Below, piece after piece: positions 1 to 64,000 of a stretch of DNA of 64,000 nucleotides; position 1 is the first letter of the stretch, and every line of letters begins with the position of its first letter. The stretch covers positions 13,913 through 77,912 of the forward strand of contig JBGUOH010000005.1 of NCBI GenBank assembly GCA_045117995.1. The letters run 5' to 3'. The stretch comes from Bacilli bacterium (lineage in GTDB: Bacteria > Bacillota_I > Bacilli_A > RFN20 > CAG-826). Made by a program: the position numbers and the translations under genes. The notes below the pieces were generated by a model that had not been told where the DNA came from, did not search any database, and worked only from the letters and a program-made list of their open reading frames with translations.

Positions 1-105
1 ATAATAATAGCCTCCTAATTTTTATGTCCGTAGCAATATTACTAGTAATAATAAGTAGTGTCAAGCATTTTTGCTTTACAGTAATAACATTTATATAAAA
101 AAGGT

Positions 106-134
106 TTGCAAAAGCTCTTTCTAATTGTTATTAT
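106..134 (+). promoter_or_regulatory. Sigma-70-type promoter for rplS (TTGCAA-17-TATTAT)
   Basis: -35 TTGCAA 106-111, 17-nt spacer, -10 TATTAT 129-134. This leaves a ~90-nt leader with hairpins at 142-157 and 163-194. Confidence 0.45.
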
Positions 135-229
135 ACATAAGCATGTTTTATAACATGATACGGATGTTCCGCTGTCGAAATGAGAATGAACATCAAGAGA
201 ACGTTACTTGAAGGAGGTCAAAAACGATT

Positions 230-577
230 ATGAACAATAACTTAGTCAATGAGATCACCGCTAGTCAATTACGTAATGATTTACCAGAATTCACTTCTGG
301 TGACGAAGTCAAAGTGTCTGTCCGTATTGTTGAAGGCAACAAGACTCGTATCCAAAACTTCCAAGGCGTGGTAATTTCCCGTCGTGGTGGTGGTGTCTCC
401 GCCACATTTACAGTTCGTAAAATGTCCGGTGGCATCGGTGTGGAAAGAACTTTCCCTGTTAATTCTCCATCCGTCGCTTCTGTGCAAGTAGTGCGCAAAG
501 GTAAAGTGAGAAGAAACAAAATCACTTATATCCGTAAGTTGTCTGGCAAATCTGCTCGTATTAAAGAAATTCTCTAA
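230..577 (+). CDS. rplS: 50S ribosomal protein L19
   Basis: 115-aa ORF with GGAGG at 213-217. Sequence is typical of L19 ([17 protein letters not shown]). Confidence 0.95.
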
Positions 578-599
578 TACTAGTGGTCAGATAAAAAAT

Positions 600-621
600 G
601 GGCTTGGAAAAGCCCTTTTTT
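600..621 (+). terminator. Intrinsic terminator after rplS
   Basis: Stem GGGCTT/AAGCCC with GGAA loop, followed by a T6 tract. Confidence 0.8.
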
Positions 622-650
622 ATTGCCTTGTGCGCGCAAAACCTCATATA

Positions 651-1406
651 ATGAGAAAGATGAAAAGTAAGAAAATCTATAACATTCTTAAAGCCGTAGG
701 TGTCTTTGCCTTGCTTATTGGTGTCTGCGTCAGTGCAGCCCTATTTTTTCATACCTATTATTATGATTTAATTTATGTTTCCGGTGCTTCTATGTATCCA
801 ACCCTAAATGGCGACGAAGACGAATCACAAGGCTCAATCGTGGACTTCGGTATTGTTGATCCACATGAATCCGCTAAGAAGCATATTAAGAGATTTAGCA
901 TTGTTAGTACTTATTATCCAGACAGCACTGATTACGATTTAGTTAATAATAAATTAAAACCAAACGCTAAAAAGAAGATTAAACGTGTTGTGGCCCTTCC
1001 AGGTGAAACATTTAAAATTAAGGAAGATAAACTCTATGTCATGAAAGATGGACAGTTTGAACATATTCCTTATAGTTTTAAAATCGTGCAAAAGGATGGC
1101 GTTTATCCAAAGGATACCGCTACACCAATTACACTTAAGGACAACGAATACTGGGTATTAGGCGATAATCGCCCCGCCAGTAGGGATTGTGCTTCTTTAG
1201 GTACTCCAATTACCTATGAGAATATTTATGGTGTTTTAGTGGCTATTGAAGGCAAAGGAACACTTTACGTTAAAGAATATGTTTGCGATACTTGTGGTAA
1301 TGTTGAAAAGACTTCAAAAACTGGAGAATGCACAAAATGCTTCAACACAATGAGAGCGGTTTATGATGTTAAAGATAAACATTATCATTGGCCAACATTT
1401 TATTAG
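651..1406 (+). CDS. lepB: Signal peptidase I (P-type) with a C-terminal CxxC...CxxC extension
   Basis: N-terminal TM segment; motifs SGASMYPTL, KRVVALPGE and GDNRPASRD. ATG 651 is preferred over GTG 630, which abuts the terminator T-tract. The tail carries CDTC (1284-1295) and CTKC (1329-1340). Confidence 0.85.
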   Translation: MRKMKSKKIYNILKAVGVFALLIGVCVSAALFFHTYYYDLIYVSGASMYPTLNGDEDESQGSIVDFGIVDPHESAKKHIKRFSIVSTYYPDSTDYDLVNNKLKPNAKKKIKRVVALPGETFKIKEDKLYVMKDGQFEHIPYSFKIVQKDGVYPKDTATPITLKDNEYWVLGDNRPASRDCASLGTPITYENIYGVLVAIEGKGTLYVKEYVCDTCGNVEKTSKTGECTKCFNTMRAVYDVKDKHYHWPTFY

Positions 1407-1417
1407 AGGAGAGAAAG

Positions 1418-2269
1418 ATGGGACAACAAATTCACTGGTTTCCAGGACACATGAATAAGGCTTTGAATGAAGTCGAAAATAAGGTTAAACTCGTTGACGT
1501 TGTTATCGAGCTTTTAGACGCGAGAGCGCCTCTTTCTTCCATCAATGAAAATTTAGAAAAATTAATCCAAAATAAAAAGAAATTAATCGTCTTAACTAAG
1601 ATTGATTTAGCCGATCCAGCGGCCACAAAAGAATGGATTGAAGAGTTAAAGAAAAAGTATGATTCCATTCTTACATTAGACTTAAAAAATAATGGTGCGG
1701 AAGCCATTCTTTCTAAAGCCGTTATTAACTTAGGAAAAGATAAATGGGCTAAAGAAATGGCTAAGGGAATGAAACCTCAACCAATCAGAGCGATGATTAT
1801 TGGTATTCCTAATGTCGGTAAGTCTTCTCTTATCAACCGTATTGCCAAAAGGAAGGCAGCAGGTGTACAAAATAAGCCAGGATATACACGTGGAGAGCAA
1901 TGGATTAAAGTCAATAAAGACTTCTTGCTTTTAGATACTCCTGGAATCCTACCAATGAGCTATGAAAATCAGAAAAAAGCAGCACATCTCGCCTTAATTG
2001 GTTCTATCCGTGAAGAAATCTTACCAAATGAAACACTAGGCGAAATGCTTTTAGAATATTTACGAAATCAATACCCGTCCTCGCTAAATGAGCGATATGG
2101 TATCGAAAATGTCGGTGATAGAATTACTGTCTTAAACCAAATTGCCGAAAGACGCAAATTGGTGGACAGTGTTGGACAAAATGACTTACTCAGAGCGGAG
2201 GCACTTTTACTCAAAGAATTCAAAGATGGTCTCCTTGGAAAGATCACATTAGAAAAATATGGCGCTTGA
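1418..2269 (+). CDS. rbgA: Ribosome biogenesis GTPase A (YlqF/RbgA)
   Basis: Begins MGQQIHWFPGHM. Circularly permuted GTPase motifs (LTKIDL, GIPNVGKSS, DTPG). GGAGAG SD lies before ATG 1418. Confidence 0.9.
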   Translation: MGQQIHWFPGHMNKALNEVENKVKLVDVVIELLDARAPLSSINENLEKLIQNKKKLIVLTKIDLADPAATKEWIEELKKKYDSILTLDLKNNGAEAILSKAVINLGKDKWAKEMAKGMKPQPIRAMIIGIPNVGKSSLINRIAKRKAAGVQNKPGYTRGEQWIKVNKDFLLLDTPGILPMSYENQKKAAHLALIGSIREEILPNETLGEMLLEYLRNQYPSSLNERYGIENVGDRITVLNQIAERRKLVDSVGQNDLLRAEALLLKEFKDGLLGKITLEKYGA

Positions 2270-2882
2270 TTTAGATGAGCAATATTACGCTCAGGGATAT
2301 AAGCTTATCGTAGGCTGTGATGAAGCTGGGCGAGGATGTCTTCTCGGACCTGTTTTTGCCGCCGCTGTGATCTTGCCTCAAGGTCTTGTTTCGCCTCTCA
2401 TTAACGACTCAAAACAACTCACCGCTAAGAAGAGAGAAGAAGCCTATGATTTTATCGTTAATAATGCGATTGCATATGGTATCGCTTCTGTGAATGCAGA
2501 TGAGATAGATGAGGTTAATATTTATAACGCTTCTAGACTCGCCATGCAACGCGCAATCGAGAAGATGAATCATGACTTTGATTTAGTCTTAACGGACGCC
2601 ATGAAGATGCCAAATTATCCAAAGCCAGTGGTCGATGTTATACATGGTGATGCACTTTCTTTAAATATTGCCGCAGCGTCAATTTTAGCGAAAGTTTCAC
2701 GTGATCGCTTATGTTTAGAATTAGATAAACAATATCCGGAGTACAACATCAAGAAAAACAAAGGATATGGCACTAAAGACCACCTTGAAGCGCTCAAAAA
2801 GTATGGTCCAGTAAAACATCTACATCGCTTCACTTACGCTCCTGTAAAAGCCTGCTTTATTGAAAAAGTTTCATTATTTTAA
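2259..2882 (+). CDS. rnhB: Ribonuclease HII
   Basis: 207 aa with GCDEAGRGCLLGPV and DSKQL motifs. Overlaps the rbgA stop by 11 nt. Confidence 0.92.
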   Translation: MALDLDEQYYAQGYKLIVGCDEAGRGCLLGPVFAAAVILPQGLVSPLINDSKQLTAKKREEAYDFIVNNAIAYGIASVNADEIDEVNIYNASRLAMQRAIEKMNHDFDLVLTDAMKMPNYPKPVVDVIHGDALSLNIAAASILAKVSRDRLCLELDKQYPEYNIKKNKGYGTKDHLEALKKYGPVKHLHRFTYAPVKACFIEKVSLF

Positions 2883-2908
2883 AGAAATTTAGGAAAAATT
2901 TTGAATTC

Positions 2909-2940
2909 ACCTCCTACTTAATAAATAGGAGGGTTTTTTA
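2909..2940 (+). terminator. Intrinsic terminator after rnhB; its 3' arm contains the dprA SD
   Basis: Stem CCTCCTA/TAGGAGG (2910-2932), then TTTTTT, directly followed by ATG 2941. Confidence 0.7.
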
Positions 2941-3732
2941 ATGTTCGAACACGACTCAAGAGATTTACTAATCTATTTAGCGGTCAAATATAACGGTGAT
3001 AACATGAAGATTTTGACTGCGCTTCATTTACATGAAGATTTAAGAGTATCGCCTGAAGAAGTTAAAAGAGTGGTCTCATCTTTAAAATGTAAGACTTTAA
3101 CTCTACTAGACTATGACTATCCAGAAAAGCTCAAGCAAGCACACCGCCCACCGATCGTGCTTTTCTACTATGGCGATATTACTTTACTAAGTGACAAAAA
3201 CCAAAAATACGGTGTGGTGGGTTCTAGAGACTATACAAGGTATGGTGCTTTCGCGACGAGGAAAATTGTTAAAGAAATGGGCACAAAACCAATTTTAGTC
3301 TCAGGTTTAGCTAGAGGCATCGATACGATTGGTCATACCGCCGCTATTGAAAATGGGGCAAGGACCATTGCGGTTTTAGGATCTGGCATTGATAATTGCT
3401 ATCCGCCAGAAAACAAAGAATTATATGAAGAAATTAAAAAGAAACATTTATTAATAAGTGAATATCCAGGTATGGTGGAACCTGATGGATATCATTTCCC
3501 ATTACGCAATCGTATTGTTGTTGGTTTATCCGATGCTTTAGTGGTTCCACAAATTAGAAGCCATATGTCTGGCACGATGGTTTCTATTAATTTAATGCTC
3601 GCTTTGAATAGAGCAATATTTATCGTACCATCTCCAATTACAGAGGAATCAGTGAACAATCAAATCTTAATGGAAGGTGCTGAACTTGCGGAAAGCGGTG
3701 GGCAAATATTAGAAGAGATGAAGTGGGATTAA
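2941..3732 (+). CDS. dprA: DNA processing protein DprA (short form)
   Basis: 263 aa with Rossmann-like core motifs (VVGSRDYTRYG, SGLARGID, AVLGSGID, YPPEN). Confidence 0.85.
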   Translation: MFEHDSRDLLIYLAVKYNGDNMKILTALHLHEDLRVSPEEVKRVVSSLKCKTLTLLDYDYPEKLKQAHRPPIVLFYYGDITLLSDKNQKYGVVGSRDYTRYGAFATRKIVKEMGTKPILVSGLARGIDTIGHTAAIENGARTIAVLGSGIDNCYPPENKELYEEIKKKHLLISEYPGMVEPDGYHFPLRNRIVVGLSDALVVPQIRSHMSGTMVSINLMLALNRAIFIVPSPITEESVNNQILMEGAELAESGGQILEEMKWD

Positions 3733-3796
3733 AGTCCAAATTTTTTCTTAAATAAAGTTCTCTTTTATTTAATTAAGGAATAAAGGAAAATGTTCG

Positions 3797-3825
3797 TTGA
3801 CAAGCATAATAAAGAGGCTTATATT
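3797..3825 (+). promoter_or_regulatory. Promoter for topA (TTGACA-17-TATATT)
   Basis: Consensus -35 at 3797-3802, 17-nt spacer, -10 at 3820-3825. Confidence 0.55.
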
Positions 3826-3850
3826 TTTGAGACGGAAAACCAAAGAACCT

Positions 3851-5971
3851 ATGAAATTAGTTATTGTTGAATCACCAGCCAAATGCACAACCATCAAGCG
3901 TTATCTAGGTGACAACTATATCGTCATGGCGTCTCTTGGACATATTCGTGACTTAGCAACATCTGGTAAAGATGGTTTAGGTGTGGACGTCAAAAATGAC
4001 TTCCAACCAACATATATTGTCAATAAAGATAAACAACACATTATCCGCGAACTTAAAAACGCCATGGATAAGTGTGATGAAGTTATTCTTGCAACCGACC
4101 CTGATAGAGAAGGTGAAGCAATCGCGTGGCACTTAGCCCAAGTTTTAGGCTTGGATGTTGAAACCACTAAACGTTTGGAATTCCATGAAATTACTCGTGA
4201 TTCCATTGGTGAAGCGATGAAGAATCCAAGAACAATTAATAAGAGCCTTGTTTCTTCTCAAGAAACACGTCGTATTATTGACCGTATTATTGGCTTCAAA
4301 TTATCCACGCTTTTATTCAAAAAGATTCATTCCCGTTCTGCTGGTAGAGTGCAATCCGCAACATTAAAGATGATCGCGGACCACGATGATGAAATCGCTA
4401 AATTCGTGCCAGAAGAATATTGGACAATTACCACAAAGATCAATGCTTTTGGTAAAGAATTCAATGTCACCTTATTAAATGATAACGGTAAAGAAATCGA
4501 TTTAAAGAACGGTGAACAAGCACACGCTATCTTAGATAGAATTCCAGAAAAGCTCAATGTTTCTAAAGTTGAAAAGAAGATTAAAGTTAGTGATAGCAAA
4601 GAACCATTCATTACTTCCACCTTACAACAAGAAGCATTCTCTCGTTTAAAATTTAAAACCAAGAAAACCCAACTCGTTGCCCAACAATTATATGAAGGTA
4701 TCGAAGTTGATGGTGAACACGTTGGTTTAATTACTTATATGCGTACTGACAGCACACGTTTATCCCCAACATTCGTGGAACGTGCCACTGCCTACATTAC
4801 CGAAAGATTCGGCAAAGAGTACTTAGGTCACACCAGAAAGATTAGACAAGTGAGTATGATGCAAGACGCTCACGAAGCTATTCGTCCAACAAGTAACCAC
4901 CGTACTCCAGAATCTGTTAAAAAGTTCTTAACAAACGATCAATACAATCTTTATAAATTAATCTATAACCGCACAATTGCATCTTTGATGCAGTCCAAGA
5001 AAGATGAACAAATGAGCGTCTATCTTGAAGGTGATGGATTAACATTCAAATTAGACTTAACTCGTACCCTTTTCAAAGGCTATGAAGCCGTCTATAAAGA
5101 TACCGAAAAAGAAGAAAATCACTTTGATTCCTTCCCAGACTTCGCTGATGATGAACAATTCGAAGTGGTGCTCAAGGAAACTGAACAAAAATTCACTCAA
5201 CCTCCAGCCCATTATTCCGAAGCTAAAATCGTTAGACTCATGGAAGAAGTCGGTATCGGTCGTCCATCAACATATGCTTCCACAATCGATACGATTAGAA
5301 AAAGAAAATATGTCACCGATGAAAGTGGTATCTTAATTACCACAAAACAAGGTAACTTAACTTCTGTTGTCTTAAACAAATACTTCCCAGAAATCGTTGA
5401 TGCTAAGTACACAGCGTTAATGGAAAAGAAGTTAGATAACATTGAAGAAGGTAACCAATCCAGAAACAAGATTCTCAATGACTTCTACTATCAATTTATC
5501 GAATTATTCGATAAGGTTAGCAAAGTTATGTATAAAGAAAGCTTTGTTGAAACTGGTGAAATGTGCCCAGAATGTGGTGCTCCTCTAGTGATCAAAGAAG
5601 GTAAGAATGGCCAATTCGTTGGTTGTTCTAACTTCCCAAGCTGTAAATATGTTAAGAAACAAGAAAGTGACGCTCCAGCACCAACACCAATCGGTGAAAA
5701 GTGTCCTGAATGTGGTGGTGAATTATTGCTTAGAAACAAAAACGGTAATTCCTTCATCACTTGTAGCAATTTCCCAAAATGTCACTACACAAGAAAAGTG
5801 GCGTCCACAAATACTTCTCCAGTAGTGGAAGAAGAAAAACGTATCAAAGATTGTCCAGATTGCGATGGCTATTTGGTTAAGAAAAAAGGAAGATTCGGTT
5901 ACTTCCTTGGCTGTATCAATTATCCAAAGTGCAATCACATGGAAAAAATAATTAAAAAGAAACGGAATTAA
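3851..5971 (+). CDS. topA: DNA topoisomerase I with three C-terminal C4 zinc ribbons
   Basis: Starts MKLVIVESPAKC (Toprim domain); contains YMRTDS with the active-site Tyr; three CPECG/CPDC...C..C modules. The ORF-track start at 3797 overlaps the promoter. Confidence 0.95.
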   Translation: MKLVIVESPAKCTTIKRYLGDNYIVMASLGHIRDLATSGKDGLGVDVKNDFQPTYIVNKDKQHIIRELKNAMDKCDEVILATDPDREGEAIAWHLAQVLGLDVETTKRLEFHEITRDSIGEAMKNPRTINKSLVSSQETRRIIDRIIGFKLSTLLFKKIHSRSAGRVQSATLKMIADHDDEIAKFVPEEYWTITTKINAFGKEFNVTLLNDNGKEIDLKNGEQAHAILDRIPEKLNVSKVEKKIKVSDSKEPFITSTLQQEAFSRLKFKTKKTQLVAQQLYEGIEVDGEHVGLITYMRTDSTRLSPTFVERATAYITERFGKEYLGHTRKIRQVSMMQDAHEAIRPTSNHRTPESVKKFLTNDQYNLYKLIYNRTIASLMQSKKDEQMSVYLEGDGLTFKLDLTRTLFKGYEAVYKDTEKEENHFDSFPDFADDEQFEVVLKETEQKFTQPPAHYSEAKIVRLMEEVGIGRPSTYASTIDTIRKRKYVTDESGILITTKQGNLTSVVLNKYFPEIVDAKYTALMEKKLDNIEEGNQSRNKILNDFYYQFIELFDKVSKVMYKESFVETGEMCPECGAPLVIKEGKNGQFVGCSNFPSCKYVKKQESDAPAPTPIGEKCPECGGELLLRNKNGNSFITCSNFPKCHYTRKVASTNTSPVVEEEKRIKDCPDCDGYLVKKKGRFGYFLGCINYPKCNHMEKIIKKKRN

Positions 5972-5987
5972 TAAATCCGTTTTTTTC
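5961..5987 (+). terminator. Intrinsic terminator after topA
   Basis: Stem AACGGA/TCCGTT overlapping the stop codon, followed by a T-tract. Confidence 0.7.
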
Positions 5988-5994
5988 TTTTCTT

Positions 5995-6009
5995 TGCTAT
6001 CATTAATGT
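5995..6009 (+). promoter_or_regulatory. Extended -10 promoter placed for a leaderless xerC mRNA
   Basis: TGcTATCAT at 5995-6003, then 6 nt (taatgt), then ATG 6010. No SD. Confidence 0.45.
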
Positions 6010-6912
6010 ATGAATAAACCAGAACAAGAATTCTTGGATCATCTTCTTGTGGTGAGAAATTATTCTCCTCGCACAGTTAAAAGTTATCAGGAAGATATTG
6101 ATAAGTTTTGCGAATTTATTTATCACGAAGGCGTCATGATTGATGATGTTGATGTGATCTGTATTCGTAACTTTTTGACGGAAGAATTAAACCAAGGTAT
6201 TAGTAAGAGAAGCTGTAAGAGACGTCTATCATCTTTGAAGCATTTCTATAAGTATATGGTTAATGTAGGTTATATAAAAGATAATCCATTTGTTTTTGTT
6301 TCCGCCCCAAAAGTGGAAACCAGATATCCTCACGCTCTCTATAAAGAACAAATTGCGGAGCTTTTTAAGCGAAACGCTGAAAGAACTGATGAACTCGCTT
6401 TAAGAGATCAAGCCATTCTCTATTTGCTCTATTATTCTGGTATTCGAGCGGACGAATTAGTGAAGCTTGATGTGCAATCAATTGCGTTAAAGGACCGAGT
6501 AGTGCGTGTACTTGGTAAGGGAAACAAGGAAAGAATCATTCCGTTCACCGCTGATTGTCAAAAAGTTCTCAAAGCCTATATCGATAAGGAAAGAATCGTT
6601 TTGTTAAGAAAAGCTAGAGACATGACACCAGCTTTATTCTTAAACGCTCAAGGTGAAAGATTAACAACTCGTGGTCTAGAATACATTTTGGATGCTATCG
6701 AAGAGAAAATTGGTCTATTTGTAGGTTTACACCCACACATCCTCAGACACTCATTTGCGACACACCTACTAGAGAATGGAGCGGACCTTCGTGTCATCCA
6801 AGAACTCCTCGGACACGAGAGTATAAACGCGACCCAGGTATACACTCATGTCACCGAAGAAGCAATGAAAGAAACGTATATGTCTGCTCACCCAAGAGCG
6901 AAAAAGAAATAA
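6010..6912 (+). CDS. xerC: Tyrosine recombinase XerC/XerD family
   Basis: 300 aa with catalytic R (SGIRADEL), HxxR (HILRHSFATH), and H...Y (LGHESINATQVYTHV). Confidence 0.88.
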   Translation: MNKPEQEFLDHLLVVRNYSPRTVKSYQEDIDKFCEFIYHEGVMIDDVDVICIRNFLTEELNQGISKRSCKRRLSSLKHFYKYMVNVGYIKDNPFVFVSAPKVETRYPHALYKEQIAELFKRNAERTDELALRDQAILYLLYYSGIRADELVKLDVQSIALKDRVVRVLGKGNKERIIPFTADCQKVLKAYIDKERIVLLRKARDMTPALFLNAQGERLTTRGLEYILDAIEEKIGLFVGLHPHILRHSFATHLLENGADLRVIQELLGHESINATQVYTHVTEEAMKETYMSAHPRAKKK

Positions 6913-6943
6913 ATCTCACCCAATAATAAATATTATTTTCTAC

Positions 6944-6972
6944 TTGCATGCGCAAATGCGCTTTGGTAAGAT
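6944..6972 (+). promoter_or_regulatory. Promoter for rpsB-tsf (TTGCAT-17-TAAGAT)
   Basis: -35 at 6944-6949 and -10 at 6967-6972. It is followed by a ~115-nt structured leader. Confidence 0.45.
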
Positions 6973-7092
6973 ATTAAGCGCTGTGGAAACAGCAAATACA
7001 CACATTGTGGATTGAACCGCCAATGTGCTTGTTGAAAACAAGTGGCCGGGTTCTTAGAAGCAATGGAGGTACAAACAAAAGGAGGCCTAAAA

Positions 7093-8154
7093 ATGGCAGA
7101 AGAAAAGAAAGAAGTTCTCGAAGAAGCTAAAGTTGAAGCTGCTCCAGAACAAGCTGCCCCAACAATGGAAGCAGTTATGCATGATCCTGATGCACCAGTT
7201 ATCACAATGAGAAAATTACTCGAAGCTGGCGCTCACTTTGGTCATCAAACCCGTAGATGGAACCCAAAGATGAAAAAGTACATCTATGGTGCAAGAAATG
7301 GTGTCTACATCATTGACTTACAACAAACAGTCGACGCAATCACAGTTGCCTACGCTAAAATGAAAGAAATCGTCGATAACGGTGGCAAAGTCTTATTCGT
7401 CGGTACAAAGAAACAATGCCAAGAAGCTGTCCAACAAGAAGCTTTACGTTCTGGCAGTTTCTACATCACCAACCGTTGGTTAGGTGGTACATTAACAAAC
7501 TTCAAGACCATCCAATCCAGAATTAGATACTTGAAAGATCTCGAAAGAAGAGAAGAAGAAGGCGAACTCGACCTCTTAAGTAAAGTCGAAGCCGCTCAAC
7601 TCCGTAGAGAAAAAGAAAAATTATCCAAGAACTTAGATGGTATTAAGGAAATGAGAAAGATTCCTAACGCTATCTTCGTTATCGACCCACGCATTGAACA
7701 CAATGCTGTTGCCGAAGCTAGAAAATTAAACATCCCAGTGTTTGCTATCGTTGATACAAACAGTGATCCAGATGTTGTTGACTACGTCATTCCAGCTAAC
7801 GACGATGCAGTTCGTTCCTTCAGCTTAATCTTAGCCGTCATCGCTGACGCTATCGTTGAAAGCAAGAACGGTGTCCCAGTCGTGGCCTATACAAAAGATG
7901 AAGGCGAAGCCGTCACAATGAAAGAAGTCATTCGCCAAACAGAAAAAGAAAACGCTGAAAAATTAGCGAAGATCAGAGCTGAAAGACAAGCTCGTCAAGA
8001 AGCTTACGAAAAAGAACAAGCTGAAAGAGAAGCTCGTAGAGCCGCTGAAAAACAACAACGCAGAGCCGCTAAACCAAAAGCTCCAAAAGCCGAAGGTGAA
8101 GAAGCCGCTCCAGCCGCTGAAGAAGCTCCAAAAGCCGAAGGAGAAAACAAATAA
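7093..8154 (+). CDS. rpsB: 30S ribosomal protein S2 with N- and C-terminal extensions
   Basis: AGGAGG at 7081-7086 lies 6 nt before ATG 7093. The S2 core starts at [23 protein letters not shown]. About 35 acidic residues are added at the N-terminus and about 85 K/E/A-rich residues at the C-terminus. Confidence 0.93.
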
Positions 8155-9029
8155 TGGCCTTAATTGATTTAATTAAACAATTACGTGATAGAACCGGTGC
8201 TGGTTTAATGGACTGCAAAGCAGCCTTATTAAACAATGGTGAAGATTTAGACAAAGCCACAGACTGGTTAAGAGAAAAAGGCTTAGCCAAAGCCGCTAAG
8301 AAAGCTGACCGTATCGCCGCTGAAGGTCTTGCCTTAACAAAAGGCTGTGCCAAATGTGGTAAATCCGTCGTCATCGAAGTTAACTGCGAAACAGACTTCG
8401 TTGCTAAAGGTGATGCTTTCCGTGAATTAGTTGAAAACACAGCTAAACTCATTTTAGAAAATGAACCAGCCGATGTTGAAGCCGCTAAAGCTTTAGCTAC
8501 AGATTTATTCACAGACGCCACAGTTAAGATGGGTGAAAAATTTGACCTCCGTAGATTTACTCTTCTCAAACAAGAAGAAGGTCAATTCATCTTCACATAC
8601 ATCCACATGGGTGGTAAGATTGCCGTTGCTGTTGTCTTAAACAAAGACGATGCTGAATTAGGTAAAGGTATTGCTATGCACATCGCTGCTAACAACCCAG
8701 CCTACTTAGATACAAACGCTATCGGTGCTGATGCTATCGAACACGAAACCAAGATTCAACTCGAAGCTGCTAAGCAAGATCCAAAACTCGCTGGCAAGCC
8801 AGAAGAAATGCTCAAGAAGATCATTGGTGGTAAAGTTAACAAATACTTTGCTGAAATGGTTCTCACTGAACAACCATACTTACTCGATACAGAGTCTGGT
8901 AAGAAAGTTGGCCAAGTTCTTGAAGAAAAGAAAGCCAAAGTTCTCAAGTATGTCCGTTACCAAGTTGGTGAAGGCATTGAAAAACGTAAAGATGATTTCG
9001 CTAGCGAAGTCATGAGCCAAGTTAAGTAA
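8154..9029 (+). CDS. tsf: Elongation factor Ts
   Basis: 291 aa with a UBA-like N-terminus (LRDRTGAGLMDCKKAL-type). TAATG overlap with rpsB. Confidence 0.95.
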   Translation: MALIDLIKQLRDRTGAGLMDCKAALLNNGEDLDKATDWLREKGLAKAAKKADRIAAEGLALTKGCAKCGKSVVIEVNCETDFVAKGDAFRELVENTAKLILENEPADVEAAKALATDLFTDATVKMGEKFDLRRFTLLKQEEGQFIFTYIHMGGKIAVAVVLNKDDAELGKGIAMHIAANNPAYLDTNAIGADAIEHETKIQLEAAKQDPKLAGKPEEMLKKIIGGKVNKYFAEMVLTEQPYLLDTESGKKVGQVLEEKKAKVLKYVRYQVGEGIEKRKDDFASEVMSQVK

Positions 9030-9045
9030 TTTTAACAATTCAAAA

Positions 9046-9071
9046 GAAGCACCTTTGGTGTTTCTTTTTTT
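9046..9071 (+). terminator. Terminator/attenuator between tsf and pyrH
   Basis: Stem GAAGCACC/GGTGTTTC followed by a T7 tract. Confidence 0.6.
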
Positions 9072-9084
9072 AGGAGGAAAACGT

Positions 9085-9801
9085 ATGGCTTACAAAAGAG
9101 TACTACTTAAATTATCCGGTGAAGCTTTAAAGGAAAATAGCGACGCTATCTTATCCGCAGAAGCTTTAGACAACATGGCCAAGATGGTCAAAAGCATCTA
9201 CGAAAGTGGTGTACAAGTTTGTATCGTTATCGGTGCAGGCAACATCTGGCGTGGTAAGATTGCCAAAGATGCTGGTATGGACCAATTTGAAGCGGACTAT
9301 ATGGGCATGATGGGTACAGTTATTAACGCTGTGGCCTTAGGCGCTAGATTAAAAGTCTTAGGCGTCCCTTCCTTAGTCACAAGCGCAATTGGACCAGTCC
9401 CAGAAGTTAACGTCGCTTATACTCCAGAAATTGCTGATAAAGCAATGAATGAAGGTAAGGTTGTCTTCCTTTCCGGTGGTACAGGTAAACCATATTGCTC
9501 CACAGATACCGCTGCTGCTTTACGCGCAGTGCAATTAAACTGTGATGCCATCCTCATGGGTAAAAATGGTGTGGAAGGTGTCTATGATAAAGATCCTAGA
9601 GTCAATCCTGACGCAAAATTCTTCCCAGAAATCACATTCGAAGAAATGTTAAAACAAAATCTTCAAATTATGGATATATCTGCGATAGAATTAATAAAGG
9701 ATAAAGATATTCACATTTGTGTCTTCAGAATGGCGGCTGAAAACTTTATCGCTGCCGCTAACGGAAAACGCATTGGAACTATCGTTAAAAAAGGAGAATA
9801 A
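9085..9801 (+). CDS. pyrH: UMP kinase
   Basis: Begins MAYKRVLLKLSGEAL; contains GAGNIWRG. GGAGGA SD lies before ATG 9085. Confidence 0.95.
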   Translation: MAYKRVLLKLSGEALKENSDAILSAEALDNMAKMVKSIYESGVQVCIVIGAGNIWRGKIAKDAGMDQFEADYMGMMGTVINAVALGARLKVLGVPSLVTSAIGPVPEVNVAYTPEIADKAMNEGKVVFLSGGTGKPYCSTDTAAALRAVQLNCDAILMGKNGVEGVYDKDPRVNPDAKFFPEITFEEMLKQNLQIMDISAIELIKDKDIHICVFRMAAENFIAAANGKRIGTIVKKGE

Positions 9802-9806
9802 TCACC

Positions 9807-10352
9807 ATGGATGAACTCGTATTAGACATGCAAGAAAAGATGAACAAATCTGTCGAGTCTTTAAAATTCCAATTAACCTCATTAAGAACAGGTAAAGCAA
9901 CACCTAACATGCTCAATGGTATCGAAGTCGATTACTACGGCACAATGACACCAATTAACCAAATGAGCTCTGTTTCTGTTCCAGAACCAAGACAATTACT
10001 CATTAAACCTTACGATAAAAATGACGCTAAAGCCATTATCGCTGCTATCAATAAGAGCGATCTTGGAATTAACCCAATTAACGAAGGTACACAAATTAGA
10101 TTAACAATTCCTCCTCTAACTGAAGAAAGAAGAAGAGAAGTCGTTAAACAAGCTAAGAAATATGGTGAAGATATTAAGGTCGCTATCCGTAATATCAGAC
10201 GTGACTATATCGAATTAGCCAAAGATGATGAATCTTACACAGAAGATTATCAAAAGAAGTTGTTAGAAGACTTAGAAAAAGTCGTTACTGATTCTATCAA
10301 AGCAGTTGACGTTGTCGTCGCTGATAAAGAAAAAGAATTGATGTCTCTCTAG
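9807..10352 (+). CDS. frr: Ribosome recycling factor
   Basis: 181 aa with the typical RRF sequence (LRTGKATPNML, IPPLTEERRRE). Confidence 0.95.
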   Translation: MDELVLDMQEKMNKSVESLKFQLTSLRTGKATPNMLNGIEVDYYGTMTPINQMSSVSVPEPRQLLIKPYDKNDAKAIIAAINKSDLGINPINEGTQIRLTIPPLTEERRREVVKQAKKYGEDIKVAIRNIRRDYIELAKDDESYTEDYQKKLLEDLEKVVTDSIKAVDVVVADKEKELMSL

Positions 10353-10379
10353 TCCTTCAAAAACAAATATTAATAAAAG

Positions 10380-10410
10380 AGCGGTTATTTATTACAAATA
10401 CCGCTTTTTA
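10380..10410 (+). terminator. Intrinsic terminator after frr
   Basis: Stem AGCGGT/ACCGCT with a 14-nt loop, followed by a T-tract. Confidence 0.6.
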
Positions 10411-10439
10411 TGTGTATACTATTTTTAAGTGTTAGTTTT

Positions 10440-11465
10440 ATGAAAGAACGCAAGCCAATATTTCAACCTAATGAATTAAGTAATGCCGCTGTTACGTCTA
10501 TGCGTACAAGAATCATCGCTGGTTTAACTGCAATCGCGATTGTTTTGCCTTTTGTTATCTTTGGTGACTTACCATTCTTTGTCTTTATTTCTATTGTCTT
10601 AGTTTTCGCCATTATTGAAATTATTAGATGCGCTAAAACTAAATATTCCAAAGTTTTGTATGTCGTTTCTTTCTTGCTCGCGTTCCTCATTTTGTTCTGG
10701 AACGTTATTCAAGATATTCCAACGATGACTAGGGATTGGAGAATTTACGATAGCTACGACCAGGTAACGGTTTCGGTTACCATCATGTTTATCGGTATTA
10801 TTCTTACAGCATTCACTGTCATTAGTGATGAAAACTTCACAATTATCGATGGTTGTTTCATCTTCATGATGACGATTATCATTGCCCTAGGTTTAGAAAG
10901 CTTATTATATCTTAGATATATTCCTGTCATTGAACACCATAAAGCCCTTTTAGAAGCTGGAGAAACATATTCGTATTTCAATATGTACGATAACTGTGAA
11001 TCATTCTTCTTCCTTCTTTTCGTGGCTTTAGGTGCTTGTTTAAATGACGCGTTTGCTTACTTCGTTGGTGTCTTCTTTGGTAAACACAAAATGAACCCAA
11101 GAATCTCTCCTAAGAAAACATGGGAAGGTTTCTTCGGTGGTGTTTTCCTTGGTGGTGCATTCTGTGCCGGCTTTGCCTTCATTATGGCCGCAACTGGCCA
11201 TCCATTATTAGAAGGCTTCTTAGATATGGCACATTGGTACCACATCATTGCCTTATCATTCATGATGCCATTAGTGTCCACTCTTGGTGATTTAGTTTTC
11301 TCCTCTATTAAGAGACACTACGAAATCAAAGATTTCTCCAACCTCATTCCAGGTCATGGTGGCATCTTAGACCGCTTAGATTCGATTTTATTTGCTGCAG
11401 CGACTGCCGCTATTTATACAACTATTTTCTTAAGTTCTACTAACGGGAGCCCGATCTTACCATGA
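10440..11465 (+). CDS. cdsA: Phosphatidate cytidylyltransferase
   Basis: Polytopic membrane protein with the CTP-transferase signature (KRHYEIKDFSNLIPGHGGILDRLDS). ATG 10440 lies downstream of the frr terminator. Confidence 0.88.
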   Translation: MKERKPIFQPNELSNAAVTSMRTRIIAGLTAIAIVLPFVIFGDLPFFVFISIVLVFAIIEIIRCAKTKYSKVLYVVSFLLAFLILFWNVIQDIPTMTRDWRIYDSYDQVTVSVTIMFIGIILTAFTVISDENFTIIDGCFIFMMTIIIALGLESLLYLRYIPVIEHHKALLEAGETYSYFNMYDNCESFFFLLFVALGACLNDAFAYFVGVFFGKHKMNPRISPKKTWEGFFGGVFLGGAFCAGFAFIMAATGHPLLEGFLDMAHWYHIIALSFMMPLVSTLGDLVFSSIKRHYEIKDFSNLIPGHGGILDRLDSILFAAATAAIYTTIFLSSTNGSPILP

Positions 11466-12631
11466 TGACCATATGCCTCTTAGGGGCATCTGGCTCAATC
11501 GGCACTCAAACTATTGATGTGATGCTCAAAAATCCAACTGACTTTACTTTAGAGTCTTTTTCAGTTGGACATCAAACAAGAAAAATCCGTGGTATCGTTA
11601 ATCATTTTCCAAAAGTTAAGGCTATCTGTATCCAAGATAAGAACAAATTAGCTTATTTCAAGAAAGCTTACCCAAATATCACTTTCTATTCTGGTGATGA
11701 AGGCTTAAATGAACTTATTAGAAACAGCTCCGCTAAAATGGTAGTTAACGCTTTGGTGGGCTTTGTGGGATTAAAGCCAACAATTACCGCGATTGAATGC
11801 GATAAGATTGTGGCTTTATCTAACAAAGAATCCTTAGTAGTGGGTGGTGAACTCATTAATAAACTTCTCAAAGAAAGAAATGGTAAGTTAGTACCAATTG
11901 ATAGTGAACACGTCGCTATCGCTAAATGTTTAGCGGTTCAAGACACTGATATTGATCAAGTGATTATTACTGCTTCTGGTGGTGCTTTTAGAAGCCTTGA
12001 AAGAGAGCAACTTAAAGACGTTACTCCTGAACAAGCCCTCAATCACCCTAACTGGAAAATGGGCAAAAAGATTACTATCGATAGTGCGTCTATGGTCAAC
12101 AAAGCCTTTGAAATTATTGAAGCCCATTATCTATTTGGTTTACCAATTGATAAAATTGCCACAATTCTCAATTTAAACTCTTACGTGCACTCGCTTGTGC
12201 GCTATAATAATGGCACCTATCGTATGGAAGTGGGCAAGCCTGATATGCGTAAGCCCATTAAGTATGCCTTATATCAAGGCTTAATCAATTACGAAACAGT
12301 CGTCTCTGATGATTTATCTAAAGTCAAAAATACGACTTTCGCGCCTTTTGATGAAAACCGCTATCCGATTGTGAGATTAGCGAAAAGAGTTATCCAAGAA
12401 AAAGGTACCATGGGTGCGGTATTTAACGCCGCTAACGAAGAGGCAGTCTATGCCTTTTTAGACCATAAGATTCCGTTCTTAGGCATTGAAGGTATTATCA
12501 ATCAATGCGTTGAAGAACATCATTTAATCAAAAACCCAAGTTATGAAACACTTAAAGAAGTGGATCAACAAACAAGGGCTAAAGTTAAGAAATTAATCAA
12601 GGAAGGAGAGTATCAAGTATGCAAGTGCTAA
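11462..12631 (+). CDS. dxr: 1-deoxy-D-xylulose 5-phosphate reductoisomerase
   Basis: 389 aa with LGASGSIGTQT, NKESLV, DSEH, HPNWKMG. Start overlaps the cdsA stop (ATGATGA). Confidence 0.93.
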   Translation: MMTICLLGASGSIGTQTIDVMLKNPTDFTLESFSVGHQTRKIRGIVNHFPKVKAICIQDKNKLAYFKKAYPNITFYSGDEGLNELIRNSSAKMVVNALVGFVGLKPTITAIECDKIVALSNKESLVVGGELINKLLKERNGKLVPIDSEHVAIAKCLAVQDTDIDQVIITASGGAFRSLEREQLKDVTPEQALNHPNWKMGKKITIDSASMVNKAFEIIEAHYLFGLPIDKIATILNLNSYVHSLVRYNNGTYRMEVGKPDMRKPIKYALYQGLINYETVVSDDLSKVKNTTFAPFDENRYPIVRLAKRVIQEKGTMGAVFNAANEEAVYAFLDHKIPFLGIEGIINQCVEEHHLIKNPSYETLKEVDQQTRAKVKKLIKEGEYQVCKC

Positions 12632-14100
12632 CGACCATTTTGTATATTCTTTTATTCATCGTCTTCCTTTCAATATTAATCATCGTCCATGAGCTTGGAC
12701 ATTTAGCCGCTGCTAAAGCGTTTAATGTCTATTGTTTAGAATATTCCGTTGGTATGGGACCACTTCTTTTCAAATATAAAAGAAAGAATGGTGAAACACA
12801 GTTCTCTTTAAGAGGCATTCCTTTTGGTGGCTATGTCTCGATGTATGGAGAAGGTGTCCAATTACCTGAAGGAGTGGAAGTACCTGAAACTAGATCGCTT
12901 AATGGTATCAAATGGTGGAAACGCGCCATTATCTTAATCGCAGGCGTCACTATGAACGCCTTATTAGCGTTAACTTTCTTCTTTTTTAGCAATTGCTTGC
13001 CTCAAACAAACATCCCTTACCTTAATCAAATGACGGTTGAAGAGACATCGGTTGCTTATAATGCAGGATTAAGATCTGGTGACGTCATAAAGGTTGATGA
13101 ATGGAAATATTACGATCAAGTCGCCAATACTCAAAGAACATACTATCTCGTTAACAACCAAACAACACTTAATGGTGATGATTCAGTTAAATATGCCACA
13201 TGTTTTAACTTTTCCTCATTAAGTAGCGTAAAAGAAGTCGACTTCTCTAAATTTACATGTTTTTACGAAATTAAGAATGCTGCTGATTTAGGTACCGTGT
13301 ATACAGTCACATACACTGATGGCAATTCATACAAGTTTGTGCTTAATGATGCGACTACAAATAGCCAAGATTCTGAAACAGTTGAATGGAAAACGGATAG
13401 AAATGGCAATTTTATAATCAATGGAACAGTCACAAATATTGTTGATACATACAGCGACAACAAAGTTTCAGTCAAATCTGTTACTAAGACTGTTGTGGAT
13501 AGTCCAATTCCTGATTTTAGCAAATACGTGACCCCAAATTTTCAATACGCGACTGTTCAATTGACAAAAAGAGTGCCTGATTCAAATGGCAAATATGCAG
13601 ATGGCGAGATTGTTACTTTCGACATTAAGCAACAAGACGGAGTAATCTCTTCTTTTGGCTGCTCTTTGCTTTTGGAAACAACACAACTCAATGCTGGACA
13701 AGCTTTTGTTAAAACATTCAAAGACTTTGGTGAATCCTCAGTTCTTTTAGTGAAAGCAATAGGTCAATTGTTTACATCCACTAAAGCCTGGGAGCAAACA
13801 GGTGGCATTGTTGCAGTAGCAGTGGAAACAACCGGTGTTTTACAAAATTTTGGCTTTGCCAAGTTCTTATATGTCTGGGCTTTTATCTCGGTTAACTTAG
13901 CCATTTTCAATCTTCTTCCTTTCCCAGGATTAGATGGTTGGCAGTTATTAGTGACCTTCGTAGAAGCGGCCACGAGAAAGAAGATTCCAGAAAAAGTTAA
14001 AAATATCGTATCCCTAATCGGTTTAGGGTTATTACTCTTACTGATGGGTGTTATCCTTATTAAGGATGTATTCACTTACTTCTTGGTGGTAATGTTATGA
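12619..14100 (+). CDS. rseP: RIP (site-2) zinc metalloprotease RseP/RasP family
   Basis: HELGH near the N-terminus; PDZ-like segment (AGLRSGDVI); NLLPFPGLDGW near the C-terminus. The central region is longer and T/N-rich. Confidence 0.85.
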   Translation: MQVLTTILYILLFIVFLSILIIVHELGHLAAAKAFNVYCLEYSVGMGPLLFKYKRKNGETQFSLRGIPFGGYVSMYGEGVQLPEGVEVPETRSLNGIKWWKRAIILIAGVTMNALLALTFFFFSNCLPQTNIPYLNQMTVEETSVAYNAGLRSGDVIKVDEWKYYDQVANTQRTYYLVNNQTTLNGDDSVKYATCFNFSSLSSVKEVDFSKFTCFYEIKNAADLGTVYTVTYTDGNSYKFVLNDATTNSQDSETVEWKTDRNGNFIINGTVTNIVDTYSDNKVSVKSVTKTVVDSPIPDFSKYVTPNFQYATVQLTKRVPDSNGKYADGEIVTFDIKQQDGVISSFGCSLLLETTQLNAGQAFVKTFKDFGESSVLLVKAIGQLFTSTKAWEQTGGIVAVAVETTGVLQNFGFAKFLYVWAFISVNLAIFNLLPFPGLDGWQLLVTFVEAATRKKIPEKVKNIVSLIGLGLLLLLMGVILIKDVFTYFLVVML

Positions 14101-17100
14101 CGGACAAAATGGTATCTTTCTTAAATCATATCCATATCGAGAATATCGATGCTTTTGATATTGATTTTGAAATGGTCGGTCGCAACCGTTTTAAACGTGA
14201 ACAAGTTGATATGGTGATTGTTAAACAAACGCCGTGGAAATATCACCTTTTAAGACAGTTCCAAGATGGTTTAAATACTTTAACCTATCCATACTTATTA
14301 AGATTCTCTTACGTTGTAAGACCTAATATGGATGACTTATTAAACTTATTTGACGAATGGTATCAAACTTTATATCACATTCCTCATAATCTTCTTTTAG
14401 AACCTCAAAATGAATCCTTGCTTAAGGTGACATACGCTAATGAGGCAGAAAAAGAACAATACCAAAATAGTATTAAAGACTTTAGAGACTTCTTAGATTT
14501 CTTAAACTATGAATTCTCCATTATCGAAGAAGTTGCTCCTCAAGAAGAATTAGTGAACATTTCTAAAAAAGAAATGAAGAAAATCGTTGAGAAAGCTAAC
14601 GCTGAAGCAGAAACTGCTTTAGAAGAAGAAAGTGCAGCGCGTCAAATCAACGACCGTAGTGAAGTTGAAGAGATGATTGCCCAAGAAAAAGCACAACTCA
14701 ACGAAGAAACCGAAGATCAATTATTAAAGCTTGCTCGTCAAAACGCTAGAGAAATGGCTAGAGATAGAGAAAGAGCGAGATTAAATAGACGTGGTAATTA
14801 CGAACCACTTGATAATATCGATGATATTGTGAGAACAAGTGACCACGTTGACTTTCCAGCGAAAGTCTTCTCTGTTGAAATCAATGAATACGGTGAAAGA
14901 AAGAAACTTAATATCGGCTTATTTGATGAAAATGGTGGAGCGATTTACGCAAACTGTTATCAAAACGCCTCCATTAGTGATGAAACAGTTGAAGAAATGA
15001 AGAAGTGGGGCACTAATGTTCGTATTCGTGGTGCTGCATATTATGACGAATACAATAAAGCGATGGCGGTTAAAGCCCACTTTATTGATCTTTTACCACC
15101 AGATGAAATTGAAAAAGACAATGCGGAAGTGAAGCGTGTTGAACTTCACCTACATTCCAATATGTCCACAATGGATGGTATTAATCATATGATCGACTAC
15201 GCTAAGTACGCTAAAGCGTTAGGTCATACAGCGATGGCGATTACTGACCATGCTGTCGTTCAGGGCTATCCAGATGCGCAAGATGCAGGTAAAAAGACTG
15301 GCATAAAGATGCTCTATGGTGTGGAATTCTACATGGTTGATGATGATTTAAAATACATTAAAAACCCATCACCTGTCGAATTAAATCGCGCTAAGTACGT
15401 TGTTCTCGACTTAGAAACAACCGGCTTAAACTGCTACTATGACCGTATTATTGAATTCGGCGCGGTTAAGGTTGAAAACGGTATTGTGACCGAGACAATG
15501 GATATTTTAATCAATCCTGAAATTCCACTTCCAAAGCGTATTGTGGAAATCACTAATATCACAGATAAGATGTTAGAAGGTAAACCTACAATCCGTGAAG
15601 CTTTGCCAAAAATTATTAACTGGATTGGCGATGCAATTTTGGTTACCCATAACGCATCATTCGACTTCTCATTCTTACAACATGCATTAATGAGAGAAAA
15701 TAAGCCAATTATGAATAACGCGGTAATCGATACCCTTCCTTTATCACGTTATTTATTCCCAGAATCTAGAAGTCATACTTTGGGTAGTTTGTGCCGTAAC
15801 ATGGAAGTCGAATATAAAGAAGACGAAGCCCACCGTGCGGACTACGATGCTAAGGTCTTAAATGATGTTTGGCAACCAATGCTCGTTCTTTTAACTAAGA
15901 AGAACCATTATTTAACACATGCTGAATTAGGTAACTTAGAAACACCTAAAGCACTTTTAAAACACATTAGACCAACTCACATTGTTGCTTTAGCAAAGAA
16001 CAAGGCTGGTCTTAAAGCTTTATATAAACTCGTTTCTTATTCCCATATCGATTACCTCGCGGAAGTTCCAAAGATTCCACGTCGTGAAATCGAAAAGTTA
16101 AGAGAAGATTTACTCATTGGTTCCGCTTGCTTTAATGGCGAGGTCTTTAGAAATGCTCAATACTATGGTGATGATGTCTTAAAAGAAACAATCGCTTTCT
16201 ATGACTATATTGAAATTCAACCTTTAGAAAACTACTCATTCCTCATCAATATGGGTGATATGACACAAGAAGAACTCATCACTCACTTAAAAGATATCGT
16301 GAGATGCGCTGATGAAATGGGTAAACCAGTATGTGCAACTGGTGATGTTCACTATGTCACTAAGAAACACAAAGTGTTTAGAGACGTCTATGTCTCTGCT
16401 AAAGGTATCGGTGGTGTAAATCACCCACTCAATCCATATAAACGTAGTAGAATGCCTGAATTCGAGAATCCAGATCAACATTACCGTTCAACTGATGAAA
16501 TGCTTAAATGCATGGAAGAATTCTTAGACAAAGATAAAGCCTACGAAGTTACAGTTACAAATACAAATAAGATTGCAGACATGATTGAACCAATTATGCC
16601 TGTTCCTAACGATCACTTATATACCCCAACCATTGAAAACTGTGAAAACAAGTTAAAGGATATGTGTTTTGAAAAAGCACATCAAATGTATGGTGATCCA
16701 TTACCTGAATACATTCAAACTCGTTTAGAAAAAGAATTAAACGGTATTATTTCCAATGGTTATTCCGTTATTTACTACATCGCTCACTTATTAATTAAGA
16801 AAGCGAATGAAGATGGCTACATCGTCGGTAGCCGTGGTTCTGTCGGTTCTTCTTTCGTTGCGACTATGTCCAATATTACAGAAGTTAATCCATTACCACC
16901 TCATTACCGTTGTCCAAAGTGTAAACACCTTGAATGGACTAAAGAAACAATGCCTGAATATCGTTCTGGTTATGACTTACCAGATAAGGTCTGTCCAGTC
17001 TGTGGTGAACCAATGGTGCACGATGGTCAAGATATTCCATTTGAAACTTTCTTAGGCTTCAACGCTGAAAAGACACCTGATATTGACCTTAACTTCCCAG

Positions 17101-18530
17101 GCGACTATCAATCGAAAGCCCATGACTACACCAAAGTGTTATTAGGCGAAAACAACGTTTTCCGTGCCGGTACTATTGAAACCGTTGCCGAGAAGACTGC
17201 TTTCGGTTTTGCTCGCGGCTTTATTGAAAGAAAAGGCTTAGATGTTGATTCATATCCAAAGGCAAAGATTCACTATTTAGCCTCAGGCTGTGTTGATGTT
17301 AAACGTACAACCGGCCAACACCCAGGTGGCATCGTTGTTGTTCCTACTGAATATGAAGTCTATGACTTTACTCCAGTCCAATATCCTGCTGATGATATGG
17401 ATAGTAGTTGGAAGACAACACACTTCGATTTCCATTCCATCCACGATACAATTCTTAAACTTGACCTTTTAGGTCACGTTGACCCAATGGCGTTAAAGAT
17501 GATGTCTGACTTAACAGGCGTTAAGCTTCAAGATATCCCAATGAATGATAAAAAAGTTCTTTCCTTATTCTCTAGCCCAGAAGCTTTAGGTATGGAACAT
17601 GACTACACTAACGCAAAGACGGGTGCGCTTTTACTTCCTGAATTCGGTACTGAATTCGTTAGAGGCGTTTTGGAAGAAACAAATCCAAAGACATTCTCCG
17701 ACTTAGTTATTATTTCTGGTCTAACCCATGGTACTGGTGTCTGGCAAGGTAACTCCGATGAACTCGTTAAAGCGGGTACCGCAACATTACAAGAAGTTAT
17801 CGGATGTCGTGACGATATTATGGTCTACCTTATTGGTAAAGGCATCCCAAGTAACATCGCATTTATGATCATGGAAGATGTTCGTAAAGGCCGTGGTTTA
17901 AAAGAACAATATGAAGAAATCATGAAGGCAAATAATGTGCCTGCCTGGTATATCGAATCATGTAAAAAGATCAAGTACATGTTCCCTAAAGGCCACGCTG
18001 TTGCTTACGTCACTATGGCGGTTAGAGTAGGTTACTTCAAAATCTACTATCCTTTAGAGTTCTATGCTACCTTCTTCTCTGTCAGAAGTAAGCAATACGA
18101 CATCAAGACCATGATTAAAGGAAAGGATGCCATCATTAGTAAAATTGAGGAATTACGTACTCAACAACGTATTTCTAATGTCAAACTTTCACCAAAAGAA
18201 CAAGAACAATTAAAGACCTTAATCAACGCTCTAGAAATGGTGCAAAGAGGTTATAAATTTGAGAACATCGATCTCTATCGTAGCGATGCCTCTAACTTTG
18301 TCGTTGACTACGAAAATAAAGCGTTAATTCCACCGTTTATTACCATCGATGGTTTAGGTGAAAACAACGCCATCACCGTCGTTGAAGAAAGAAAGAATGG
18401 TGAGTTCTTCTCCAAGGAAGACTTATTAAGAAGAACCAAGCTCACATCCACCAATGTTCAAGACTTAAGTGATATGGGCGTTTTAGATGGTTTAAACGAT
18501 AGCGATCAATTATCACTATTCGACTTCTAA
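14097..18530 (+). CDS. polC: DNA polymerase III PolC-type
   Basis: 1477 aa with a PHP domain (HLHSNMS), an internal DEDDh exonuclease (VVLDLETTGL, HNASFDFSF, HRADYDA) and a polymerase core. ATGA overlap with rseP. Confidence 0.97.
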   Translation: MTDKMVSFLNHIHIENIDAFDIDFEMVGRNRFKREQVDMVIVKQTPWKYHLLRQFQDGLNTLTYPYLLRFSYVVRPNMDDLLNLFDEWYQTLYHIPHNLLLEPQNESLLKVTYANEAEKEQYQNSIKDFRDFLDFLNYEFSIIEEVAPQEELVNISKKEMKKIVEKANAEAETALEEESAARQINDRSEVEEMIAQEKAQLNEETEDQLLKLARQNAREMARDRERARLNRRGNYEPLDNIDDIVRTSDHVDFPAKVFSVEINEYGERKKLNIGLFDENGGAIYANCYQNASISDETVEEMKKWGTNVRIRGAAYYDEYNKAMAVKAHFIDLLPPDEIEKDNAEVKRVELHLHSNMSTMDGINHMIDYAKYAKALGHTAMAITDHAVVQGYPDAQDAGKKTGIKMLYGVEFYMVDDDLKYIKNPSPVELNRAKYVVLDLETTGLNCYYDRIIEFGAVKVENGIVTETMDILINPEIPLPKRIVEITNITDKMLEGKPTIREALPKIINWIGDAILVTHNASFDFSFLQHALMRENKPIMNNAVIDTLPLSRYLFPESRSHTLGSLCRNMEVEYKEDEAHRADYDAKVLNDVWQPMLVLLTKKNHYLTHAELGNLETPKALLKHIRPTHIVALAKNKAGLKALYKLVSYSHIDYLAEVPKIPRREIEKLREDLLIGSACFNGEVFRNAQYYGDDVLKETIAFYDYIEIQPLENYSFLINMGDMTQEELITHLKDIVRCADEMGKPVCATGDVHYVTKKHKVFRDVYVSAKGIGGVNHPLNPYKRSRMPEFENPDQHYRSTDEMLKCMEEFLDKDKAYEVTVTNTNKIADMIEPIMPVPNDHLYTPTIENCENKLKDMCFEKAHQMYGDPLPEYIQTRLEKELNGIISNGYSVIYYIAHLLIKKANEDGYIVGSRGSVGSSFVATMSNITEVNPLPPHYRCPKCKHLEWTKETMPEYRSGYDLPDKVCPVCGEPMVHDGQDIPFETFLGFNAEKTPDIDLNFPGDYQSKAHDYTKVLLGENNVFRAGTIETVAEKTAFGFARGFIERKGLDVDSYPKAKIHYLASGCVDVKRTTGQHPGGIVVVPTEYEVYDFTPVQYPADDMDSSWKTTHFDFHSIHDTILKLDLLGHVDPMALKMMSDLTGVKLQDIPMNDKKVLSLFSSPEALGMEHDYTNAKTGALLLPEFGTEFVRGVLEETNPKTFSDLVIISGLTHGTGVWQGNSDELVKAGTATLQEVIGCRDDIMVYLIGKGIPSNIAFMIMEDVRKGRGLKEQYEEIMKANNVPAWYIESCKKIKYMFPKGHAVAYVTMAVRVGYFKIYYPLEFYATFFSVRSKQYDIKTMIKGKDAIISKIEELRTQQRISNVKLSPKEQEQLKTLINALEMVQRGYKFENIDLYRSDASNFVVDYENKALIPPFITIDGLGENNAITVVEERKNGEFFSKEDLLRRTKLTSTNVQDLSDMGVLDGLNDSDQLSLFDF

Positions 18531-18532
18531 TC

Positions 18533-18609
18533 CGGGAAGTAGCACAGCTTGGTAGTGCGCTCGCTTCGGGAGCGAGAGGTCGTGGGTTCGAATCCCATCT
18601 TTCCGACCA
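18533..18609 (+). tRNA. tRNA-Pro (anticodon CGG), CCA encoded
   Basis: Cloverleaf read by hand: acceptor CGGGAAG/CTTTCCG, anticodon arm CTCGC-TTCGGGA-GCGAG, T-loop TTCGAAT. Confidence 0.9.
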
Positions 18610-18620
18610 TTAGTCAATCG

Positions 18621-18651
18621 CAGTTCGGATTTTTATCTGAACTGTTTTTTA
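18621..18651 (+). terminator. Intrinsic terminator after tRNA-Pro
   Basis: 9-bp stem CAGTTCGGA/TCTGAACTG followed by T6. Confidence 0.8.
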
Positions 18652-18671
18652 TTTGGCGAAACCGGGTTTTA

Positions 18672-18700
18672 TTGTCAATAAAAAGCAAAAATGATAAAAT
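18672..18700 (+). promoter_or_regulatory. Promoter for the nucleotidase lipoprotein gene (TTGTCA-17-TAAAAT)
   Basis: -35 at 18672-18677 and -10 at 18695-18700. GAGG SD lies 8 nt before ATG 18724. Confidence 0.45.
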
Positions 18701-18723
18701 ACAACCAAATTGAGGCAAATAGT

Positions 18724-20952
18724 ATGAAAAAAAGACATTTCCTTTTGAGCGCTCTTAGCTTGCTAGCTTTAACAATTACCGCTTGTAACTTTACTATCGG
18801 TGGTAATGGTGAACAAACTAGTAAAGATGATTCCACTTCACAAAGTGAAAGTAATGTTTCTTCTATCGAAAGCAAAGAAAGTAGCTCAACCACAATATCC
18901 ACAAATCCTAGTAGTTCAAAACCATCAAGTTCTTCCTCTACTAGTTCATCCACAAGTAGCAGCTCCTCTAGTTCAAGTAGCGCTTCTTCAAGTAGTAACT
19001 CATCCAGCAGTACTTCTTCCAGCAGCAGTTCATCTAGCAGTAGCTCGTCCAGCAGTAGTAGTTCTTCGTCAAGTTCTAGTAGCTCCTCTTCTAGCTCTTC
19101 AACTTCAAGTAGTTCTACATCCACTAGTTCAATAGACACTTCGTCATCCTCTAGCTCTTCCAGTAGTAGTTCTTCAGGTCATGACACTCCAAAAGAAGTA
19201 TCTCTAGATATCTTCGCCTTTAATGATACCCATGGTAACGTTAAGGATACTCAAGGTAAAGGTATTGGCATTGCTAAAACCACAACTCTATTGAAAGAGT
19301 TATCCGCGAACAAGAACTCCATTTTCATCTCTCAAGGTGATATGTGGCAAGGTTCTGTTGAAAGTAACTTAACCGAAGGTCATTTGGTTACCGAATGGAT
19401 GAATCAAATGGATTTCGTTTCCATGACTGTTGGTAACCACGAATTTGACTGGGGTAGACAAGGCATTATCGATAATAGTGAACTCGCTAATTTCCCAACC
19501 TTAGGTATTAACGTTGTTTATCAAAGCAATTACGAACGCGTTGAATTCTTAGAACCTTCTACTACATTTACAAGAGAAGGTGTAAAAATCGGTGTTATCG
19601 GTGCGATTGGTAACTGCTTAAGCTCTATTTCCAGTAGCCAAGTCCAAGGTCTTACCTTCTTAACAGGTAATGCTTTATCAGAACTCGTTAAAGCGGAATC
19701 CACTAGATTAAGAAATGAAGAAAACTGTGACTTCATTATTTATTCCATCCATGGTTCTGGTTCTAGAGACGCCGATGACTATTATGATGATACATTAAGC
19801 TCAGGCAACTATGTTGACTTAGTCTTAGAAGGCCATACACATGATGGTTATGCCGAACAAGATGACTATGGTGTTTACCATGTCCAATGCTATGGTTATA
19901 ACCAATGCTTCTATCAAATCACTGTTGATATGGATTTAGTCAACAATAGATATGACGTCAGAACTCCAGTGGAATACGATACCAGATACGGTGGTGAGTA
20001 CTCCAACTTAGCGGAAGACGCAGATGTTCTCGCCTTATTTGAAAAGTATAAAGACCAATATGAATATGCCTATGAAGAATTAGGTCTTAACGATACATGG
20101 AAAGACGCCACAACATTAAGACAAACTGTCGCTAACTTATACTTAGCAGCAGGTATGGAAAAATGGGGCAGCCAATATGACTTAATCCTCGGTGGTGGTT
20201 ATATATCTTGCCGTGGTAATGGTTTACATGCTGGTATGGTTATCTACGCTGATGTTCTTGAATTATTCCCATTTAACAACGATGTTGTCTTGTGTTCTAT
20301 TCAAGGCTATCGTCTCAAGAACACACAATACATCACCGGTAGCAGTAACTACTTCTGCGATTGGACATCATATGGCAACGATATTCGTTTCAACATTGAT
20401 GACAACGCAACATATTATCTCGTTACTGATACATACAACAGTGACTACGCTGCGAACCATTTAACAATTATCGATAGGTTACAAGCAGGTGGTAGATTCG
20501 CTAGAGACTTACTTGCTGAATACATTAGAGCAGGTAACTGGCATATTGAAACAACAGAACACGCTGGTACAGTTAGCGATCCAAAGACCATTGCGGAAGC
20601 TTTAGTGTACGCCGCTAACCACCCAGGTAGTAACGCCAACGATGCTGGTGCAGAAGGTTTCTTCTTCAAAGGTATTGTCTCGAGACAAGCCAATCTACAC
20701 AGCAACACAACTGGTGACTTGCGTTCCGTTTATGTAAGAGACGAGAATTCCACTGAAGAAATGCAAATCTATTACATGAAGAAATGCGAAGATGCAAACC
20801 TAGATAATGGCAAAAACTGGTCAGGTATTGACGATTTGCAAATCGACGATGAAATAGTTTTCTGGGGTAGACCATTCTACTATAATTCCAATATTTTGGA
20901 ATTCTCCAGTGGTGCATGGTGTTACTCCATTAATGGAGTATTGACCGACTAA
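18724..20952 (+). CDS. Surface lipoprotein: Ser-rich linker, 5'-nucleotidase/metallophosphoesterase, and an extra C-terminal domain
   Basis: Signal peptide with lipobox (LALTITAC). About 100-residue poly-Ser tract. Metallophosphoesterase motifs FNDTHGN, GDMWQGS, GNHEFD, GHTH. 5'-nucleotidase C-terminal-like segment (ELFPFNN). About 150 additional C-terminal residues. Confidence 0.8.
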   Translation: MKKRHFLLSALSLLALTITACNFTIGGNGEQTSKDDSTSQSESNVSSIESKESSSTTISTNPSSSKPSSSSSTSSSTSSSSSSSSSASSSSNSSSSTSSSSSSSSSSSSSSSSSSSSSSSSSSSSSTSSSSTSTSSIDTSSSSSSSSSSSSGHDTPKEVSLDIFAFNDTHGNVKDTQGKGIGIAKTTTLLKELSANKNSIFISQGDMWQGSVESNLTEGHLVTEWMNQMDFVSMTVGNHEFDWGRQGIIDNSELANFPTLGINVVYQSNYERVEFLEPSTTFTREGVKIGVIGAIGNCLSSISSSQVQGLTFLTGNALSELVKAESTRLRNEENCDFIIYSIHGSGSRDADDYYDDTLSSGNYVDLVLEGHTHDGYAEQDDYGVYHVQCYGYNQCFYQITVDMDLVNNRYDVRTPVEYDTRYGGEYSNLAEDADVLALFEKYKDQYEYAYEELGLNDTWKDATTLRQTVANLYLAAGMEKWGSQYDLILGGGYISCRGNGLHAGMVIYADVLELFPFNNDVVLCSIQGYRLKNTQYITGSSNYFCDWTSYGNDIRFNIDDNATYYLVTDTYNSDYAANHLTIIDRLQAGGRFARDLLAEYIRAGNWHIETTEHAGTVSDPKTIAEALVYAANHPGSNANDAGAEGFFFKGIVSRQANLHSNTTGDLRSVYVRDENSTEEMQIYYMKKCEDANLDNGKNWSGIDDLQIDDEIVFWGRPFYYNSNILEFSSGAWCYSINGVLTD
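18882..19176 (+). repeat. Low-complexity serine-codon tract (mixed AGY/TCN)
   Basis: Almost uninterrupted Ser/Thr coding with imperfect short direct repeats such as AGTAGCTCCTCT. The antisense ORF 18675-19139 is an artefact of this tract. Confidence 0.9.
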
Positions 20953-20973
20953 CGTTATACAAATCAGCTAAAA

Positions 20974-21003
20974 AACACTTCGAATTTCGGAGTGTTTTTA
21001 TTT
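20974..21003 (+). terminator. Intrinsic terminator after the lipoprotein gene
   Basis: Stem AACACTTC/GGAGTGTT followed by TTTTATTT. Confidence 0.65.
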
Positions 21004-21032
21004 GCCTTCGCTTGCCCGTATACGTAAAATGC

Positions 21033-21061
21033 TTGCAATTGCGTAAGATATTCTATATTAT
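21033..21061 (+). promoter_or_regulatory. Promoter for the riboswitch-controlled operon (TTGCAA-17-TATTAT)
   Basis: -35 at 21033-21038 and -10 at 21056-21061. The predicted TSS lies just upstream of the aptamer. Confidence 0.5.
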
Positions 21062-21063
21062 GT

Positions 21064-21140
21064 ATGCGTGATAAAAGCAAAACCGGAGCAATCCGGCGAC
21101 GCAAAACTATAGGGTCTTTAGTAGATAGCCAGTTGCCGCA
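21064..21140 (+). promoter_or_regulatory. c-di-GMP-I (GEMM-I) riboswitch aptamer
   Basis: GCAAAA, then hairpin CCGGA-GCAA-TCCGG (GNRA loop, 21083-21096), then C-GACGCAAA (21097-21105), then P3 CTAT...ATAG (21107-21128), then CCAGTTGCCG. This matches GEMM-I hallmarks as I recall them. Confidence 0.75.
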
Positions 21141-21157
21141 AAGGTAACTGATTTTTT
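21130..21157 (+). terminator. Riboswitch expression platform: intrinsic terminator sharing its 5' arm with the aptamer
   Basis: Stem CAGTTGCC/GGTAACTG (one G-T pair), loop GCAAA, then ATTTTTT. ATG of the first gene is at 21169. Confidence 0.7.
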
Positions 21158-21168
21158 ATTAAAAGAAC

Positions 21169-22125
21169 ATGGCATTAAGCAACAAGAACAAAAGGACAAT
21201 CACAATTATCGCCGCATCAATGATGTGTGTTTTCACTGCGTGCGTGACCGCCACTAGTGTTCTTGCGTGGTTCTCCACCAATAAAAACGTTAATGCTGAT
21301 CATGGTAGTTTCAATATTGCTAAAGTCGATAGTGCAGTTACCGCTATTACAGTCCATGACTTCTATGGTTTAACAAGCGATGAAAGCGAATTTGGTTTCA
21401 ATCCAACCGCTAATCATACAATTACATGGGATGAACATAATGGTAGTGACTCTGGTGAATTCACTATGGGTTCATATTCTTTGAATGACCCACATCATCC
21501 AGTTATGTTCTTATTCGCTGTTGATGGTTCCAATGAAAGAATCACTCTTAAAACTGATTCCACATATTTAGCAAAGATTGAACCAGCCTTCACAGAAACA
21601 GTGGCCACCTATAGTGCGCTTTCTACATACGCTGAAGGCACAATGATTGAAGTCACCGCGGATGAAACACGTTATGGCTGTAAATCCGTCTATAAATACA
21701 CTAATTCTGAATTTGAACTTCAATGGGTCGATTTATTACAAATTAACAATCCATTAAGCTCAATTATCGATACACATTATGTCTTATTTGAAGACGATCC
21801 AAGAGATAACCAAGGTACATGTAGAACTAAATCTGGTTCTCTCGTTTTAGATGATGTCTCTACAAATAGAACATATATGCCAATTCAAAGCAGCCAATTA
21901 GGAGACAATAATCGCGCTAGCTTTGTCTCTTTCAACGCACAAGGTGAACCAGTCTTCGCCAATAGTGTGGATCTCTTCCAAGGTAGCACTAGAGGCTATT
22001 CTCACCTTGGCATTGTTATTGATTATTATGTTGAATCACTAGAATATTTATATTCTTTCTTCCTCGGCCACGTCTTCTTAAATGCTGGTCTTGGTTTTAT
22101 CTGTGACTGGAGCATGGAGGTCTAA
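21169..22125 (+). CDS. Secreted/anchored protein with a TasA/camelysin-like N-terminus (hypothetical)
   Basis: 318 aa. N-terminus KNKR, hydrophobic segment, FTAC, then VTATSVLA-WFSTNKNVNADHGSFNIAKVD. No other recognisable motif. Confidence 0.6.
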   Translation: MALSNKNKRTITIIAASMMCVFTACVTATSVLAWFSTNKNVNADHGSFNIAKVDSAVTAITVHDFYGLTSDESEFGFNPTANHTITWDEHNGSDSGEFTMGSYSLNDPHHPVMFLFAVDGSNERITLKTDSTYLAKIEPAFTETVATYSALSTYAEGTMIEVTADETRYGCKSVYKYTNSEFELQWVDLLQINNPLSSIIDTHYVLFEDDPRDNQGTCRTKSGSLVLDDVSTNRTYMPIQSSQLGDNNRASFVSFNAQGEPVFANSVDLFQGSTRGYSHLGIVIDYYVESLEYLYSFFLGHVFLNAGLGFICDWSMEV

Positions 22126-22126
22126 T

Positions 22127-25100
22127 ATGAGAAAGAATGTAAATAAGTTTATTGCATTAACTGGTATCTCTGGCTTCTCACTTGCCGCAGCGTGTATCGC
22201 TTCAGTAGCCTGGTTTATTTCTACCATCAAGATTACTGATATCAATGGTACAGGTACAACAGACGCTGCTTACTTTGCTTATGGTACAGGTACTGCTGAA
22301 GATCCATTCGGTATTAGTGAAATTAGACATTTGTCTAACCTTTCCTGGTTACAATACAAAGGTCAATTTGATGATCGACCATATTACTTTGAACTCGCTA
22401 ATGATATTAACGCTGATGGTGAAGAATATGTCATGCCACCAATTGGTACAGAAACTCACCCATTTATCGGTGTCTTTGATGGCCAAGGCTATTCCGTCAA
22501 TAACATCAAAATCACAAATGATTACACCCAATTTACTAAAAAGCCACATAACATTACCTATACACAATCTGAAGCGGAAGTTATCGGATTCTTTGGTGTG
22601 GTTGGTAATTTAGATGGTGAATCATTCTCATCTCAAACCAATTCTTTACATGATTTCACATTAGAAAATCTCACTGTTGAATCAAAAACAACCAACACGT
22701 TAATTGGTTTAGCCGCTGGATACATCAACGCTGATATGAGTGGTGTTAAGGTTGGTACGTCCACAATTAGCACTAACGGTAACTCCGCTAAGACTGCTTA
22801 TACAGATAAATTATCCGACTACGGTTTAGTGGGCTATACCACAAAAACTGGTTCATCAGGTACATTCGAACAAAGATTATCCCAATACTATAACAGTAAA
22901 TCCGATGGTGATGATCCAGGTTGGGGTGGTTCTATCGCTATTAAGGACCTTTATGGTCGTTTAGATACAATGCGTAGCAGCTATGCTTACTCTGATTCTA
23001 GTGGTAACACAGCTCTTTCATATACTGATGTTTATAATGCGGATGGGACAAGGGCAAGTCATACAAAGAGCAAAAGTATTGGCCAAGCTTTGTACAATTA
23101 CAATGAAACATCCGTTAAGAATGGCGTGACATACAACTCAAAAGTAGGTGCTCTCCAAGCAAACTATGGCAGTAATAACAATGGCGGTATTTATTATCTT
23201 TCCGGTGGCCATTATCTTGAAAAACAATACCGTGATTACACACCACATTCTGGCTGCAAGATTTATGATGGAAATGGCAATTATTTAGCTGTTAACAGCG
23301 TGACTACTGCTGGTACTAACAGTAATAACGCTGGAACTATAAAAAACACAGATTCAGACGGCGCTAGCTTGTGGAGCGTGCCAGCAAGTGGATCTGGTTA
23401 CATTTCTACTACATATTCTTACAATTACAATTCTCCAACGACTTATTATCTCTACGTTTACAACACAACTACGGTAAGATTATCTACAAGCACTAGCTAT
23501 CGTACTCAATTTACTAAATCGGTTGATCAAAACGGCAATATTCGATACACATACAATGGTTATTACCTTAGCTGTGTTTCTAACACATGGACAATGACAG
23601 AGTTACCAACCGCACCAAACCCAACAACATATAATTCATATTTTGCAAACAGTTACCAAATCTTTTATGGCAAAAACTATTTAAGCAGATCATCTACCTC
23701 CATTACTGGTTCTGCTACTGGTTTAACCGCTACCAATACTTATGGTTGGAAATTTAGAACTACCGGCAACAATGGACAAGATGTCACTCTTGAAAACGCT
23801 ATAGGCCAAAATATTTATATCTATACTCAATATAACAACAACACCTATTATTGGGTCGATAGTGATGATAGCCCTTACACAGTTGCTTTGAGCAATAGAC
23901 AAAACAACGCTAGTACATATCAAATTACTCGCGATGGTGATAACTATCGCATCACTGTTTCTGGATATGTTGTTGTTTATGATGAGACAAATAATGTGTT
24001 TTCTTCTAGATCTTCTAATACCATTAATTCGAGTACAACTTTACATCCAGGTTTGAGCATTGATACTACACAATCAATTCTTGCTAATTATGAGACACAG
24101 GTAGCTGCGACTTATAATATGGTTCCAACTTCACAGACAAGTGGTCAAGGTCCTGATCAATATCTCAATAGCTCAAGAACAACAGGTGGGATGAATTATT
24201 CTGAACAGGATGTCACATATTTACCAATTACAATTAATGGCAACAATAATTTGCAAGCAAAAGACACTAACACTGGTTATATTATCGGTGGTTCTTCTTA
24301 CACATCCACATCAAGTTCATACGGCTATGGTAACGTCAGAGTAGCTTCTTTCTATACTATTGCTGATAACTTAACGAACTACAATCGTACTAATGGTGCA
24401 TTTAATGAAGATAGTGTTTGGACTAGAGATGCAACTGGTTTGCATCAAATCGATGATGATAATAATTCGTTCGTAAAATATCTAGAATCCAAAGGTAAAG
24501 TTGAACAATCGCTAAGTGGTGGCTCAACTATTTATGGTCTTCACTTTATGTCCGCGGCTATTAATAAAGACAATGTTGTTAACGCTAAATATGCCATGAT
24601 CAATGGTGAAGAGTATTCCAACTATAAAATGCCAGCTAACTCAATTGACTTCAACTTGAAAGAACAAGGTTATGTCAATTTCTTTGCTGCCCCTTATGGC
24701 AATGATGGCGATGGTAATGCTCGTACTGTCGATAGTTTTTTCTCACTACACATGATTAAGAGAAACGGAACAAATGTTGATAATATTTACGAAATTGAAG
24801 AAGTTTACAGCGATGGTGTTCCATATCACTCATATATCTATAGATTCTCTAACGGCATGTATAGCATCCCATATTCAATCGATAAGTATAATCCTAAAAA
24901 GATTTACATTTTAAATACCAAGACACCATTAGATGATGTTGCTAATGGTGGCTATGCTGATGGAATATATACTCAAATTAATTCAACAACGTTCACCACA
25001 AATTACAGTAGCTTTAGTAGTGTTTTCCAAATGAGCTGGCTTAAAGATTATTCTTACGCTAGTGGTCAAAACGGCTTCCACCAAGGTTTCTATTTTGAAA

Positions 25101-25876
25101 TTCCTACTAACCCAGGTGAATATGCTTTAGGTACAGTTGCCAATAAATCATTCGGTGCATACTTAATGTATCTTGATATTGCCGCTAACGCAGCCAATAA
25201 AGACCAAGTCACTGCGTATGCAATTACCACTTTCCAATCTGGCTTAAAATTCCCATCAGGTGTTGATTTCAATGCTACTGATGTATCAGGTGATAATGGT
25301 GGTGAAACATTTGCGATTATTATCGCAGCAGGCGCTACAAGTGATGGCGATATTGGTTTCACTGTATCTGGAACCACAATTGCTTATGATGGCGATTTCG
25401 CCACGCAATATGCTTATAGCGAGAAACCAGCATCAGGGGCATCACCGCCTGCTGCGGCAGTCTTACCGCCTAGCACTGGTACTCGTGTCATATACACGCA
25501 TATTTTGACGACGGATTATCTCGAATGGGATATCCAGGTTACGGAAACATTAGACGCTAATGGTGATGCAACATCAACCACAATCACATCCGTTAGATGT
25601 GGTGGCGAACCAGTTACTGTTGAAGACATTCCAGAATCTTTCGTCTTGAACTCCATCAGACCACAAGTTAATAGTTACGTTGCTACCTTCACTAGATTAT
25701 CAGGTGAAAACGAATTTACTATTATCCCAACCTATGGTGGTGATGACTATAAGACAGTCAGCTTGGTTATCGAAATGAATGGTACAACCTTAGAAGTTAG
25801 CAATATCGCGACTGGATATACATTTACAATTAATGGTACTCCAGTGAGTAATAACTCTGTCTATCCTGCTTCCTAA
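22127..25876 (+). CDS. Giant (1249-aa) surface protein, beta-helix adhesin-like with lectin-like middle region (hypothetical)
   Basis: GGAGG at 22116-22120 before ATG 22127. N-terminus has LAAAC-IASVAWFISTIK. Then GTGTAEDPFGISEIRHL and FIGVFDGQGYSVNNIKI (parallel beta-helix/GLUG-like). N/T/Y-rich repeats with W-containing motifs follow. Confidence 0.65.
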   Translation: MRKNVNKFIALTGISGFSLAAACIASVAWFISTIKITDINGTGTTDAAYFAYGTGTAEDPFGISEIRHLSNLSWLQYKGQFDDRPYYFELANDINADGEEYVMPPIGTETHPFIGVFDGQGYSVNNIKITNDYTQFTKKPHNITYTQSEAEVIGFFGVVGNLDGESFSSQTNSLHDFTLENLTVESKTTNTLIGLAAGYINADMSGVKVGTSTISTNGNSAKTAYTDKLSDYGLVGYTTKTGSSGTFEQRLSQYYNSKSDGDDPGWGGSIAIKDLYGRLDTMRSSYAYSDSSGNTALSYTDVYNADGTRASHTKSKSIGQALYNYNETSVKNGVTYNSKVGALQANYGSNNNGGIYYLSGGHYLEKQYRDYTPHSGCKIYDGNGNYLAVNSVTTAGTNSNNAGTIKNTDSDGASLWSVPASGSGYISTTYSYNYNSPTTYYLYVYNTTTVRLSTSTSYRTQFTKSVDQNGNIRYTYNGYYLSCVSNTWTMTELPTAPNPTTYNSYFANSYQIFYGKNYLSRSSTSITGSATGLTATNTYGWKFRTTGNNGQDVTLENAIGQNIYIYTQYNNNTYYWVDSDDSPYTVALSNRQNNASTYQITRDGDNYRITVSGYVVVYDETNNVFSSRSSNTINSSTTLHPGLSIDTTQSILANYETQVAATYNMVPTSQTSGQGPDQYLNSSRTTGGMNYSEQDVTYLPITINGNNNLQAKDTNTGYIIGGSSYTSTSSSYGYGNVRVASFYTIADNLTNYNRTNGAFNEDSVWTRDATGLHQIDDDNNSFVKYLESKGKVEQSLSGGSTIYGLHFMSAAINKDNVVNAKYAMINGEEYSNYKMPANSIDFNLKEQGYVNFFAAPYGNDGDGNARTVDSFFSLHMIKRNGTNVDNIYEIEEVYSDGVPYHSYIYRFSNGMYSIPYSIDKYNPKKIYILNTKTPLDDVANGGYADGIYTQINSTTFTTNYSSFSSVFQMSWLKDYSYASGQNGFHQGFYFEIPTNPGEYALGTVANKSFGAYLMYLDIAANAANKDQVTAYAITTFQSGLKFPSGVDFNATDVSGDNGGETFAIIIAAGATSDGDIGFTVSGTTIAYDGDFATQYAYSEKPASGASPPAAAVLPPSTGTRVIYTHILTTDYLEWDIQVTETLDANGDATSTTITSVRCGGEPVTVEDIPESFVLNSIRPQVNSYVATFTRLSGENEFTIIPTYGGDDYKTVSLVIEMNGTTLEVSNIATGYTFTINGTPVSNNSVYPAS

Positions 25877-25906
25877 AGCATAATGTTTTTCAAAATAACA
25901 ATTATT

Positions 25907-25921
25907 TGTTAATATCAAAGT
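25907..25921 (+). promoter_or_regulatory. Extended -10 placed for a leaderless msrA
   Basis: TGtTAATAT at 25907-25915, then 6 nt (caaagt), then ATG 25922. There is no terminator between the giant gene and msrA. Confidence 0.4.
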
Positions 25922-26410
25922 ATGAAAACGATTTATCTAGCGGGTGGTTGTTTTTGGGGAGTTGAACATTACTTCTCCTTAGCCAAAGGTATTATGGAAA
26001 CGGAAGTTGGTTATGCCAATGGTACTTTAGATAACCCTAAATATGAAGATCTAAAGCATGGCTTAGATAACGCCAGTGAGACAGTGAAAATCATCTATGA
26101 TGAAAACATTATTTCATTAGAAAAAATCCTAGAACTCTATCTCAGAGTGGTGGATCCATATTCCGTTAATAAACAAGGTGAAGATGAAGGTGTGCAATAT
26201 CGTACAGGCATCTACTATTTAGATGAAAACGATAAATTCGTCATCGTTAACTATTTCACAAAAGTATTAAATCCTAACTACGCAATTGAAGTTACAAGAC
26301 TCAATAAATTCTTCAAAGCAGAAGAATATCATCAGGATTATTTAAATAAGAATCCTCAAGGGTATTGCCATATCAATATGATGAAACTTCTACCTGAAGA
26401 AAGAAAGTAG
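25922..26410 (+). CDS. msrA: Peptide methionine (S)-sulfoxide reductase MsrA
   Basis: 162 aa with the GCFWG active-site motif; also YRTGIYY and EEYHQDYL. Confidence 0.93.
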   Translation: MKTIYLAGGCFWGVEHYFSLAKGIMETEVGYANGTLDNPKYEDLKHGLDNASETVKIIYDENIISLEKILELYLRVVDPYSVNKQGEDEGVQYRTGIYYLDENDKFVIVNYFTKVLNPNYAIEVTRLNKFFKAEEYHQDYLNKNPQGYCHINMMKLLPEERK

Positions 26411-26426
26411 TTACGTATAACAAGAT

Positions 26427-26452
26427 AGTCATTTCTCGCAAATGACTTTTTT
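26427..26452 (+). terminator. Intrinsic terminator after msrA
   Basis: Stem AGTCATTT/AAATGACT followed by T6. Confidence 0.8.
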
Positions 26453-26488
26453 GTTGATAATAAAGCGAACACAAAAGAGGAATATACT

Positions 26489-27769
26489 ATGAAAAGTACC
26501 AAAATTGCGATTTTTTCTTTATCCATGGTTGCCTTATTAGCGGCTTGCCAAAAGGTGCCAGAAAAGAAATCTTTTATTAATCTTATCAATCCAGAAAATG
26601 TCTCCATGTTAACAGATAACTGTAAAGCTTATGTTGACGCGATGAGAGAACAACAACAAAAACTCAAAGATGAAGGTAATGATATTTATAAATATCATGA
26701 CTTATACGCCAAAAATGGTGTTAACATCGATGAAGGTTCCAAGAAAGATGATGAAAGAAAGTATCTTGATACCGGTGATGTGAATGGTAAAAACGCTACC
26801 GTAAGAAATGCCACTCCAGATCGTAGTGATAAGAGTATGGGCATCGAATTAAAGTTTGAAGTCGAAGAAGGACATGAAAAAGAAGAATATAAAGTCTTAT
26901 TAAGTGATAACGAACAATTCGAAGGCGCTAAAGAATACGTCACCAATGAAAACTCTGTGAGTGTTAATAACTTATTCGTCAATAAACAATACTATTGGAA
27001 AGTTGTGGCCGATGGTGAAGAATCCAAAGCCTCAACATTCACTACAGGTGACTATCCACGTTGGATTAGTGCTCGTCCAGTCTATAACGTTCGTGACTTA
27101 GGCGGCTATATGACTCAATCTGGTAAGAGAGTTAAACAAGGTCTCGTCTATCGTGGTGGTGAAATCACTAACAAAGCTTGGAGTGAACATACATTAACCA
27201 ATACCGAAGAATCCAAAGCCATTTTCAATGATGTGATGAATATCGGTGTGGAGCTTGACCTTAGAGGTGCCACTGATATCGGTGATGGCTATAAAGACTA
27301 TGCCTTTAGACCAGGTGAAAATAGATATAAACAACACGCGATTAAGTCATATGAAGAAACATTCACTAAGACAAGAAGTGAAGTAGCGGCGATCTTTGAT
27401 ATCCTTGCTAATGCGGATAATGAACACGTATACTTCCACTGCTATGGTGGTGCGGACCGTACTGGTACAATCGGTTTCTTACTTAATGGTTTATTAGGCG
27501 TCAGTTATACTGACTTAGTCATCGACTTTGAATTAACAAGTTATAGTTCCATTAATAATGAACACATTAGAAGCCATATCGATGGACAACAACACCAATA
27601 TGACCGTTGGCCAAAGTTAATTAGTCAATTAAAGACAGACACCACAGGTGGCTATGCATGGGATGAAAACAAGTTATTAAAAGACAACATTAAAGAATTC
27701 TTGCTCAAAGCATGTTCCGTTAGTTCAGATTCTATCGCTAAAATCGAAAGAATCATGATAGAAGACTAA
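26489..27769 (+). CDS. Lipoprotein with a CX5R tyrosine-phosphatase-like domain (Y_phosphatase3-like)
   Basis: Lipobox LLAAC. Ig/FN3-like segment. NVRDLGGY...LVYRGGEI and HCYGGADRTG (P-loop CX5R). Confidence 0.7.
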   Translation: MKSTKIAIFSLSMVALLAACQKVPEKKSFINLINPENVSMLTDNCKAYVDAMREQQQKLKDEGNDIYKYHDLYAKNGVNIDEGSKKDDERKYLDTGDVNGKNATVRNATPDRSDKSMGIELKFEVEEGHEKEEYKVLLSDNEQFEGAKEYVTNENSVSVNNLFVNKQYYWKVVADGEESKASTFTTGDYPRWISARPVYNVRDLGGYMTQSGKRVKQGLVYRGGEITNKAWSEHTLTNTEESKAIFNDVMNIGVELDLRGATDIGDGYKDYAFRPGENRYKQHAIKSYEETFTKTRSEVAAIFDILANADNEHVYFHCYGGADRTGTIGFLLNGLLGVSYTDLVIDFELTSYSSINNEHIRSHIDGQQHQYDRWPKLISQLKTDTTGGYAWDENKLLKDNIKEFLLKACSVSSDSIAKIERIMIED

Positions 27770-27786
27770 TAGTTCTAAAAATATAA

Positions 27787-27811
27787 GGGTGGGCGCGCGC
27801 CTATCCTTTTT
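27787..27811 (+). terminator. Intrinsic terminator after the phosphatase lipoprotein gene
   Basis: GC-rich stem GGGTGGGC/GCCTATCC (two G-T pairs) followed by T5. Confidence 0.75.
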
Positions 27812-27882
27812 AATTTTTATTAGCAGTTATCAAACTTTTAATTGTCTAATTAACGAGAAAACTGATAGGAGAATAATGGCCT

Positions 27883-30800
27883 ATGAAAAGAAAAACACTT
27901 TTATCTGCTGCAATATTAGCCCTGGCTCTACCAGTGGCTTTGTCACAAAGATTTACTGCTAATAATGCCCAATATATTGGTGATTACACTGAGAAGAAAC
28001 CTTACATCGAACATGGCATCAAAGTTAATGAACAAATATGTGATGAAGGCATGATCTTACTTAAAAATGATGGATTCTTACCATTTAAAAATGTGAAGAA
28101 GATTTCCATTGTTGGTAAAAATGCTTTTAATTTCAATACTGGTGCAGGTGCTCGTGCTGCAAGCGGTCCATTAGATGTTAATCCAATCAACCTTGAAGAT
28201 GCATTTAAAGATGTAGGTTTTGAAATCAATCAAACCGTCATGGACTTCTATGGTAGAAGAGGGAACACTTATGGCTGGAACAATAATACTGCTTCAGGTC
28301 CAGGTAGATCCAATGGTAATGACAGCTGGAAAGGTAATTCGCAAGTTCAGATTGGCGAGACACCAATTTCCTTATACTCCCAAGAAGTTCTCAATTCTTT
28401 TGATCAATATAAAGACGTCGCTATTCAATTCATTACCCGCGAAGGTAGTGAAGGCTGTGATATGAAGGCTATCGATGCTCGTGATTATGATCCTGCCTCT
28501 AACTCAAACTTACCAAGTGGAGTGCAAATGGATGAAATGAATAAAAATCATGCCTTGCAAATGTCTGACAACGAGCGTGAGCTTTTTAATGAATTAAAAA
28601 AGCATTTCCAACACGTTGTTATTGTTTTAAATACGCCTGTTTCATTTGAATGCGATTTACTCCAAAAAGATAGTAAAGTCAGTGGCATTATTTGGATGGG
28701 TTTACCAGGTGATACTGGTATTACTTCTTTAGTTAATATTCTCACTGGTAAAGTTAATCCTTCAGGTCGCACAGTTGATACATGGGCACGTGATTTCAAA
28801 GAAGATCCAACATATCAAAACTTCTCTGATAATTCACAAACTAATACAAATATCATGGATTTTGCTCTATCAAATAATAGAAGCAAGAAAGTGTATGTCC
28901 CACAGGATACAATGTTTAACGCTGATGGTTCACCAGTCATAAGCTATGGTTCTGACAAAATGTATATGAATCACGAAGAACCTCGCTGGTATAACGAAAC
29001 ATACAAAGTAGTGCAAGGTGGCGTTAATGGTGTTAGACCATCTGCTTATGTGACATTCGAAGAAGATATCTATAGAGATTATCGTTATTATGAAACAAAA
29101 TACGCTGATTTAGCAGCTTATGATAAAGCTGTCGCGGATAATTGGTATAACGGTAACAAAGGTGTTGTTTATCCATTTGGCTATGGTTTAAGTTACACAA
29201 AATTCGAAACCAAATTAGTCGGTAGTAACTATAACAAAAAGACCAATTTTGCAGCGGATTCTAAGAACGTTGAAATAGTGGTAAATGTTAAAAACACTGG
29301 AGACGTGGCTGGAAAAGAGGTTGTTCAAGCCTACTTTAAAGCTCCATATATTCAAGGCGAAATTGAAAAACCTTATGAAGTATTATGTGCTTTCGCCAAG
29401 ACCAAATTATTAGCGCCAGGAGAAAGCCAAAACATTAAACTTTCTTTCAATCTTCAAGATGTCGCTAGTTATGACTATCAAGACAAAAATCATAATGGCT
29501 TTAAAGGCTACGAATTAGATGCAGGTACATACCATATCTCCATCAATAAGAACGCTCACGAAGTCATTGATGAATTCGAAGTAAAACTCGAACAAGGTAT
29601 TAAATATGAAAACGACCGTTATACAGGCAAGAAAGTTGAGAATAGATTCTCCAACAACAATCTCGATTCTTCTTTACCGCTTGCTAACGATGTTGGCTAT
29701 GCATTAATGAGCCGTGCTGATATGAACGCTACATTCCCTAAACATCCAACGTATGCAGATCGTACTCTAAAAGCGGGATCGAAAGTTGAAGAATATCTCA
29801 CAACTGAATTCGATTTAATAGATGAAGAAATTCTTAAAAAAGGCTACTTCCTACCAAGCGAGGCTATTGTTACTAAACAACAAGCTACAGGTTGGGCACA
29901 AGGAAAAACATCAGATGTTACCCTGAAAATCAATGAAATGAGAGGAGTTCCTTTTGATGATCCAAAATGGGATAAACTCATTAATCAATTAACCTTTAGT
30001 GATTTAACGAAATTCTCTTATACTCACGGTATGGCTTCACAGGAAGTAAGTTCTATCGGTAAAAGCAGGACATCGGACAATTATGCTTCTGGATGCGCTA
30101 GATATGTTTTCTTTGCGCATAATACCCTTGTCGCGTCTACGTGGAACGTAGAACTCGCTGAAAAAGAAGGTAATGCCTTTGGCACAGCCTGCAATATTGC
30201 TAACCTAGCATGTTGGGCTGGTCCAAATGCATCAGTTCGTCGTTCTCCATTTGGTGGAAAAAACTTTGAATGCTATTCATCTGATCCGTTAATCACAGGC
30301 AGAATGTGCGCTAAGCTCACAAAAGCTGCCCAAGATAAAGGTGTCATTATCTATGCGACACACTTTGGCTATGGTGGTCAAGAAAAGAACCGTGAAGGTC
30401 TCATTGCTTATGAATCTGAACAAGCTTTACGTGAAATCGATTTAAAACCATTCCAAATCATCGTTGAAGAAGGAAAAGGTAGAGGCATTCAAACATCTCA
30501 TAACCGTTTAGGGTTAAGAGAAGTTCAATCATCATATCAACTTTTACACAAAGTTCTTCGTGAAGAATGGGGCTTCCAAGGCGATATCTTAACTGACATG
30601 CATCACAGTGGTAATAGCGCAATCAATTTCAAATGTTATGAATGCGCTGATTATAACATCATTGGAGGCGTTAATGGCTTAGTCGACCAAAGTGGTGGAT
30701 ATTTTGGAGCAAACCAAGCTAAATGGGACAACGAAATCGGCGCTCCAGTTCTTGAATATAACGACACTAAATATGTTTCATATACATTGTGGGGTGCTAT

Positions 30801-31266
30801 TAGAAGAGCAGCCAAAGAAGCATTATACGTCTACGCTAATTCATTCATGACCAATAAAGGTTTAATCCAATCCACAGATGATATTGAAGTTATTATCGAT
30901 AAAGAAATCCGCGTTGGTGATGATGTTAATATCTCCGTTAATAATAAATCTAATGGTCTCACCTTAGTGGTGGATAAAGATACTCCATTACCAGAAGGAT
31001 TAAAACTTGAGAATAACACTATTACTGGTAAACCAGTAAAAGAAGGCTCATATACTGTTAACTTCTTACTAAAATCTGGTGATGAAATCAAATCAGGTAA
31101 AGAAGTTAAACTTGAAATATTGCCAGCCCAAGAAGGCTCAAAGATTGTAGCAAAGAAGAAAGGCTGCTTTGGTGAACTCAATAGTTCAATTCTTGCTACT
31201 GGCTTAGTGGGCTTATCTGTAATCGCCTTGATTATCGCTAAGAAAAGAAAAGAAAGATTAGCGTAA
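27883..31266 (+). CDS. Glycoside hydrolase family 3, circularly permuted, with an Ig-like domain and a C-terminal membrane anchor
   Basis: Signal peptide. The GH3 C-terminal-type domain comes first (ILLKNDGFLPF, NPSGRTVDTW, FGYGLSYTKFE), then an Fn3-like domain (VQAYFKAP), then the GH3 barrel (SPFGGKNFECYSSDP, THFGYGGQEKNREG, GDILTDM), then LPEGLKLENNTITGKP, then TM plus KKRKERLA. Confidence 0.8.
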   Translation: MKRKTLLSAAILALALPVALSQRFTANNAQYIGDYTEKKPYIEHGIKVNEQICDEGMILLKNDGFLPFKNVKKISIVGKNAFNFNTGAGARAASGPLDVNPINLEDAFKDVGFEINQTVMDFYGRRGNTYGWNNNTASGPGRSNGNDSWKGNSQVQIGETPISLYSQEVLNSFDQYKDVAIQFITREGSEGCDMKAIDARDYDPASNSNLPSGVQMDEMNKNHALQMSDNERELFNELKKHFQHVVIVLNTPVSFECDLLQKDSKVSGIIWMGLPGDTGITSLVNILTGKVNPSGRTVDTWARDFKEDPTYQNFSDNSQTNTNIMDFALSNNRSKKVYVPQDTMFNADGSPVISYGSDKMYMNHEEPRWYNETYKVVQGGVNGVRPSAYVTFEEDIYRDYRYYETKYADLAAYDKAVADNWYNGNKGVVYPFGYGLSYTKFETKLVGSNYNKKTNFAADSKNVEIVVNVKNTGDVAGKEVVQAYFKAPYIQGEIEKPYEVLCAFAKTKLLAPGESQNIKLSFNLQDVASYDYQDKNHNGFKGYELDAGTYHISINKNAHEVIDEFEVKLEQGIKYENDRYTGKKVENRFSNNNLDSSLPLANDVGYALMSRADMNATFPKHPTYADRTLKAGSKVEEYLTTEFDLIDEEILKKGYFLPSEAIVTKQQATGWAQGKTSDVTLKINEMRGVPFDDPKWDKLINQLTFSDLTKFSYTHGMASQEVSSIGKSRTSDNYASGCARYVFFAHNTLVASTWNVELAEKEGNAFGTACNIANLACWAGPNASVRRSPFGGKNFECYSSDPLITGRMCAKLTKAAQDKGVIIYATHFGYGGQEKNREGLIAYESEQALREIDLKPFQIIVEEGKGRGIQTSHNRLGLREVQSSYQLLHKVLREEWGFQGDILTDMHHSGNSAINFKCYECADYNIIGGVNGLVDQSGGYFGANQAKWDNEIGAPVLEYNDTKYVSYTLWGAIRRAAKEALYVYANSFMTNKGLIQSTDDIEVIIDKEIRVGDDVNISVNNKSNGLTLVVDKDTPLPEGLKLENNTITGKPVKEGSYTVNFLLKSGDEIKSGKEVKLEILPAQEGSKIVAKKKGCFGELNSSILATGLVGLSVIALIIAKKRKERLA

Positions 31267-31283
31267 TCCACGTTCACTTAATA

Positions 31284-31309
31284 AACACCATCGAAAAGGT
31301 GGTGTTTTC
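31284..31309 (+). terminator. Intrinsic terminator after the GH3 gene
   Basis: Stem AACACCA/TGGTGTT followed by a T-tract. Confidence 0.7.
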
Positions 31310-31328
31310 AATTTCTCAATCGTTATTA

Positions 31329-32688
<1,360 letters not shown>

Positions 32689-32711
32689 TTAGGTTTAACA
32701 AAAACAAATAA

Positions 32712-32737
32712 AGCTCTTGGGAAACCAAGGGCTTTTC
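32712..32737 (+). terminator. Intrinsic terminator after eno
   Basis: Stem AGCTCTTGG/CCAAGGGCT with GAAA loop, followed by TTTT. Confidence 0.8.
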
Positions 32738-32740
32738 TTA

Positions 32741-32752
32741 TAGAATAAGAAT
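32741..32752 (+). promoter_or_regulatory. -10 element placed for a leaderless mRNA
   Basis: TAGAAT at 32741-32746, then 6 nt (aagaat), then ATG 32753. No SD. Confidence 0.4.
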
Positions 32753-33439
32753 ATGAAACAAATCGTTGATATCTTAAAAAGCAAACAGGATTTAAAGTAC
32801 CGTCAAATGCAGTTCTCTATTATTCCTAATATTGATCCTGAAACTATCATTGGTGTCCGTACTCCTGATCTTAAAGAAATAGCGAAATCTCTAAATGGTA
32901 GTGAGCTCGCTAAAAAGTTTTTAGGTAAGTTACCACACAAGTACTTTGAAGAGAACCAACTACATTCCTTTTTAATATCATTAAATAAGGATTATAAAGA
33001 GACTTTAAGGGAGATCAATGAATTCCTTCCTTACATTGATAATTGGGCCACCTGTGACCAATTATGCCCTAAAGCTTTTAATAAGCATAAAGACACTTTA
33101 ATAAGTGAAATAAAGAAATGGTTAGAGATTGACCATCTCTACACAAAACGCTTCGCTATTAAGATGTTAATGAGTCTTTATCTAGATGATGACTTCAAAG
33201 AAGAATATCTAGAACTAGTTAGTAAAGTCAAAAGTGATGAATATTATCTTAATATGATGATTGCCTGGTACTTCGCTACCGCCTTAGCGAAACAATACGA
33301 TTCCTCTATTAAATATATAAAGGAAAAGAGATTACCTCCTTGGGTGCATAATAAGACAATCCAAAAAGCAGTGGAGTCATATCGTATTACAGACGAACAA
33401 AAGATATATCTAAAGACCCTAAAGGTACAAAAAAACTGA
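32753..33439 (+). CDS. DNA alkylation repair protein (AlkD-like HEAT-repeat family)
   Basis: 228 aa. Pattern NWATCDQL...YTKRFAIKML...MMIAWYFATAL parallels AlkD-family repeats, recalled from memory. Confidence 0.55.
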   Translation: MKQIVDILKSKQDLKYRQMQFSIIPNIDPETIIGVRTPDLKEIAKSLNGSELAKKFLGKLPHKYFEENQLHSFLISLNKDYKETLREINEFLPYIDNWATCDQLCPKAFNKHKDTLISEIKKWLEIDHLYTKRFAIKMLMSLYLDDDFKEEYLELVSKVKSDEYYLNMMIAWYFATALAKQYDSSIKYIKEKRLPPWVHNKTIQKAVESYRITDEQKIYLKTLKVQKN

Positions 33440-33462
33440 GTTTTGCAACTCAGTATTTTTTT
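33435..33462. terminator. Bidirectional terminator (end of the + gene and of the minus-strand tRNA operon)
   Basis: Stem ACTGAG/CTCAGT flanked by an A-tract on the 5' side and a T-tract on the 3' side. Confidence 0.7.
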
Positions 33463-33466
33463 AAGT

Positions 33467-33553
33467 TGGTGCCCGGGACCGGAATCGAACCGGTACGGTA
33501 TCGCTACCGCAGGATTTTAAGTCCTGTGCGTCTACCTATTCCGCCACCTGGGC
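33467..33553 (-). tRNA. tRNA-Leu (anticodon UAA), class II, CCA encoded
   Basis: Read by hand: anticodon arm CAGGA-CTTAAAA-TCCTG, long variable arm, T-loop TTCGATT. One A-C mismatch in the acceptor stem. Confidence 0.85.
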
Positions 33554-33559
33554 ACTTTC

Positions 33560-33635
33560 TGGTCACTCTCTGGAGAATCGAACTCCAGACCCCTTGATTA
33601 AAAGTCAAGTGCTCTACCGGCTGAGCTAGAGAGTG
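33560..33635 (-). tRNA. tRNA-Lys (anticodon UUU) with a C1:G72 acceptor end
   Basis: CACTCTC-TA-GCTC-AGCCGGTA-GAGC-A-CTTGA-CTTTTAA-TCAAG-GGGTC-TGGAG-TTCGATT-CTCCA-GAGAGTG-A-CCA. Confidence 0.85.
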
Positions 33636-33642
33636 AATGCTT

Positions 33643-33718
33643 TGGCTGGGGTGACTGGGATCGAACCAGTGAGATGACAGAGTCAAAGTCTGTTGCCTTA
33701 CCGCTTGGCTACACCCCA
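33643..33718 (-). tRNA. tRNA-Gln (anticodon UUG)
   Basis: U1:A72 acceptor (TGGGGTG/CACCCCA), anticodon arm ACAGA-CTTTGAC-TCTGT, discriminator G, CCA encoded. Confidence 0.88.
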
Positions 33719-33728
33719 ACAACCTTGA

Positions 33729-33814
33729 TGGTGGGAGGGGGCAGATTCGAACTGCCGAAACCAGTAGGTAGCAGATTTACAGTCTGCCGCGTTTAGCCTC
33801 TTCGCTACCCTCCC
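33729..33814 (-). tRNA. tRNA-Tyr (anticodon GUA), class II
   Basis: Acceptor GGGAGGG/CCCTCCC, anticodon arm GCAGA-CTGTAAA-TCTGC, long variable arm, CCA encoded. Confidence 0.88.
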
Positions 33815-33843
33815 ATCTCATAGATGGGTTTTACGCATTTAAG

Positions 33844-33919
33844 TGGTGGATGCTGACGGGCTCGAACCGCCGACCCCCACCTTGTAAGGGTGATGCTCTC
33901 CCAGCTGAGCTAAGCATCC
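33844..33919 (-). tRNA. tRNA-Val (anticodon UAC)
   Basis: Acceptor GGATGCT/AGCATCC, anticodon loop CTTACAA, T-loop TTCGAGC, CCA encoded. Confidence 0.88.
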
Positions 33920-33939
33920 GATTAACAATGCGCCTAAAT

Positions 33940-33969
33940 AATATATCACTTATATATAAATATAGTCAA
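33940..33969 (-). promoter_or_regulatory. Promoter of the tRNA operon Val-Tyr-Gln-Lys-Leu (TTGACT-18-TATATT)
   Basis: On the minus strand, -35 TTGACT at 33969-33964 and -10 TATATT at 33945-33940, about 20 nt upstream of tRNA-Val. Confidence 0.5.
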
Positions 33970-33970
33970 T

Positions 33971-33997
33971 CAAAAAATCGCCTATTTTGTAAGCGAC
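33971..33997 (-). terminator. Intrinsic terminator after pgi
   Basis: Minus strand: stem TCGCTTA/TAGGCGA with CAAAA loop, followed by T6. Confidence 0.7.
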
Positions 33998-34025
33998 TTT
34001 CTGAATATTAAACTATCAATAGTTT

Positions 34026-35303
34026 CTAGTAACCTTTTTTGCCTAAAAGGTGGAACATATTCTTCTTATAAACTTCCACACCTGGTTGGTTAAATGGATT
34101 GATTTCAAGCATATATGCACTCATCGCGCACGCTCTCATGAAGAAGTAGAATAAGTAACCAAGATTGTAAGCATCTAATTTATCGAGATAAATCACGTTA
34201 CATGGGACACCGCCGTCTTCATGGGCTTGTAATGTACCTTCAAAGGCTTTTTGGTTAACGAACGCTAAGTTCTTACCTTCTAGGTAATTAAGACCATCAA
34301 GATCGTCTTCATCGTGTGGAATGACGATGTCATCTTTTGGATTTAAAACATTGATAATGGTTTCAAATAATAATGGTGTACCGTCTTGGACATATTGACC
34401 TAAGCTATGTAAGTCTGTAGAGAATGTTGCACTGCTTGGATAAAGACCTTTATGTTCTTTACCTTCTGATTCGCCAAATAATTGTTTAAGCCATTCACTG
34501 ATTTGACTCATTTGTGGTTCATATGTGATATACATTTCCACTGGTTTATTGTGACGATACATATAATCTCTCATCACAGCGTATTGATAACACTTATTAA
34601 TGGCGAGTGGTTGAGTTTGAATTTCTTCTCTAGCTTGTTTCGCACCGTTAATTAATGCTTCCACATCAATACCCGCACAGGCGAGTGGGAAAGTACCAAC
34701 AGCGGTAAAGACACTATAACGACCACCGATATTACCCGGTAAGACATAAGTCTTGTAGCCTTCGTTAGTGGCTAATGTTTTTAATGCACCTTTTTCTTTA
34801 TCGGTAGTGGCAAAGATGGCTTTTCTCGCTTTTTCTTTACCAACTTGTTTTTCTAATAATTCTTTTAAGAGTCTAAAAGAGATACTTGTTTCAGTGGTGG
34901 TGCCACTCTTAGAAATAACGTTAATTGCGAAGTTCTTACCTTTTAAGTAATCCATCACTTGGGAAACATAGTTAGGGGAGAATGTTTGACCCATAAAGAT
35001 AATTTCCAATTTATCTGGGCTCTTTAAACCATTAAGCGCTTCTAGGGCACTGCGTGCGCCTAAATAAGAACCACCGATACCACAGACCACTAAGATATCG
35101 AAATGTTCTCTCACATACTTAGCGTCATCAATAATGCGTTTTAGTTCGTCCTTATCGTAATTTATTGGCCAATCGACCCAACCTAAAAAATCATTACCCG
35201 CACCTGTTTTGTCCATAATCATCTTATTGATGACTTGCACTTGTTTTTCATAATCGTTGATGATGTTTTTGGTAATGAGCTTGTTTAATCTTAAATCTAG
35301 CAT
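34026..35303 (-). CDS. pgi: Glucose-6-phosphate isomerase (Bacillus-type)
   Basis: GIGGSYLGARS, SKSGTTTET and GGRYSV motifs. AGGGAG SD lies before ATG 35303; the ORF-track start at 35321 overlaps the upstream gene. Confidence 0.93.
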   Translation of the reverse strand: MLDLRLNKLITKNIINDYEKQVQVINKMIMDKTGAGNDFLGWVDWPINYDKDELKRIIDDAKYVREHFDILVVCGIGGSYLGARSALEALNGLKSPDKLEIIFMGQTFSPNYVSQVMDYLKGKNFAINVISKSGTTTETSISFRLLKELLEKQVGKEKARKAIFATTDKEKGALKTLATNEGYKTYVLPGNIGGRYSVFTAVGTFPLACAGIDVEALINGAKQAREEIQTQPLAINKCYQYAVMRDYMYRHNKPVEMYITYEPQMSQISEWLKQLFGESEGKEHKGLYPSSATFSTDLHSLGQYVQDGTPLLFETIINVLNPKDDIVIPHDEDDLDGLNYLEGKNLAFVNQKAFEGTLQAHEDGGVPCNVIYLDKLDAYNLGYLFYFFMRACAMSAYMLEINPFNQPGVEVYKKNMFHLLGKKGY

Positions 35304-35304
35304 A

Positions 35305-35673
35305 TTATTTCTCCCTATCAATTTTTTCGTATGCTTCTTTAATCCAAGAATCTAATTTTTCTTTTAATGGTAAAAATTCATCCTCACTAGTCGTGGGCAT
35401 TCTTCTTTGATTAACGTGACTTGTAAACATTTCCTCCTGAGGAACTTGCTTATAAGACACCCTTAAAAATCCATTGTCTTTATCAATGGAAAGAATCTTA
35501 ACTTTGATTTGATCTCCAACCGATCCGTACTTTTCAATATCACGGATAAATGAGTCAGAAATCTCTGAAATATGTAATAAACCTGTCGCTCCATCTTCAA
35601 ACGACATGAAGAGAGCATAAGGCTTAACATTATAGACTGTCCCTATGACTAATTGGCCAACTTGATACTTCAT
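35305..35673 (-). CDS. S1 domain RNA-binding protein (YabR/GSP13-like)
   Basis: VGQLVIGTVYNVKPYALFMSF...GLLHISEIS...GDQIKVKILSID. AGGTGA SD lies before ATG 35673. Confidence 0.8.
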   Translation of the reverse strand: MKYQVGQLVIGTVYNVKPYALFMSFEDGATGLLHISEISDSFIRDIEKYGSVGDQIKVKILSIDKDNGFLRVSYKQVPQEEMFTSHVNQRRMPTTSEDEFLPLKEKLDSWIKEAYEKIDREK

Positions 35674-35736
35674 AATACTCACCTATTATAACTAGATGAT
35701 AGCATTGAATAAAAAGAAAAGGTAGAAAAATCTACC

Positions 35737-36567
35737 TTATTTATTCGCTAAAGCAATCTCTTTTCTCTTCAATTTTTCTTGCGCAGAAATCAAATCAATG
35801 AGCATTTTGACGACTTTATCCATCTCACCATTAGCGCTGTAATCGGCTTCAACGATGAAGTCACAACGGTTGTCATCATAGATTTGTTGAACGACTTCTC
35901 TATCATCCTTTGGATGAATAGCGATACTGTGACCGCCGTTTTTCTTAACGAGAGTCATACTTGGAATATCAGTCATTCCATCACCAACATAGATGATGTT
36001 TTTGTATTCAACACGGTGATCAGGTGTCTTTTCATTAACACCAGCATCATCGGTAGCTTTAATTGCGCCTTTAGCAATACGGAAGAAGAATTGTGTTTTT
36101 TGTGTGAAGTTAATTGCCATCTTTGGCCAGCAAGCTTCACCGTTTTCATCATAGAGGAATTCACAACCATAAACTTGTTTGAATTCGTCATAGATGGAAC
36201 AACCTTCAACGATTTCTTTTGTACCACTAGAAACTAAGTAGTGCTCAACTTGAATACCTCTTTCAGCAGCGTATTCGTTAATACGTTTGAACCAAGTGGT
36301 GACACCTGGGAAGAACTTAATGTCTTTACCGCATTCTTTAAGATACTCTTTGGTGAGCTTAATGCCCTTTTCACGAGCAATCTTAATCATGCAGTACATA
36401 TATGAAAGAATTCTTTCAACTTCAAATTGTTTTGATAATTTTCCTGTTTCACCCCAGAACTCATCAGGAGTCATGCCAAGGTTTGGAATAAAGGTGTAAT
36501 TCTGCATATCGGTAGTGGATAATGTTTTATCAAAGTCATACAGAATTGCGACGATAGGTTTTGCCAT
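35737..36567 (-). CDS. HAD-superfamily hydrolase
   Basis: DFDKTL (motif I) and YVGDGMTD (motif IV). GGAGG SD lies before ATG 36567. Confidence 0.7.
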   Translation of the reverse strand: MAKPIVAILYDFDKTLSTTDMQNYTFIPNLGMTPDEFWGETGKLSKQFEVERILSYMYCMIKIAREKGIKLTKEYLKECGKDIKFFPGVTTWFKRINEYAAERGIQVEHYLVSSGTKEIVEGCSIYDEFKQVYGCEFLYDENGEACWPKMAINFTQKTQFFFRIAKGAIKATDDAGVNEKTPDHRVEYKNIIYVGDGMTDIPSMTLVKKNGGHSIAIHPKDDREVVQQIYDDNRCDFIVEADYSANGEMDKVVKMLIDLISAQEKLKRKEIALANK

Positions 36568-36644
36568 AGTTATAACCTCCAATTAATATTATCTCAAATT
36601 TTGATAATATTAGTCAACTTTATGTATCTCACGTCAATTGACTG

Positions 36645-36659
36645 TGCTACAATGCTCGT
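36645..36659 (+). promoter_or_regulatory. Extended -10 placed for a leaderless mRNA
   Basis: TGcTACAAT at 36645-36653, then 6 nt (gctcgt), then ATG 36660. Confidence 0.45.
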
Positions 36660-37190
36660 ATGGAATTAGCGCTCATTATCCTTCGTAACATTGCTATCGC
36701 GATTGTGGGTTTATACGCAGTCTTTCTTGTTATAGACATCATCTTTGTGGTGTCTTTCTCGTCTATTCTTTCACATCACGGTCGTGATTTATTCTTGGTT
36801 TTAACCAACAAAAAGGATAATTTAGATAAGCTTGCTATGCTCATTAATAAACACAACATCAAAGTGGATAAAAAGCAAGTGGACGCTTTAGCGAACTTCG
36901 ATTTAAAGGTTATTGAAACCCAAGATGGAGAAGACGCTAAAAAGGCCAGAGAATTGCTAACCTCTATTTCTGAGTATTTCATGTATGTCGCAAGAGACAA
37001 CGATAAAGTGATGAACGATTCAGAATTTGAACTCATCTCCGGTAACGTTGAAGAGTCAGAAAAACTCTACCGTCAACATGTCGTGTTATATAACGCTGAC
37101 GTCCTCGGTTATAACTTCTGGATTTCTTTCTTCCCAACCAGATTTATCTACAAAATACTTAAGTTAAAACCTAAAGATATTATCAATTAA
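36660..37190 (+). CDS. LemA-family membrane protein (divergent)
   Basis: N-terminal TM segment. The C-terminal segment YRQHVVLYNADVLGYNFWISFFPTRFI resembles the LemA motif (R..YN..V..YN..I..FP). Confidence 0.5.
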   Translation: MELALIILRNIAIAIVGLYAVFLVIDIIFVVSFSSILSHHGRDLFLVLTNKKDNLDKLAMLINKHNIKVDKKQVDALANFDLKVIETQDGEDAKKARELLTSISEYFMYVARDNDKVMNDSEFELISGNVEESEKLYRQHVVLYNADVLGYNFWISFFPTRFIYKILKLKPKDIIN

Positions 37191-37193
37191 AAG

Positions 37194-37216
37194 GCACATA
37201 AATATGTGCTTTTTTC
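37194..37216 (+). terminator. Intrinsic terminator after the LemA-like gene
   Basis: Stem GCACAT/ATGTGC followed by T6. Confidence 0.7.
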
Positions 37217-37297
37217 TTGTCTATATAATAGGGTTTATATACAATAGGAAAGACGGCTGATAATTCAGCCATGTGATATTAAGAAAGGAAATAATTT

Positions 37298-39010
37298 ATG
37301 AAAAGAAACGCAATTAAGTTTAGCGACTACAAACTCGTTGTCCCAAACGTTAAAAAGTACGCCGCTAAGATGGAAGAATTCATCAAAGAATTAAATGCTT
37401 GCAAGAACGCTGATGAAGCGGCTAAAGTTATCAAAAAGTTAAACAAATATAACAGCAAGATTGAAACACAAGCCAGCATCATCTACGTCTTGTATTCTTG
37501 CGACACCACAAATAAGAAATACGCTAAAGCGCAAAACTATTTAGACGAAGTTTCTCCAACATTTGCTAAATACGGTCAAGATGTGACTAAGTTATTAGCG
37601 AACGCTCCATATCGTCCAGAATTAGAAAAGAAGTTTGGCTCTTTCTTATTTAAGAAATATGATATTTCATTAAAGACATTTGATGAAAAGATCATGCCAG
37701 AACTTATGCAAATCAATAAACTCACTAGTGAATATGATTTAATCTTCGGTAGTGCGCAAATTGCTTTTAGAGGCGAAACATTAAATCTCTCTCAATTAGG
37801 TAAGTACTTACAAGATAGTGATAGAGAAACTAGAAGAGAAGCCGCTAAAGCGATGGATAAGTGGTTAGGTGAACACGAACAACGTATTGGTGAAATTTAT
37901 GGCGAATTAGTCTTATTAAGAGACAAGATGGCTAAGAAACTCGGCTATAAGTCATTCACTGAACTTGGCTACTATATGTTAGGTAGAACTGACTATAACG
38001 CTGATATGGTTAAGGTCTATCGTGAACAAATCGCTAGAGAAGTCGTTCCAGTTTGTAACAAACTCTACAAAGAGCAAATGAAGCGTCTCGGTATTAGAAA
38101 TCCACAATACTTTGACTATAACTTGATGTTCAAGAGTGGTAATCCAAAACCAGCAGGTGATGCCAAATACTTAGTGGCCCAAGCCCAAAAGATGTATTCT
38201 GAATTAGGTCCTGAATCCAAAGAGTTCTTTGACTTCATGGTCAAATATGAACTTATGGATTTAGAAGCAAGAAAAGGCAAAGCCCCAGGTGGTTATTGCA
38301 CCTTCTTCCCAGTTTATAAATCCCCATTCATCTTCTCTAACTTCAATGGTACACAAGGTGACGTTAATGTCTTATGTCATGAAGGTGGTCATGCTTTCCA
38401 AGCGTACTTAAGTAGTTATATCAAAGTTCCAGAACTTATGAATCCAACCTTAGAAAGCTGTGAAATCCACTCTATGAGTATGGAATTCTTTGCTTGGCCA
38501 TATATGGAAGGCTTCTTTGGTAAAGATGATGAAAAATATAGATTCCTCCATTTAGCGGATTCTATTGAATTCTTACCATATGGTATTACCATTGATGAAT
38601 TCCAACACTGGGTTTATGAACATCCAACCGCCACTCACGAAGAAAGATGCGCGGCCTATAAAGAAATTGAATCCCGTTATACTCCACATAAGAAGTATGA
38701 TGATTGCCCAACCTTAGCGAGAGGTACCTGGTGGATGAGACAAAGCCATATCTTTGGTTCCCCATTCTATTACATCGATTATACTTTAGCTCAAGTCGTG
38801 GCTTTCCAATTCGCTGTTGAGAATATGAAGAACCACGAAAAAGCTTGGAAGAAGTACATCAAGCTCTGTAAGTGTGGTGGTAAATATCCATTCTTAGAAC
38901 TCTTAGAAAAGAACCATTTAAGAAATCCATTCGTAGATGGCAATGTCCGTAAAGTCATTCGCCCATTAGCGAAGGTTCTTAAAGAGTTTGACCAATCCAA
39001 ACTTCAATAA
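37298..39010 (+). CDS. pepF: M3B oligoendopeptidase (PepF-like)
   Basis: 570 aa with HEGGHAFQ zinc motif and a downstream E (ESCEIHSMSME). Confidence 0.85.
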   Translation: MKRNAIKFSDYKLVVPNVKKYAAKMEEFIKELNACKNADEAAKVIKKLNKYNSKIETQASIIYVLYSCDTTNKKYAKAQNYLDEVSPTFAKYGQDVTKLLANAPYRPELEKKFGSFLFKKYDISLKTFDEKIMPELMQINKLTSEYDLIFGSAQIAFRGETLNLSQLGKYLQDSDRETRREAAKAMDKWLGEHEQRIGEIYGELVLLRDKMAKKLGYKSFTELGYYMLGRTDYNADMVKVYREQIAREVVPVCNKLYKEQMKRLGIRNPQYFDYNLMFKSGNPKPAGDAKYLVAQAQKMYSELGPESKEFFDFMVKYELMDLEARKGKAPGGYCTFFPVYKSPFIFSNFNGTQGDVNVLCHEGGHAFQAYLSSYIKVPELMNPTLESCEIHSMSMEFFAWPYMEGFFGKDDEKYRFLHLADSIEFLPYGITIDEFQHWVYEHPTATHEERCAAYKEIESRYTPHKKYDDCPTLARGTWWMRQSHIFGSPFYYIDYTLAQVVAFQFAVENMKNHEKAWKKYIKLCKCGGKYPFLELLEKNHLRNPFVDGNVRKVIRPLAKVLKEFDQSKLQ

Positions 39011-39025
39011 TCAAGGATTATTAAA

Positions 39026-39059
39026 AATAAAAACACACCCGTGAAAGGTGTGTTTTTTA
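39026..39059. terminator. Bidirectional terminator between pepF and the CPBP gene
   Basis: Stem AACACACC/GGTGTGTT flanked by A-rich and T6 tracts. Confidence 0.8.
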
Positions 39060-39063
39060 TTAT

Positions 39064-39942
39064 CTATTCTTGTTCTTGTACTTGTTTCTTTTTGTTTTTG
39101 AGATAAACAATTAAGAACCAAATGAGTACAGCGGTAAATGAAACAGATTGGGCAATAGTGATTCTGATGGTCATTAAGTGATCAGCGTCATCACCTTTCA
39201 CTAAGACGTGAAGAATATTAACAATGGTGTTGTTCACAAAGTGATCGCCCATTGCCATATAAAGGTTACCAGTTAATTTACCCATCATCGCGAACTTAAA
39301 GCCCACTAAAGCGGATGTACCAACAAGCATGCACATTTGTCCAATAAAGCCACCTAAGGACATCTCTCCATCCGCAAAATATCTAATAGGGGACATGATA
39401 TGCCAGATACCAAATAAGACGGATGAAATGATCGCAGCGATGACCCATTTGTACTTATCAGAAAGCATCTTTTGGAATAAACCTCTGAATATTCCTTCTT
39501 CCATTAAAACGTTGATAACGTTACCAATAATGCAGATTAAGAAGAAGATGAAGTCAGTTCTATTACCTAAGTTACCATTAACGGAGTAAGCAGAGACATA
39601 GAATGATAAGCCATCGAAACTATTAGAGGCCGCTAAGATAATGATTTCAATCCCATAGGCGATAATGAATACCACAATACCGAAGGCTAAACCTTTTAAG
39701 ATATCCAAGAAGGCTTTACCTGTTTTAAGGCCAATATCTTTGAATTTATATTTAAATAAGAAAGTCGCACCAATAAGTAGACCAATACCAATAAGTTTAT
39801 GGATAAAAGCCTCGCCAAAGAATGTTTGGTCAGTGCGAATCACAAAGTATTCGAATACGCGGAACGCAAAACATAGGACATAGATGATGAGTACCGCGAG
39901 GATTGTTTTTACTTTAGTGTTAATTAATTTTGATTCTTCCAT
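39064..39942 (-). CDS. CPBP-family intramembrane glutamic endopeptidase (CAAX protease-like)
   Basis: Polytopic membrane protein with motifs EEGIFRGLF, FGIWH and DHFVNN. Confidence 0.8.
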   Translation of the reverse strand: MEESKLINTKVKTILAVLIIYVLCFAFRVFEYFVIRTDQTFFGEAFIHKLIGIGLLIGATFLFKYKFKDIGLKTGKAFLDILKGLAFGIVVFIIAYGIEIIILAASNSFDGLSFYVSAYSVNGNLGNRTDFIFFLICIIGNVINVLMEEGIFRGLFQKMLSDKYKWVIAAIISSVLFGIWHIMSPIRYFADGEMSLGGFIGQMCMLVGTSALVGFKFAMMGKLTGNLYMAMGDHFVNNTIVNILHVLVKGDDADHLMTIRITIAQSVSFTAVLIWFLIVYLKNKKKQVQEQE

Positions 39943-40053
39943 AATTATTTCCTTAATTTCTATAATACATGACTGGCAAAAAGCCAGTTCAATATATTAG
40001 CACTATTTCAAGAATTAGTCCGTTCTTTTTTACTTTTATTTAAATTAATGAAA

Positions 40054-40079
40054 GAAAAAACCTCCGACTTTCATCGGAG
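40054..40079 (-). terminator. Intrinsic terminator after tRNA-Leu(GAG)
   Basis: Minus strand: stem CTCCGA/TCGGAG followed by GTTTTTT. Confidence 0.75.
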
Positions 40080-40094
40080 ATTATATTTTCTTAA

Positions 40095-40179
40095 TGGTGC
40101 GCGAGATGAGAATCGAACTCACACAGGGAATCCTATACGCCCCTCAAACGTACGCGTCTACCAGTTCCGCCACTCGCGC
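40095..40179 (-). tRNA. tRNA-Leu (anticodon GAG), class II
   Basis: Acceptor GCGCGAG/CTCGCGC, anticodon loop TTGAGGG, long variable arm, T-loop TTCGATT, CCA encoded. Confidence 0.85.
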
Positions 40180-40243
40180 ATCAAACTGCTTGATTATTGT
40201 AAGAAATCGCAACATAAAAAACAAGAACTATTTATAGAACATT

Positions 40244-40269
40244 AAAAAAGAGCGCTTTTTAAGCGCCCT
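40244..40269 (-). terminator. Intrinsic terminator after the 183-aa membrane protein gene
   Basis: Minus strand: stem GCGCTT/AAGCGC followed by a T-tract. Confidence 0.65.
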
Positions 40270-40291
40270 AATTGTTATTTAATTGAATAAC

Positions 40292-40843
40292 TTATTTCTT
40301 TTTGCCTAAGAAATCAGCAGCGGTTGGTAAAATTGCAACAACACCAGCAAGGATGAATAAAATTGCACCGATAACCCAACCAGCGCCTAATGCCCAATGG
40401 TCTTGGCTATTCCATTCATTAGCGCCAGCAAATGCTGGAAGTGTGAAGAATAATAAGACGCCACCGACGACTAATAAGCCAACGGCGATGAGGTTTAATA
40501 AGCCTGCGAATTTTTCAAGGGCTTTAATTTTTAATAATGGTAAGACGACTCCGAGAAGGAGGATGATCATTGCTGCGAGAGCAAAAATCCAAGCAAGAAG
40601 GGCAGTAACTGCTAATTTGCCATCGAAATCACCATTTAATGTGCCACCAAAGCCAAGAATGTTACCAGATGATTGAGCTGGTCCTTTGCCGAAAATAACA
40701 GCAACGCCGCTATACCAAGCGTTTGCTTCTCCTAAGGAGCCTGCGGTGTGGTATGTTAAGGCATGTGTAGCCATCATTAAAATGAAACCAACTGCAGCCA
40801 ACGCCAAAGAAATAATTCCAGCGAATTGTAAGAATTTTTTCAT
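40292..40843 (-). CDS. Gly/Ala-rich polytopic membrane protein, unknown function
   Basis: 183 aa with about 5 hydrophobic segments. AAGGAAGG SD. No recognisable motif. Confidence 0.6.
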   Translation of the reverse strand: MKKFLQFAGIISLALAAVGFILMMATHALTYHTAGSLGEANAWYSGVAVIFGKGPAQSSGNILGFGGTLNGDFDGKLAVTALLAWIFALAAMIILLLGVVLPLLKIKALEKFAGLLNLIAVGLLVVGGVLLFFTLPAFAGANEWNSQDHWALGAGWVIGAILFILAGVVAILPTAADFLGKKK

Positions 40844-40899
40844 TATATGTACCTTCCTTTATACATATTTATTTTAGAATTATTATTTGCTAATTCAAA

Positions 40900-40922
40900 T
40901 AAAAAAAGCACTTTGCAGTGCT
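40900..40922 (-). terminator. Intrinsic terminator ending the GT2/NAGPA/TM operon
   Basis: Minus strand: stem AGCACT/AGTGCT with GCAA loop, followed by T7. Confidence 0.8.
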
Positions 40923-40925
40923 AAT

Positions 40926-41366
40926 TTATTCAATGGTTAGACCACGAGATTTTCTACGCTTTTCTATTATTCCTCTAATAAGAATAAATAAATATAGACC
41001 CAATCCCACAATTGTGAAGACCAACGCTAAGACGGTATAAATCGCAACCATTGCTCTATTAGTGGTGCCATAAATTTCTAAAACACCAACGAAGATACTA
41101 CGTACAGTGCACATGGCGACACCAAAATGATAAATAGTAGCGGGAACCATGCCTGGTACTTTTTCGCTTGGCAAAAAGCGAATGGCTAAATACATACCCA
41201 CGCCTAGCACAAGTGGATAAATAAACGCGCATATCATTGAAGCATTAATAACGTTATGACTGTTTATTTCATAAATCGTGGAGAATAAGCCAATGAACAA
41301 AGTAACACCAACATAGATGTATAAGGTGCGCATGACATTTTTAGAGATTTTTTCCGATGTAAACAA
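40926..41366 (-). CDS. Small 4-TM membrane protein, unknown function
   Basis: 146 aa. Overlaps the upstream gene by 26 nt; the alternative start ATG 41333 removes the overlap. Confidence 0.55.
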   Translation of the reverse strand: MFTSEKISKNVMRTLYIYVGVTLFIGLFSTIYEINSHNVINASMICAFIYPLVLGVGMYLAIRFLPSEKVPGMVPATIYHFGVAMCTVRSIFVGVLEIYGTTNRAMVAIYTVLALVFTIVGLGLYLFILIRGIIEKRRKSRGLTIE

Positions 41367-42492
41367 TGTCGCTCACCTCCCTTTGTTGCATACGTGGTTT
41401 ATCAGGTAATCCTTGAGTGGATTGATGAGGATAGTTAATTAAGTGACTCTTATTGGTCGCGTTTCCTTCTCCATCTCCAAGATACATAGTAGCGGAGCCA
41501 CCTCCATCAAGGTTATATGCTGTTTCACAGTGTAAGTCTTTCATAATATTGGCTAAGTTTAATAAGGATAACCCATAGCTAGATTTCATTCTGCCATCAG
41601 ACACCACAAAGACGTAGTGGCCTGGATTAATGATACCCATCGCGCATCTTTGATTCTTATTGCCACCCATCGCAGTGCCGACTTCATCATTTTCAGTCAC
41701 AGTAATTTCGTTTTTATTAATTAAAGCCGGACCAAAAGAGAAGACATGGTATGGATCCATCGCTCTAACTTCGTCAAAAGAAGTTTCACGTTCATCGATA
41801 ATTTCAAATGTCCCATCTTTCTTAATTATTAAGTCATCTGGTTTACGACGTTCTAAGTTCTTTGTGGTTCTAATTGCCTTAGCGTCTAGGTTACCATTTC
41901 TTACAACATAACCACCCTCTTGTGAACCATAGGTATCGCCATCAATGGCGAGAAGACCTTTCTTTCTAGTGCAAATATCACTCGTTCTTTCGGTGACGTT
42001 TTGACCAAAAGTATCATGGGCTAAGCCCGCTCTAAAGTAACCTAAGTTTTTAAGACGAATATCTGCTACATAATATGTAGTGGTATCTTCAGCGTCTCTG
42101 TGTGTTGTGATATTGATATAAATATCAGGATCAGAATAACCGCCTCTTTCAATAAAGATTGCTTCTTTGGTAAAAAGACTAGATATTTCTTCAACGGTTA
42201 ATTGTTCTGGATAGTAGTCGTGAGAATATTGAGGTTGAGCAGTTGGTTGAGATGAACTATTTGAATTTTCCGAGGAATTGCTATTACCTGAATTATTTGA
42301 TGATTCGTTTGGTTGGCTGCTAGAAGAGGACGGGTTTAAAACTGGTCCAATTGGAATATTAAGATTACTATTATCAAAAGTAAAACTTACTTTTCTTGTA
42401 TTTTTAGGAATGATGAAAGTATCAAGAAAAGAATAGGTCACAAAGCATGTGCCCACTAAAGTAGCGATGATTGGTAAAACAAACTTCTTCAC
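41341..42492 (-). CDS. Phosphodiester glycosidase family protein (NAGPA/DUF2233-like), membrane-anchored
   Basis: N-terminal TM, S/N-rich linker, and C-terminal CAMGIINPGHYVFVVSDGR...AYNLDGGGSATMY. GTG start overlaps the upstream TGA (GTGA). Confidence 0.7.
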   Translation of the reverse strand: MKKFVLPIIATLVGTCFVTYSFLDTFIIPKNTRKVSFTFDNSNLNIPIGPVLNPSSSSSQPNESSNNSGNSNSSENSNSSSQPTAQPQYSHDYYPEQLTVEEISSLFTKEAIFIERGGYSDPDIYINITTHRDAEDTTTYYVADIRLKNLGYFRAGLAHDTFGQNVTERTSDICTRKKGLLAIDGDTYGSQEGGYVVRNGNLDAKAIRTTKNLERRKPDDLIIKKDGTFEIIDERETSFDEVRAMDPYHVFSFGPALINKNEITVTENDEVGTAMGGNKNQRCAMGIINPGHYVFVVSDGRMKSSYGLSLLNLANIMKDLHCETAYNLDGGGSATMYLGDGEGNATNKSHLINYPHQSTQGLPDKPRMQQREVSDIVYIGKNL

Positions 42493-43529
42493 TCTTTCTT
42501 TCCTTTTCTAAAGACAAATAGTCTTTGAATAAGCCAACTAATAATAAACATTGTAACCTCGACAATGATTTTCGCAAGGTATTTATTCCAACCAGCTTTA
42601 TCAACAAGTAACCATAAGAACAATGTGCCACATCCTAAAATGAACAATGCTAGGCATGCATATTTGATGATAGCGAGGAAGACGTTGTTCTTACTCTTAA
42701 ACACTAACTTATAGTTAATGGTGAAATTAACAGAAGCACTGATGATTCTAGCGATGATGTTGCACATAATTAACCAATATGGCCACTCGTTTGGAATGAG
42801 AGTTAATCCTGTATATGCTGCATAGTCCACACCAAAGCCAATCAACGAAGAAGCAGAGAACTTAATCACTTCTTTGAAAATCTTCATTGTATCCTTGAAA
42901 GGATTGTAGTGAGTTCCAGCGTTGTTATTTATATAAATGGTTTCAATTTTGACTTCTTTAATTTGGATTTCTCTTTTAATGGATTCTAAAAGAACATTCA
43001 TTTCGTATTCATAACGATCACCTTTAACGCTAATCATCATATCTAACAAGTTAGATTTGAACGCTCTTAGACCAGTTTGAGTATCATAAATCTTATGGTG
43101 AGTGGAAATTAAGAACGATGTTCTCGCCATGAAGTTACCAAATCTACTTTTAAATGGTGCTTTCTTATCAAAGAAACGACTACCAAGAATCAAGGAATCA
43201 GCTTCTTGATTCTCGCATTCTTCACAAATGAGCATCGCATCACTCACTTTGTGTTGACCATCAGAGTCAAGGGTAACAACCACACAATCACCAAAATTAT
43301 CTTTGATATATTTCATGCCATACTTTAAGGCATAGCCTTTGCCACCGTTAGTTTCATAGCTCAAATAGTGGACTTCTTTAGGAAGTTCATTGAATACTTC
43401 GTTAAACTTTTCTCCGCTGCCATCATTAACGACAACCACAGTAAAATCATTCTCGAGTAACTGATTAGCGACCTCGAGTAAATTAAAATCTGGTTCGTAG
43501 GATGGAACAAGGGCCACTCTTAAGTTCAT
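42489..43529 (-). CDS. Family-2 glycosyltransferase fused to a C-terminal GtrA-like membrane domain
   Basis: VVVNDGS, GKGYALKYG and TLDSDGQH (GT2 DxD region). The C-terminal four TM segments resemble GtrA. Confidence 0.8.
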   Translation of the reverse strand: MNLRVALVPSYEPDFNLLEVANQLLENDFTVVVVNDGSGEKFNEVFNELPKEVHYLSYETNGGKGYALKYGMKYIKDNFGDCVVVTLDSDGQHKVSDAMLICEECENQEADSLILGSRFFDKKAPFKSRFGNFMARTSFLISTHHKIYDTQTGLRAFKSNLLDMMISVKGDRYEYEMNVLLESIKREIQIKEVKIETIYINNNAGTHYNPFKDTMKIFKEVIKFSASSLIGFGVDYAAYTGLTLIPNEWPYWLIMCNIIARIISASVNFTINYKLVFKSKNNVFLAIIKYACLALFILGCGTLFLWLLVDKAGWNKYLAKIIVEVTMFIISWLIQRLFVFRKGKKE

Positions 43530-43546
43530 GCTTTGATACTATTATA
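43530..43546 (-). promoter_or_regulatory. -10 element placed for a (near) leaderless GT2-GtrA mRNA
   Basis: Minus strand: TATAATAGTAT-caaagc-ATG. TAGTAT ends 6 nt before the ATG at 43529. Confidence 0.4.
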
Positions 43547-43604
43547 AAAACCTAAAATGTACCTTAAATATGAGAGTATTGCTTTATGCATGTGATAAAT
43601 ATGT

Positions 43605-43628
43605 TAAAAATCGCGATATTCTCGCGAC
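43605..43628 (-). terminator. Intrinsic terminator after the mgtE-gtrA operon
   Basis: Palindromic stem TCGCGA/TCGCGA, followed by T5 on the minus strand. Confidence 0.65.
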
Positions 43629-43650
43629 TTTTATCAATATTTCAATTTCC

Positions 43651-44148
43651 TTATTTACGACGGTATAGGATGTATTTTCTTGTGAAGTAGTTCCAAATAA
43701 GACCCACTAAAGTCTTAAGGAAGAACGCTAAGATGAATAACCAGAAGAGTCCTTCTAACCAATGCTTTGGTTGGAAGATATAACCAATATTGCATTCATT
43801 AATATTCATGCCCATCGTATTAGCGAATAACATACGGCATAATTCGTATGTGCCATAGCTTAAGCCATACGCAATAATACTTAAAACTACGAACGCAATA
43901 ATAAAGCCGATTGATTTAGTAACCTTGCTATCTTGTTTGCCTTTGAACACCCAATATGTTGATAAAATGTAGTTTAAAAACACACCGACAACGAAACCGA
44001 GTAATAAAGCGGTTGCGGATTGAGCGGCACCTGGTAAAAAGGCGAATACTTTTAAGAATAAAGATGTGGTTAAAAAGTCCGCTAATGCGCAAACCAAACC
44101 AGTAATAAGGAACTTAGTTAGTTCCCATGTATTTTCTTTTTTGCTCAT
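43651..44148 (-). CDS. GtrA-family membrane protein
   Basis: 165 aa with 4 TM segments and LTKFLITGLVCALADF, typical of a GtrA N-terminus. Start is 3 nt after the mgtE stop. Confidence 0.75.
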   Translation of the reverse strand: MSKKENTWELTKFLITGLVCALADFLTTSLFLKVFAFLPGAAQSATALLLGFVVGVFLNYILSTYWVFKGKQDSKVTKSIGFIIAFVVLSIIAYGLSYGTYELCRMLFANTMGMNINECNIGYIFQPKHWLEGLFWLFILAFFLKTLVGLIWNYFTRKYILYRRK

Positions 44149-44151
44149 AAA

Positions 44152-45603
44152 TTAAAGTCCTAACATTGGTCCGAACGCGAAGGTCCAGAGGAGGAAGTAA
44201 GTAAGTAATGTAATGACGTCAACAAGTGTGGTGGTGAATGGGCCACAAACAACAGCTGGATCTAATTTGATCTTCTTAGCTAAGAATGGAAGCATACAAG
44301 CCACCATACGAGAAACAACCATTGCCACAAATAATGTCGCAGAGATTAAACCAGAAACAACTAACTTAACAGCCATTGGAGATAAGTCCATGTGTAAGCT
44401 TTCTTTAACGTTATCAATGGAATCGGTAACACCTTGGCTCACAACAACGCTTGTTTCGAAAAGAATCCAACCAAAAGCAAACACACCAATGATGGCAGCG
44501 ATGCATAACGCAACGCGTAATTCTTTCCAAAGAACACGTTTGAAGTCACCTTTACCAAATTCATCAAGAGAGATAGAACGAACGATAAGAGTAGTGGTTT
44601 GACCACCAGCGTTACCGCCTGCGTCAGTTACTAATGACATGAAGAATGATAGCAATGTTAAAGAAGCAATCGCACTTTCAAATCTAGAGATAATTAATGT
44701 TGAGAACATTTGTAAAATAATCAAAACAATAATCCATGGTACGCATTTCATCACTAATTTGAAAACAGGTGTCTTCAAATATGGTTCATCCATGTTGGAG
44801 ATTTGATTTAAGTGAGCGATATCTTCAGTCGCTTCTTCAACGATGATGTCGACCACGTCGTCGATGGTGATGATACCGATGATCTTGTTTTCGTTATTTA
44901 CAACTGCCATAGCGTTAAGGTCATAACGTTTGAACATATTAGCGACTTCTTCTTGGTCATCATTAACATTACAGGTGACAAAGTCACGGTCCATGATTTC
45001 AGAAAGGACTTCGTCTTCATCTGCAAAGATTAAATCATCCAAGTTGATGGTACCCATAAGGTTACGCTTGGAGTCTCTAACGAAAACTGTATAAACGGTT
45101 TCGGCATCTTTACCACGTTTACGAATAATCTTAAGAGCGTCTTTAACTGTTAAATCGTCTTTCATATCGAGATACTCAGTGGTCATGACTGAACCAGCAG
45201 TATTCTCTTTGTAGTTTAAAAGGTTATTGACGTCTTTTCTTAAATCAGCAGGACATGCTTTAAGAACTCTAGCCACAACATTAGCAGGCATTTCTTCCAA
45301 TGTATCAACGATATCGTCAGCGAAGGAGTTCTCTAATAAGTCAATTAATTGCTTATCTGTGAAAGCATTAATGATCATCTCTTGTTGATCACTTGTGAGT
45401 TCGGTGAAGAAATCACCGGTGTATTCACTTGGAACGGTACGGAAGATATAAAGAAAAACTGCCGCATCTTCTACTTCGTCTAATGCTTCAGCAATATCGA
45501 TGTTAGGAACTGTTTCAAAGATTTCTTTAATTTCTTTGGCGTTGCGGTTCTTAACAGCGGTTAGAATACGATCAGTTAATAATTCTTCAACGATTTCTTC
45601 CAT
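44152..45603 (-). CDS. mgtE: Magnesium transporter MgtE
   Basis: 483 aa with an N-terminal MgtE_N domain, tandem CBS region and a 5-TM C-terminal domain (GNAGGQ). GAGGAA SD. Confidence 0.92.
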   Translation of the reverse strand: MEEIVEELLTDRILTAVKNRNAKEIKEIFETVPNIDIAEALDEVEDAAVFLYIFRTVPSEYTGDFFTELTSDQQEMIINAFTDKQLIDLLENSFADDIVDTLEEMPANVVARVLKACPADLRKDVNNLLNYKENTAGSVMTTEYLDMKDDLTVKDALKIIRKRGKDAETVYTVFVRDSKRNLMGTINLDDLIFADEDEVLSEIMDRDFVTCNVNDDQEEVANMFKRYDLNAMAVVNNENKIIGIITIDDVVDIIVEEATEDIAHLNQISNMDEPYLKTPVFKLVMKCVPWIIVLIILQMFSTLIISRFESAIASLTLLSFFMSLVTDAGGNAGGQTTTLIVRSISLDEFGKGDFKRVLWKELRVALCIAAIIGVFAFGWILFETSVVVSQGVTDSIDNVKESLHMDLSPMAVKLVVSGLISATLFVAMVVSRMVACMLPFLAKKIKLDPAVVCGPFTTTLVDVITLLTYFLLWTFAFGPMLGL

Positions 45604-45696
45604 GAAAATTTCCTCGCCTTAATTTTGCACATTAAAAAGATTATTGCAACAAAAAATAAACTTTATTTCATTTTTAATGAATTCTATGAAGAACTT

Positions 45697-45705
45697 TGCT
45701 AGAAT
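45697..45705 (+). promoter_or_regulatory. Extended -10 promoter for pduL (TGcTAGAAT)
   Basis: Located at 45697-45705, with a ~25-nt leader containing a GAAGG SD. Confidence 0.45.
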
Positions 45706-45732
45706 ACTATTCGCAAGAAAGAAGGCAATTTC

Positions 45733-46305
45733 ATGAAAGAAATTTTAGTTGAAACAAGTGCTCGTCACATCCACGTGACAGAAGAACAATTCAAAATATT
45801 ATTTGGCGCTGATGCAAAATTAGAAGTCAGAGCGCCATTATCCCAACCAGGTCAATTCGTCTCATTCTCCCGTTTAGACATCGTTGGTCCAAAGAAGACA
45901 ATTGCTAATGTCTCCATTCTCGGACCTTTCAGAAAAGCGGGTCAAGTCGAAGTCAGTGCTACTGATGCTAGAACATTAGGTGTTCCAGCCGTCATTAGAG
46001 AATCTGGTGATTTAGCGGGTACCCCAGGCATCAAATTAGTTGGTCCTGCTGGTGAACTCGAATTAGCCGAAGGCTGCATCGTTGCCAAACGTCATATTCA
46101 TATGACACCAGCGGATGCCAAAGAATTCGGTGTTGAAAACGGTCAAATCGTTAAATTAGAAGTTAACTGCCCAGGCAGAAGCTTAATCTTTGGTGATGTC
46201 GTTGTTCGTGTTAGAGACGACTTTGCATTAGCTTGCCACATCGATACTGATGAAAGTAACGCTGCTGGTTGCGCTGGTACAGTCTACGGTAAAATTGTTA
46301 AATAG
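45733..46305 (+). CDS. pduL: Phosphate propanoyltransferase / PduL-type phosphotransacylase
   Basis: 190 aa with duplicated PduL motifs (SARHIHV...LFG; GPKKTI...ILGPFR; KRHIHMTP). Confidence 0.85.
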   Translation: MKEILVETSARHIHVTEEQFKILFGADAKLEVRAPLSQPGQFVSFSRLDIVGPKKTIANVSILGPFRKAGQVEVSATDARTLGVPAVIRESGDLAGTPGIKLVGPAGELELAEGCIVAKRHIHMTPADAKEFGVENGQIVKLEVNCPGRSLIFGDVVVRVRDDFALACHIDTDESNAAGCAGTVYGKIVK

Positions 46306-46307
46306 TT

Positions 46308-46562
46308 ATGGCAACAATCACATTTAAACCAAATAACGTCTGCTCTAGAGAGATGATCATAGAACACGAAAATGGTGTTATCACACACGCCACAATCGTC
46401 GGTGGGTGCATGGGTAACACGCAAGGTCTATGTCGTTTAATTGAGGGCATGAAAATCGAAGATGTGATTAATAAATTAAAAGGAATAAAGTGCCGTGGTT
46501 CTAGAACAGGCGAAACATCCTGTCCTGACCAACTTGCAATTGGCCTAGAAAATAACAAATAA
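46308..46562 (+). CDS. Small TSCPD-domain protein (4-Cys, TIGR03905-like)
   Basis: 84 aa with VCSREM...GGCMGNTQG...ETSCPDQL. Starts 2 nt after the pduL stop. Confidence 0.75.
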   Translation: MATITFKPNNVCSREMIIEHENGVITHATIVGGCMGNTQGLCRLIEGMKIEDVINKLKGIKCRGSRTGETSCPDQLAIGLENNK

Positions 46563-46564
46563 AT

Positions 46565-46590
46565 AGCAGGCTTCAAAACCTGCTTTTTTC
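46565..46590 (+). terminator. Intrinsic terminator after the pduL-TSCPD pair
   Basis: Stem AGCAGG/CCTGCT followed by T6. Confidence 0.8.
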
Positions 46591-46602
46591 TTATCGTATT
46601 TA

Positions 46603-46630
46603 TTGCGTTATTTTTTAAATACCTTATAAT
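46603..46630 (+). promoter_or_regulatory. Promoter for metK (TTGCGT-16-TATAAT)
   Basis: -35 at 46603-46608 and -10 at 46625-46630, just upstream of riboswitch P1. Confidence 0.55.
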
Positions 46631-46637
46631 AGTTGTG

Positions 46638-46741
46638 CTTATCAAGAATCGCGTAGTAGAGAATGTAATAACGCGATAGCAACTCTCTTAATGGAGTAAG
46701 TGCTCTTCTCTAGCAAGGTTCCCACAACCTTGAGCGATAAG
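46638..46741 (+). promoter_or_regulatory. SAM riboswitch aptamer (SAM-I clan, shortened P2/P3)
   Basis: P1 CTTATC/GATAAG; AAGA; P2 ATCGCG...CGCGAT; AGCAAC; P3 ACTCT/GGAGT; AAGTGC; P4 AAGGTT/AACCTT; GAGCGATAAG. Located upstream of metK. Confidence 0.65.
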
Positions 46742-46758
46742 TTGAAGGAAAAAAGAAT

Positions 46759-46790
46759 GCCCTTCCATGAATGTGGGAGGGCTTTATTTA
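46759..46790 (+). terminator. SAM riboswitch terminator
   Basis: Stem GCCCTTCC/GGGAGGGC followed by TTTATTTA. GAAGG at 46744-46748 can pair with CCTTC as an anti-terminator. Confidence 0.75.
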
Positions 46791-46806
46791 TACGGAGATA
46801 TATAAC

Positions 46807-47976
46807 ATGCAAAAAGAAAAGATCTTATTTACCTCAGAATCAGTCAGTGAAGGACATCCTGATAAAGTGTGTGACCAAATCGCAGACGCTATTTTGGATG
46901 CCTGTTTAAAAGAGGATAAAAACGCTAGAGTGGCTTGCGAAGTTTTCGCCAGTAACAATTTTGTCTTAATTGGTGGTGAAATCACATGCAAGGTCCAACC
47001 AAATTACGTGCAAATCGTTAAAGATGTCTTAAAAGATATCGGTTATGATAGACCAGAACTTGGTACCGACTATCACGATGTTGAAGTTATGGTGAAGGTT
47101 AAAGAACAATCACACGATATTTCCATCGGTGTCAGTCAAAAAAGACCAGAAGATATTGGTGCGGGTGACCAAGGTATTATGTTTGGTTACGCCTCAAATG
47201 AAACAGAAGGATATATGCCTTTAGCGATTTCCATTGCCCACAAATTAGTGAGAGAAGCAACAGCACAAAGAAAAGCGGGTGTCTTTAAGCACGCTCGTCC
47301 AGATATGAAGTCACAAGTGACTATCGATTATACCGATCCAAACAACATTCGTATCGATACAGTTCTTATGTCCATCCAACACGATGACAATATTGATTTA
47401 AATGAATTCAAAAACTATGTTGTTGAAAACATCATGAAGAAAGTCGCTAAATCATTTGGCTTAAACACAGACTTTAAAGTTTACTTTAACCCAACTGGCA
47501 AATTCGTCATCGGTGGTCCTACAGGTGATACAGGCGTGACCGGTCGTAAAATTATTGTAGATACATATGGTGGCACATGCGAACACGGTGGTGGCGCCTT
47601 CTCAGGTAAAGACCCAACTAAGGTCGATAGATCCGCTGCATACATGGCTAGATACATCGCTAAGAACCTATGCGCTGCGGGTGTGGCTAAACGCTTAAGA
47701 GTGCAACTTAGCTACGCTATCGGTGTTAACCAACCATTATCAATTAACGTGAGAACATATAAAACATCCAGTTACAGTGATGACAAGATCCTCTCCATCG
47801 TGAGAGAAGTCTTTGACTGCCGTCCTGGTATGATTATTAAAAACTTCAACTTAACTGACCCAACATTCAAATACCATGAATTAACCAACTATGGCCATTT
47901 TGGTAGACCAGACCTTGATTTACCTTGGGAAAAGCTCGATAAAGTTGAACAAATCAAAAAGTTGTTAAATAACTAA
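46807..47976 (+). CDS. metK: S-adenosylmethionine synthetase
   Basis: Starts MQKEKILFTSESVSEGHPDK; contains GAGDQG and GGGAFSGKD. GGAG SD. The ORF-track start at 46771 lies inside the terminator. Confidence 0.96.
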   Translation: MQKEKILFTSESVSEGHPDKVCDQIADAILDACLKEDKNARVACEVFASNNFVLIGGEITCKVQPNYVQIVKDVLKDIGYDRPELGTDYHDVEVMVKVKEQSHDISIGVSQKRPEDIGAGDQGIMFGYASNETEGYMPLAISIAHKLVREATAQRKAGVFKHARPDMKSQVTIDYTDPNNIRIDTVLMSIQHDDNIDLNEFKNYVVENIMKKVAKSFGLNTDFKVYFNPTGKFVIGGPTGDTGVTGRKIIVDTYGGTCEHGGGAFSGKDPTKVDRSAAYMARYIAKNLCAAGVAKRLRVQLSYAIGVNQPLSINVRTYKTSSYSDDKILSIVREVFDCRPGMIIKNFNLTDPTFKYHELTNYGHFGRPDLDLPWEKLDKVEQIKKLLNN

Positions 47977-48004
47977 GACTTTTATGTATAAAGCAGAAAT
48001 GTAA

Positions 48005-48013
48005 TGGTATAAT
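48005..48013 (+). promoter_or_regulatory. Extended -10 promoter for hpf (TGgTATAAT)
   Basis: Located at 48005-48013, with a ~45-nt leader containing a GGAAGGAGG SD. Confidence 0.5.
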
Positions 48014-48061
48014 TAAGTTGATAGAACTTCTGTTTCATAATTTGGAAGGAGGTTACAACAT

Positions 48062-48616
48062 ATGAAATACCAAATTATCGGCAAAAACATCCAGGTTACA
48101 GACGGCATTGCTTCGGCGATTGAGAAAAAGTTGTCTAAAATGGATAAATTTTTTCTTATTAACGATGATGTCGAATGCCGCGCTGTCGTCAGTGTGCATG
48201 GCGAAACACAAAGGGTAGAAATTACAATTTTCTTACCTCAAATGCCTTTACGTGCTGAAGTCGAAGATCAAGATTTATACGCCGCTATCGACTTAGCAAT
48301 CGACAAACTCGTCGGTCAAATGCGTAAAGTTAAGACCAGAATGGATCGTTCTCGTGGTCGCGAATCATTTATTGACGCAGTCCAATTCCAAGAATTACTT
48401 GAAGAACAAGGCGATGACAAAGAAGAAGATGTCGTCGTCAGAGCTAAATCATATTACTTAACACCAATGAAAATCGATGAAGCCATTCTTAGAATGGAAG
48501 CATTAGGACACGATTTCTTCGTCTATCTTGATGAAGAAGATGACCGTATCAGTGTCGTTTATATCCGTCGTGATGGTGGATATGGCGTCATCCAAGCGGA
48601 GAATCCTATCGCCTAA
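48062..48616 (+). CDS. hpf: Ribosome hibernation promoting factor (long form)
   Basis: 184 aa with an N-terminal YfiA/HPF fold (IIGKNIQVTD) and a C-terminal dimerisation domain (FFVYLDEEDDRISVVYIRRDGGYGVI). Confidence 0.9.
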   Translation: MKYQIIGKNIQVTDGIASAIEKKLSKMDKFFLINDDVECRAVVSVHGETQRVEITIFLPQMPLRAEVEDQDLYAAIDLAIDKLVGQMRKVKTRMDRSRGRESFIDAVQFQELLEEQGDDKEEDVVVRAKSYYLTPMKIDEAILRMEALGHDFFVYLDEEDDRISVVYIRRDGGYGVIQAENPIA

Positions 48617-48637
48617 TCTAACAAAAATGACAAAAGA

Positions 48638-48660
48638 AGCGGGTTTACCCGCTTTTTTTA
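48638..48660 (+). terminator. Intrinsic terminator after hpf
   Basis: Stem GCGGG/CCCGC followed by T7. Confidence 0.8.
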
Positions 48661-48708
48661 TTTTACCCTCGCGCATTAAAAAACATGTGACATTCGTTTT
48701 TACGCGTG

Positions 48709-48722
48709 TATAATATAGGGGC
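48709..48722 (+). promoter_or_regulatory. -10 element placed for a leaderless or near-leaderless mRNA
   Basis: TATAAT at 48709-48714, then 8 nt, then ATG 48723. Confidence 0.4.
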
Positions 48723-49574
48723 ATGGCAAAATTACTCGCTATTGATTTAGACGGAACATTATTTTATCCAAAAAATATCAGCCGTTGCATTCCTCGTAAG
48801 AATGTAAAGTTTTTACGTAGATGGATTGATGCGGGTAACAAATTAGTGTTAGTGACTTCTCGTTCCACACAATTCACCGATCGTTTAAAAGGTGAAATAA
48901 AAAGACCAGTGGACTTCATCACATGTTGTTCCTCACAAATCTTCGCGGACGAAAAGCTCATCTACGATAAGGCAATGCCTAATCGCGAAATCAAAGAAAT
49001 TGTCGAAACAATTGAAAAAGCGTACGAACCAATCGCTTTATTAATGACAACTGACAATCATCCATGTATTATTAAAACTAGTCGTAAAGTCTCGTTCATC
49101 TTTAGATGGTTCTACAAAATCTGGTGGTGGTTCCAATTCGCTTATCGTGAACCATTCGTCGCAGATGATGAATTATTCATTAAAGAGTTAGAAACAGCGA
49201 GAATCTTTAAGATTATGATCTTCATCGGTCTTAAGAAGAAGAAAGCGCAAATCGCTAAGGAACTTAATAAGGAATTCCGTCAAAAGTTCCCAGAAATCGA
49301 ATCTTCTTGGACTGTCCAGGTCAATGAGTTAACCCCTGAGGGTTGCAATAAAGGAAATGGTGTTGAAAGATACTGCCAATTAACTGGCATCAAACCAGAA
49401 GATGTCTATGTTGTTGGTGATTCCGGTAATGATATCACTATGTTTAGTAAGTATTACGAACATAGTTACTGCATGAAGCGTGGCCATCCAAGTGCGAGGA
49501 AATACGCTAAGCATATTATTTCCAGGGTCTACAAATTAGAAAATCTTATTTTGGAAGGAGAAAATCATGAATAA
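48723..49574 (+). CDS. Cof-type HAD-IIB hydrolase
   Basis: AIDLDGTLF, VTSRS and GDSGNDITMF motifs. Confidence 0.8.
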   Translation: MAKLLAIDLDGTLFYPKNISRCIPRKNVKFLRRWIDAGNKLVLVTSRSTQFTDRLKGEIKRPVDFITCCSSQIFADEKLIYDKAMPNREIKEIVETIEKAYEPIALLMTTDNHPCIIKTSRKVSFIFRWFYKIWWWFQFAYREPFVADDELFIKELETARIFKIMIFIGLKKKKAQIAKELNKEFRQKFPEIESSWTVQVNELTPEGCNKGNGVERYCQLTGIKPEDVYVVGDSGNDITMFSKYYEHSYCMKRGHPSARKYAKHIISRVYKLENLILEGENHE

Positions 49575-50409
49575 CTTTAGTTTATACACCTTTAGACTTT
49601 ATCACTACTTGCTTACAATCCGTGACACCCTTGAATACTCCATCAAGAGAGATCATTCAATGGAAGTCTACAACAACCGTAAGAAAATTCTTGAAGACAA
49701 CTTAAAAGAAGGTACACCTTTCGGTGATTTCTTAAAGAATAACGGTGAAGCTGGTGATAAAATCAGAGAAAAGATTAACCAATTCTTATCTGAATTATAT
49801 TCAGATGAAAGCACAATCTTAATGCCTTCTGGTGACCAAGTCCGTGTTGATACCGCTCAACTCGTCACATTATTCGATATGACAGTGGGTTTAACAGAAA
49901 CAATGCGTGACATCGTGTTCCAATATGTCAGCTATGGTATTAAGAACAACGAAATCGATCAATTACTTATCAAGTTAGTGGATCAAGACGAAAGAATGTA
50001 TCGTGTCGTCTTATCAATGCTCGCTATGAGAGTCTTTGAAGAATCATTCGCTGAATTCCAAAAGGTCATGAATGAAAGCCAAGGCAAACCAACACCACAA
50101 AGCAATTTCATTGTTCAAAATGAACTTGCTAAACTAACAGGTTTCTTACGCTTCTCACGTCAACACGCACACTGCACTGATAACGAAACACTCGACTTAT
50201 TAGATGAAACATTACGTGTCTTAGAAATGACCGAAGGTAGAAGACAACGTCCTGAAGGCAAAGGTTTCAAAGAAATCTTTGAAGACTTAAACAAGAAACT
50301 CAACGAAGCGACTGCTAAGACAGAAGCTGCTTGGAAAGCAACATATCAAGAAGTCGTTAACGAAGTTACAAAAGCTCAACCACAACCACAAGCGGAAGCC
50401 GCTAACTAA
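49567..50409 (+). CDS. Hypothetical helical protein, no recognisable family
   Basis: 280 aa. 8-nt overlap with the Cof gene (ATGAATAA). C-terminal Q/P/A-rich tail. Confidence 0.55.
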   Translation: MNNFSLYTFRLYHYLLTIRDTLEYSIKRDHSMEVYNNRKKILEDNLKEGTPFGDFLKNNGEAGDKIREKINQFLSELYSDESTILMPSGDQVRVDTAQLVTLFDMTVGLTETMRDIVFQYVSYGIKNNEIDQLLIKLVDQDERMYRVVLSMLAMRVFEESFAEFQKVMNESQGKPTPQSNFIVQNELAKLTGFLRFSRQHAHCTDNETLDLLDETLRVLEMTEGRRQRPEGKGFKEIFEDLNKKLNEATAKTEAAWKATYQEVVNEVTKAQPQPQAEAAN

Positions 50410-50427
50410 TAAAGGAGAATTAAATTT

Positions 50428-50805
50428 ATGGCTAAAAAGAATAAATTACCAGTATCAATTGTCGAACTCGTCTGGTATCCCATCTGTGCATTGGTTATCT
50501 TATGGGGTTTAACATATGTTGTTCTCGGTTTAGTCACTAAATACAACAACATTACTGCTTTAACAGAATTCGATGCTAACTTCAAAAAGTTATTTGGTTT
50601 AAACCTCTATTTCTGGGGCTTAATCATTGTCGCTATCGGTGCTGTTGCAGCCGTCGTCGTCATGCTCTTCTTTGCTAAGAGATTTGACCGCGCTAGTGAA
50701 AGAGAACAACGTAGAAGTGCCCGTCTTAATGCTTTAAAGAAAGAAGAAGAAAAAGTTGTTGCCGAACAACAACCAGAAGTCGTTGAAGCAAAACCAGCGG
50801 AATAG
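50428..50805 (+). CDS. Hypothetical 2-TM membrane protein with a charged tail
   Basis: 125 aa. AAGGAGA SD lies 9 nt upstream. Confidence 0.6.
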   Translation: MAKKNKLPVSIVELVWYPICALVILWGLTYVVLGLVTKYNNITALTEFDANFKKLFGLNLYFWGLIIVAIGAVAAVVVMLFFAKRFDRASEREQRRSARLNALKKEEEKVVAEQQPEVVEAKPAE

Positions 50806-50830
50806 ACCTTCCAAAACAATTCGAAATATT

Positions 50831-50858
50831 AGGGCTTTAAAAAGCCCTTTTATTTTGT
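50831..50858 (+). terminator. Intrinsic terminator
   Basis: Stem GGGCTT/AAGCCC followed by TTTTATTTT. Confidence 0.75.
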
Positions 50859-50871
50859 TTCTTTTTAAAAG

Positions 50872-50888
50872 TGCTACAATATAAAGGT
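50872..50888 (+). promoter_or_regulatory. Extended -10 close to the start codon
   Basis: TGcTACAAT at 50872-50880, then 8 nt (ataaaggt), then ATG 50889. Confidence 0.4.
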
Positions 50889-51515
50889 ATGAAATATCTA
50901 GTTATTATTTCCACGTTGTTTGTCATTGGATCATTAATGGGCTGGGTTATTGAACTATTCTTTAGACGTTTTGTGTCACAAAAGAAATGGATGAACCCAG
51001 GCTTTCTAACCGGTCCATATTTACCAATATATGGCTTTGGTGTAGCGGTCCTTTATGGCGTTAGTAATGTCCCATTAGGAATCACCAATCAAGTTATCGA
51101 CATCATAGTGAGAGTCATCATTATTGGTGTGGGCATGACACTCATTGAATTTATCGCGGGTTTAATATTCATTAAAGGCTGCAAGATTAAACTTTGGGAC
51201 TACTCAAACCGTAAAGGCAATATCATGGGTATTATTTGCCCATCATTCTCCTTAATCTGGTTAGTCGTGGGTTCTTTATATTATTTCTTATTAAATCCAA
51301 TTTTAGTTGATGGTATTTCTTGGATTAGTGAAAACCTTATCTATACTTATTTCGTCGGCGCGGTCGTCGGTGCAATGATTGTGGACTTCGCTTACTCCAT
51401 CCATTTAGCCACGAAACTTAAAGAATATAAGGAATTAAGTAATCTTAGATTCGAAGAATTTAAGAAAGAACTTAAACGCCGTATCAATAATCTCCGCAAT
51501 AAGGAAAGCAAATAA
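50889..51515 (+). CDS. Polytopic membrane protein, putative ABC-transporter type IV / CmpB-like (DUF1113)
   Basis: GWVIELFFRRF...NPGFLTGPYLPIYGFG pattern recalled for this family. The GTG 50871 start is rejected because it lies in the promoter. Confidence 0.5.
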   Translation: MKYLVIISTLFVIGSLMGWVIELFFRRFVSQKKWMNPGFLTGPYLPIYGFGVAVLYGVSNVPLGITNQVIDIIVRVIIIGVGMTLIEFIAGLIFIKGCKIKLWDYSNRKGNIMGIICPSFSLIWLVVGSLYYFLLNPILVDGISWISENLIYTYFVGAVVGAMIVDFAYSIHLATKLKEYKELSNLRFEEFKKELKRRINNLRNKESK

Positions 51516-51516
51516 A

Positions 51517-51549
51517 GAAAAAATCCCAATAGCTTGGGATATTTTTTTG
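51517..51549. terminator. Bidirectional terminator (the + gene and tRNA-Ser)
   Basis: Stem ATCCCAA/TTGGGAT flanked by A- and T-tracts. Confidence 0.8.
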
Positions 51550-51552
51550 TTT

Positions 51553-51643
51553 TGGCGGAGGAAGAGGGATTTGAACCCTCGCACACTGTTACATGTCTAC
51601 GAGCTTTCCAAGCCCGCCCCTTCAGCCTCTTGGGTATTCCTCC
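51553..51643 (-). tRNA. tRNA-Ser (anticodon GGA), class II
   Basis: Acceptor GGAGGAA/TTCCTCC, anticodon loop TTGGAAA, long variable arm, T-loop TTCAAAT, CCA encoded. Confidence 0.88.
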
Positions 51644-51729
51644 GTAAGCCGAACAATATTTGGACGTGCGAATAGTATTATAACAAAAATTTTTAATTAT
51701 GCACTCTTTATTTAATAAATATTTATTTA

Positions 51730-51741
51730 TAGAATAATGAT
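51730..51741 (+). promoter_or_regulatory. -10 element placed for a leaderless mRNA
   Basis: TAGAAT at 51730-51735, then 6 nt (aatgat), then ATG 51742. Confidence 0.4.
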
Positions 51742-52728
51742 ATGCGTAAATATATCATTAAAAAGAGCGAAGAAGGACAAACTTTAGAGAAGTATATTCA
51801 GAAGCTTCTTAAGTCCGCTCCTAATTCCTTTATATATAAATTATTTAGAAAAAAAGACGTTAAAGTTAACGGTCATCATGAAGACCGCAAATTTGTGGTG
51901 TCTGAAAATGATGAAATTGCTATCTATATCAAAGAAGAACAATTTGAAGAATTCTTGAAAGAAAAAGGCTATGAAGCTAACAATCAAATCCAAGATTGGA
52001 TTGTCTATGAAGATGAAAATGTCTTATTCATCAATAAACCACGTGGACTTCTAGTCCAAAAAAGCGCTCCTCAAGACGAATCATTAGACCAAATGGTCGT
52101 GGAGTATTTAATTTATAAAGGTGAGTATAATCCTAATAAAGAACTAGCGTTTAAACCTGGACCAGCCCATCGTCTAGATAGAAATACATCTGGTATCGTC
52201 GTCTTTGGTAAAAACCATCAATCTTTAGAGTTATTGTTTGAACTCTTTAAGAATCACGATTTGATTAATAAACACTATCTCGCCTTAGTAGTGGGTCAAA
52301 TGGAAAAAGATAAAGACACTATTAATGCGCCTTTAAGAAAAGATGAAAAAACAAATACAGTGACTGTTGCCTCTCTGGAAAAAGGTGGTAAAACTGCTAA
52401 AACAGTTTATAAGGTCATGAAAAAGTATGAGGACTATAGTTTATTAGATGTCACGCTTTTGACTGGTAGAACGCACCAAATTCGTGTTCATCTTGCCTAT
52501 ATTAATCATCCAATCATTGGCGACGAGAAATATGGTGATTTCCAAGCCAATAGAATATTTAAAAATAAATATGGTTTTAATAAACAATTCTTACACGCTT
52601 ATAAGATTGGCTTTGGTGATTTACCAAAACCACTCACTAATTTAAGTAGAAAAGAATTCGTCGCTGAACCTAGAGAAGAAATTGCAAATATCCTAACTAT
52701 GTTAGACAATAATAAAGAAGGGGAGTAA
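51742..52728 (+). CDS. RluA-family (RluC/D-like) 23S rRNA pseudouridine synthase
   Basis: S4-like N-terminus; HRLDRNTSG (catalytic Asp) and GRTHQIRVH. Confidence 0.88.
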   Translation: MRKYIIKKSEEGQTLEKYIQKLLKSAPNSFIYKLFRKKDVKVNGHHEDRKFVVSENDEIAIYIKEEQFEEFLKEKGYEANNQIQDWIVYEDENVLFINKPRGLLVQKSAPQDESLDQMVVEYLIYKGEYNPNKELAFKPGPAHRLDRNTSGIVVFGKNHQSLELLFELFKNHDLINKHYLALVVGQMEKDKDTINAPLRKDEKTNTVTVASLEKGGKTAKTVYKVMKKYEDYSLLDVTLLTGRTHQIRVHLAYINHPIIGDEKYGDFQANRIFKNKYGFNKQFLHAYKIGFGDLPKPLTNLSRKEFVAEPREEIANILTMLDNNKEGE

Positions 52729-52734
52729 ATAGCT

Positions 52735-54435
52735 ATGAGTACAAAAGAGAATTATTTACGTTGGCTTAATTCCAATAAAGTTAGTGAAAAAGATAAAGAA
52801 ATCTTGAGAAACATGAATCAAGAACAAATTGATGATGCTTTCTTTAAAGATGTGGAATTCGGTACCGCTGGTATGAGAGGTGTTCTTGGACCAGGAACCA
52901 ATAGAATGAATAACTTCACAGTCAAAAAAGCCACTGTGGCGTTTGCTAAATACTTATTAGAACTTTTCCCAAATGCGAAGAGTGATGGTGTGGTAATTTC
53001 CCACGATAACAGACACATGTCGCGTGAATTCACACTTTTAAGCGCTGAAACATTAAATGATTTTGGTATTAAAACATATATCTTTGATTCTTTAAGACCA
53101 ACACCTGAATTATCATTCGCAGTGCGTTATCTTAAAGCTTGTGCGGGCATCATGATTACTGCTTCCCATAACCCAAAACAATATAACGGTTATAAGGTTT
53201 ACGATGAAACAGGTTGTCAATTAGTTCCAGATAAGATTAAACGCTTACTAGAAATCATTGATGAACTTCCAAACGAATTAGATGTCGAATATGAAAAAGC
53301 CGCGAAACGTGGTGAGAATATTCTTTTAGATAACAAAGTTGATGATGAATATGTCCGTCTAGTGGAATCTATCTCTATTAATAGAGATTTAGATAAATCT
53401 AACTTCAAAGTAGTCTTTACTCCTAACCATGGTACTTCATACGTTAATTCCATGCGTATTTTTAAGGATTTAGGCTATCGCATCTTCCCAGTGATGAGCC
53501 AAGTTGATCCAGATCCAGATTTCTCTGGCACCTTATCTCCTAACCCAGAAGATCCAAGAGCGTATATTGAACCAATCAAACTCGCTAAAGAGATTGATGC
53601 AGATTTAATTGTCATGACTGACCCAGATGGTGACCGTGTGGGCTTAGGCTATAAAGCTAAAGATGGTAGTTATCAAACATTAACTGGCAACCAATCCGCG
53701 GCGTTATTAATGGATTACATCTTTGCGCAAAAGAAAGAAAAAGGCACCCTTTCAGACAATGGTGTCATGTACTATACAATCGTGACCTCTTCCTTAGGAA
53801 GAGATGTCGCTGAACATTATGGTGTTAAGGTCGAAGAATTCTTAACCGGCTTCAAGTTCATTGGAAATCGTATTGATTACTATGAAAAACTTGGTCATGG
53901 TCCAAAGTTTGAATTTGGTTATGAAGAAAGCTATGGTTGTTTGATCGCTCCATTTGCGAGAGATAAAGATGGCTGTCAAGCTATCTTAATGTACTGTGAA
54001 ATGGCTTTATACTATTTCTTAAAAGGCATGAGATTAGATGAAGCTTGGGATGATTTAAGCAAAAGATTTGGCTATCATCAAGACCTTACATATTCCATGG
54101 AATTCTTCGGTAGTGAAGGCCAAGCCAAAATGGATAACTTAATGAACACTCTTCATAACGATCCATTCATCGAAATTAACGGCTTAAAAGTGGTGCAAGT
54201 TGATGACATCGAAAAGAGCGTGAGACTTACAAAACAAAGCACGTCTCCAATCAATTTGCCAAAATCTAATGTTGTGAAGCTCTATTTGGAAGATGGTAGT
54301 ATCGTCACAGTTAGACCTTCTGGAACTGAACCAAAAGTTAAGTTCTACATCGGCACCAAACTCAAAGAAAAACCAGTGGACAATTCTTTCCCAGAAGCCC
54401 TCTATAAAGGCATTAAAGAAGTACTTAAATTGTAA
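52735..54435 (+). CDS. Phospho-sugar mutase (phosphoglucomutase/phosphomannomutase, PgcA-like)
   Basis: 566 aa with TASHNPKQYNGYKV (phosphoserine loop), DPDGDR and GYEESYG. Confidence 0.9.
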   Translation: MSTKENYLRWLNSNKVSEKDKEILRNMNQEQIDDAFFKDVEFGTAGMRGVLGPGTNRMNNFTVKKATVAFAKYLLELFPNAKSDGVVISHDNRHMSREFTLLSAETLNDFGIKTYIFDSLRPTPELSFAVRYLKACAGIMITASHNPKQYNGYKVYDETGCQLVPDKIKRLLEIIDELPNELDVEYEKAAKRGENILLDNKVDDEYVRLVESISINRDLDKSNFKVVFTPNHGTSYVNSMRIFKDLGYRIFPVMSQVDPDPDFSGTLSPNPEDPRAYIEPIKLAKEIDADLIVMTDPDGDRVGLGYKAKDGSYQTLTGNQSAALLMDYIFAQKKEKGTLSDNGVMYYTIVTSSLGRDVAEHYGVKVEEFLTGFKFIGNRIDYYEKLGHGPKFEFGYEESYGCLIAPFARDKDGCQAILMYCEMALYYFLKGMRLDEAWDDLSKRFGYHQDLTYSMEFFGSEGQAKMDNLMNTLHNDPFIEINGLKVVQVDDIEKSVRLTKQSTSPINLPKSNVVKLYLEDGSIVTVRPSGTEPKVKFYIGTKLKEKPVDNSFPEALYKGIKEVLKL

Positions 54436-54468
54436 AACAAAAGCAAGGCATCAAACCTTGCTTTTTTA
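54436..54468. terminator. Bidirectional terminator between pgm and trpS
   Basis: Stem AGCAAGG/CCTTGCT flanked by A- and T-tracts. Confidence 0.8.
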
Positions 54469-54482
54469 TTACTTTGTAATAA

Positions 54483-55466
54483 CTATTGTAATAAGCCCAC
54501 AGCTTTTTGCACTCTTTTGAGTGTTTGGTTAGCAATCTTGCTAGCTTTTTCAGCGCCTTCTTTAAGAGCTTCAACGTAACTCTTATTAGCAATGATTTCT
54601 TTATATCTAGCTTGGAATGGTTCGAGTTCTTCAATAACTGCATCCGCGACCGCTTTCTTGAAATCACCATATCGATAGCCTTCAAATCTCTTTTCGGCTT
54701 CTTCAATAGTGATGTCTTTCATACAGCAATAGATTTGGATTAAGTTAGAGATACCTGGCTTATTTTCTTCATCATATTTAACTTCACAGCCCATATCAGT
54801 AACTGCAGACATAATTTTTTTACGGATAACCGCTGGTTCATCTTTTAAGAAGATGTCACCTTTTGGATCAGATTTAGACATTTTCACTGTTGGATCACTT
54901 AAAGACATGATTCTTTTACCAACTTTACGGAGTTCCGCTTTTGGCATGGTTAAGATTTCACCATATCTGTTATTAATGCGGTTAACTAAGTCACGTGTGA
55001 GCTCAATGTGTTGAACTTGGTCTTCACCAACAGGGATGATGTTAGCGTCGTATAAGACAATATCACACGCCATTAAGACTGGATAAGCAAACAGACCTAA
55101 ACCGATAGCGTTTTCTTTTAATTTGGCGGATTTATCTTTGAACTGAGTCATACGGGATAATTCACCCATGTATAAGTAGTTCTGCATAATAGCGTTTAAT
55201 TCTGCGTGAGCGGAGACGCTACTTTGAAGGAACAAGGCGTTCTTTTTCGGATCAAGACCAGCGGCTAAATAGAAAGCTGCTAAGTCGATTGAATTTTGTC
55301 TTAAAACTTCTGGATCAATTGGAAGAGTTAAAGCATGTAAGTCCGCGATGAAAATAAAACATTCGCCACGGTCGTTCATGTTTTTTAAATTCTTTAAAAC
55401 GGCAATGTAATTGCCTAATGTTAATTGTCCAGTTGGTTTGATACCTGTTAAAATACGTTCTGCCAT
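54483..55466 (-). CDS. trpS: Tryptophan--tRNA ligase
   Basis: 327 aa with GIKPTGQLTLGNY (HIGH-like) and KMSKSD. Confidence 0.95.
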   Translation of the reverse strand: MAERILTGIKPTGQLTLGNYIAVLKNLKNMNDRGECFIFIADLHALTLPIDPEVLRQNSIDLAAFYLAAGLDPKKNALFLQSSVSAHAELNAIMQNYLYMGELSRMTQFKDKSAKLKENAIGLGLFAYPVLMACDIVLYDANIIPVGEDQVQHIELTRDLVNRINNRYGEILTMPKAELRKVGKRIMSLSDPTVKMSKSDPKGDIFLKDEPAVIRKKIMSAVTDMGCEVKYDEENKPGISNLIQIYCCMKDITIEEAEKRFEGYRYGDFKKAVADAVIEELEPFQARYKEIIANKSYVEALKEGAEKASKIANQTLKRVQKAVGLLQ

Positions 55467-55520
55467 AAAATATTTTACCGCCTTGATATTTAGTTTAGTC
55501 TTTTACGAGACTAATATCAA

Positions 55521-55557
55521 TTGCGAGATGTAACAATAATAGCTATACTACTAATAT
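55521..55557 (+). promoter_or_regulatory. Promoter for spx (TTGCGA-17-TATACT), start codon 8 nt after the -10
   Basis: -35 at 55521-55526 and -10 at 55544-55549. ATG at 55558. No SD. Confidence 0.45.
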
Positions 55558-56001
55558 ATGATAAAAATTTACACCTCACCTTCTTGTAGTTCATGCCGCA
55601 AAGTCAAAAAATGGTTCTTAGATCAGAATATTCCATTCATTGAAAAGAACATCTTTGTTGCGACATTAAACGAGAAAGAGTTAACCGATATATTAATGAA
55701 GAGTGAAAATGGTACTGAAGATATCATTTCCACGAAGAGCAAGATTATCAAAGAAAACAACCTTGATATCGACTCCATGACAGTCAAACAATTAGTGGCT
55801 TTTATTAGGGATAATCCATCCATTTTAAAACGCCCAATCATTGTTGATGACCATCGTATTCAAGTGGGTTATAACCCTGATGATATTAGAAGCTTCATTC
55901 CACACGCTCGTCGTTTAGCGGAATGGGCGTGTAAAAACGATAACTGTCCTCAATACGAACACTGTGGTCACTCAGACGTTAAAGAAAACGCTGGTAACTA
56001 G
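55558..56001 (+). CDS. spx: Spx/ArsC-family redox regulator with a Cys/His-rich C-terminal tail
   Basis: MIKIYTSPSCSSCRKVKKWF (CxxC) and RPIIVDDHRIQVGYNPDDIRSFIP. The tail is CKNDNCPQYEHCGH. Confidence 0.88.
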   Translation: MIKIYTSPSCSSCRKVKKWFLDQNIPFIEKNIFVATLNEKELTDILMKSENGTEDIISTKSKIIKENNLDIDSMTVKQLVAFIRDNPSILKRPIIVDDHRIQVGYNPDDIRSFIPHARRLAEWACKNDNCPQYEHCGHSDVKENAGN

Positions 56002-56600
56002 TTGTTCTTTAAAGCAGCGTCAATCGCACGTCGGGCTTTTCCGACGTATTTTTCTTTAGAAACAGGAATATTGAACTTCTCGATATATCCCTTTAATGTT
56101 TCTTTCGCGTGCTTGATACCAAGTTTAGATTCAATCTCTAAATTGTAATCAAGGTTTTCACCATATGTATTCTTATCAATAACTAATAGATAGTCGTCAA
56201 ATTCAATTTCTAAACGCCTATTGTATAAAGCGGTAATCTTATGATATTTGTCTAATGAGTAGGGTAGAAGCATTAATCTATTTCTCACTTGGCCATAAGG
56301 GAAGATCCCTTCATTGACTAAAAGCTCAGATTCTTTTGGAGTTAAGCCATCATTGATTTCTTCATCTCCATCTTCACCCTTAATCTTTAAAGTGAGTTCA
56401 CTTCTCACATCATTAATGACTCTTACTCTTAAGGTCATGTGTTGGCTTCTTAAATAGAGATCATCTGTATCGAAATAATAGTTCGCGTTTTGTAAGAAAT
56501 GTTTGTTTGGATAAAGATTCATGTAATAAGTCACGATGAAAAAATATCTCTCCTCATCTAACATTATTCTTGTTTCATATTCTTTATTTGTTTTAGCCAT
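55998..56600 (-). CDS. CYTH-domain (triphosphate tunnel metalloenzyme, YjbK-like) protein
   Basis: 200 aa with alternating acidic/basic beta-strand pattern (YETRIML, TLRVRV, ELTLKIKG, RLEIEFD, NLEIES). 4-nt overlap with the spx end (convergent). Confidence 0.55.
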   Translation of the reverse strand: MAKTNKEYETRIMLDEERYFFIVTYYMNLYPNKHFLQNANYYFDTDDLYLRSQHMTLRVRVINDVRSELTLKIKGEDGDEEINDGLTPKESELLVNEGIFPYGQVRNRLMLLPYSLDKYHKITALYNRRLEIEFDDYLLVIDKNTYGENLDYNLEIESKLGIKHAKETLKGYIEKFNIPVSKEKYVGKARRAIDAALKNN

Positions 56601-56625
56601 AGATTTTTTCTAACAACTGAATTAT

Positions 56626-56638
56626 TATAACATATGTT
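56626..56638 (+). promoter_or_regulatory. -10 element placed for a leaderless mRNA
   Basis: TATAAC at 56626-56631, then 7 nt, then ATG 56639. Confidence 0.35.
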
Positions 56639-57013
56639 ATGAAAATTAATTTACCAATATTAGCAGACAACGCTCAATTTCCAGGCTGGTTAATCGCTTT
56701 ATTCGTGGTTACTGGTGTTTTAATGATTGCTACTGTCGTGGTCATTATTATCTTCCTTAAAAAGAAAAAAGCCGTTAAAATCGATGACTCTTTATGGGTT
56801 GAAAACTTAGGCGGTAAAGATAACATCGAAAGCGTTAGCCAAGTCGGTTCAAGAATTAATCTTGTCTTAAAAGATAAAGAAATAATTAATAAGGATAATT
56901 TAAAAGAACTAGGAGTTAAAAGCGTCCTAGTCATGTCTAATAAAGTTACCTTAGTAGTGGAAGCTAACGCTGAAGATATCGCTAAAGCGATAAACGAAGC
57001 GCTTAAAGCTTAA
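56639..57013 (+). CDS. Membrane-anchored PTS EIIB(Glc)-like domain protein lacking the phospho-Cys
   Basis: N-terminal TM plus KKKK. WVENLGGKDNIESVSQVGSRINLVLKD aligns to the EIIB motif LGGKENI....HC.TRLR, with Cys replaced by Gly. Confidence 0.65.
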   Translation: MKINLPILADNAQFPGWLIALFVVTGVLMIATVVVIIIFLKKKKAVKIDDSLWVENLGGKDNIESVSQVGSRINLVLKDKEIINKDNLKELGVKSVLVMSNKVTLVVEANAEDIAKAINEALKA

Positions 57014-57572
57014 AGTTCTTAATTAGATCTTGTTTAATCTCATCAGTGGGGAATCCAATAATGTTATTCATGGAACCACTGATTTTTTTAACGATTGGGA
57101 ATTTATCGTTATCTTGCACGCCATAAGCGCCCGCTTTATCAAGAGGGGAACCTGAAGCGATATATGCGTTAATTAATTCATCACTTAATTCATTAAAGTA
57201 AACAATGCTTTTAACAATACCTTGCACGAGTTTATCGTTTTGTTTTAAAGCGTAACCCGTGTAGACGTAGTGCTCTTTGTTAGAAAGTTCTTTTAAAATG
57301 CGATAAGCATCTTCTTTATCTTTTGGCTTACCAATGATTTCATTGCCTAAAACAACGACAGTGTCCGCGGCGATGACTAAATCACTTGGATGGTCATTAG
57401 AGACCGCTAAGCATTTGCGGAGTGAGATGTCTTTGACGATATCTCTCACATCTGTATATTTCTTAAAAGAAAGAGATTCATCAATATCACTAACGATAAT
57501 AGAAAAAGAAGATGATATCTCCTTTTCCATTAATTGTCTTCTTCTAGGTGATGCACTCGCTAAAATAATCAT
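57003..57572 (-). CDS. maf: Maf-like nucleoside triphosphate pyrophosphatase
   Basis: Begins MIILASASPRRRQL; contains AGAYGVQD. Confidence 0.9.
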   Translation of the reverse strand: MIILASASPRRRQLMEKEISSSFSIIVSDIDESLSFKKYTDVRDIVKDISLRKCLAVSNDHPSDLVIAADTVVVLGNEIIGKPKDKEDAYRILKELSNKEHYVYTGYALKQNDKLVQGIVKSIVYFNELSDELINAYIASGSPLDKAGAYGVQDNDKFPIVKKISGSMNNIIGFPTDEIKQDLIKNFKL

Positions 57573-57573
57573 C

Positions 57574-59244
57574 TTAATTCTTTGTAAGAATTACTGGAAT
57601 AATCATTGGATGAGAACGTGTAAGTTCATATAAGAAGTTACCAGTAATATCTTTAATGATAGCTTTTAGTTCAGCAAAGCTTGTCTTGGTTAAGAGTTTT
57701 TCTTTAACACCCTTTTCCACGAGTTTTGCACAAGCATTCACGTTACGTTTGCTGTGTGAAGCAACAACGCCTTTAACAACGAAGACTGGTTCATCAATAA
57801 GTTGATTGTTATGAGAATCGATAGTGATGGTAACAATAACCATACCATCATCGGTTAAAATACGACGATCCGCCATAACAGCGTCAGCTAAACCTTTAAT
57901 ATCTTTACCATCGATATACGTGTTACCATGTTCCACTTGGAAACCACGGGTAATCTTACCTCTAGAAAGAGTTAAGCAATCACCATTATCTAAGACAAAG
58001 CAGTTTTCCGCTGGAACACCAACTTCAGATGCAATCTTAGCGTGGATTAAAAGCATTCTATATTCACCATGCATTGGCATGAAGTATTTAGGTTTAAATA
58101 ATTTTAAGACAAGTCTTAATTCTTGTTTGGATGGGTGACCAGAGGAGTGGATATCGTTAAGAATGGAGTTAGTGACAACATCCGCGCCACAACGTGTTAA
58201 TTGGTTAACAACGTGGTCAATCATAATACCGTTACCTGGAATTGCGGAACTAGAGAAGACCACAGTATCTCCTGGAGAGATATGCACATCTTTATGTTCA
58301 CCATTAGCAATTCTACTTAAAGCGGCCATTGGTTCACCTTGTGAACCAGTACAAATAATCACGATTTGATTGCTCTTGAAGTTCTTAATGTCTTCAGGAT
58401 TGATAATCATATCGTCTTTGATTTTGATATAACCATATCCACGAGAGATATCCATGGCTTTTTCCATGGAACGACCGATAATCACAATCTTACGATCATA
58501 TTTAGCGGCAACTTCGCAGATTTGTTGAATACGAGAAATATTGGAAGAGAATGTGGAAACGATTAATCGACCAGCGGCTTTAGAGAAAACATCATCGATA
58601 GCGTCTAAAACGTTCTTTTCACTTGGGGTGTAGCCTTCGCTTTCAGCGTTGGTGGAGTCACTGAGTAATAAATCAACACCCTCTTGGCCTAATTTAGCCA
58701 TTTTGGTTAAGTTGATATCTGGTCCAATTGGTGTTAAGTCCACTTTAAAGTCACCAGTGGAAACGATTCTACCTTCTGGAGTATCAACGACAATACCAAA
58801 TGAATCTGGGATGGAGTGGGTCACTCTAAAGAAACTAACTTTAAAGGAGTCCACTTTAACCACTGTATCGTCAGTATATTCAATAAGTGGTAAACGATCA
58901 GACATACGGCTTTCTTCCATTTTGTTTCTGATTAAAGCCGCGGCTAATCTAGGAGCGTATATAACAGGAATGTTTAAGCTTTGAATTAAGAAAGGAATAC
59001 CACCGATATGGTCTTCATGACCATGGGTGATAAACAAAGCTTTAACTTTATTACGATTGTTTTTTAAATGAGTAAAGTCTGGGACGACGTAGTCGATACC
59101 AGGAAATTCAACACCAGGAAAACGTACGCCACAGTCAATGATGACGATCGTTTCTTCGTTTTCGATGCAGTACATATTTTTACCGACCTCGCCTAAACCA
59201 CCGAGGGCATAAACAGAAATCGGCATAGAAAGAGTATTAGCCAT
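57574..59244 (-). CDS. rnj: Ribonuclease J
   Basis: Beta-lactamase/beta-CASP fold with THGHEDHIGG. AGGAG SD lies before ATG 59244. Confidence 0.93.
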   Translation of the reverse strand: MANTLSMPISVYALGGLGEVGKNMYCIENEETIVIIDCGVRFPGVEFPGIDYVVPDFTHLKNNRNKVKALFITHGHEDHIGGIPFLIQSLNIPVIYAPRLAAALIRNKMEESRMSDRLPLIEYTDDTVVKVDSFKVSFFRVTHSIPDSFGIVVDTPEGRIVSTGDFKVDLTPIGPDINLTKMAKLGQEGVDLLLSDSTNAESEGYTPSEKNVLDAIDDVFSKAAGRLIVSTFSSNISRIQQICEVAAKYDRKIVIIGRSMEKAMDISRGYGYIKIKDDMIINPEDIKNFKSNQIVIICTGSQGEPMAALSRIANGEHKDVHISPGDTVVFSSSAIPGNGIMIDHVVNQLTRCGADVVTNSILNDIHSSGHPSKQELRLVLKLFKPKYFMPMHGEYRMLLIHAKIASEVGVPAENCFVLDNGDCLTLSRGKITRGFQVEHGNTYIDGKDIKGLADAVMADRRILTDDGMVIVTITIDSHNNQLIDEPVFVVKGVVASHSKRNVNACAKLVEKGVKEKLLTKTSFAELKAIIKDITGNFLYELTRSHPMIIPVILTKN

Positions 59245-59306
59245 AGTGTCTCCTTTCATTATTTATGTGATGAATCTTTATTAATTATATCAAGAAAATT
59301 AATAAA

Positions 59307-59855
59307 TTATATAAGTTCTTCATTCATAAGTTGCGTATATGGTTTGTTTTTATCAATACGGTCATAGAAGAAGAGACCATCTAAATGGTCATATTCATGT
59401 TGTAATACAATGGCATCGAAGCCTCTTGCAACGATAATGACTTCCTTATCTCTAAGAGCGTCATAAGCTTGCATTTTAATCTTGTAGTAGCGGTGGGCAT
59501 AACCTTTATGCTCCTCGTCTACGGATAAACAACCTTCTCCATCCTTTAAAGCACACTTACGAATGGAATACTCAATAATCTTTGGATTCACTAATTGATA
59601 TTGGACAAGATCTTCACCTTCTCCATAGTAAATAACAAACATTCTTTTGAGTAAGCCAATTTGAATAGCCGCCATACCAATACCAGGTCTGATATTGTGT
59701 TTGGTGGAGTATTCTTCGTCTTGTGATAACTTTAAGTATTCAAGCATCGCATCTAAAGTCTCTTTGTCTTCCTTACTTAATGGAAGCTCTACTGGGAGAG
59801 ACTTTTTCTTCATGATTGGGTTGCTATCTTTAACAATTCTGAGCTTCATGAGCAT
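59307..59855 (-). CDS. def: Peptide deformylase
   Basis: GIGMAAIQIG, EGCLS and QHEYDHLDG motifs. Confidence 0.93.
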   Translation of the reverse strand: MLMKLRIVKDSNPIMKKKSLPVELPLSKEDKETLDAMLEYLKLSQDEEYSTKHNIRPGIGMAAIQIGLLKRMFVIYYGEGEDLVQYQLVNPKIIEYSIRKCALKDGEGCLSVDEEHKGYAHRYYKIKMQAYDALRDKEVIIVARGFDAIVLQHEYDHLDGLFFYDRIDKNKPYTQLMNEELI

Positions 59856-59908
59856 ATACTATCACATTTATCGACATAAATAAAGTTTATGTCAAATGAA
59901 AAATTGTG

Positions 59909-59920
59909 TATAATCAAAGC
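59909..59920 (+). promoter_or_regulatory. -10 element placed for a leaderless mRNA
   Basis: TATAAT at 59909-59914, then 6 nt (caaagc), then ATG 59921. Confidence 0.45.
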
Positions 59921-60286
59921 ATGGCAAACGACATTTATAATCTCGCTAGTGAATTAAAAGAAATGCTGGATAATGACGAAAGAATTATCCGTTTAAATAA
60001 ACTCGAAAAAGAGCTCAATAATAACGAAGAAGTGATGGCCCTTTCCTATCAAAAAGATGTCGCGGTTTCCGCTTATAGTGATGCTTTAAATCACTACGCT
60101 CAAGATAGTGAAGAATTAAAGAAAATCCAACACGATTTGCACCTTAAGAAAGAAGCTCTAGATAACCATCCATTAGTGAGAGATTATCTTAAGGCTTACA
60201 GTGAAGTTCGTGACCTATATTTCCAAGTTAATGAGATACTATTTAAAGACTTGTCTTTACATCTCAAAGAAAAGAGGGCTAAATAA
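59921..60286 (+). CDS. YlbF/YmcA-family protein
   Basis: 121-aa helical protein. It sits upstream of rsmD-coaD, as ylbF does in Bacillus. Confidence 0.6.
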   Translation: MANDIYNLASELKEMLDNDERIIRLNKLEKELNNNEEVMALSYQKDVAVSAYSDALNHYAQDSEELKKIQHDLHLKKEALDNHPLVRDYLKAYSEVRDLYFQVNEILFKDLSLHLKEKRAK

Positions 60287-60831
60287 TGCGTATTGTCGGA
60301 GGAAAATATCGTCATCGTTTAATTATTTATCCTGATGATATGGAACATACTAGACCAACAAAAGATAGAATCAGAGAAGCCATCTTCTCCGCTTTAGGGG
60401 ATATCACTAATTCCAACGCTTTAGATTTATATGCTGGAAGTGGTGCAATGGGTTTAGAAGCCTTATCTAGAGGCGCAAGTAAATGTGCGTTCGTGGATGT
60501 TTCTCCAATTGCTATTAAAACAATTAAGGGCAATCTTGATAATCTTAAGATTACTTCAGAAGAATATATATTAATTAAGGATAAAGATATAAATGCGTTA
60601 GAGAGGTTTAAATCTCTTAACGAAAAGTTTGATTTAGTGTTCCTCGATCCACCTTATGAACAAGGCCAATATCAACAAATCGTGGACCTACTGTTAAGTA
60701 ATGATTTATTAAGTGAGCACGCAGTTATCGTCATTGAAGCTAACCGTGACGTTAATTTAGAAAATATTGAATATCAAAAGAAGAAAGACTACCATTATGG
60801 AGAAATCAAGGTCTTCATCTATTGGAGGTAA
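60286..60831 (+). CDS. rsmD: 16S rRNA (guanine966-N2)-methyltransferase RsmD
   Basis: MRIVGGKYR, RPTKDRIREAIFS, LDLYAGSGAMGLEALSRGA and FLDPPY. Confidence 0.9.
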   Translation: MRIVGGKYRHRLIIYPDDMEHTRPTKDRIREAIFSALGDITNSNALDLYAGSGAMGLEALSRGASKCAFVDVSPIAIKTIKGNLDNLKITSEEYILIKDKDINALERFKSLNEKFDLVFLDPPYEQGQYQQIVDLLLSNDLLSEHAVIVIEANRDVNLENIEYQKKKDYHYGEIKVFIYWR

Positions 60832-60834
60832 CAA

Positions 60835-61299
60835 ATGAAAATTGCCATCTACCCAGGAAGCTTCGATCCAATTACCAACGGACACTTAGAAATCTTAAAA
60901 AGAGCCCTTAATATCTTCGATAAGGTCATTATGCTTGTTGCCGTTAATGACCAAAAGAAATCTAGATTTTCCACTGAAGAAAGAGTGGCGATGATTAAGG
61001 AAGCTGTTGAAGGCGACCCAAGAGTAATTGTTGATAGTTGTAACGGTTTAACTGTTGAATATGCCAAAAAGCATGACGCTCAACATCTTATCCGTGGTTT
61101 AAGAGCGGTGACAGACTTTGAATATGAATTCTCTTTAGCGTCCGCTAATGACTTCATCGATTCATCTATTGATACAGTCTTCTTAATGAGCAAAGCTGAA
61201 AAGTCCTTCATCAATTCCTCAATGATTATGGAATTACATCAAAGTGGTGTGGACGTTTCTAGCTTAGTCCCAGCGTCTGTTATTAAAAGATTAAAATAA
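60835..61299 (+). CDS. coaD: Phosphopantetheine adenylyltransferase
   Basis: IAIYPGSFDPITNGHLEI and RGLRAVTDFEYE. Confidence 0.95.
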   Translation: MKIAIYPGSFDPITNGHLEILKRALNIFDKVIMLVAVNDQKKSRFSTEERVAMIKEAVEGDPRVIVDSCNGLTVEYAKKHDAQHLIRGLRAVTDFEYEFSLASANDFIDSSIDTVFLMSKAEKSFINSSMIMELHQSGVDVSSLVPASVIKRLK

Positions 61300-61300
61300 C

Positions 61301-62014
61301 TTATTTTAAATAGATTAATGACACCAGTCTTCCCACTGGTGTTTTTTTGTAAGCAGAAAATAGTCTTTCGTCAGTGAATGTATCAAGATGATCATCACTA
61401 ATTTGAGAATCATCCGCGCCTAAAGAATAAAGATCAATCCTATTAGCGAGGCCATTATCAAATTCATCACCTTTAATCGCTTCTTTAAAGCCCGCTTCTA
61501 AGATGGTGTTTCTTGTTTCTTCATCAATCTTAAAGGACTCTGGTTGACGGAATGGACCAATATAGAATTTAAAATCTTTTATATCTAGTTTTTCTTTATT
61601 AATAATTTCATTAATAGCTTTATAAGCCACATGTTTCATTGTGCCTTTAAATCCTGCATGGATAATACCCACGAGATTAGCCCTTTCATTAATAAAGAAG
61701 ATAGGAACACAATCCGCGTGGAAAATACATAATGGCACATTTCTTTCGTATGTATACAAGGCGTCGCATTCTAAGCCATCTTCAAAACTATCTTTGCCTT
61801 TGCCCATTTCTTTCAAAGAAACATACATCACTTTATCGCTGTGATGTTGATGGACATAAGTAAAGCGTTCGATAGGTAAATTAAGAAGACTCGCTAATTG
61901 CTCACGTCTTTGCTTAACGCCTTCACCATTATCTACTTGATAGGCTAAGTTACCTAATTTAGTAGTAGTGGTAACGCTGACACATTTTTCACTAAGTGGG
62001 AAATTAATATACAT
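61301..62014 (-). CDS. pgeF: Purine nucleoside phosphorylase / polyphenol oxidase YfiH (PgeF, DUF152) family
   Basis: VHQHHSDKV, DALYT, CIFHADCVPIFF and GIIHAGFKGT. Confidence 0.85.
   Translation of the reverse strand: MYINFPLSEKCVSVTTTTKLGNLAYQVDNGEGVKQRREQLASLLNLPIERFTYVHQHHSDKVMYVSLKEMGKGKDSFEDGLECDALYTYERNVPLCIFHADCVPIFFINERANLVGIIHAGFKGTMKHVAYKAINEIINKEKLDIKDFKFYIGPFRQPESFKIDEETRNTILEAGFKEAIKGDEFDNGLANRIDLYSLGADDSQISDDHLDTFTDERLFSAYKKTPVGRLVSLIYLK
61321..61349 (+). terminator. coaD terminator embedded in the 3' coding end of convergent pgeF
   Basis: Stem ACACCAGT/ACTGGTGT followed by T7. Confidence 0.75.
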
Positions 62015-62026
62015 ACTCTAATGATA
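62015..62026 (-). promoter_or_regulatory. -10 element placed for a leaderless pgeF
   Basis: Minus strand: TATCAT-tagagt-ATG, immediately after the upstream terminator. Confidence 0.4.
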
Positions 62027-62033
62027 TCAGAGA

Positions 62034-62057
62034 AAAGAAAAAACCGCATCAGCGGTT
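62034..62057 (-). terminator. Intrinsic terminator after the 286-aa membrane-anchored protein gene
   Basis: Stem AACCGC/GCGGTT overlapping the stop codon, followed by a T-rich tract on the minus strand. Confidence 0.6.
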
Positions 62058-62916
62058 AGTTCTTAACAATCTTTCCGAATAAGTCGGTGTGTGACCAACA
62101 TTTCTTCAAGGTACGGGCTCTTTCTAAGTCTGTGCCACCGTCAACTGTGAAGATGACATCACTTAAGCCTTTGACTTTTTGATCAGCAAGAGCGATACCG
62201 TTCTTAGCGCAATCATCGGAGAAATCGAAGTACATAAGTAATGGAGTGTTGATTGGGCAAGAATCTAAGCTATCAGATGTGAAATTGCTTTCATATGTGC
62301 TGACGCTGTAGTTCTTGTTGAGAGCGTAGTAGGTTTTTGGTAAGTAGTTACCATCAACTAATGTTTCGAATAAATCGTAGTGGTTTAGCCAAACTTTGTC
62401 GAATAAGTTGACTTCTTCGTTGTCGATTTTTTCTGTGGTATCTGTGTAGATGGTCCAGAGTTTGAAATCACCTGCTAAAGCATCTTTTTTATCACCAACG
62501 AATTCTTTATCGTTGTTTTTCCATTTTTCTTGGAATGTCTTTAAGCCGCCGTATAAATCTTCACAGCTGCTGTCATCTTTGACAAAGGCAACGAAGAATC
62601 TTTCGCCTCTCTTGTCAGCTTTGAGTTTATCAACATCACCGTTTTCGATGTATGTGAGGAACTTATCGACTTCAGAACCAGCGTTGTTGGAATCGAATTT
62701 ATTAGCGTTCTTTAAACTTAATTGGTTTTTAGCGAAATATTTATTTGCGTCATCGCTGGAATCGAACCAACCTTTAACACCATCAATGATGTGTGGGATG
62801 GCGAAGATAACTGCGAAGATAGCACCGACGATCAACAAAGGTTGAATCCATGCTGTTTCTTTAATCCAACGGCCGATTCTCGCGAAAAATCCGCCAATTG
62901 CTCTTAATACTACCAT
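62056..62916 (-). CDS. Hypothetical N-terminally anchored extracytoplasmic protein
   Basis: 286 aa with one TM segment (IQPLLIVGAIFAVIFAI). AGGAGG SD. No family recognised. Confidence 0.6.
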   Translation of the reverse strand: MVVLRAIGGFFARIGRWIKETAWIQPLLIVGAIFAVIFAIPHIIDGVKGWFDSSDDANKYFAKNQLSLKNANKFDSNNAGSEVDKFLTYIENGDVDKLKADKRGERFFVAFVKDDSSCEDLYGGLKTFQEKWKNNDKEFVGDKKDALAGDFKLWTIYTDTTEKIDNEEVNLFDKVWLNHYDLFETLVDGNYLPKTYYALNKNYSVSTYESNFTSDSLDSCPINTPLLMYFDFSDDCAKNGIALADQKVKGLSDVIFTVDGGTDLERARTLKKCWSHTDLFGKIVKN

Positions 62917-62982
62917 GTTTTAAGCCTCCTATATTTACATATAGCGTGATAATCTTACCACTTGAAAAATTTTATTTCAATA

Positions 62983-62999
62983 ACAATTGTACCAATTGT
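62983..62999. promoter_or_regulatory. Perfect 7-3-7 inverted repeat ACAATTG-TAC-CAATTGT (candidate operator)
   Basis: Lies in the divergent intergenic region, just upstream of the minus-strand TTGAAA-17-TAAGAT promoter. Confidence 0.3.
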
Positions 63000-63097
63000 A
63001 TCTTACATATGCTCATCCGAGACGAGCAACGTTTCCCATTATACTAGAAAAAATGTTCTAAACAATCATATTTTGTTGTTTTTTGTAAAACAAGGTA

Positions 63098-63109
63098 TAC
63101 AATAATGCC
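63098..63109 (+). promoter_or_regulatory. -10 element 6 nt before the GTG start of the yitT-like gene
   Basis: TACAAT at 63098-63103, then aatgcc, then GTG 63110. Confidence 0.3.
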
Positions 63110-64000
63110 GTGATTAAATCTAAGTGGACTCGCTTTAAAAAGCAAATCGACAACTTCTTGTTCGATCATTACATTATCAAAACCGTACTTGAATACATAC
63201 GTGGTTTCTTTGTTGCAGCAATCGCCGCGGTTGTCTTTGCTTTTGGTTTCTCATGCTTTATTTCACCATCAACCGAAGGTGGTTTCATTTTAGCCACCGG
63301 TGGTGTATCTGGTGTTTCTCAAATTATTGCGTGGATTGTTGAAACAATTCGTGGCGAACCAGTTGGTAACAACTTAATTCAATCCATTGGTTACACAGTA
63401 TTAAACATCCCATTATTAATCTTTAGCTTTTTCAAACTTGGTAAACGCTTTACCATCTTCACATTAGTTAATGTTGTTTTATCTTCTGTGTTTATTTCTT
63501 TATTCTCTAACGCAGGCGTGGGTGAACAAGTTGCACAATTCAAATTCCCAGATGGCGCTCAACCACTCGAACCTGTGATTGTGCGTGTTGTATTCGCTGG
63601 TATTACCACAGGCTTAGCTAGTGCGTTCGCATTCATAGGTGGTATTTCCTGTGGTGGCATTGACGTTGTTGCCTGTTATATCGGCTCCAGAAAATCCACA
63701 CAAATCGGTAGATATGGCGTGATGATTAACGGTGTTATTGTTATAACCTACGCTTTCTTAAAAGCTGTCGATAACAATTTCAACTTTGTTTATTCCTTAT
63801 ATAGTGTATTCTTCTCTATTATTTATTTATTTGAAGTTGGTTTGATCATTGATGCAATTAACTTAAGAAATAAGAAGATGCTTGTCCAAATCATTACCAG
63901 CAAAGTGCATATGCCAGAAATTATTATCGCTAACTTCCCACACTCCGCAACGATAATTAATGGACACGGTGCTTATTCCGGCGCTGATAAGATTATTCTT
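63110..64000 (+). CDS. YitT-family membrane protein (DUF2179), 3'-truncated by the window end
   Basis: Open frame from GTG 63110 to the window end; not in the ORF track because there is no stop. Translated by hand: FGFSCFISPS..GGVSGVSQI..GGISCGGIDV..ATIINGHGAYSG. Confidence 0.7.
   Translation, partial: MIKSKWTRFKKQIDNFLFDHYIIKTVLEYIRGFFVAAIAAVVFAFGFSCFISPSTEGGFILATGGVSGVSQIIAWIVETIRGEPVGNNLIQSIGYTVLNIPLLIFSFFKLGKRFTIFTLVNVVLSSVFISLFSNAGVGEQVAQFKFPDGAQPLEPVIVRVVFAGITTGLASAFAFIGGISCGGIDVVACYIGSRKSTQIGRYGVMINGVIVITYAFLKAVDNNFNFVYSLYSVFFSIIYLFEVGLIIDAINLRNKKMLVQIITSKVHMPEIIIANFPHSATIINGHGAYSGADKIIL

Follow-up and report, generated by a model that had tools for sequence, protein, structure and literature searches.

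A putative SipW-type sorting signal on an adhesin-like protein pair behind a c-di-GMP riboswitch in a Bacilli bacterium

Two neighbouring genes of a Bacilli bacterium (contig JBGUOH010000005.1), here called A and B, encode proteins that begin in nearly the same way and then diverge completely. What is the shared beginning for: lipidation, membrane anchoring, or removal by a signal peptidase? An earlier note on this DNA had described it as a small-small-Cys motif followed by Ala-Trp-Phe, and had likened it to the signals of the TasA/camelysin fibre proteins. We examined these proposals in the window, the 64-kb stretch of DNA that contains both genes, and in related loci, which are numbered with an L below.

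Operon and leader of A and B

Gene A (21169..22125, + strand) encodes a 318-aa protein and gene B (22127..25876, + strand) a 1249-aa protein. A c-di-GMP-I riboswitch aptamer occupies positions 21066..21141 (+) in the 5′ leader, 28 nt ahead of the A start codon; it scored 57.1 bits against RF01051, for which the gathering score is 35, and it also resembled the GGC variant RF03167 (52 bits vs 59). In each of the 11 related gene contexts with upstream DNA available, A was preceded by a homologous aptamer. The score above the gathering threshold and the retention of the aptamer in relatives support the predicted control of A and B by c-di-GMP. A terminator-like hairpin followed by a T-run (CAGTTGCC-GCAAA-GGTAACTG; 21130..21160, +) provides a putative expression platform, and the overlap between GCCAGTTGCC and the terminator stem recurs in most of the related loci. 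Since the 5′ arm of this hairpin sits within the 3′ arm of the aptamer, the leader probably acts as an ON switch, in which binding of c-di-GMP to the aptamer would block the overlapping terminator and turn the operon on.

The 5′ boundary of the A–B unit is marked by another terminator-like hairpin (20971..20999, +; 13-bp stem, then a T-run), which closes the upstream lipoprotein gene. A Shine-Dalgarno sequence for B, GGAGG (22115..22119, +), lies within the last codons of A and 7 nt upstream of the B ATG, an arrangement indicative of translational coupling. Because there is a single aptamer and the B start codon comes 1 nt after the A stop codon, A and B constitute one operon. Thus, the earlier view of two riboswitch-controlled proteins was right about the riboswitch but not about two separate units, and A and B would be made as co-transcribed cell-surface proteins.

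The shared N-terminal tag

In A, whose N-terminus reads MALSNKNKRTITIIAASMMCVFTACVTATSVLAWFSTNKNV, the tag (21169..21273, +) consists of a Lys/Arg-rich n-region, a hydrophobic helix of ~20 residues and V-L-A33|W34-F35. In B, which opens at ATG 22127 with MRKNVNKFIALTGISGFSLAAACIASVAWFISTIKI and whose homologues begin at the same place, it consists of MRKNVNK, a hydrophobic helix and S-V-A28|W29-F30 (22127..22216, +). The predicted cleavage sites fall between 21267 and 21268 in A and between 22210 and 22211 in B. A-W-F was invariant in the A homologues (22/22), and AWF was found in 115 of 128 tagged representatives (395 clusters). In the B family, [A/S]-W-F was present in ~110/117 homologues, with Ala or Ser at −1 in 116/117, Thr or Ser at −3 in 105/117, Trp at +1 (residue 28–30) and Phe at +2 in 110/117.

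Likeness between A and B ends with the tag. BLASTP of A against B gave nothing significant, and hhalign of the two family profiles matched only over the N-terminal 39 columns (probability 94.1%, E = 1.3e-7), in agreement with the earlier description of the proteins as otherwise unrelated. The profile of A also matched that of a third tagged family, over 46 columns (E = 1.6e-6). When the ORFs of the window were searched with an HMM built from the tag alone, A (1.2e-10) and B (1.6e-12) stood far from the next best ORF (E = 2.9), and none of the lipoproteins of the window was recovered. The same HMM, trained on A and B only, recovered untrained proteins from a second operon of related genomes (see below) at E values of 1e-7 to 1e-2. 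The common tag is therefore far beyond chance and is kept in orthologues. Other carriers were found in that second operon, which encodes 2–4 further proteins with a W-F or W-Y tag, and the window held none besides A and B. A window protein with G-W-F after a transmembrane segment (62056–62916, −) was rejected as a member by the tag HMM.

The Cys of the tag fared differently. F-T-A-C (Cys25) in A and A-A-A-C (Cys23) in B could be read as lipoboxes, in which case signal peptidase II would cut before the Cys and AWF would be incidental. However, a lipobox-like motif was found in only 5/22 A homologues and a Cys at this position in 14/117 B homologues, so that small-small-Cys has to be dropped from the definition of the tag. 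In both proteins the Cys sits midway along the hydrophobic helix, and the true lipoproteins of the window, unlike A and B, have polar residues after the Cys. Because the Cys is unconserved, we do not regard A and B as lipoproteins, a reading to which we give hardly any credence; judged from the alignments, their lipobox is an accident of the present strain, which can mislead annotation.

By contrast, the small residues at −3 (Thr/Ser) and −1 (Ala/Ser) make the conserved motif read as a signal peptidase I site, TxA|WF, as the earlier note had suggested for the residues ahead of Trp-Phe. On inspection, the class III signal of type IV (pre)pilins did not fit: there is no G-F-x-x-x-E, and the helix carries the conserved motif at its C-terminal end. 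The conservation of the motif led us to reject both the lipoprotein and the type IV pilin readings.

The resemblance to the TasA/CalY class is partial. The T-x-A|x-F core of SipW-dependent-type signals, with small −3 and −1 residues and an aromatic residue at P2′, is present in the A and B families. With TIGR04088 (cutoff, 19 bits), which the earlier note had named as a check, the N-termini of A and B gave no match at E ≤ 10 and the tag of a paralogue (L010:7921) scored 13.1 bits (E = 0.08), while TasA and CalY, used as controls, scored 38 and 50.6 bits; the TasA, CalY and SipW control sequences were entered by hand. Likewise, alignment by hhalign with TasA plus CalY was not significant for either the A family or a paralogue family (probability, 0.7–1.9%), and the tag HMM returned noise on TasA and CalY.

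Proteins A and B

Neither A nor B matched Pfam or NCBIfam at E ≤ 1, and the PHROGs scans gave nothing usable. Protein A belongs to a novel all-beta family of ~400 clusters at 50% identity (395 in the tag survey), which has no Pfam family and conserves an HHP motif and a C-terminal CDW. The A of one genome of the lineage (RUG14382, CADBXE01) is 92% identical to that of the window. A search of PDB sequences with the family profile gave 0 matches at E ≤ 10. The AlphaFold2 model of the core reached a pLDDT of 77.5; in Foldseek its best PDB match had an E value of 0.044, and TasA was absent from the 50 matches listed. In the model, residues 5–37 form a helix, followed by a low-confidence linker (33–44), and AWF stays at the helix end.

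These results bear directly on the full model of the earlier note, in which A is a jelly-roll fibre subunit of the TasA/camelysin type and B docks by donating the same N-terminal strand. The motif does fall in register with A27|A28 of TasA, albeit in the non-significant hhalign alignment; A and the third tagged family share a conserved F-x-[IV] ~14 residues past the Trp, loosely like YF-x9-F of CalY; and the pairing of A and B is obligatory in every locus that has the pair. Yet A matched none of the Peptidase_M73, TasA (NF046066) and BsaA (TIGR04090) families, and the PDB and Foldseek searches gave no sign of a TasA-like fold, which leaves this model improbable. We think it probable, as part of the explanation favoured below, that A is the partner of B and has a new fold unlike that of TasA.

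Protein B, which has at least 383 homologues, none with a Pfam family, is predicted to be a multidomain all-beta surface protein with an N-terminal IgA1-protease-like module and beta-trefoil or lectin-like modules. Its profile matched 3n6z (annotated as the N-terminal module of a "putative immunoglobulin A1 protease") over positions 37–131 (E = 1.5e-6). The structure model (pLDDT, 86.1) resembled fascin (E = 2e-4) and the botulinum proteins BoNT Hc, NTNHA and HA70 (probability, 0.6–0.95), that is, beta-trefoil arrays and BoNT receptor-binding domains; these are likenesses of single domains of B, with TM-scores of 0.06–0.1 over the whole query, and no catalytic motif was identified. Consistent with the large adhesin proposed earlier, B thus models as a lectin-like adhesin.

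An ER-type peptidase in relatives and the reading of the tag

The LepB of the window (630–1406) is P-type (TIGR02227, 65.8 bits), as the earlier note had stated, and no ER-type (SipW-like) signal peptidase was found within the 64 kb; related genomes supplied one. In six of them (L001, L010, L012, L014, L015 and L016), the A–B operon adjoins the second operon mentioned above, and both operons are preceded by riboswitches. An ER-type peptidase gene ends the operon of tagged proteins in 5/5 contexts (L010, L013, L014, L015 and L016), these being all the contexts with a peptidase gene, four of which belong to the six genomes where A–B is adjacent. The second operon also encodes a conserved membrane protein, a membrane-anchored McrB-like NTPase, a DUF2357-like partner and EAL phosphodiesterases. 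The peptidase at L010:19965–20732 scored 56.1 bits against TIGR02228 (cutoff, 51.85) and matched the SipW model at E = 1e-17. Ser68 and His112 were invariant in 20 aligned sequences, which have no catalytic Lys; where SipW has GDN these enzymes have GIN, so that the Asp is missing. They are ~255–285 aa long and end in a cytoplasmic tail that is conserved; at least 663 homologues were counted, none with a Pfam family.

We consider it probable, on the basis of these comparisons, that the tag serves as a SipW-type sorting signal, specific to this lineage, for an adhesin pair induced by c-di-GMP, with cleavage predicted at A|W. A and B would be exported by means of the basic n-region, the ~20-residue hydrophobic stretch and a c-region of the form T/S-x-A/S|W-F. 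If TasA (TWA|AF) and CalY (TFA|YF) are a guide, a dedicated ER-type peptidase, and not the housekeeping P-type LepB, would cut the site and leave an exposed W-F... N-terminus. In relatives, the peptidase would be the last assembly gene of the companion riboswitch-controlled operon. B would then act as the lectin-like adhesin and A as its obligate partner, and the proteins may assemble into fibres.

The main competitor is an uncleaved signal anchor, in which the N-terminal helix holds the proteins in the membrane in type II orientation, A-W-F serves as an interfacial aromatic belt or a lateral contact motif, and the SipW-like enzyme cuts only other proteins or, at least, spares A and B. In length the hydrophobic stretch would suffice for a membrane anchor, and it was modelled, AWF included, as part of a single helix; surface enzymes encoded nearby in the window are membrane-tethered through lipoboxes or a C-terminal transmembrane segment; and neither the ER-type peptidase nor the second operon was found in the window or within 10 kb on either side of A–B in the closest relatives (L005–L009). 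The first and last of these points also count against the sorting-signal explanation, as do the null results with TIGR04088, hhalign and the tag HMM and the GIN in place of GDN. However, a plain anchor needs neither fixed small residues at −3 and −1 nor an invariant W-F across unrelated families, and the tag co-occurs with the ER-type peptidase gene in every operon that has one. We therefore regard the anchor as rather unlikely, though clearly less so than the TasA-type fibre, and retain the sorting signal.

How does such a signal compare with known ones? In TasA, an aromatic residue at P2′ blocks the P-type LepB and makes processing dependent on the ER-type SipW (PMC10269814). The TasA/TapA–SipW system of B. 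subtilis and the CalY/TasA–SipW system of B. cereus share with the present families the T-x-A|x-F core with its P2′ aromatic, a dedicated ER-type Ser/His signal peptidase encoded with its substrates (here, in relatives), a common signal on several unrelated substrates, and a setting of biofilm or adhesion. They differ in that the A/B tag has Trp fixed at P1′, the A/B substrates have neither the fold nor the family of TasA, and the relatives' peptidase, of ~255–285 aa, has the conserved cytoplasmic tail and no Asp of the GDN type; moreover, the relatives' operon carries the McrB-like NTPase, the DUF2357-like protein and the EAL enzymes, and c-di-GMP riboswitches stand in place of SinR/AbrB-type repressors. 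In the sipW-bsaABC locus of C. perfringens, SipW is needed to export the fibre-forming subunits, BsaA forms polymers, and BsaC, a large vWA accessory protein with a signal sequence, is probably a substrate of that peptidase too (PMC7395162, PMC11580942). The tag of one paralogue matched TIGR04090 weakly over the signal region (E = 0.023), but there was no significant homology to BsaA, and that locus is under the BsaR/S two-component system rather than riboswitches. Beyond the signal region, the paralogues of the second operon matched no TasA, camelysin or BsaA family. Single-sequence searches of the PDB with these subunits returned an antibody light chain (E = 0.004) and ribosomal protein S5, weak matches that we judged spurious.

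With regard to regulation, c-di-GMP-I and c-di-GMP-II riboswitches precede adhesin and pilus genes in Bacillota such as C. difficile and the B. cereus group, where the adhesins are sortase-anchored (LPXTG) or type IV pilins. The A–B locus is similar in that a GEMM-I aptamer, with ON logic as the likely mode, leads a surface adhesin gene; it differs in the N-terminal TxA|WF signal common to several proteins and, in relatives, in the second riboswitch, which would drive a processing and assembly operon. We searched the literature for systems that combine SipW with a c-di-GMP riboswitch and found none described.

If the sorting-signal explanation is correct, the class of sorting by dedicated signal peptidases (TasA/SipW, BsaA/SipW) would extend to large unannotated families of uncultured rumen and gut Bacilli, substrates could be found from sequence by TxA|WF at residue ~28–35, a riboswitch regulon would be tied directly to protein sorting, and an NTPase pair of the McrBC type may have been recruited into a surface-assembly operon. 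That tag and peptidase go together in uncultured relatives from the gut suggests a surface-fibre or adhesin system of a kind not described before. As a tentative extension, which we find possible though somewhat doubtful, A and B may form the adhesin module of a surface-filament or adhesion system that uncultured Bacilli of the gut and rumen switch on through c-di-GMP riboswitches; in it, subunits bearing TxA|W-F/Y would be processed by the divergent ER-type peptidase, the McrB-like NTPase and the DUF2357-like protein would help in assembly or export, and the co-transcribed EAL enzymes would provide negative feedback. In relatives, GGDEF/EAL genes also flank the clusters.

One riboswitch-led operon encoding two tagged proteins

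Genes A (21169-22125, + strand, 318 aa) and B (22127-25876, + strand, 1249 aa) are separated by 1 nt between the A stop codon and the B start codon, indicating that they form one operon. ATG 22127 is the best start for B: the same Met opens its homologues, and the final codons of A include a GGAGG, 7 nt ahead of this ATG. A single c-di-GMP-I aptamer is located at 21066-21141 (RF01051, 57.1 bits; gathering score 35), so that the earlier description of two riboswitch-controlled proteins holds as to riboswitch control, but with one riboswitch serving one bicistron. In a narrower scan, this aptamer scored 52 bits against the GGC variant RF03167, under the gathering score of 59, whereas those at L005:9904-9978, L006:9905-9979 and L011:9142-9216, from related genomes, exceeded it (61-64 bits); all four are borderline between the two classes. 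A terminator-like hairpin with a T-run (21130-21150) shares sequence with the aptamer, whose 3′ arm contains the hairpin 5′ arm (CAGTTGCC). This overlap was seen again in most related leaders, suggesting that the A-B leader is a putative ON switch.

The MAGs that contain relatives of A come from rumen and gut and carry the label uncultured Erysipelotrichaceae or Bacilli. The A-like gene was directly 5′ of the B-like gene in every locus holding both, and a c-di-GMP-I aptamer preceded the pair in all loci with upstream DNA covered. In a reindeer-rumen MAG, the A orthologue is preceded by two such aptamers ~400 nt apart (L009:5008-5086 and 5499-5578), possibly arranged in tandem. Downstream of B, msrA (25922-26410; PMSR, E 3e-52) begins after 45 nt with no terminator detected between, and is syntenic in the close relatives L005-L008; the B homologue P0037 (1422 aa) contains a PMSR domain, either through gene fusion or as an artefact of gene calling.

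BLASTP detected no sequence common to A and B beyond the N-terminus, and their family profiles aligned over the first 39 columns only (profile-profile; probability 94.1%, E 1.3e-7). A33-W34-F35 was invariant in 22/22 A homologues. When the A family was surveyed more widely (best 150 of 395 clusters at 50% identity, E <= 1e-3), W was kept in 128 of the 134 complete N-termini, 115 of these 128 reading AWF. For B, 383 homologues were found and 120 inspected; W occurred at residue ~28-30 in 117, with A/S at −1 (116/117), T/S at −3 (105/117) and F at +2 (110/117). Among window ORFs, a tag-only HMM trained on both families matched only A (1.2e-10) and B (1.6e-12), and did not retrieve the window's true lipoproteins. 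The tag noticed earlier in these otherwise unrelated proteins is thus real and conserved. The lipobox-like Cys proposed as one of its elements is not conserved: only 5/22 A homologues have it, and 14/117 of the B homologues have Cys in the matching place; on these counts we rejected a lipoprotein reading, the Cys of the window proteins being a chance feature of this strain. At 62056-62916 (− strand), a protein of 286 aa that matched nothing in Pfam has a TM segment followed by a tag-like G-W-F-D-S-S; it was rejected as a member, as the tag HMM failed to retrieve it.

The tag as a predicted signal-peptidase site

Because small residues are fixed at −3 and −1, immediately ahead of W-F, TxA|WF is a predicted type-I signal-peptidase site, with W as P1′ and F as P2′. 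The main rival, an uncleaved signal anchor with A-W-F at the membrane interface, is weakened by these conserved −3/−1 residues. Regarding the peptidase that would cleave such a site, verified LepB substrates have no aromatic residue at P2′, whereas the TasA site, TWA|AF, has F there, and the enzyme that processes TasA is SipW, a dedicated peptidase of the ER type (PMC10269814). The sole signal peptidase in the window (630-1406) is a P-type LepB (TIGR02227, 65.8 bits). TIGR04088, the model of SipW-type signals that the earlier note had named as a check on A, scored neither A nor B; TasA and CalY controls gave 38 and 50.6 bits. Paralogue tags reached 13.1 bits at most, with a weak TIGR04090 match (E 0.023). 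Alignment to TasA+CalY by hhalign was not significant (0.7-1.9%), although A33|W34 fell on TasA A27|A28 in it. Given these results, the tag would resemble SipW-type signals in its putative working but stands outside the curated class.

A second operon with an ER-type peptidase

In more distant relatives (L001, L010, L012, L014, L015, L016), a second riboswitch-controlled operon, operon 2, lies a few kb from A-B. Its conserved gene order is a ~270-aa membrane protein (KKRKRRR...VAFLGxxVGxFxV); 2-4 tagged proteins ([GS][ST]x[AS]-W-[FY], often then xY[AS]TRA); a membrane-anchored McrB-type AAA+ protein of 505 aa (PDB 6hz4, E 7e-6; PADLOC candidate PDC-M26A, E 1e-36); a 457-971-aa protein weakly matching DUF2357; a signal peptidase of 255-286 aa; and, at the end, two EAL proteins, the first of ~510 aa with an N-terminal TM and the second of ~1000 aa, with a PNP_UDP_1-like protein of ~245 aa encoded between them. 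The peptidase scored 56.1 bits against TIGR02228 (archaeal/ER-type; cutoff 51.85) and E 1e-17 against the SipW model. An alignment of 20 sequences shows full conservation of the SMxP serine and the TH histidine and no catalytic lysine; where SipW has the GDN aspartate, the family reads GIN. Operon 2 was found in 5/5 contexts retrieved for peptidase-family members (L010, L013, L014, L015, L016). Its tagged proteins were retrieved by the tag HMM without training on them (E 1e-7 to 1e-2), and a third tagged family aligned with the A family over columns 10-55 (probability 90%, E 1.6e-6). Together with the co-occurring ER-type peptidase, this supports by association the view that the tag marks a class of putative substrates, and with it the central idea of the earlier note, a dedicated ER-type peptidase for tagged proteins. 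Its statements that the window has no SipW-type peptidase and that LepB is P-type both hold: the ER-type peptidase and operon 2 were absent from the 64-kb window and from ±10 kb of A-B in the closest relatives, L005-L009, the former being found in operon 2 of other relatives. The observation was therefore partly confirmed and its interpretation partly supported. The A-B/operon-2 system would belong with dedicated-peptidase sorting of biofilm/adhesion proteins. Its components are wholly unannotated and include an unusual McrBC-like module; a literature search found no paper describing it.

The McrB-type and DUF2357-like genes (L010:16943-19965; L013:5546-9998; L014:7004-10001; L015:7093-9989; L016:6983-10008) are translationally coupled, with the subunit genes on one side and the SipW-like gene on the other. 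They could be a McrBC-like pair in a surface-protein operon or, alternatively, an embedded defence module. The EAL/PNP_UDP_1-like/EAL trio (L010:20725-23039; L013:10831-16195; L014:10843-16155; L015:10782-16124; L016:10858-16172) is conserved immediately 3′ of the SipW-like gene; co-transcription of c-di-GMP phosphodiesterases within an operon that c-di-GMP would induce suggests negative feedback. One genome has a second riboswitch-led module, at L011:13795-19367, which encodes two tagged proteins, one A-like (282 aa) and one of 504 aa, and a B-like protein of 1007 aa whose N-terminus lacks the W (…TFTLSLFIKD). One operon-2 subunit (L013:2052-3182; …GSTIAWYQYSTRANVSF…) weakly matched V domains of antibody light chains in phmmer (E 0.004 at best); we judged these matches spurious, an FR2-like AWYQ motif being the likely cause.

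Folds of A and B and neighbouring surface proteins

The earlier note had cast A as a TasA/camelysin-like fibre subunit. A had no match in Pfam, NCBIfam or PHROG and no PDB sequence match at E <= 10. Its AF2 model (pLDDT 77.5) comprises a helix at 5-37 and then an all-beta core, and Foldseek of the model against PDB gave E 0.044 at best; the 50 matches listed include no TasA. On this evidence, A is not recognisable as a TasA/camelysin protein. Its C-terminal C312-D313-W314 (22102-22110) is invariant, CD[WSFY] occurring in 130/147 representatives, and H63, H83, H109 and H110 are nearly invariant in the family (H109-H110-P111, 21493-21501); these residues could be a candidate metal, catalytic or cross-linking site.

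The proposal that B is an adhesin fared better. The model of residues 50-1249 (pLDDT 86.1) resembles beta-trefoil arrays (fascin, E 2e-4) and, with probabilities of up to 0.95, botulinum-complex modules of the receptor-binding or haemagglutinin kind; 3n6z, a 'putative IgA1 protease', was matched by the N-terminal module of B (E 1.5e-6). This predicted fold fits a glycan-binding adhesin.

Upstream of A-B, 18691-20952 encodes a lipoprotein with a Metallophos domain and a classical lipobox (LTITAC|N), followed by a near-pure poly-Ser linker of ~110 residues; the opposite strand carries a spurious poly-Leu/Glu ORF. At 27883-31266 lies a family-3 glycoside hydrolase (1127 aa) with domain order C-then-N, and its C-terminus, a hydrophobic segment then KKRKERLA, is a predicted membrane tether rather than a sortase signal.
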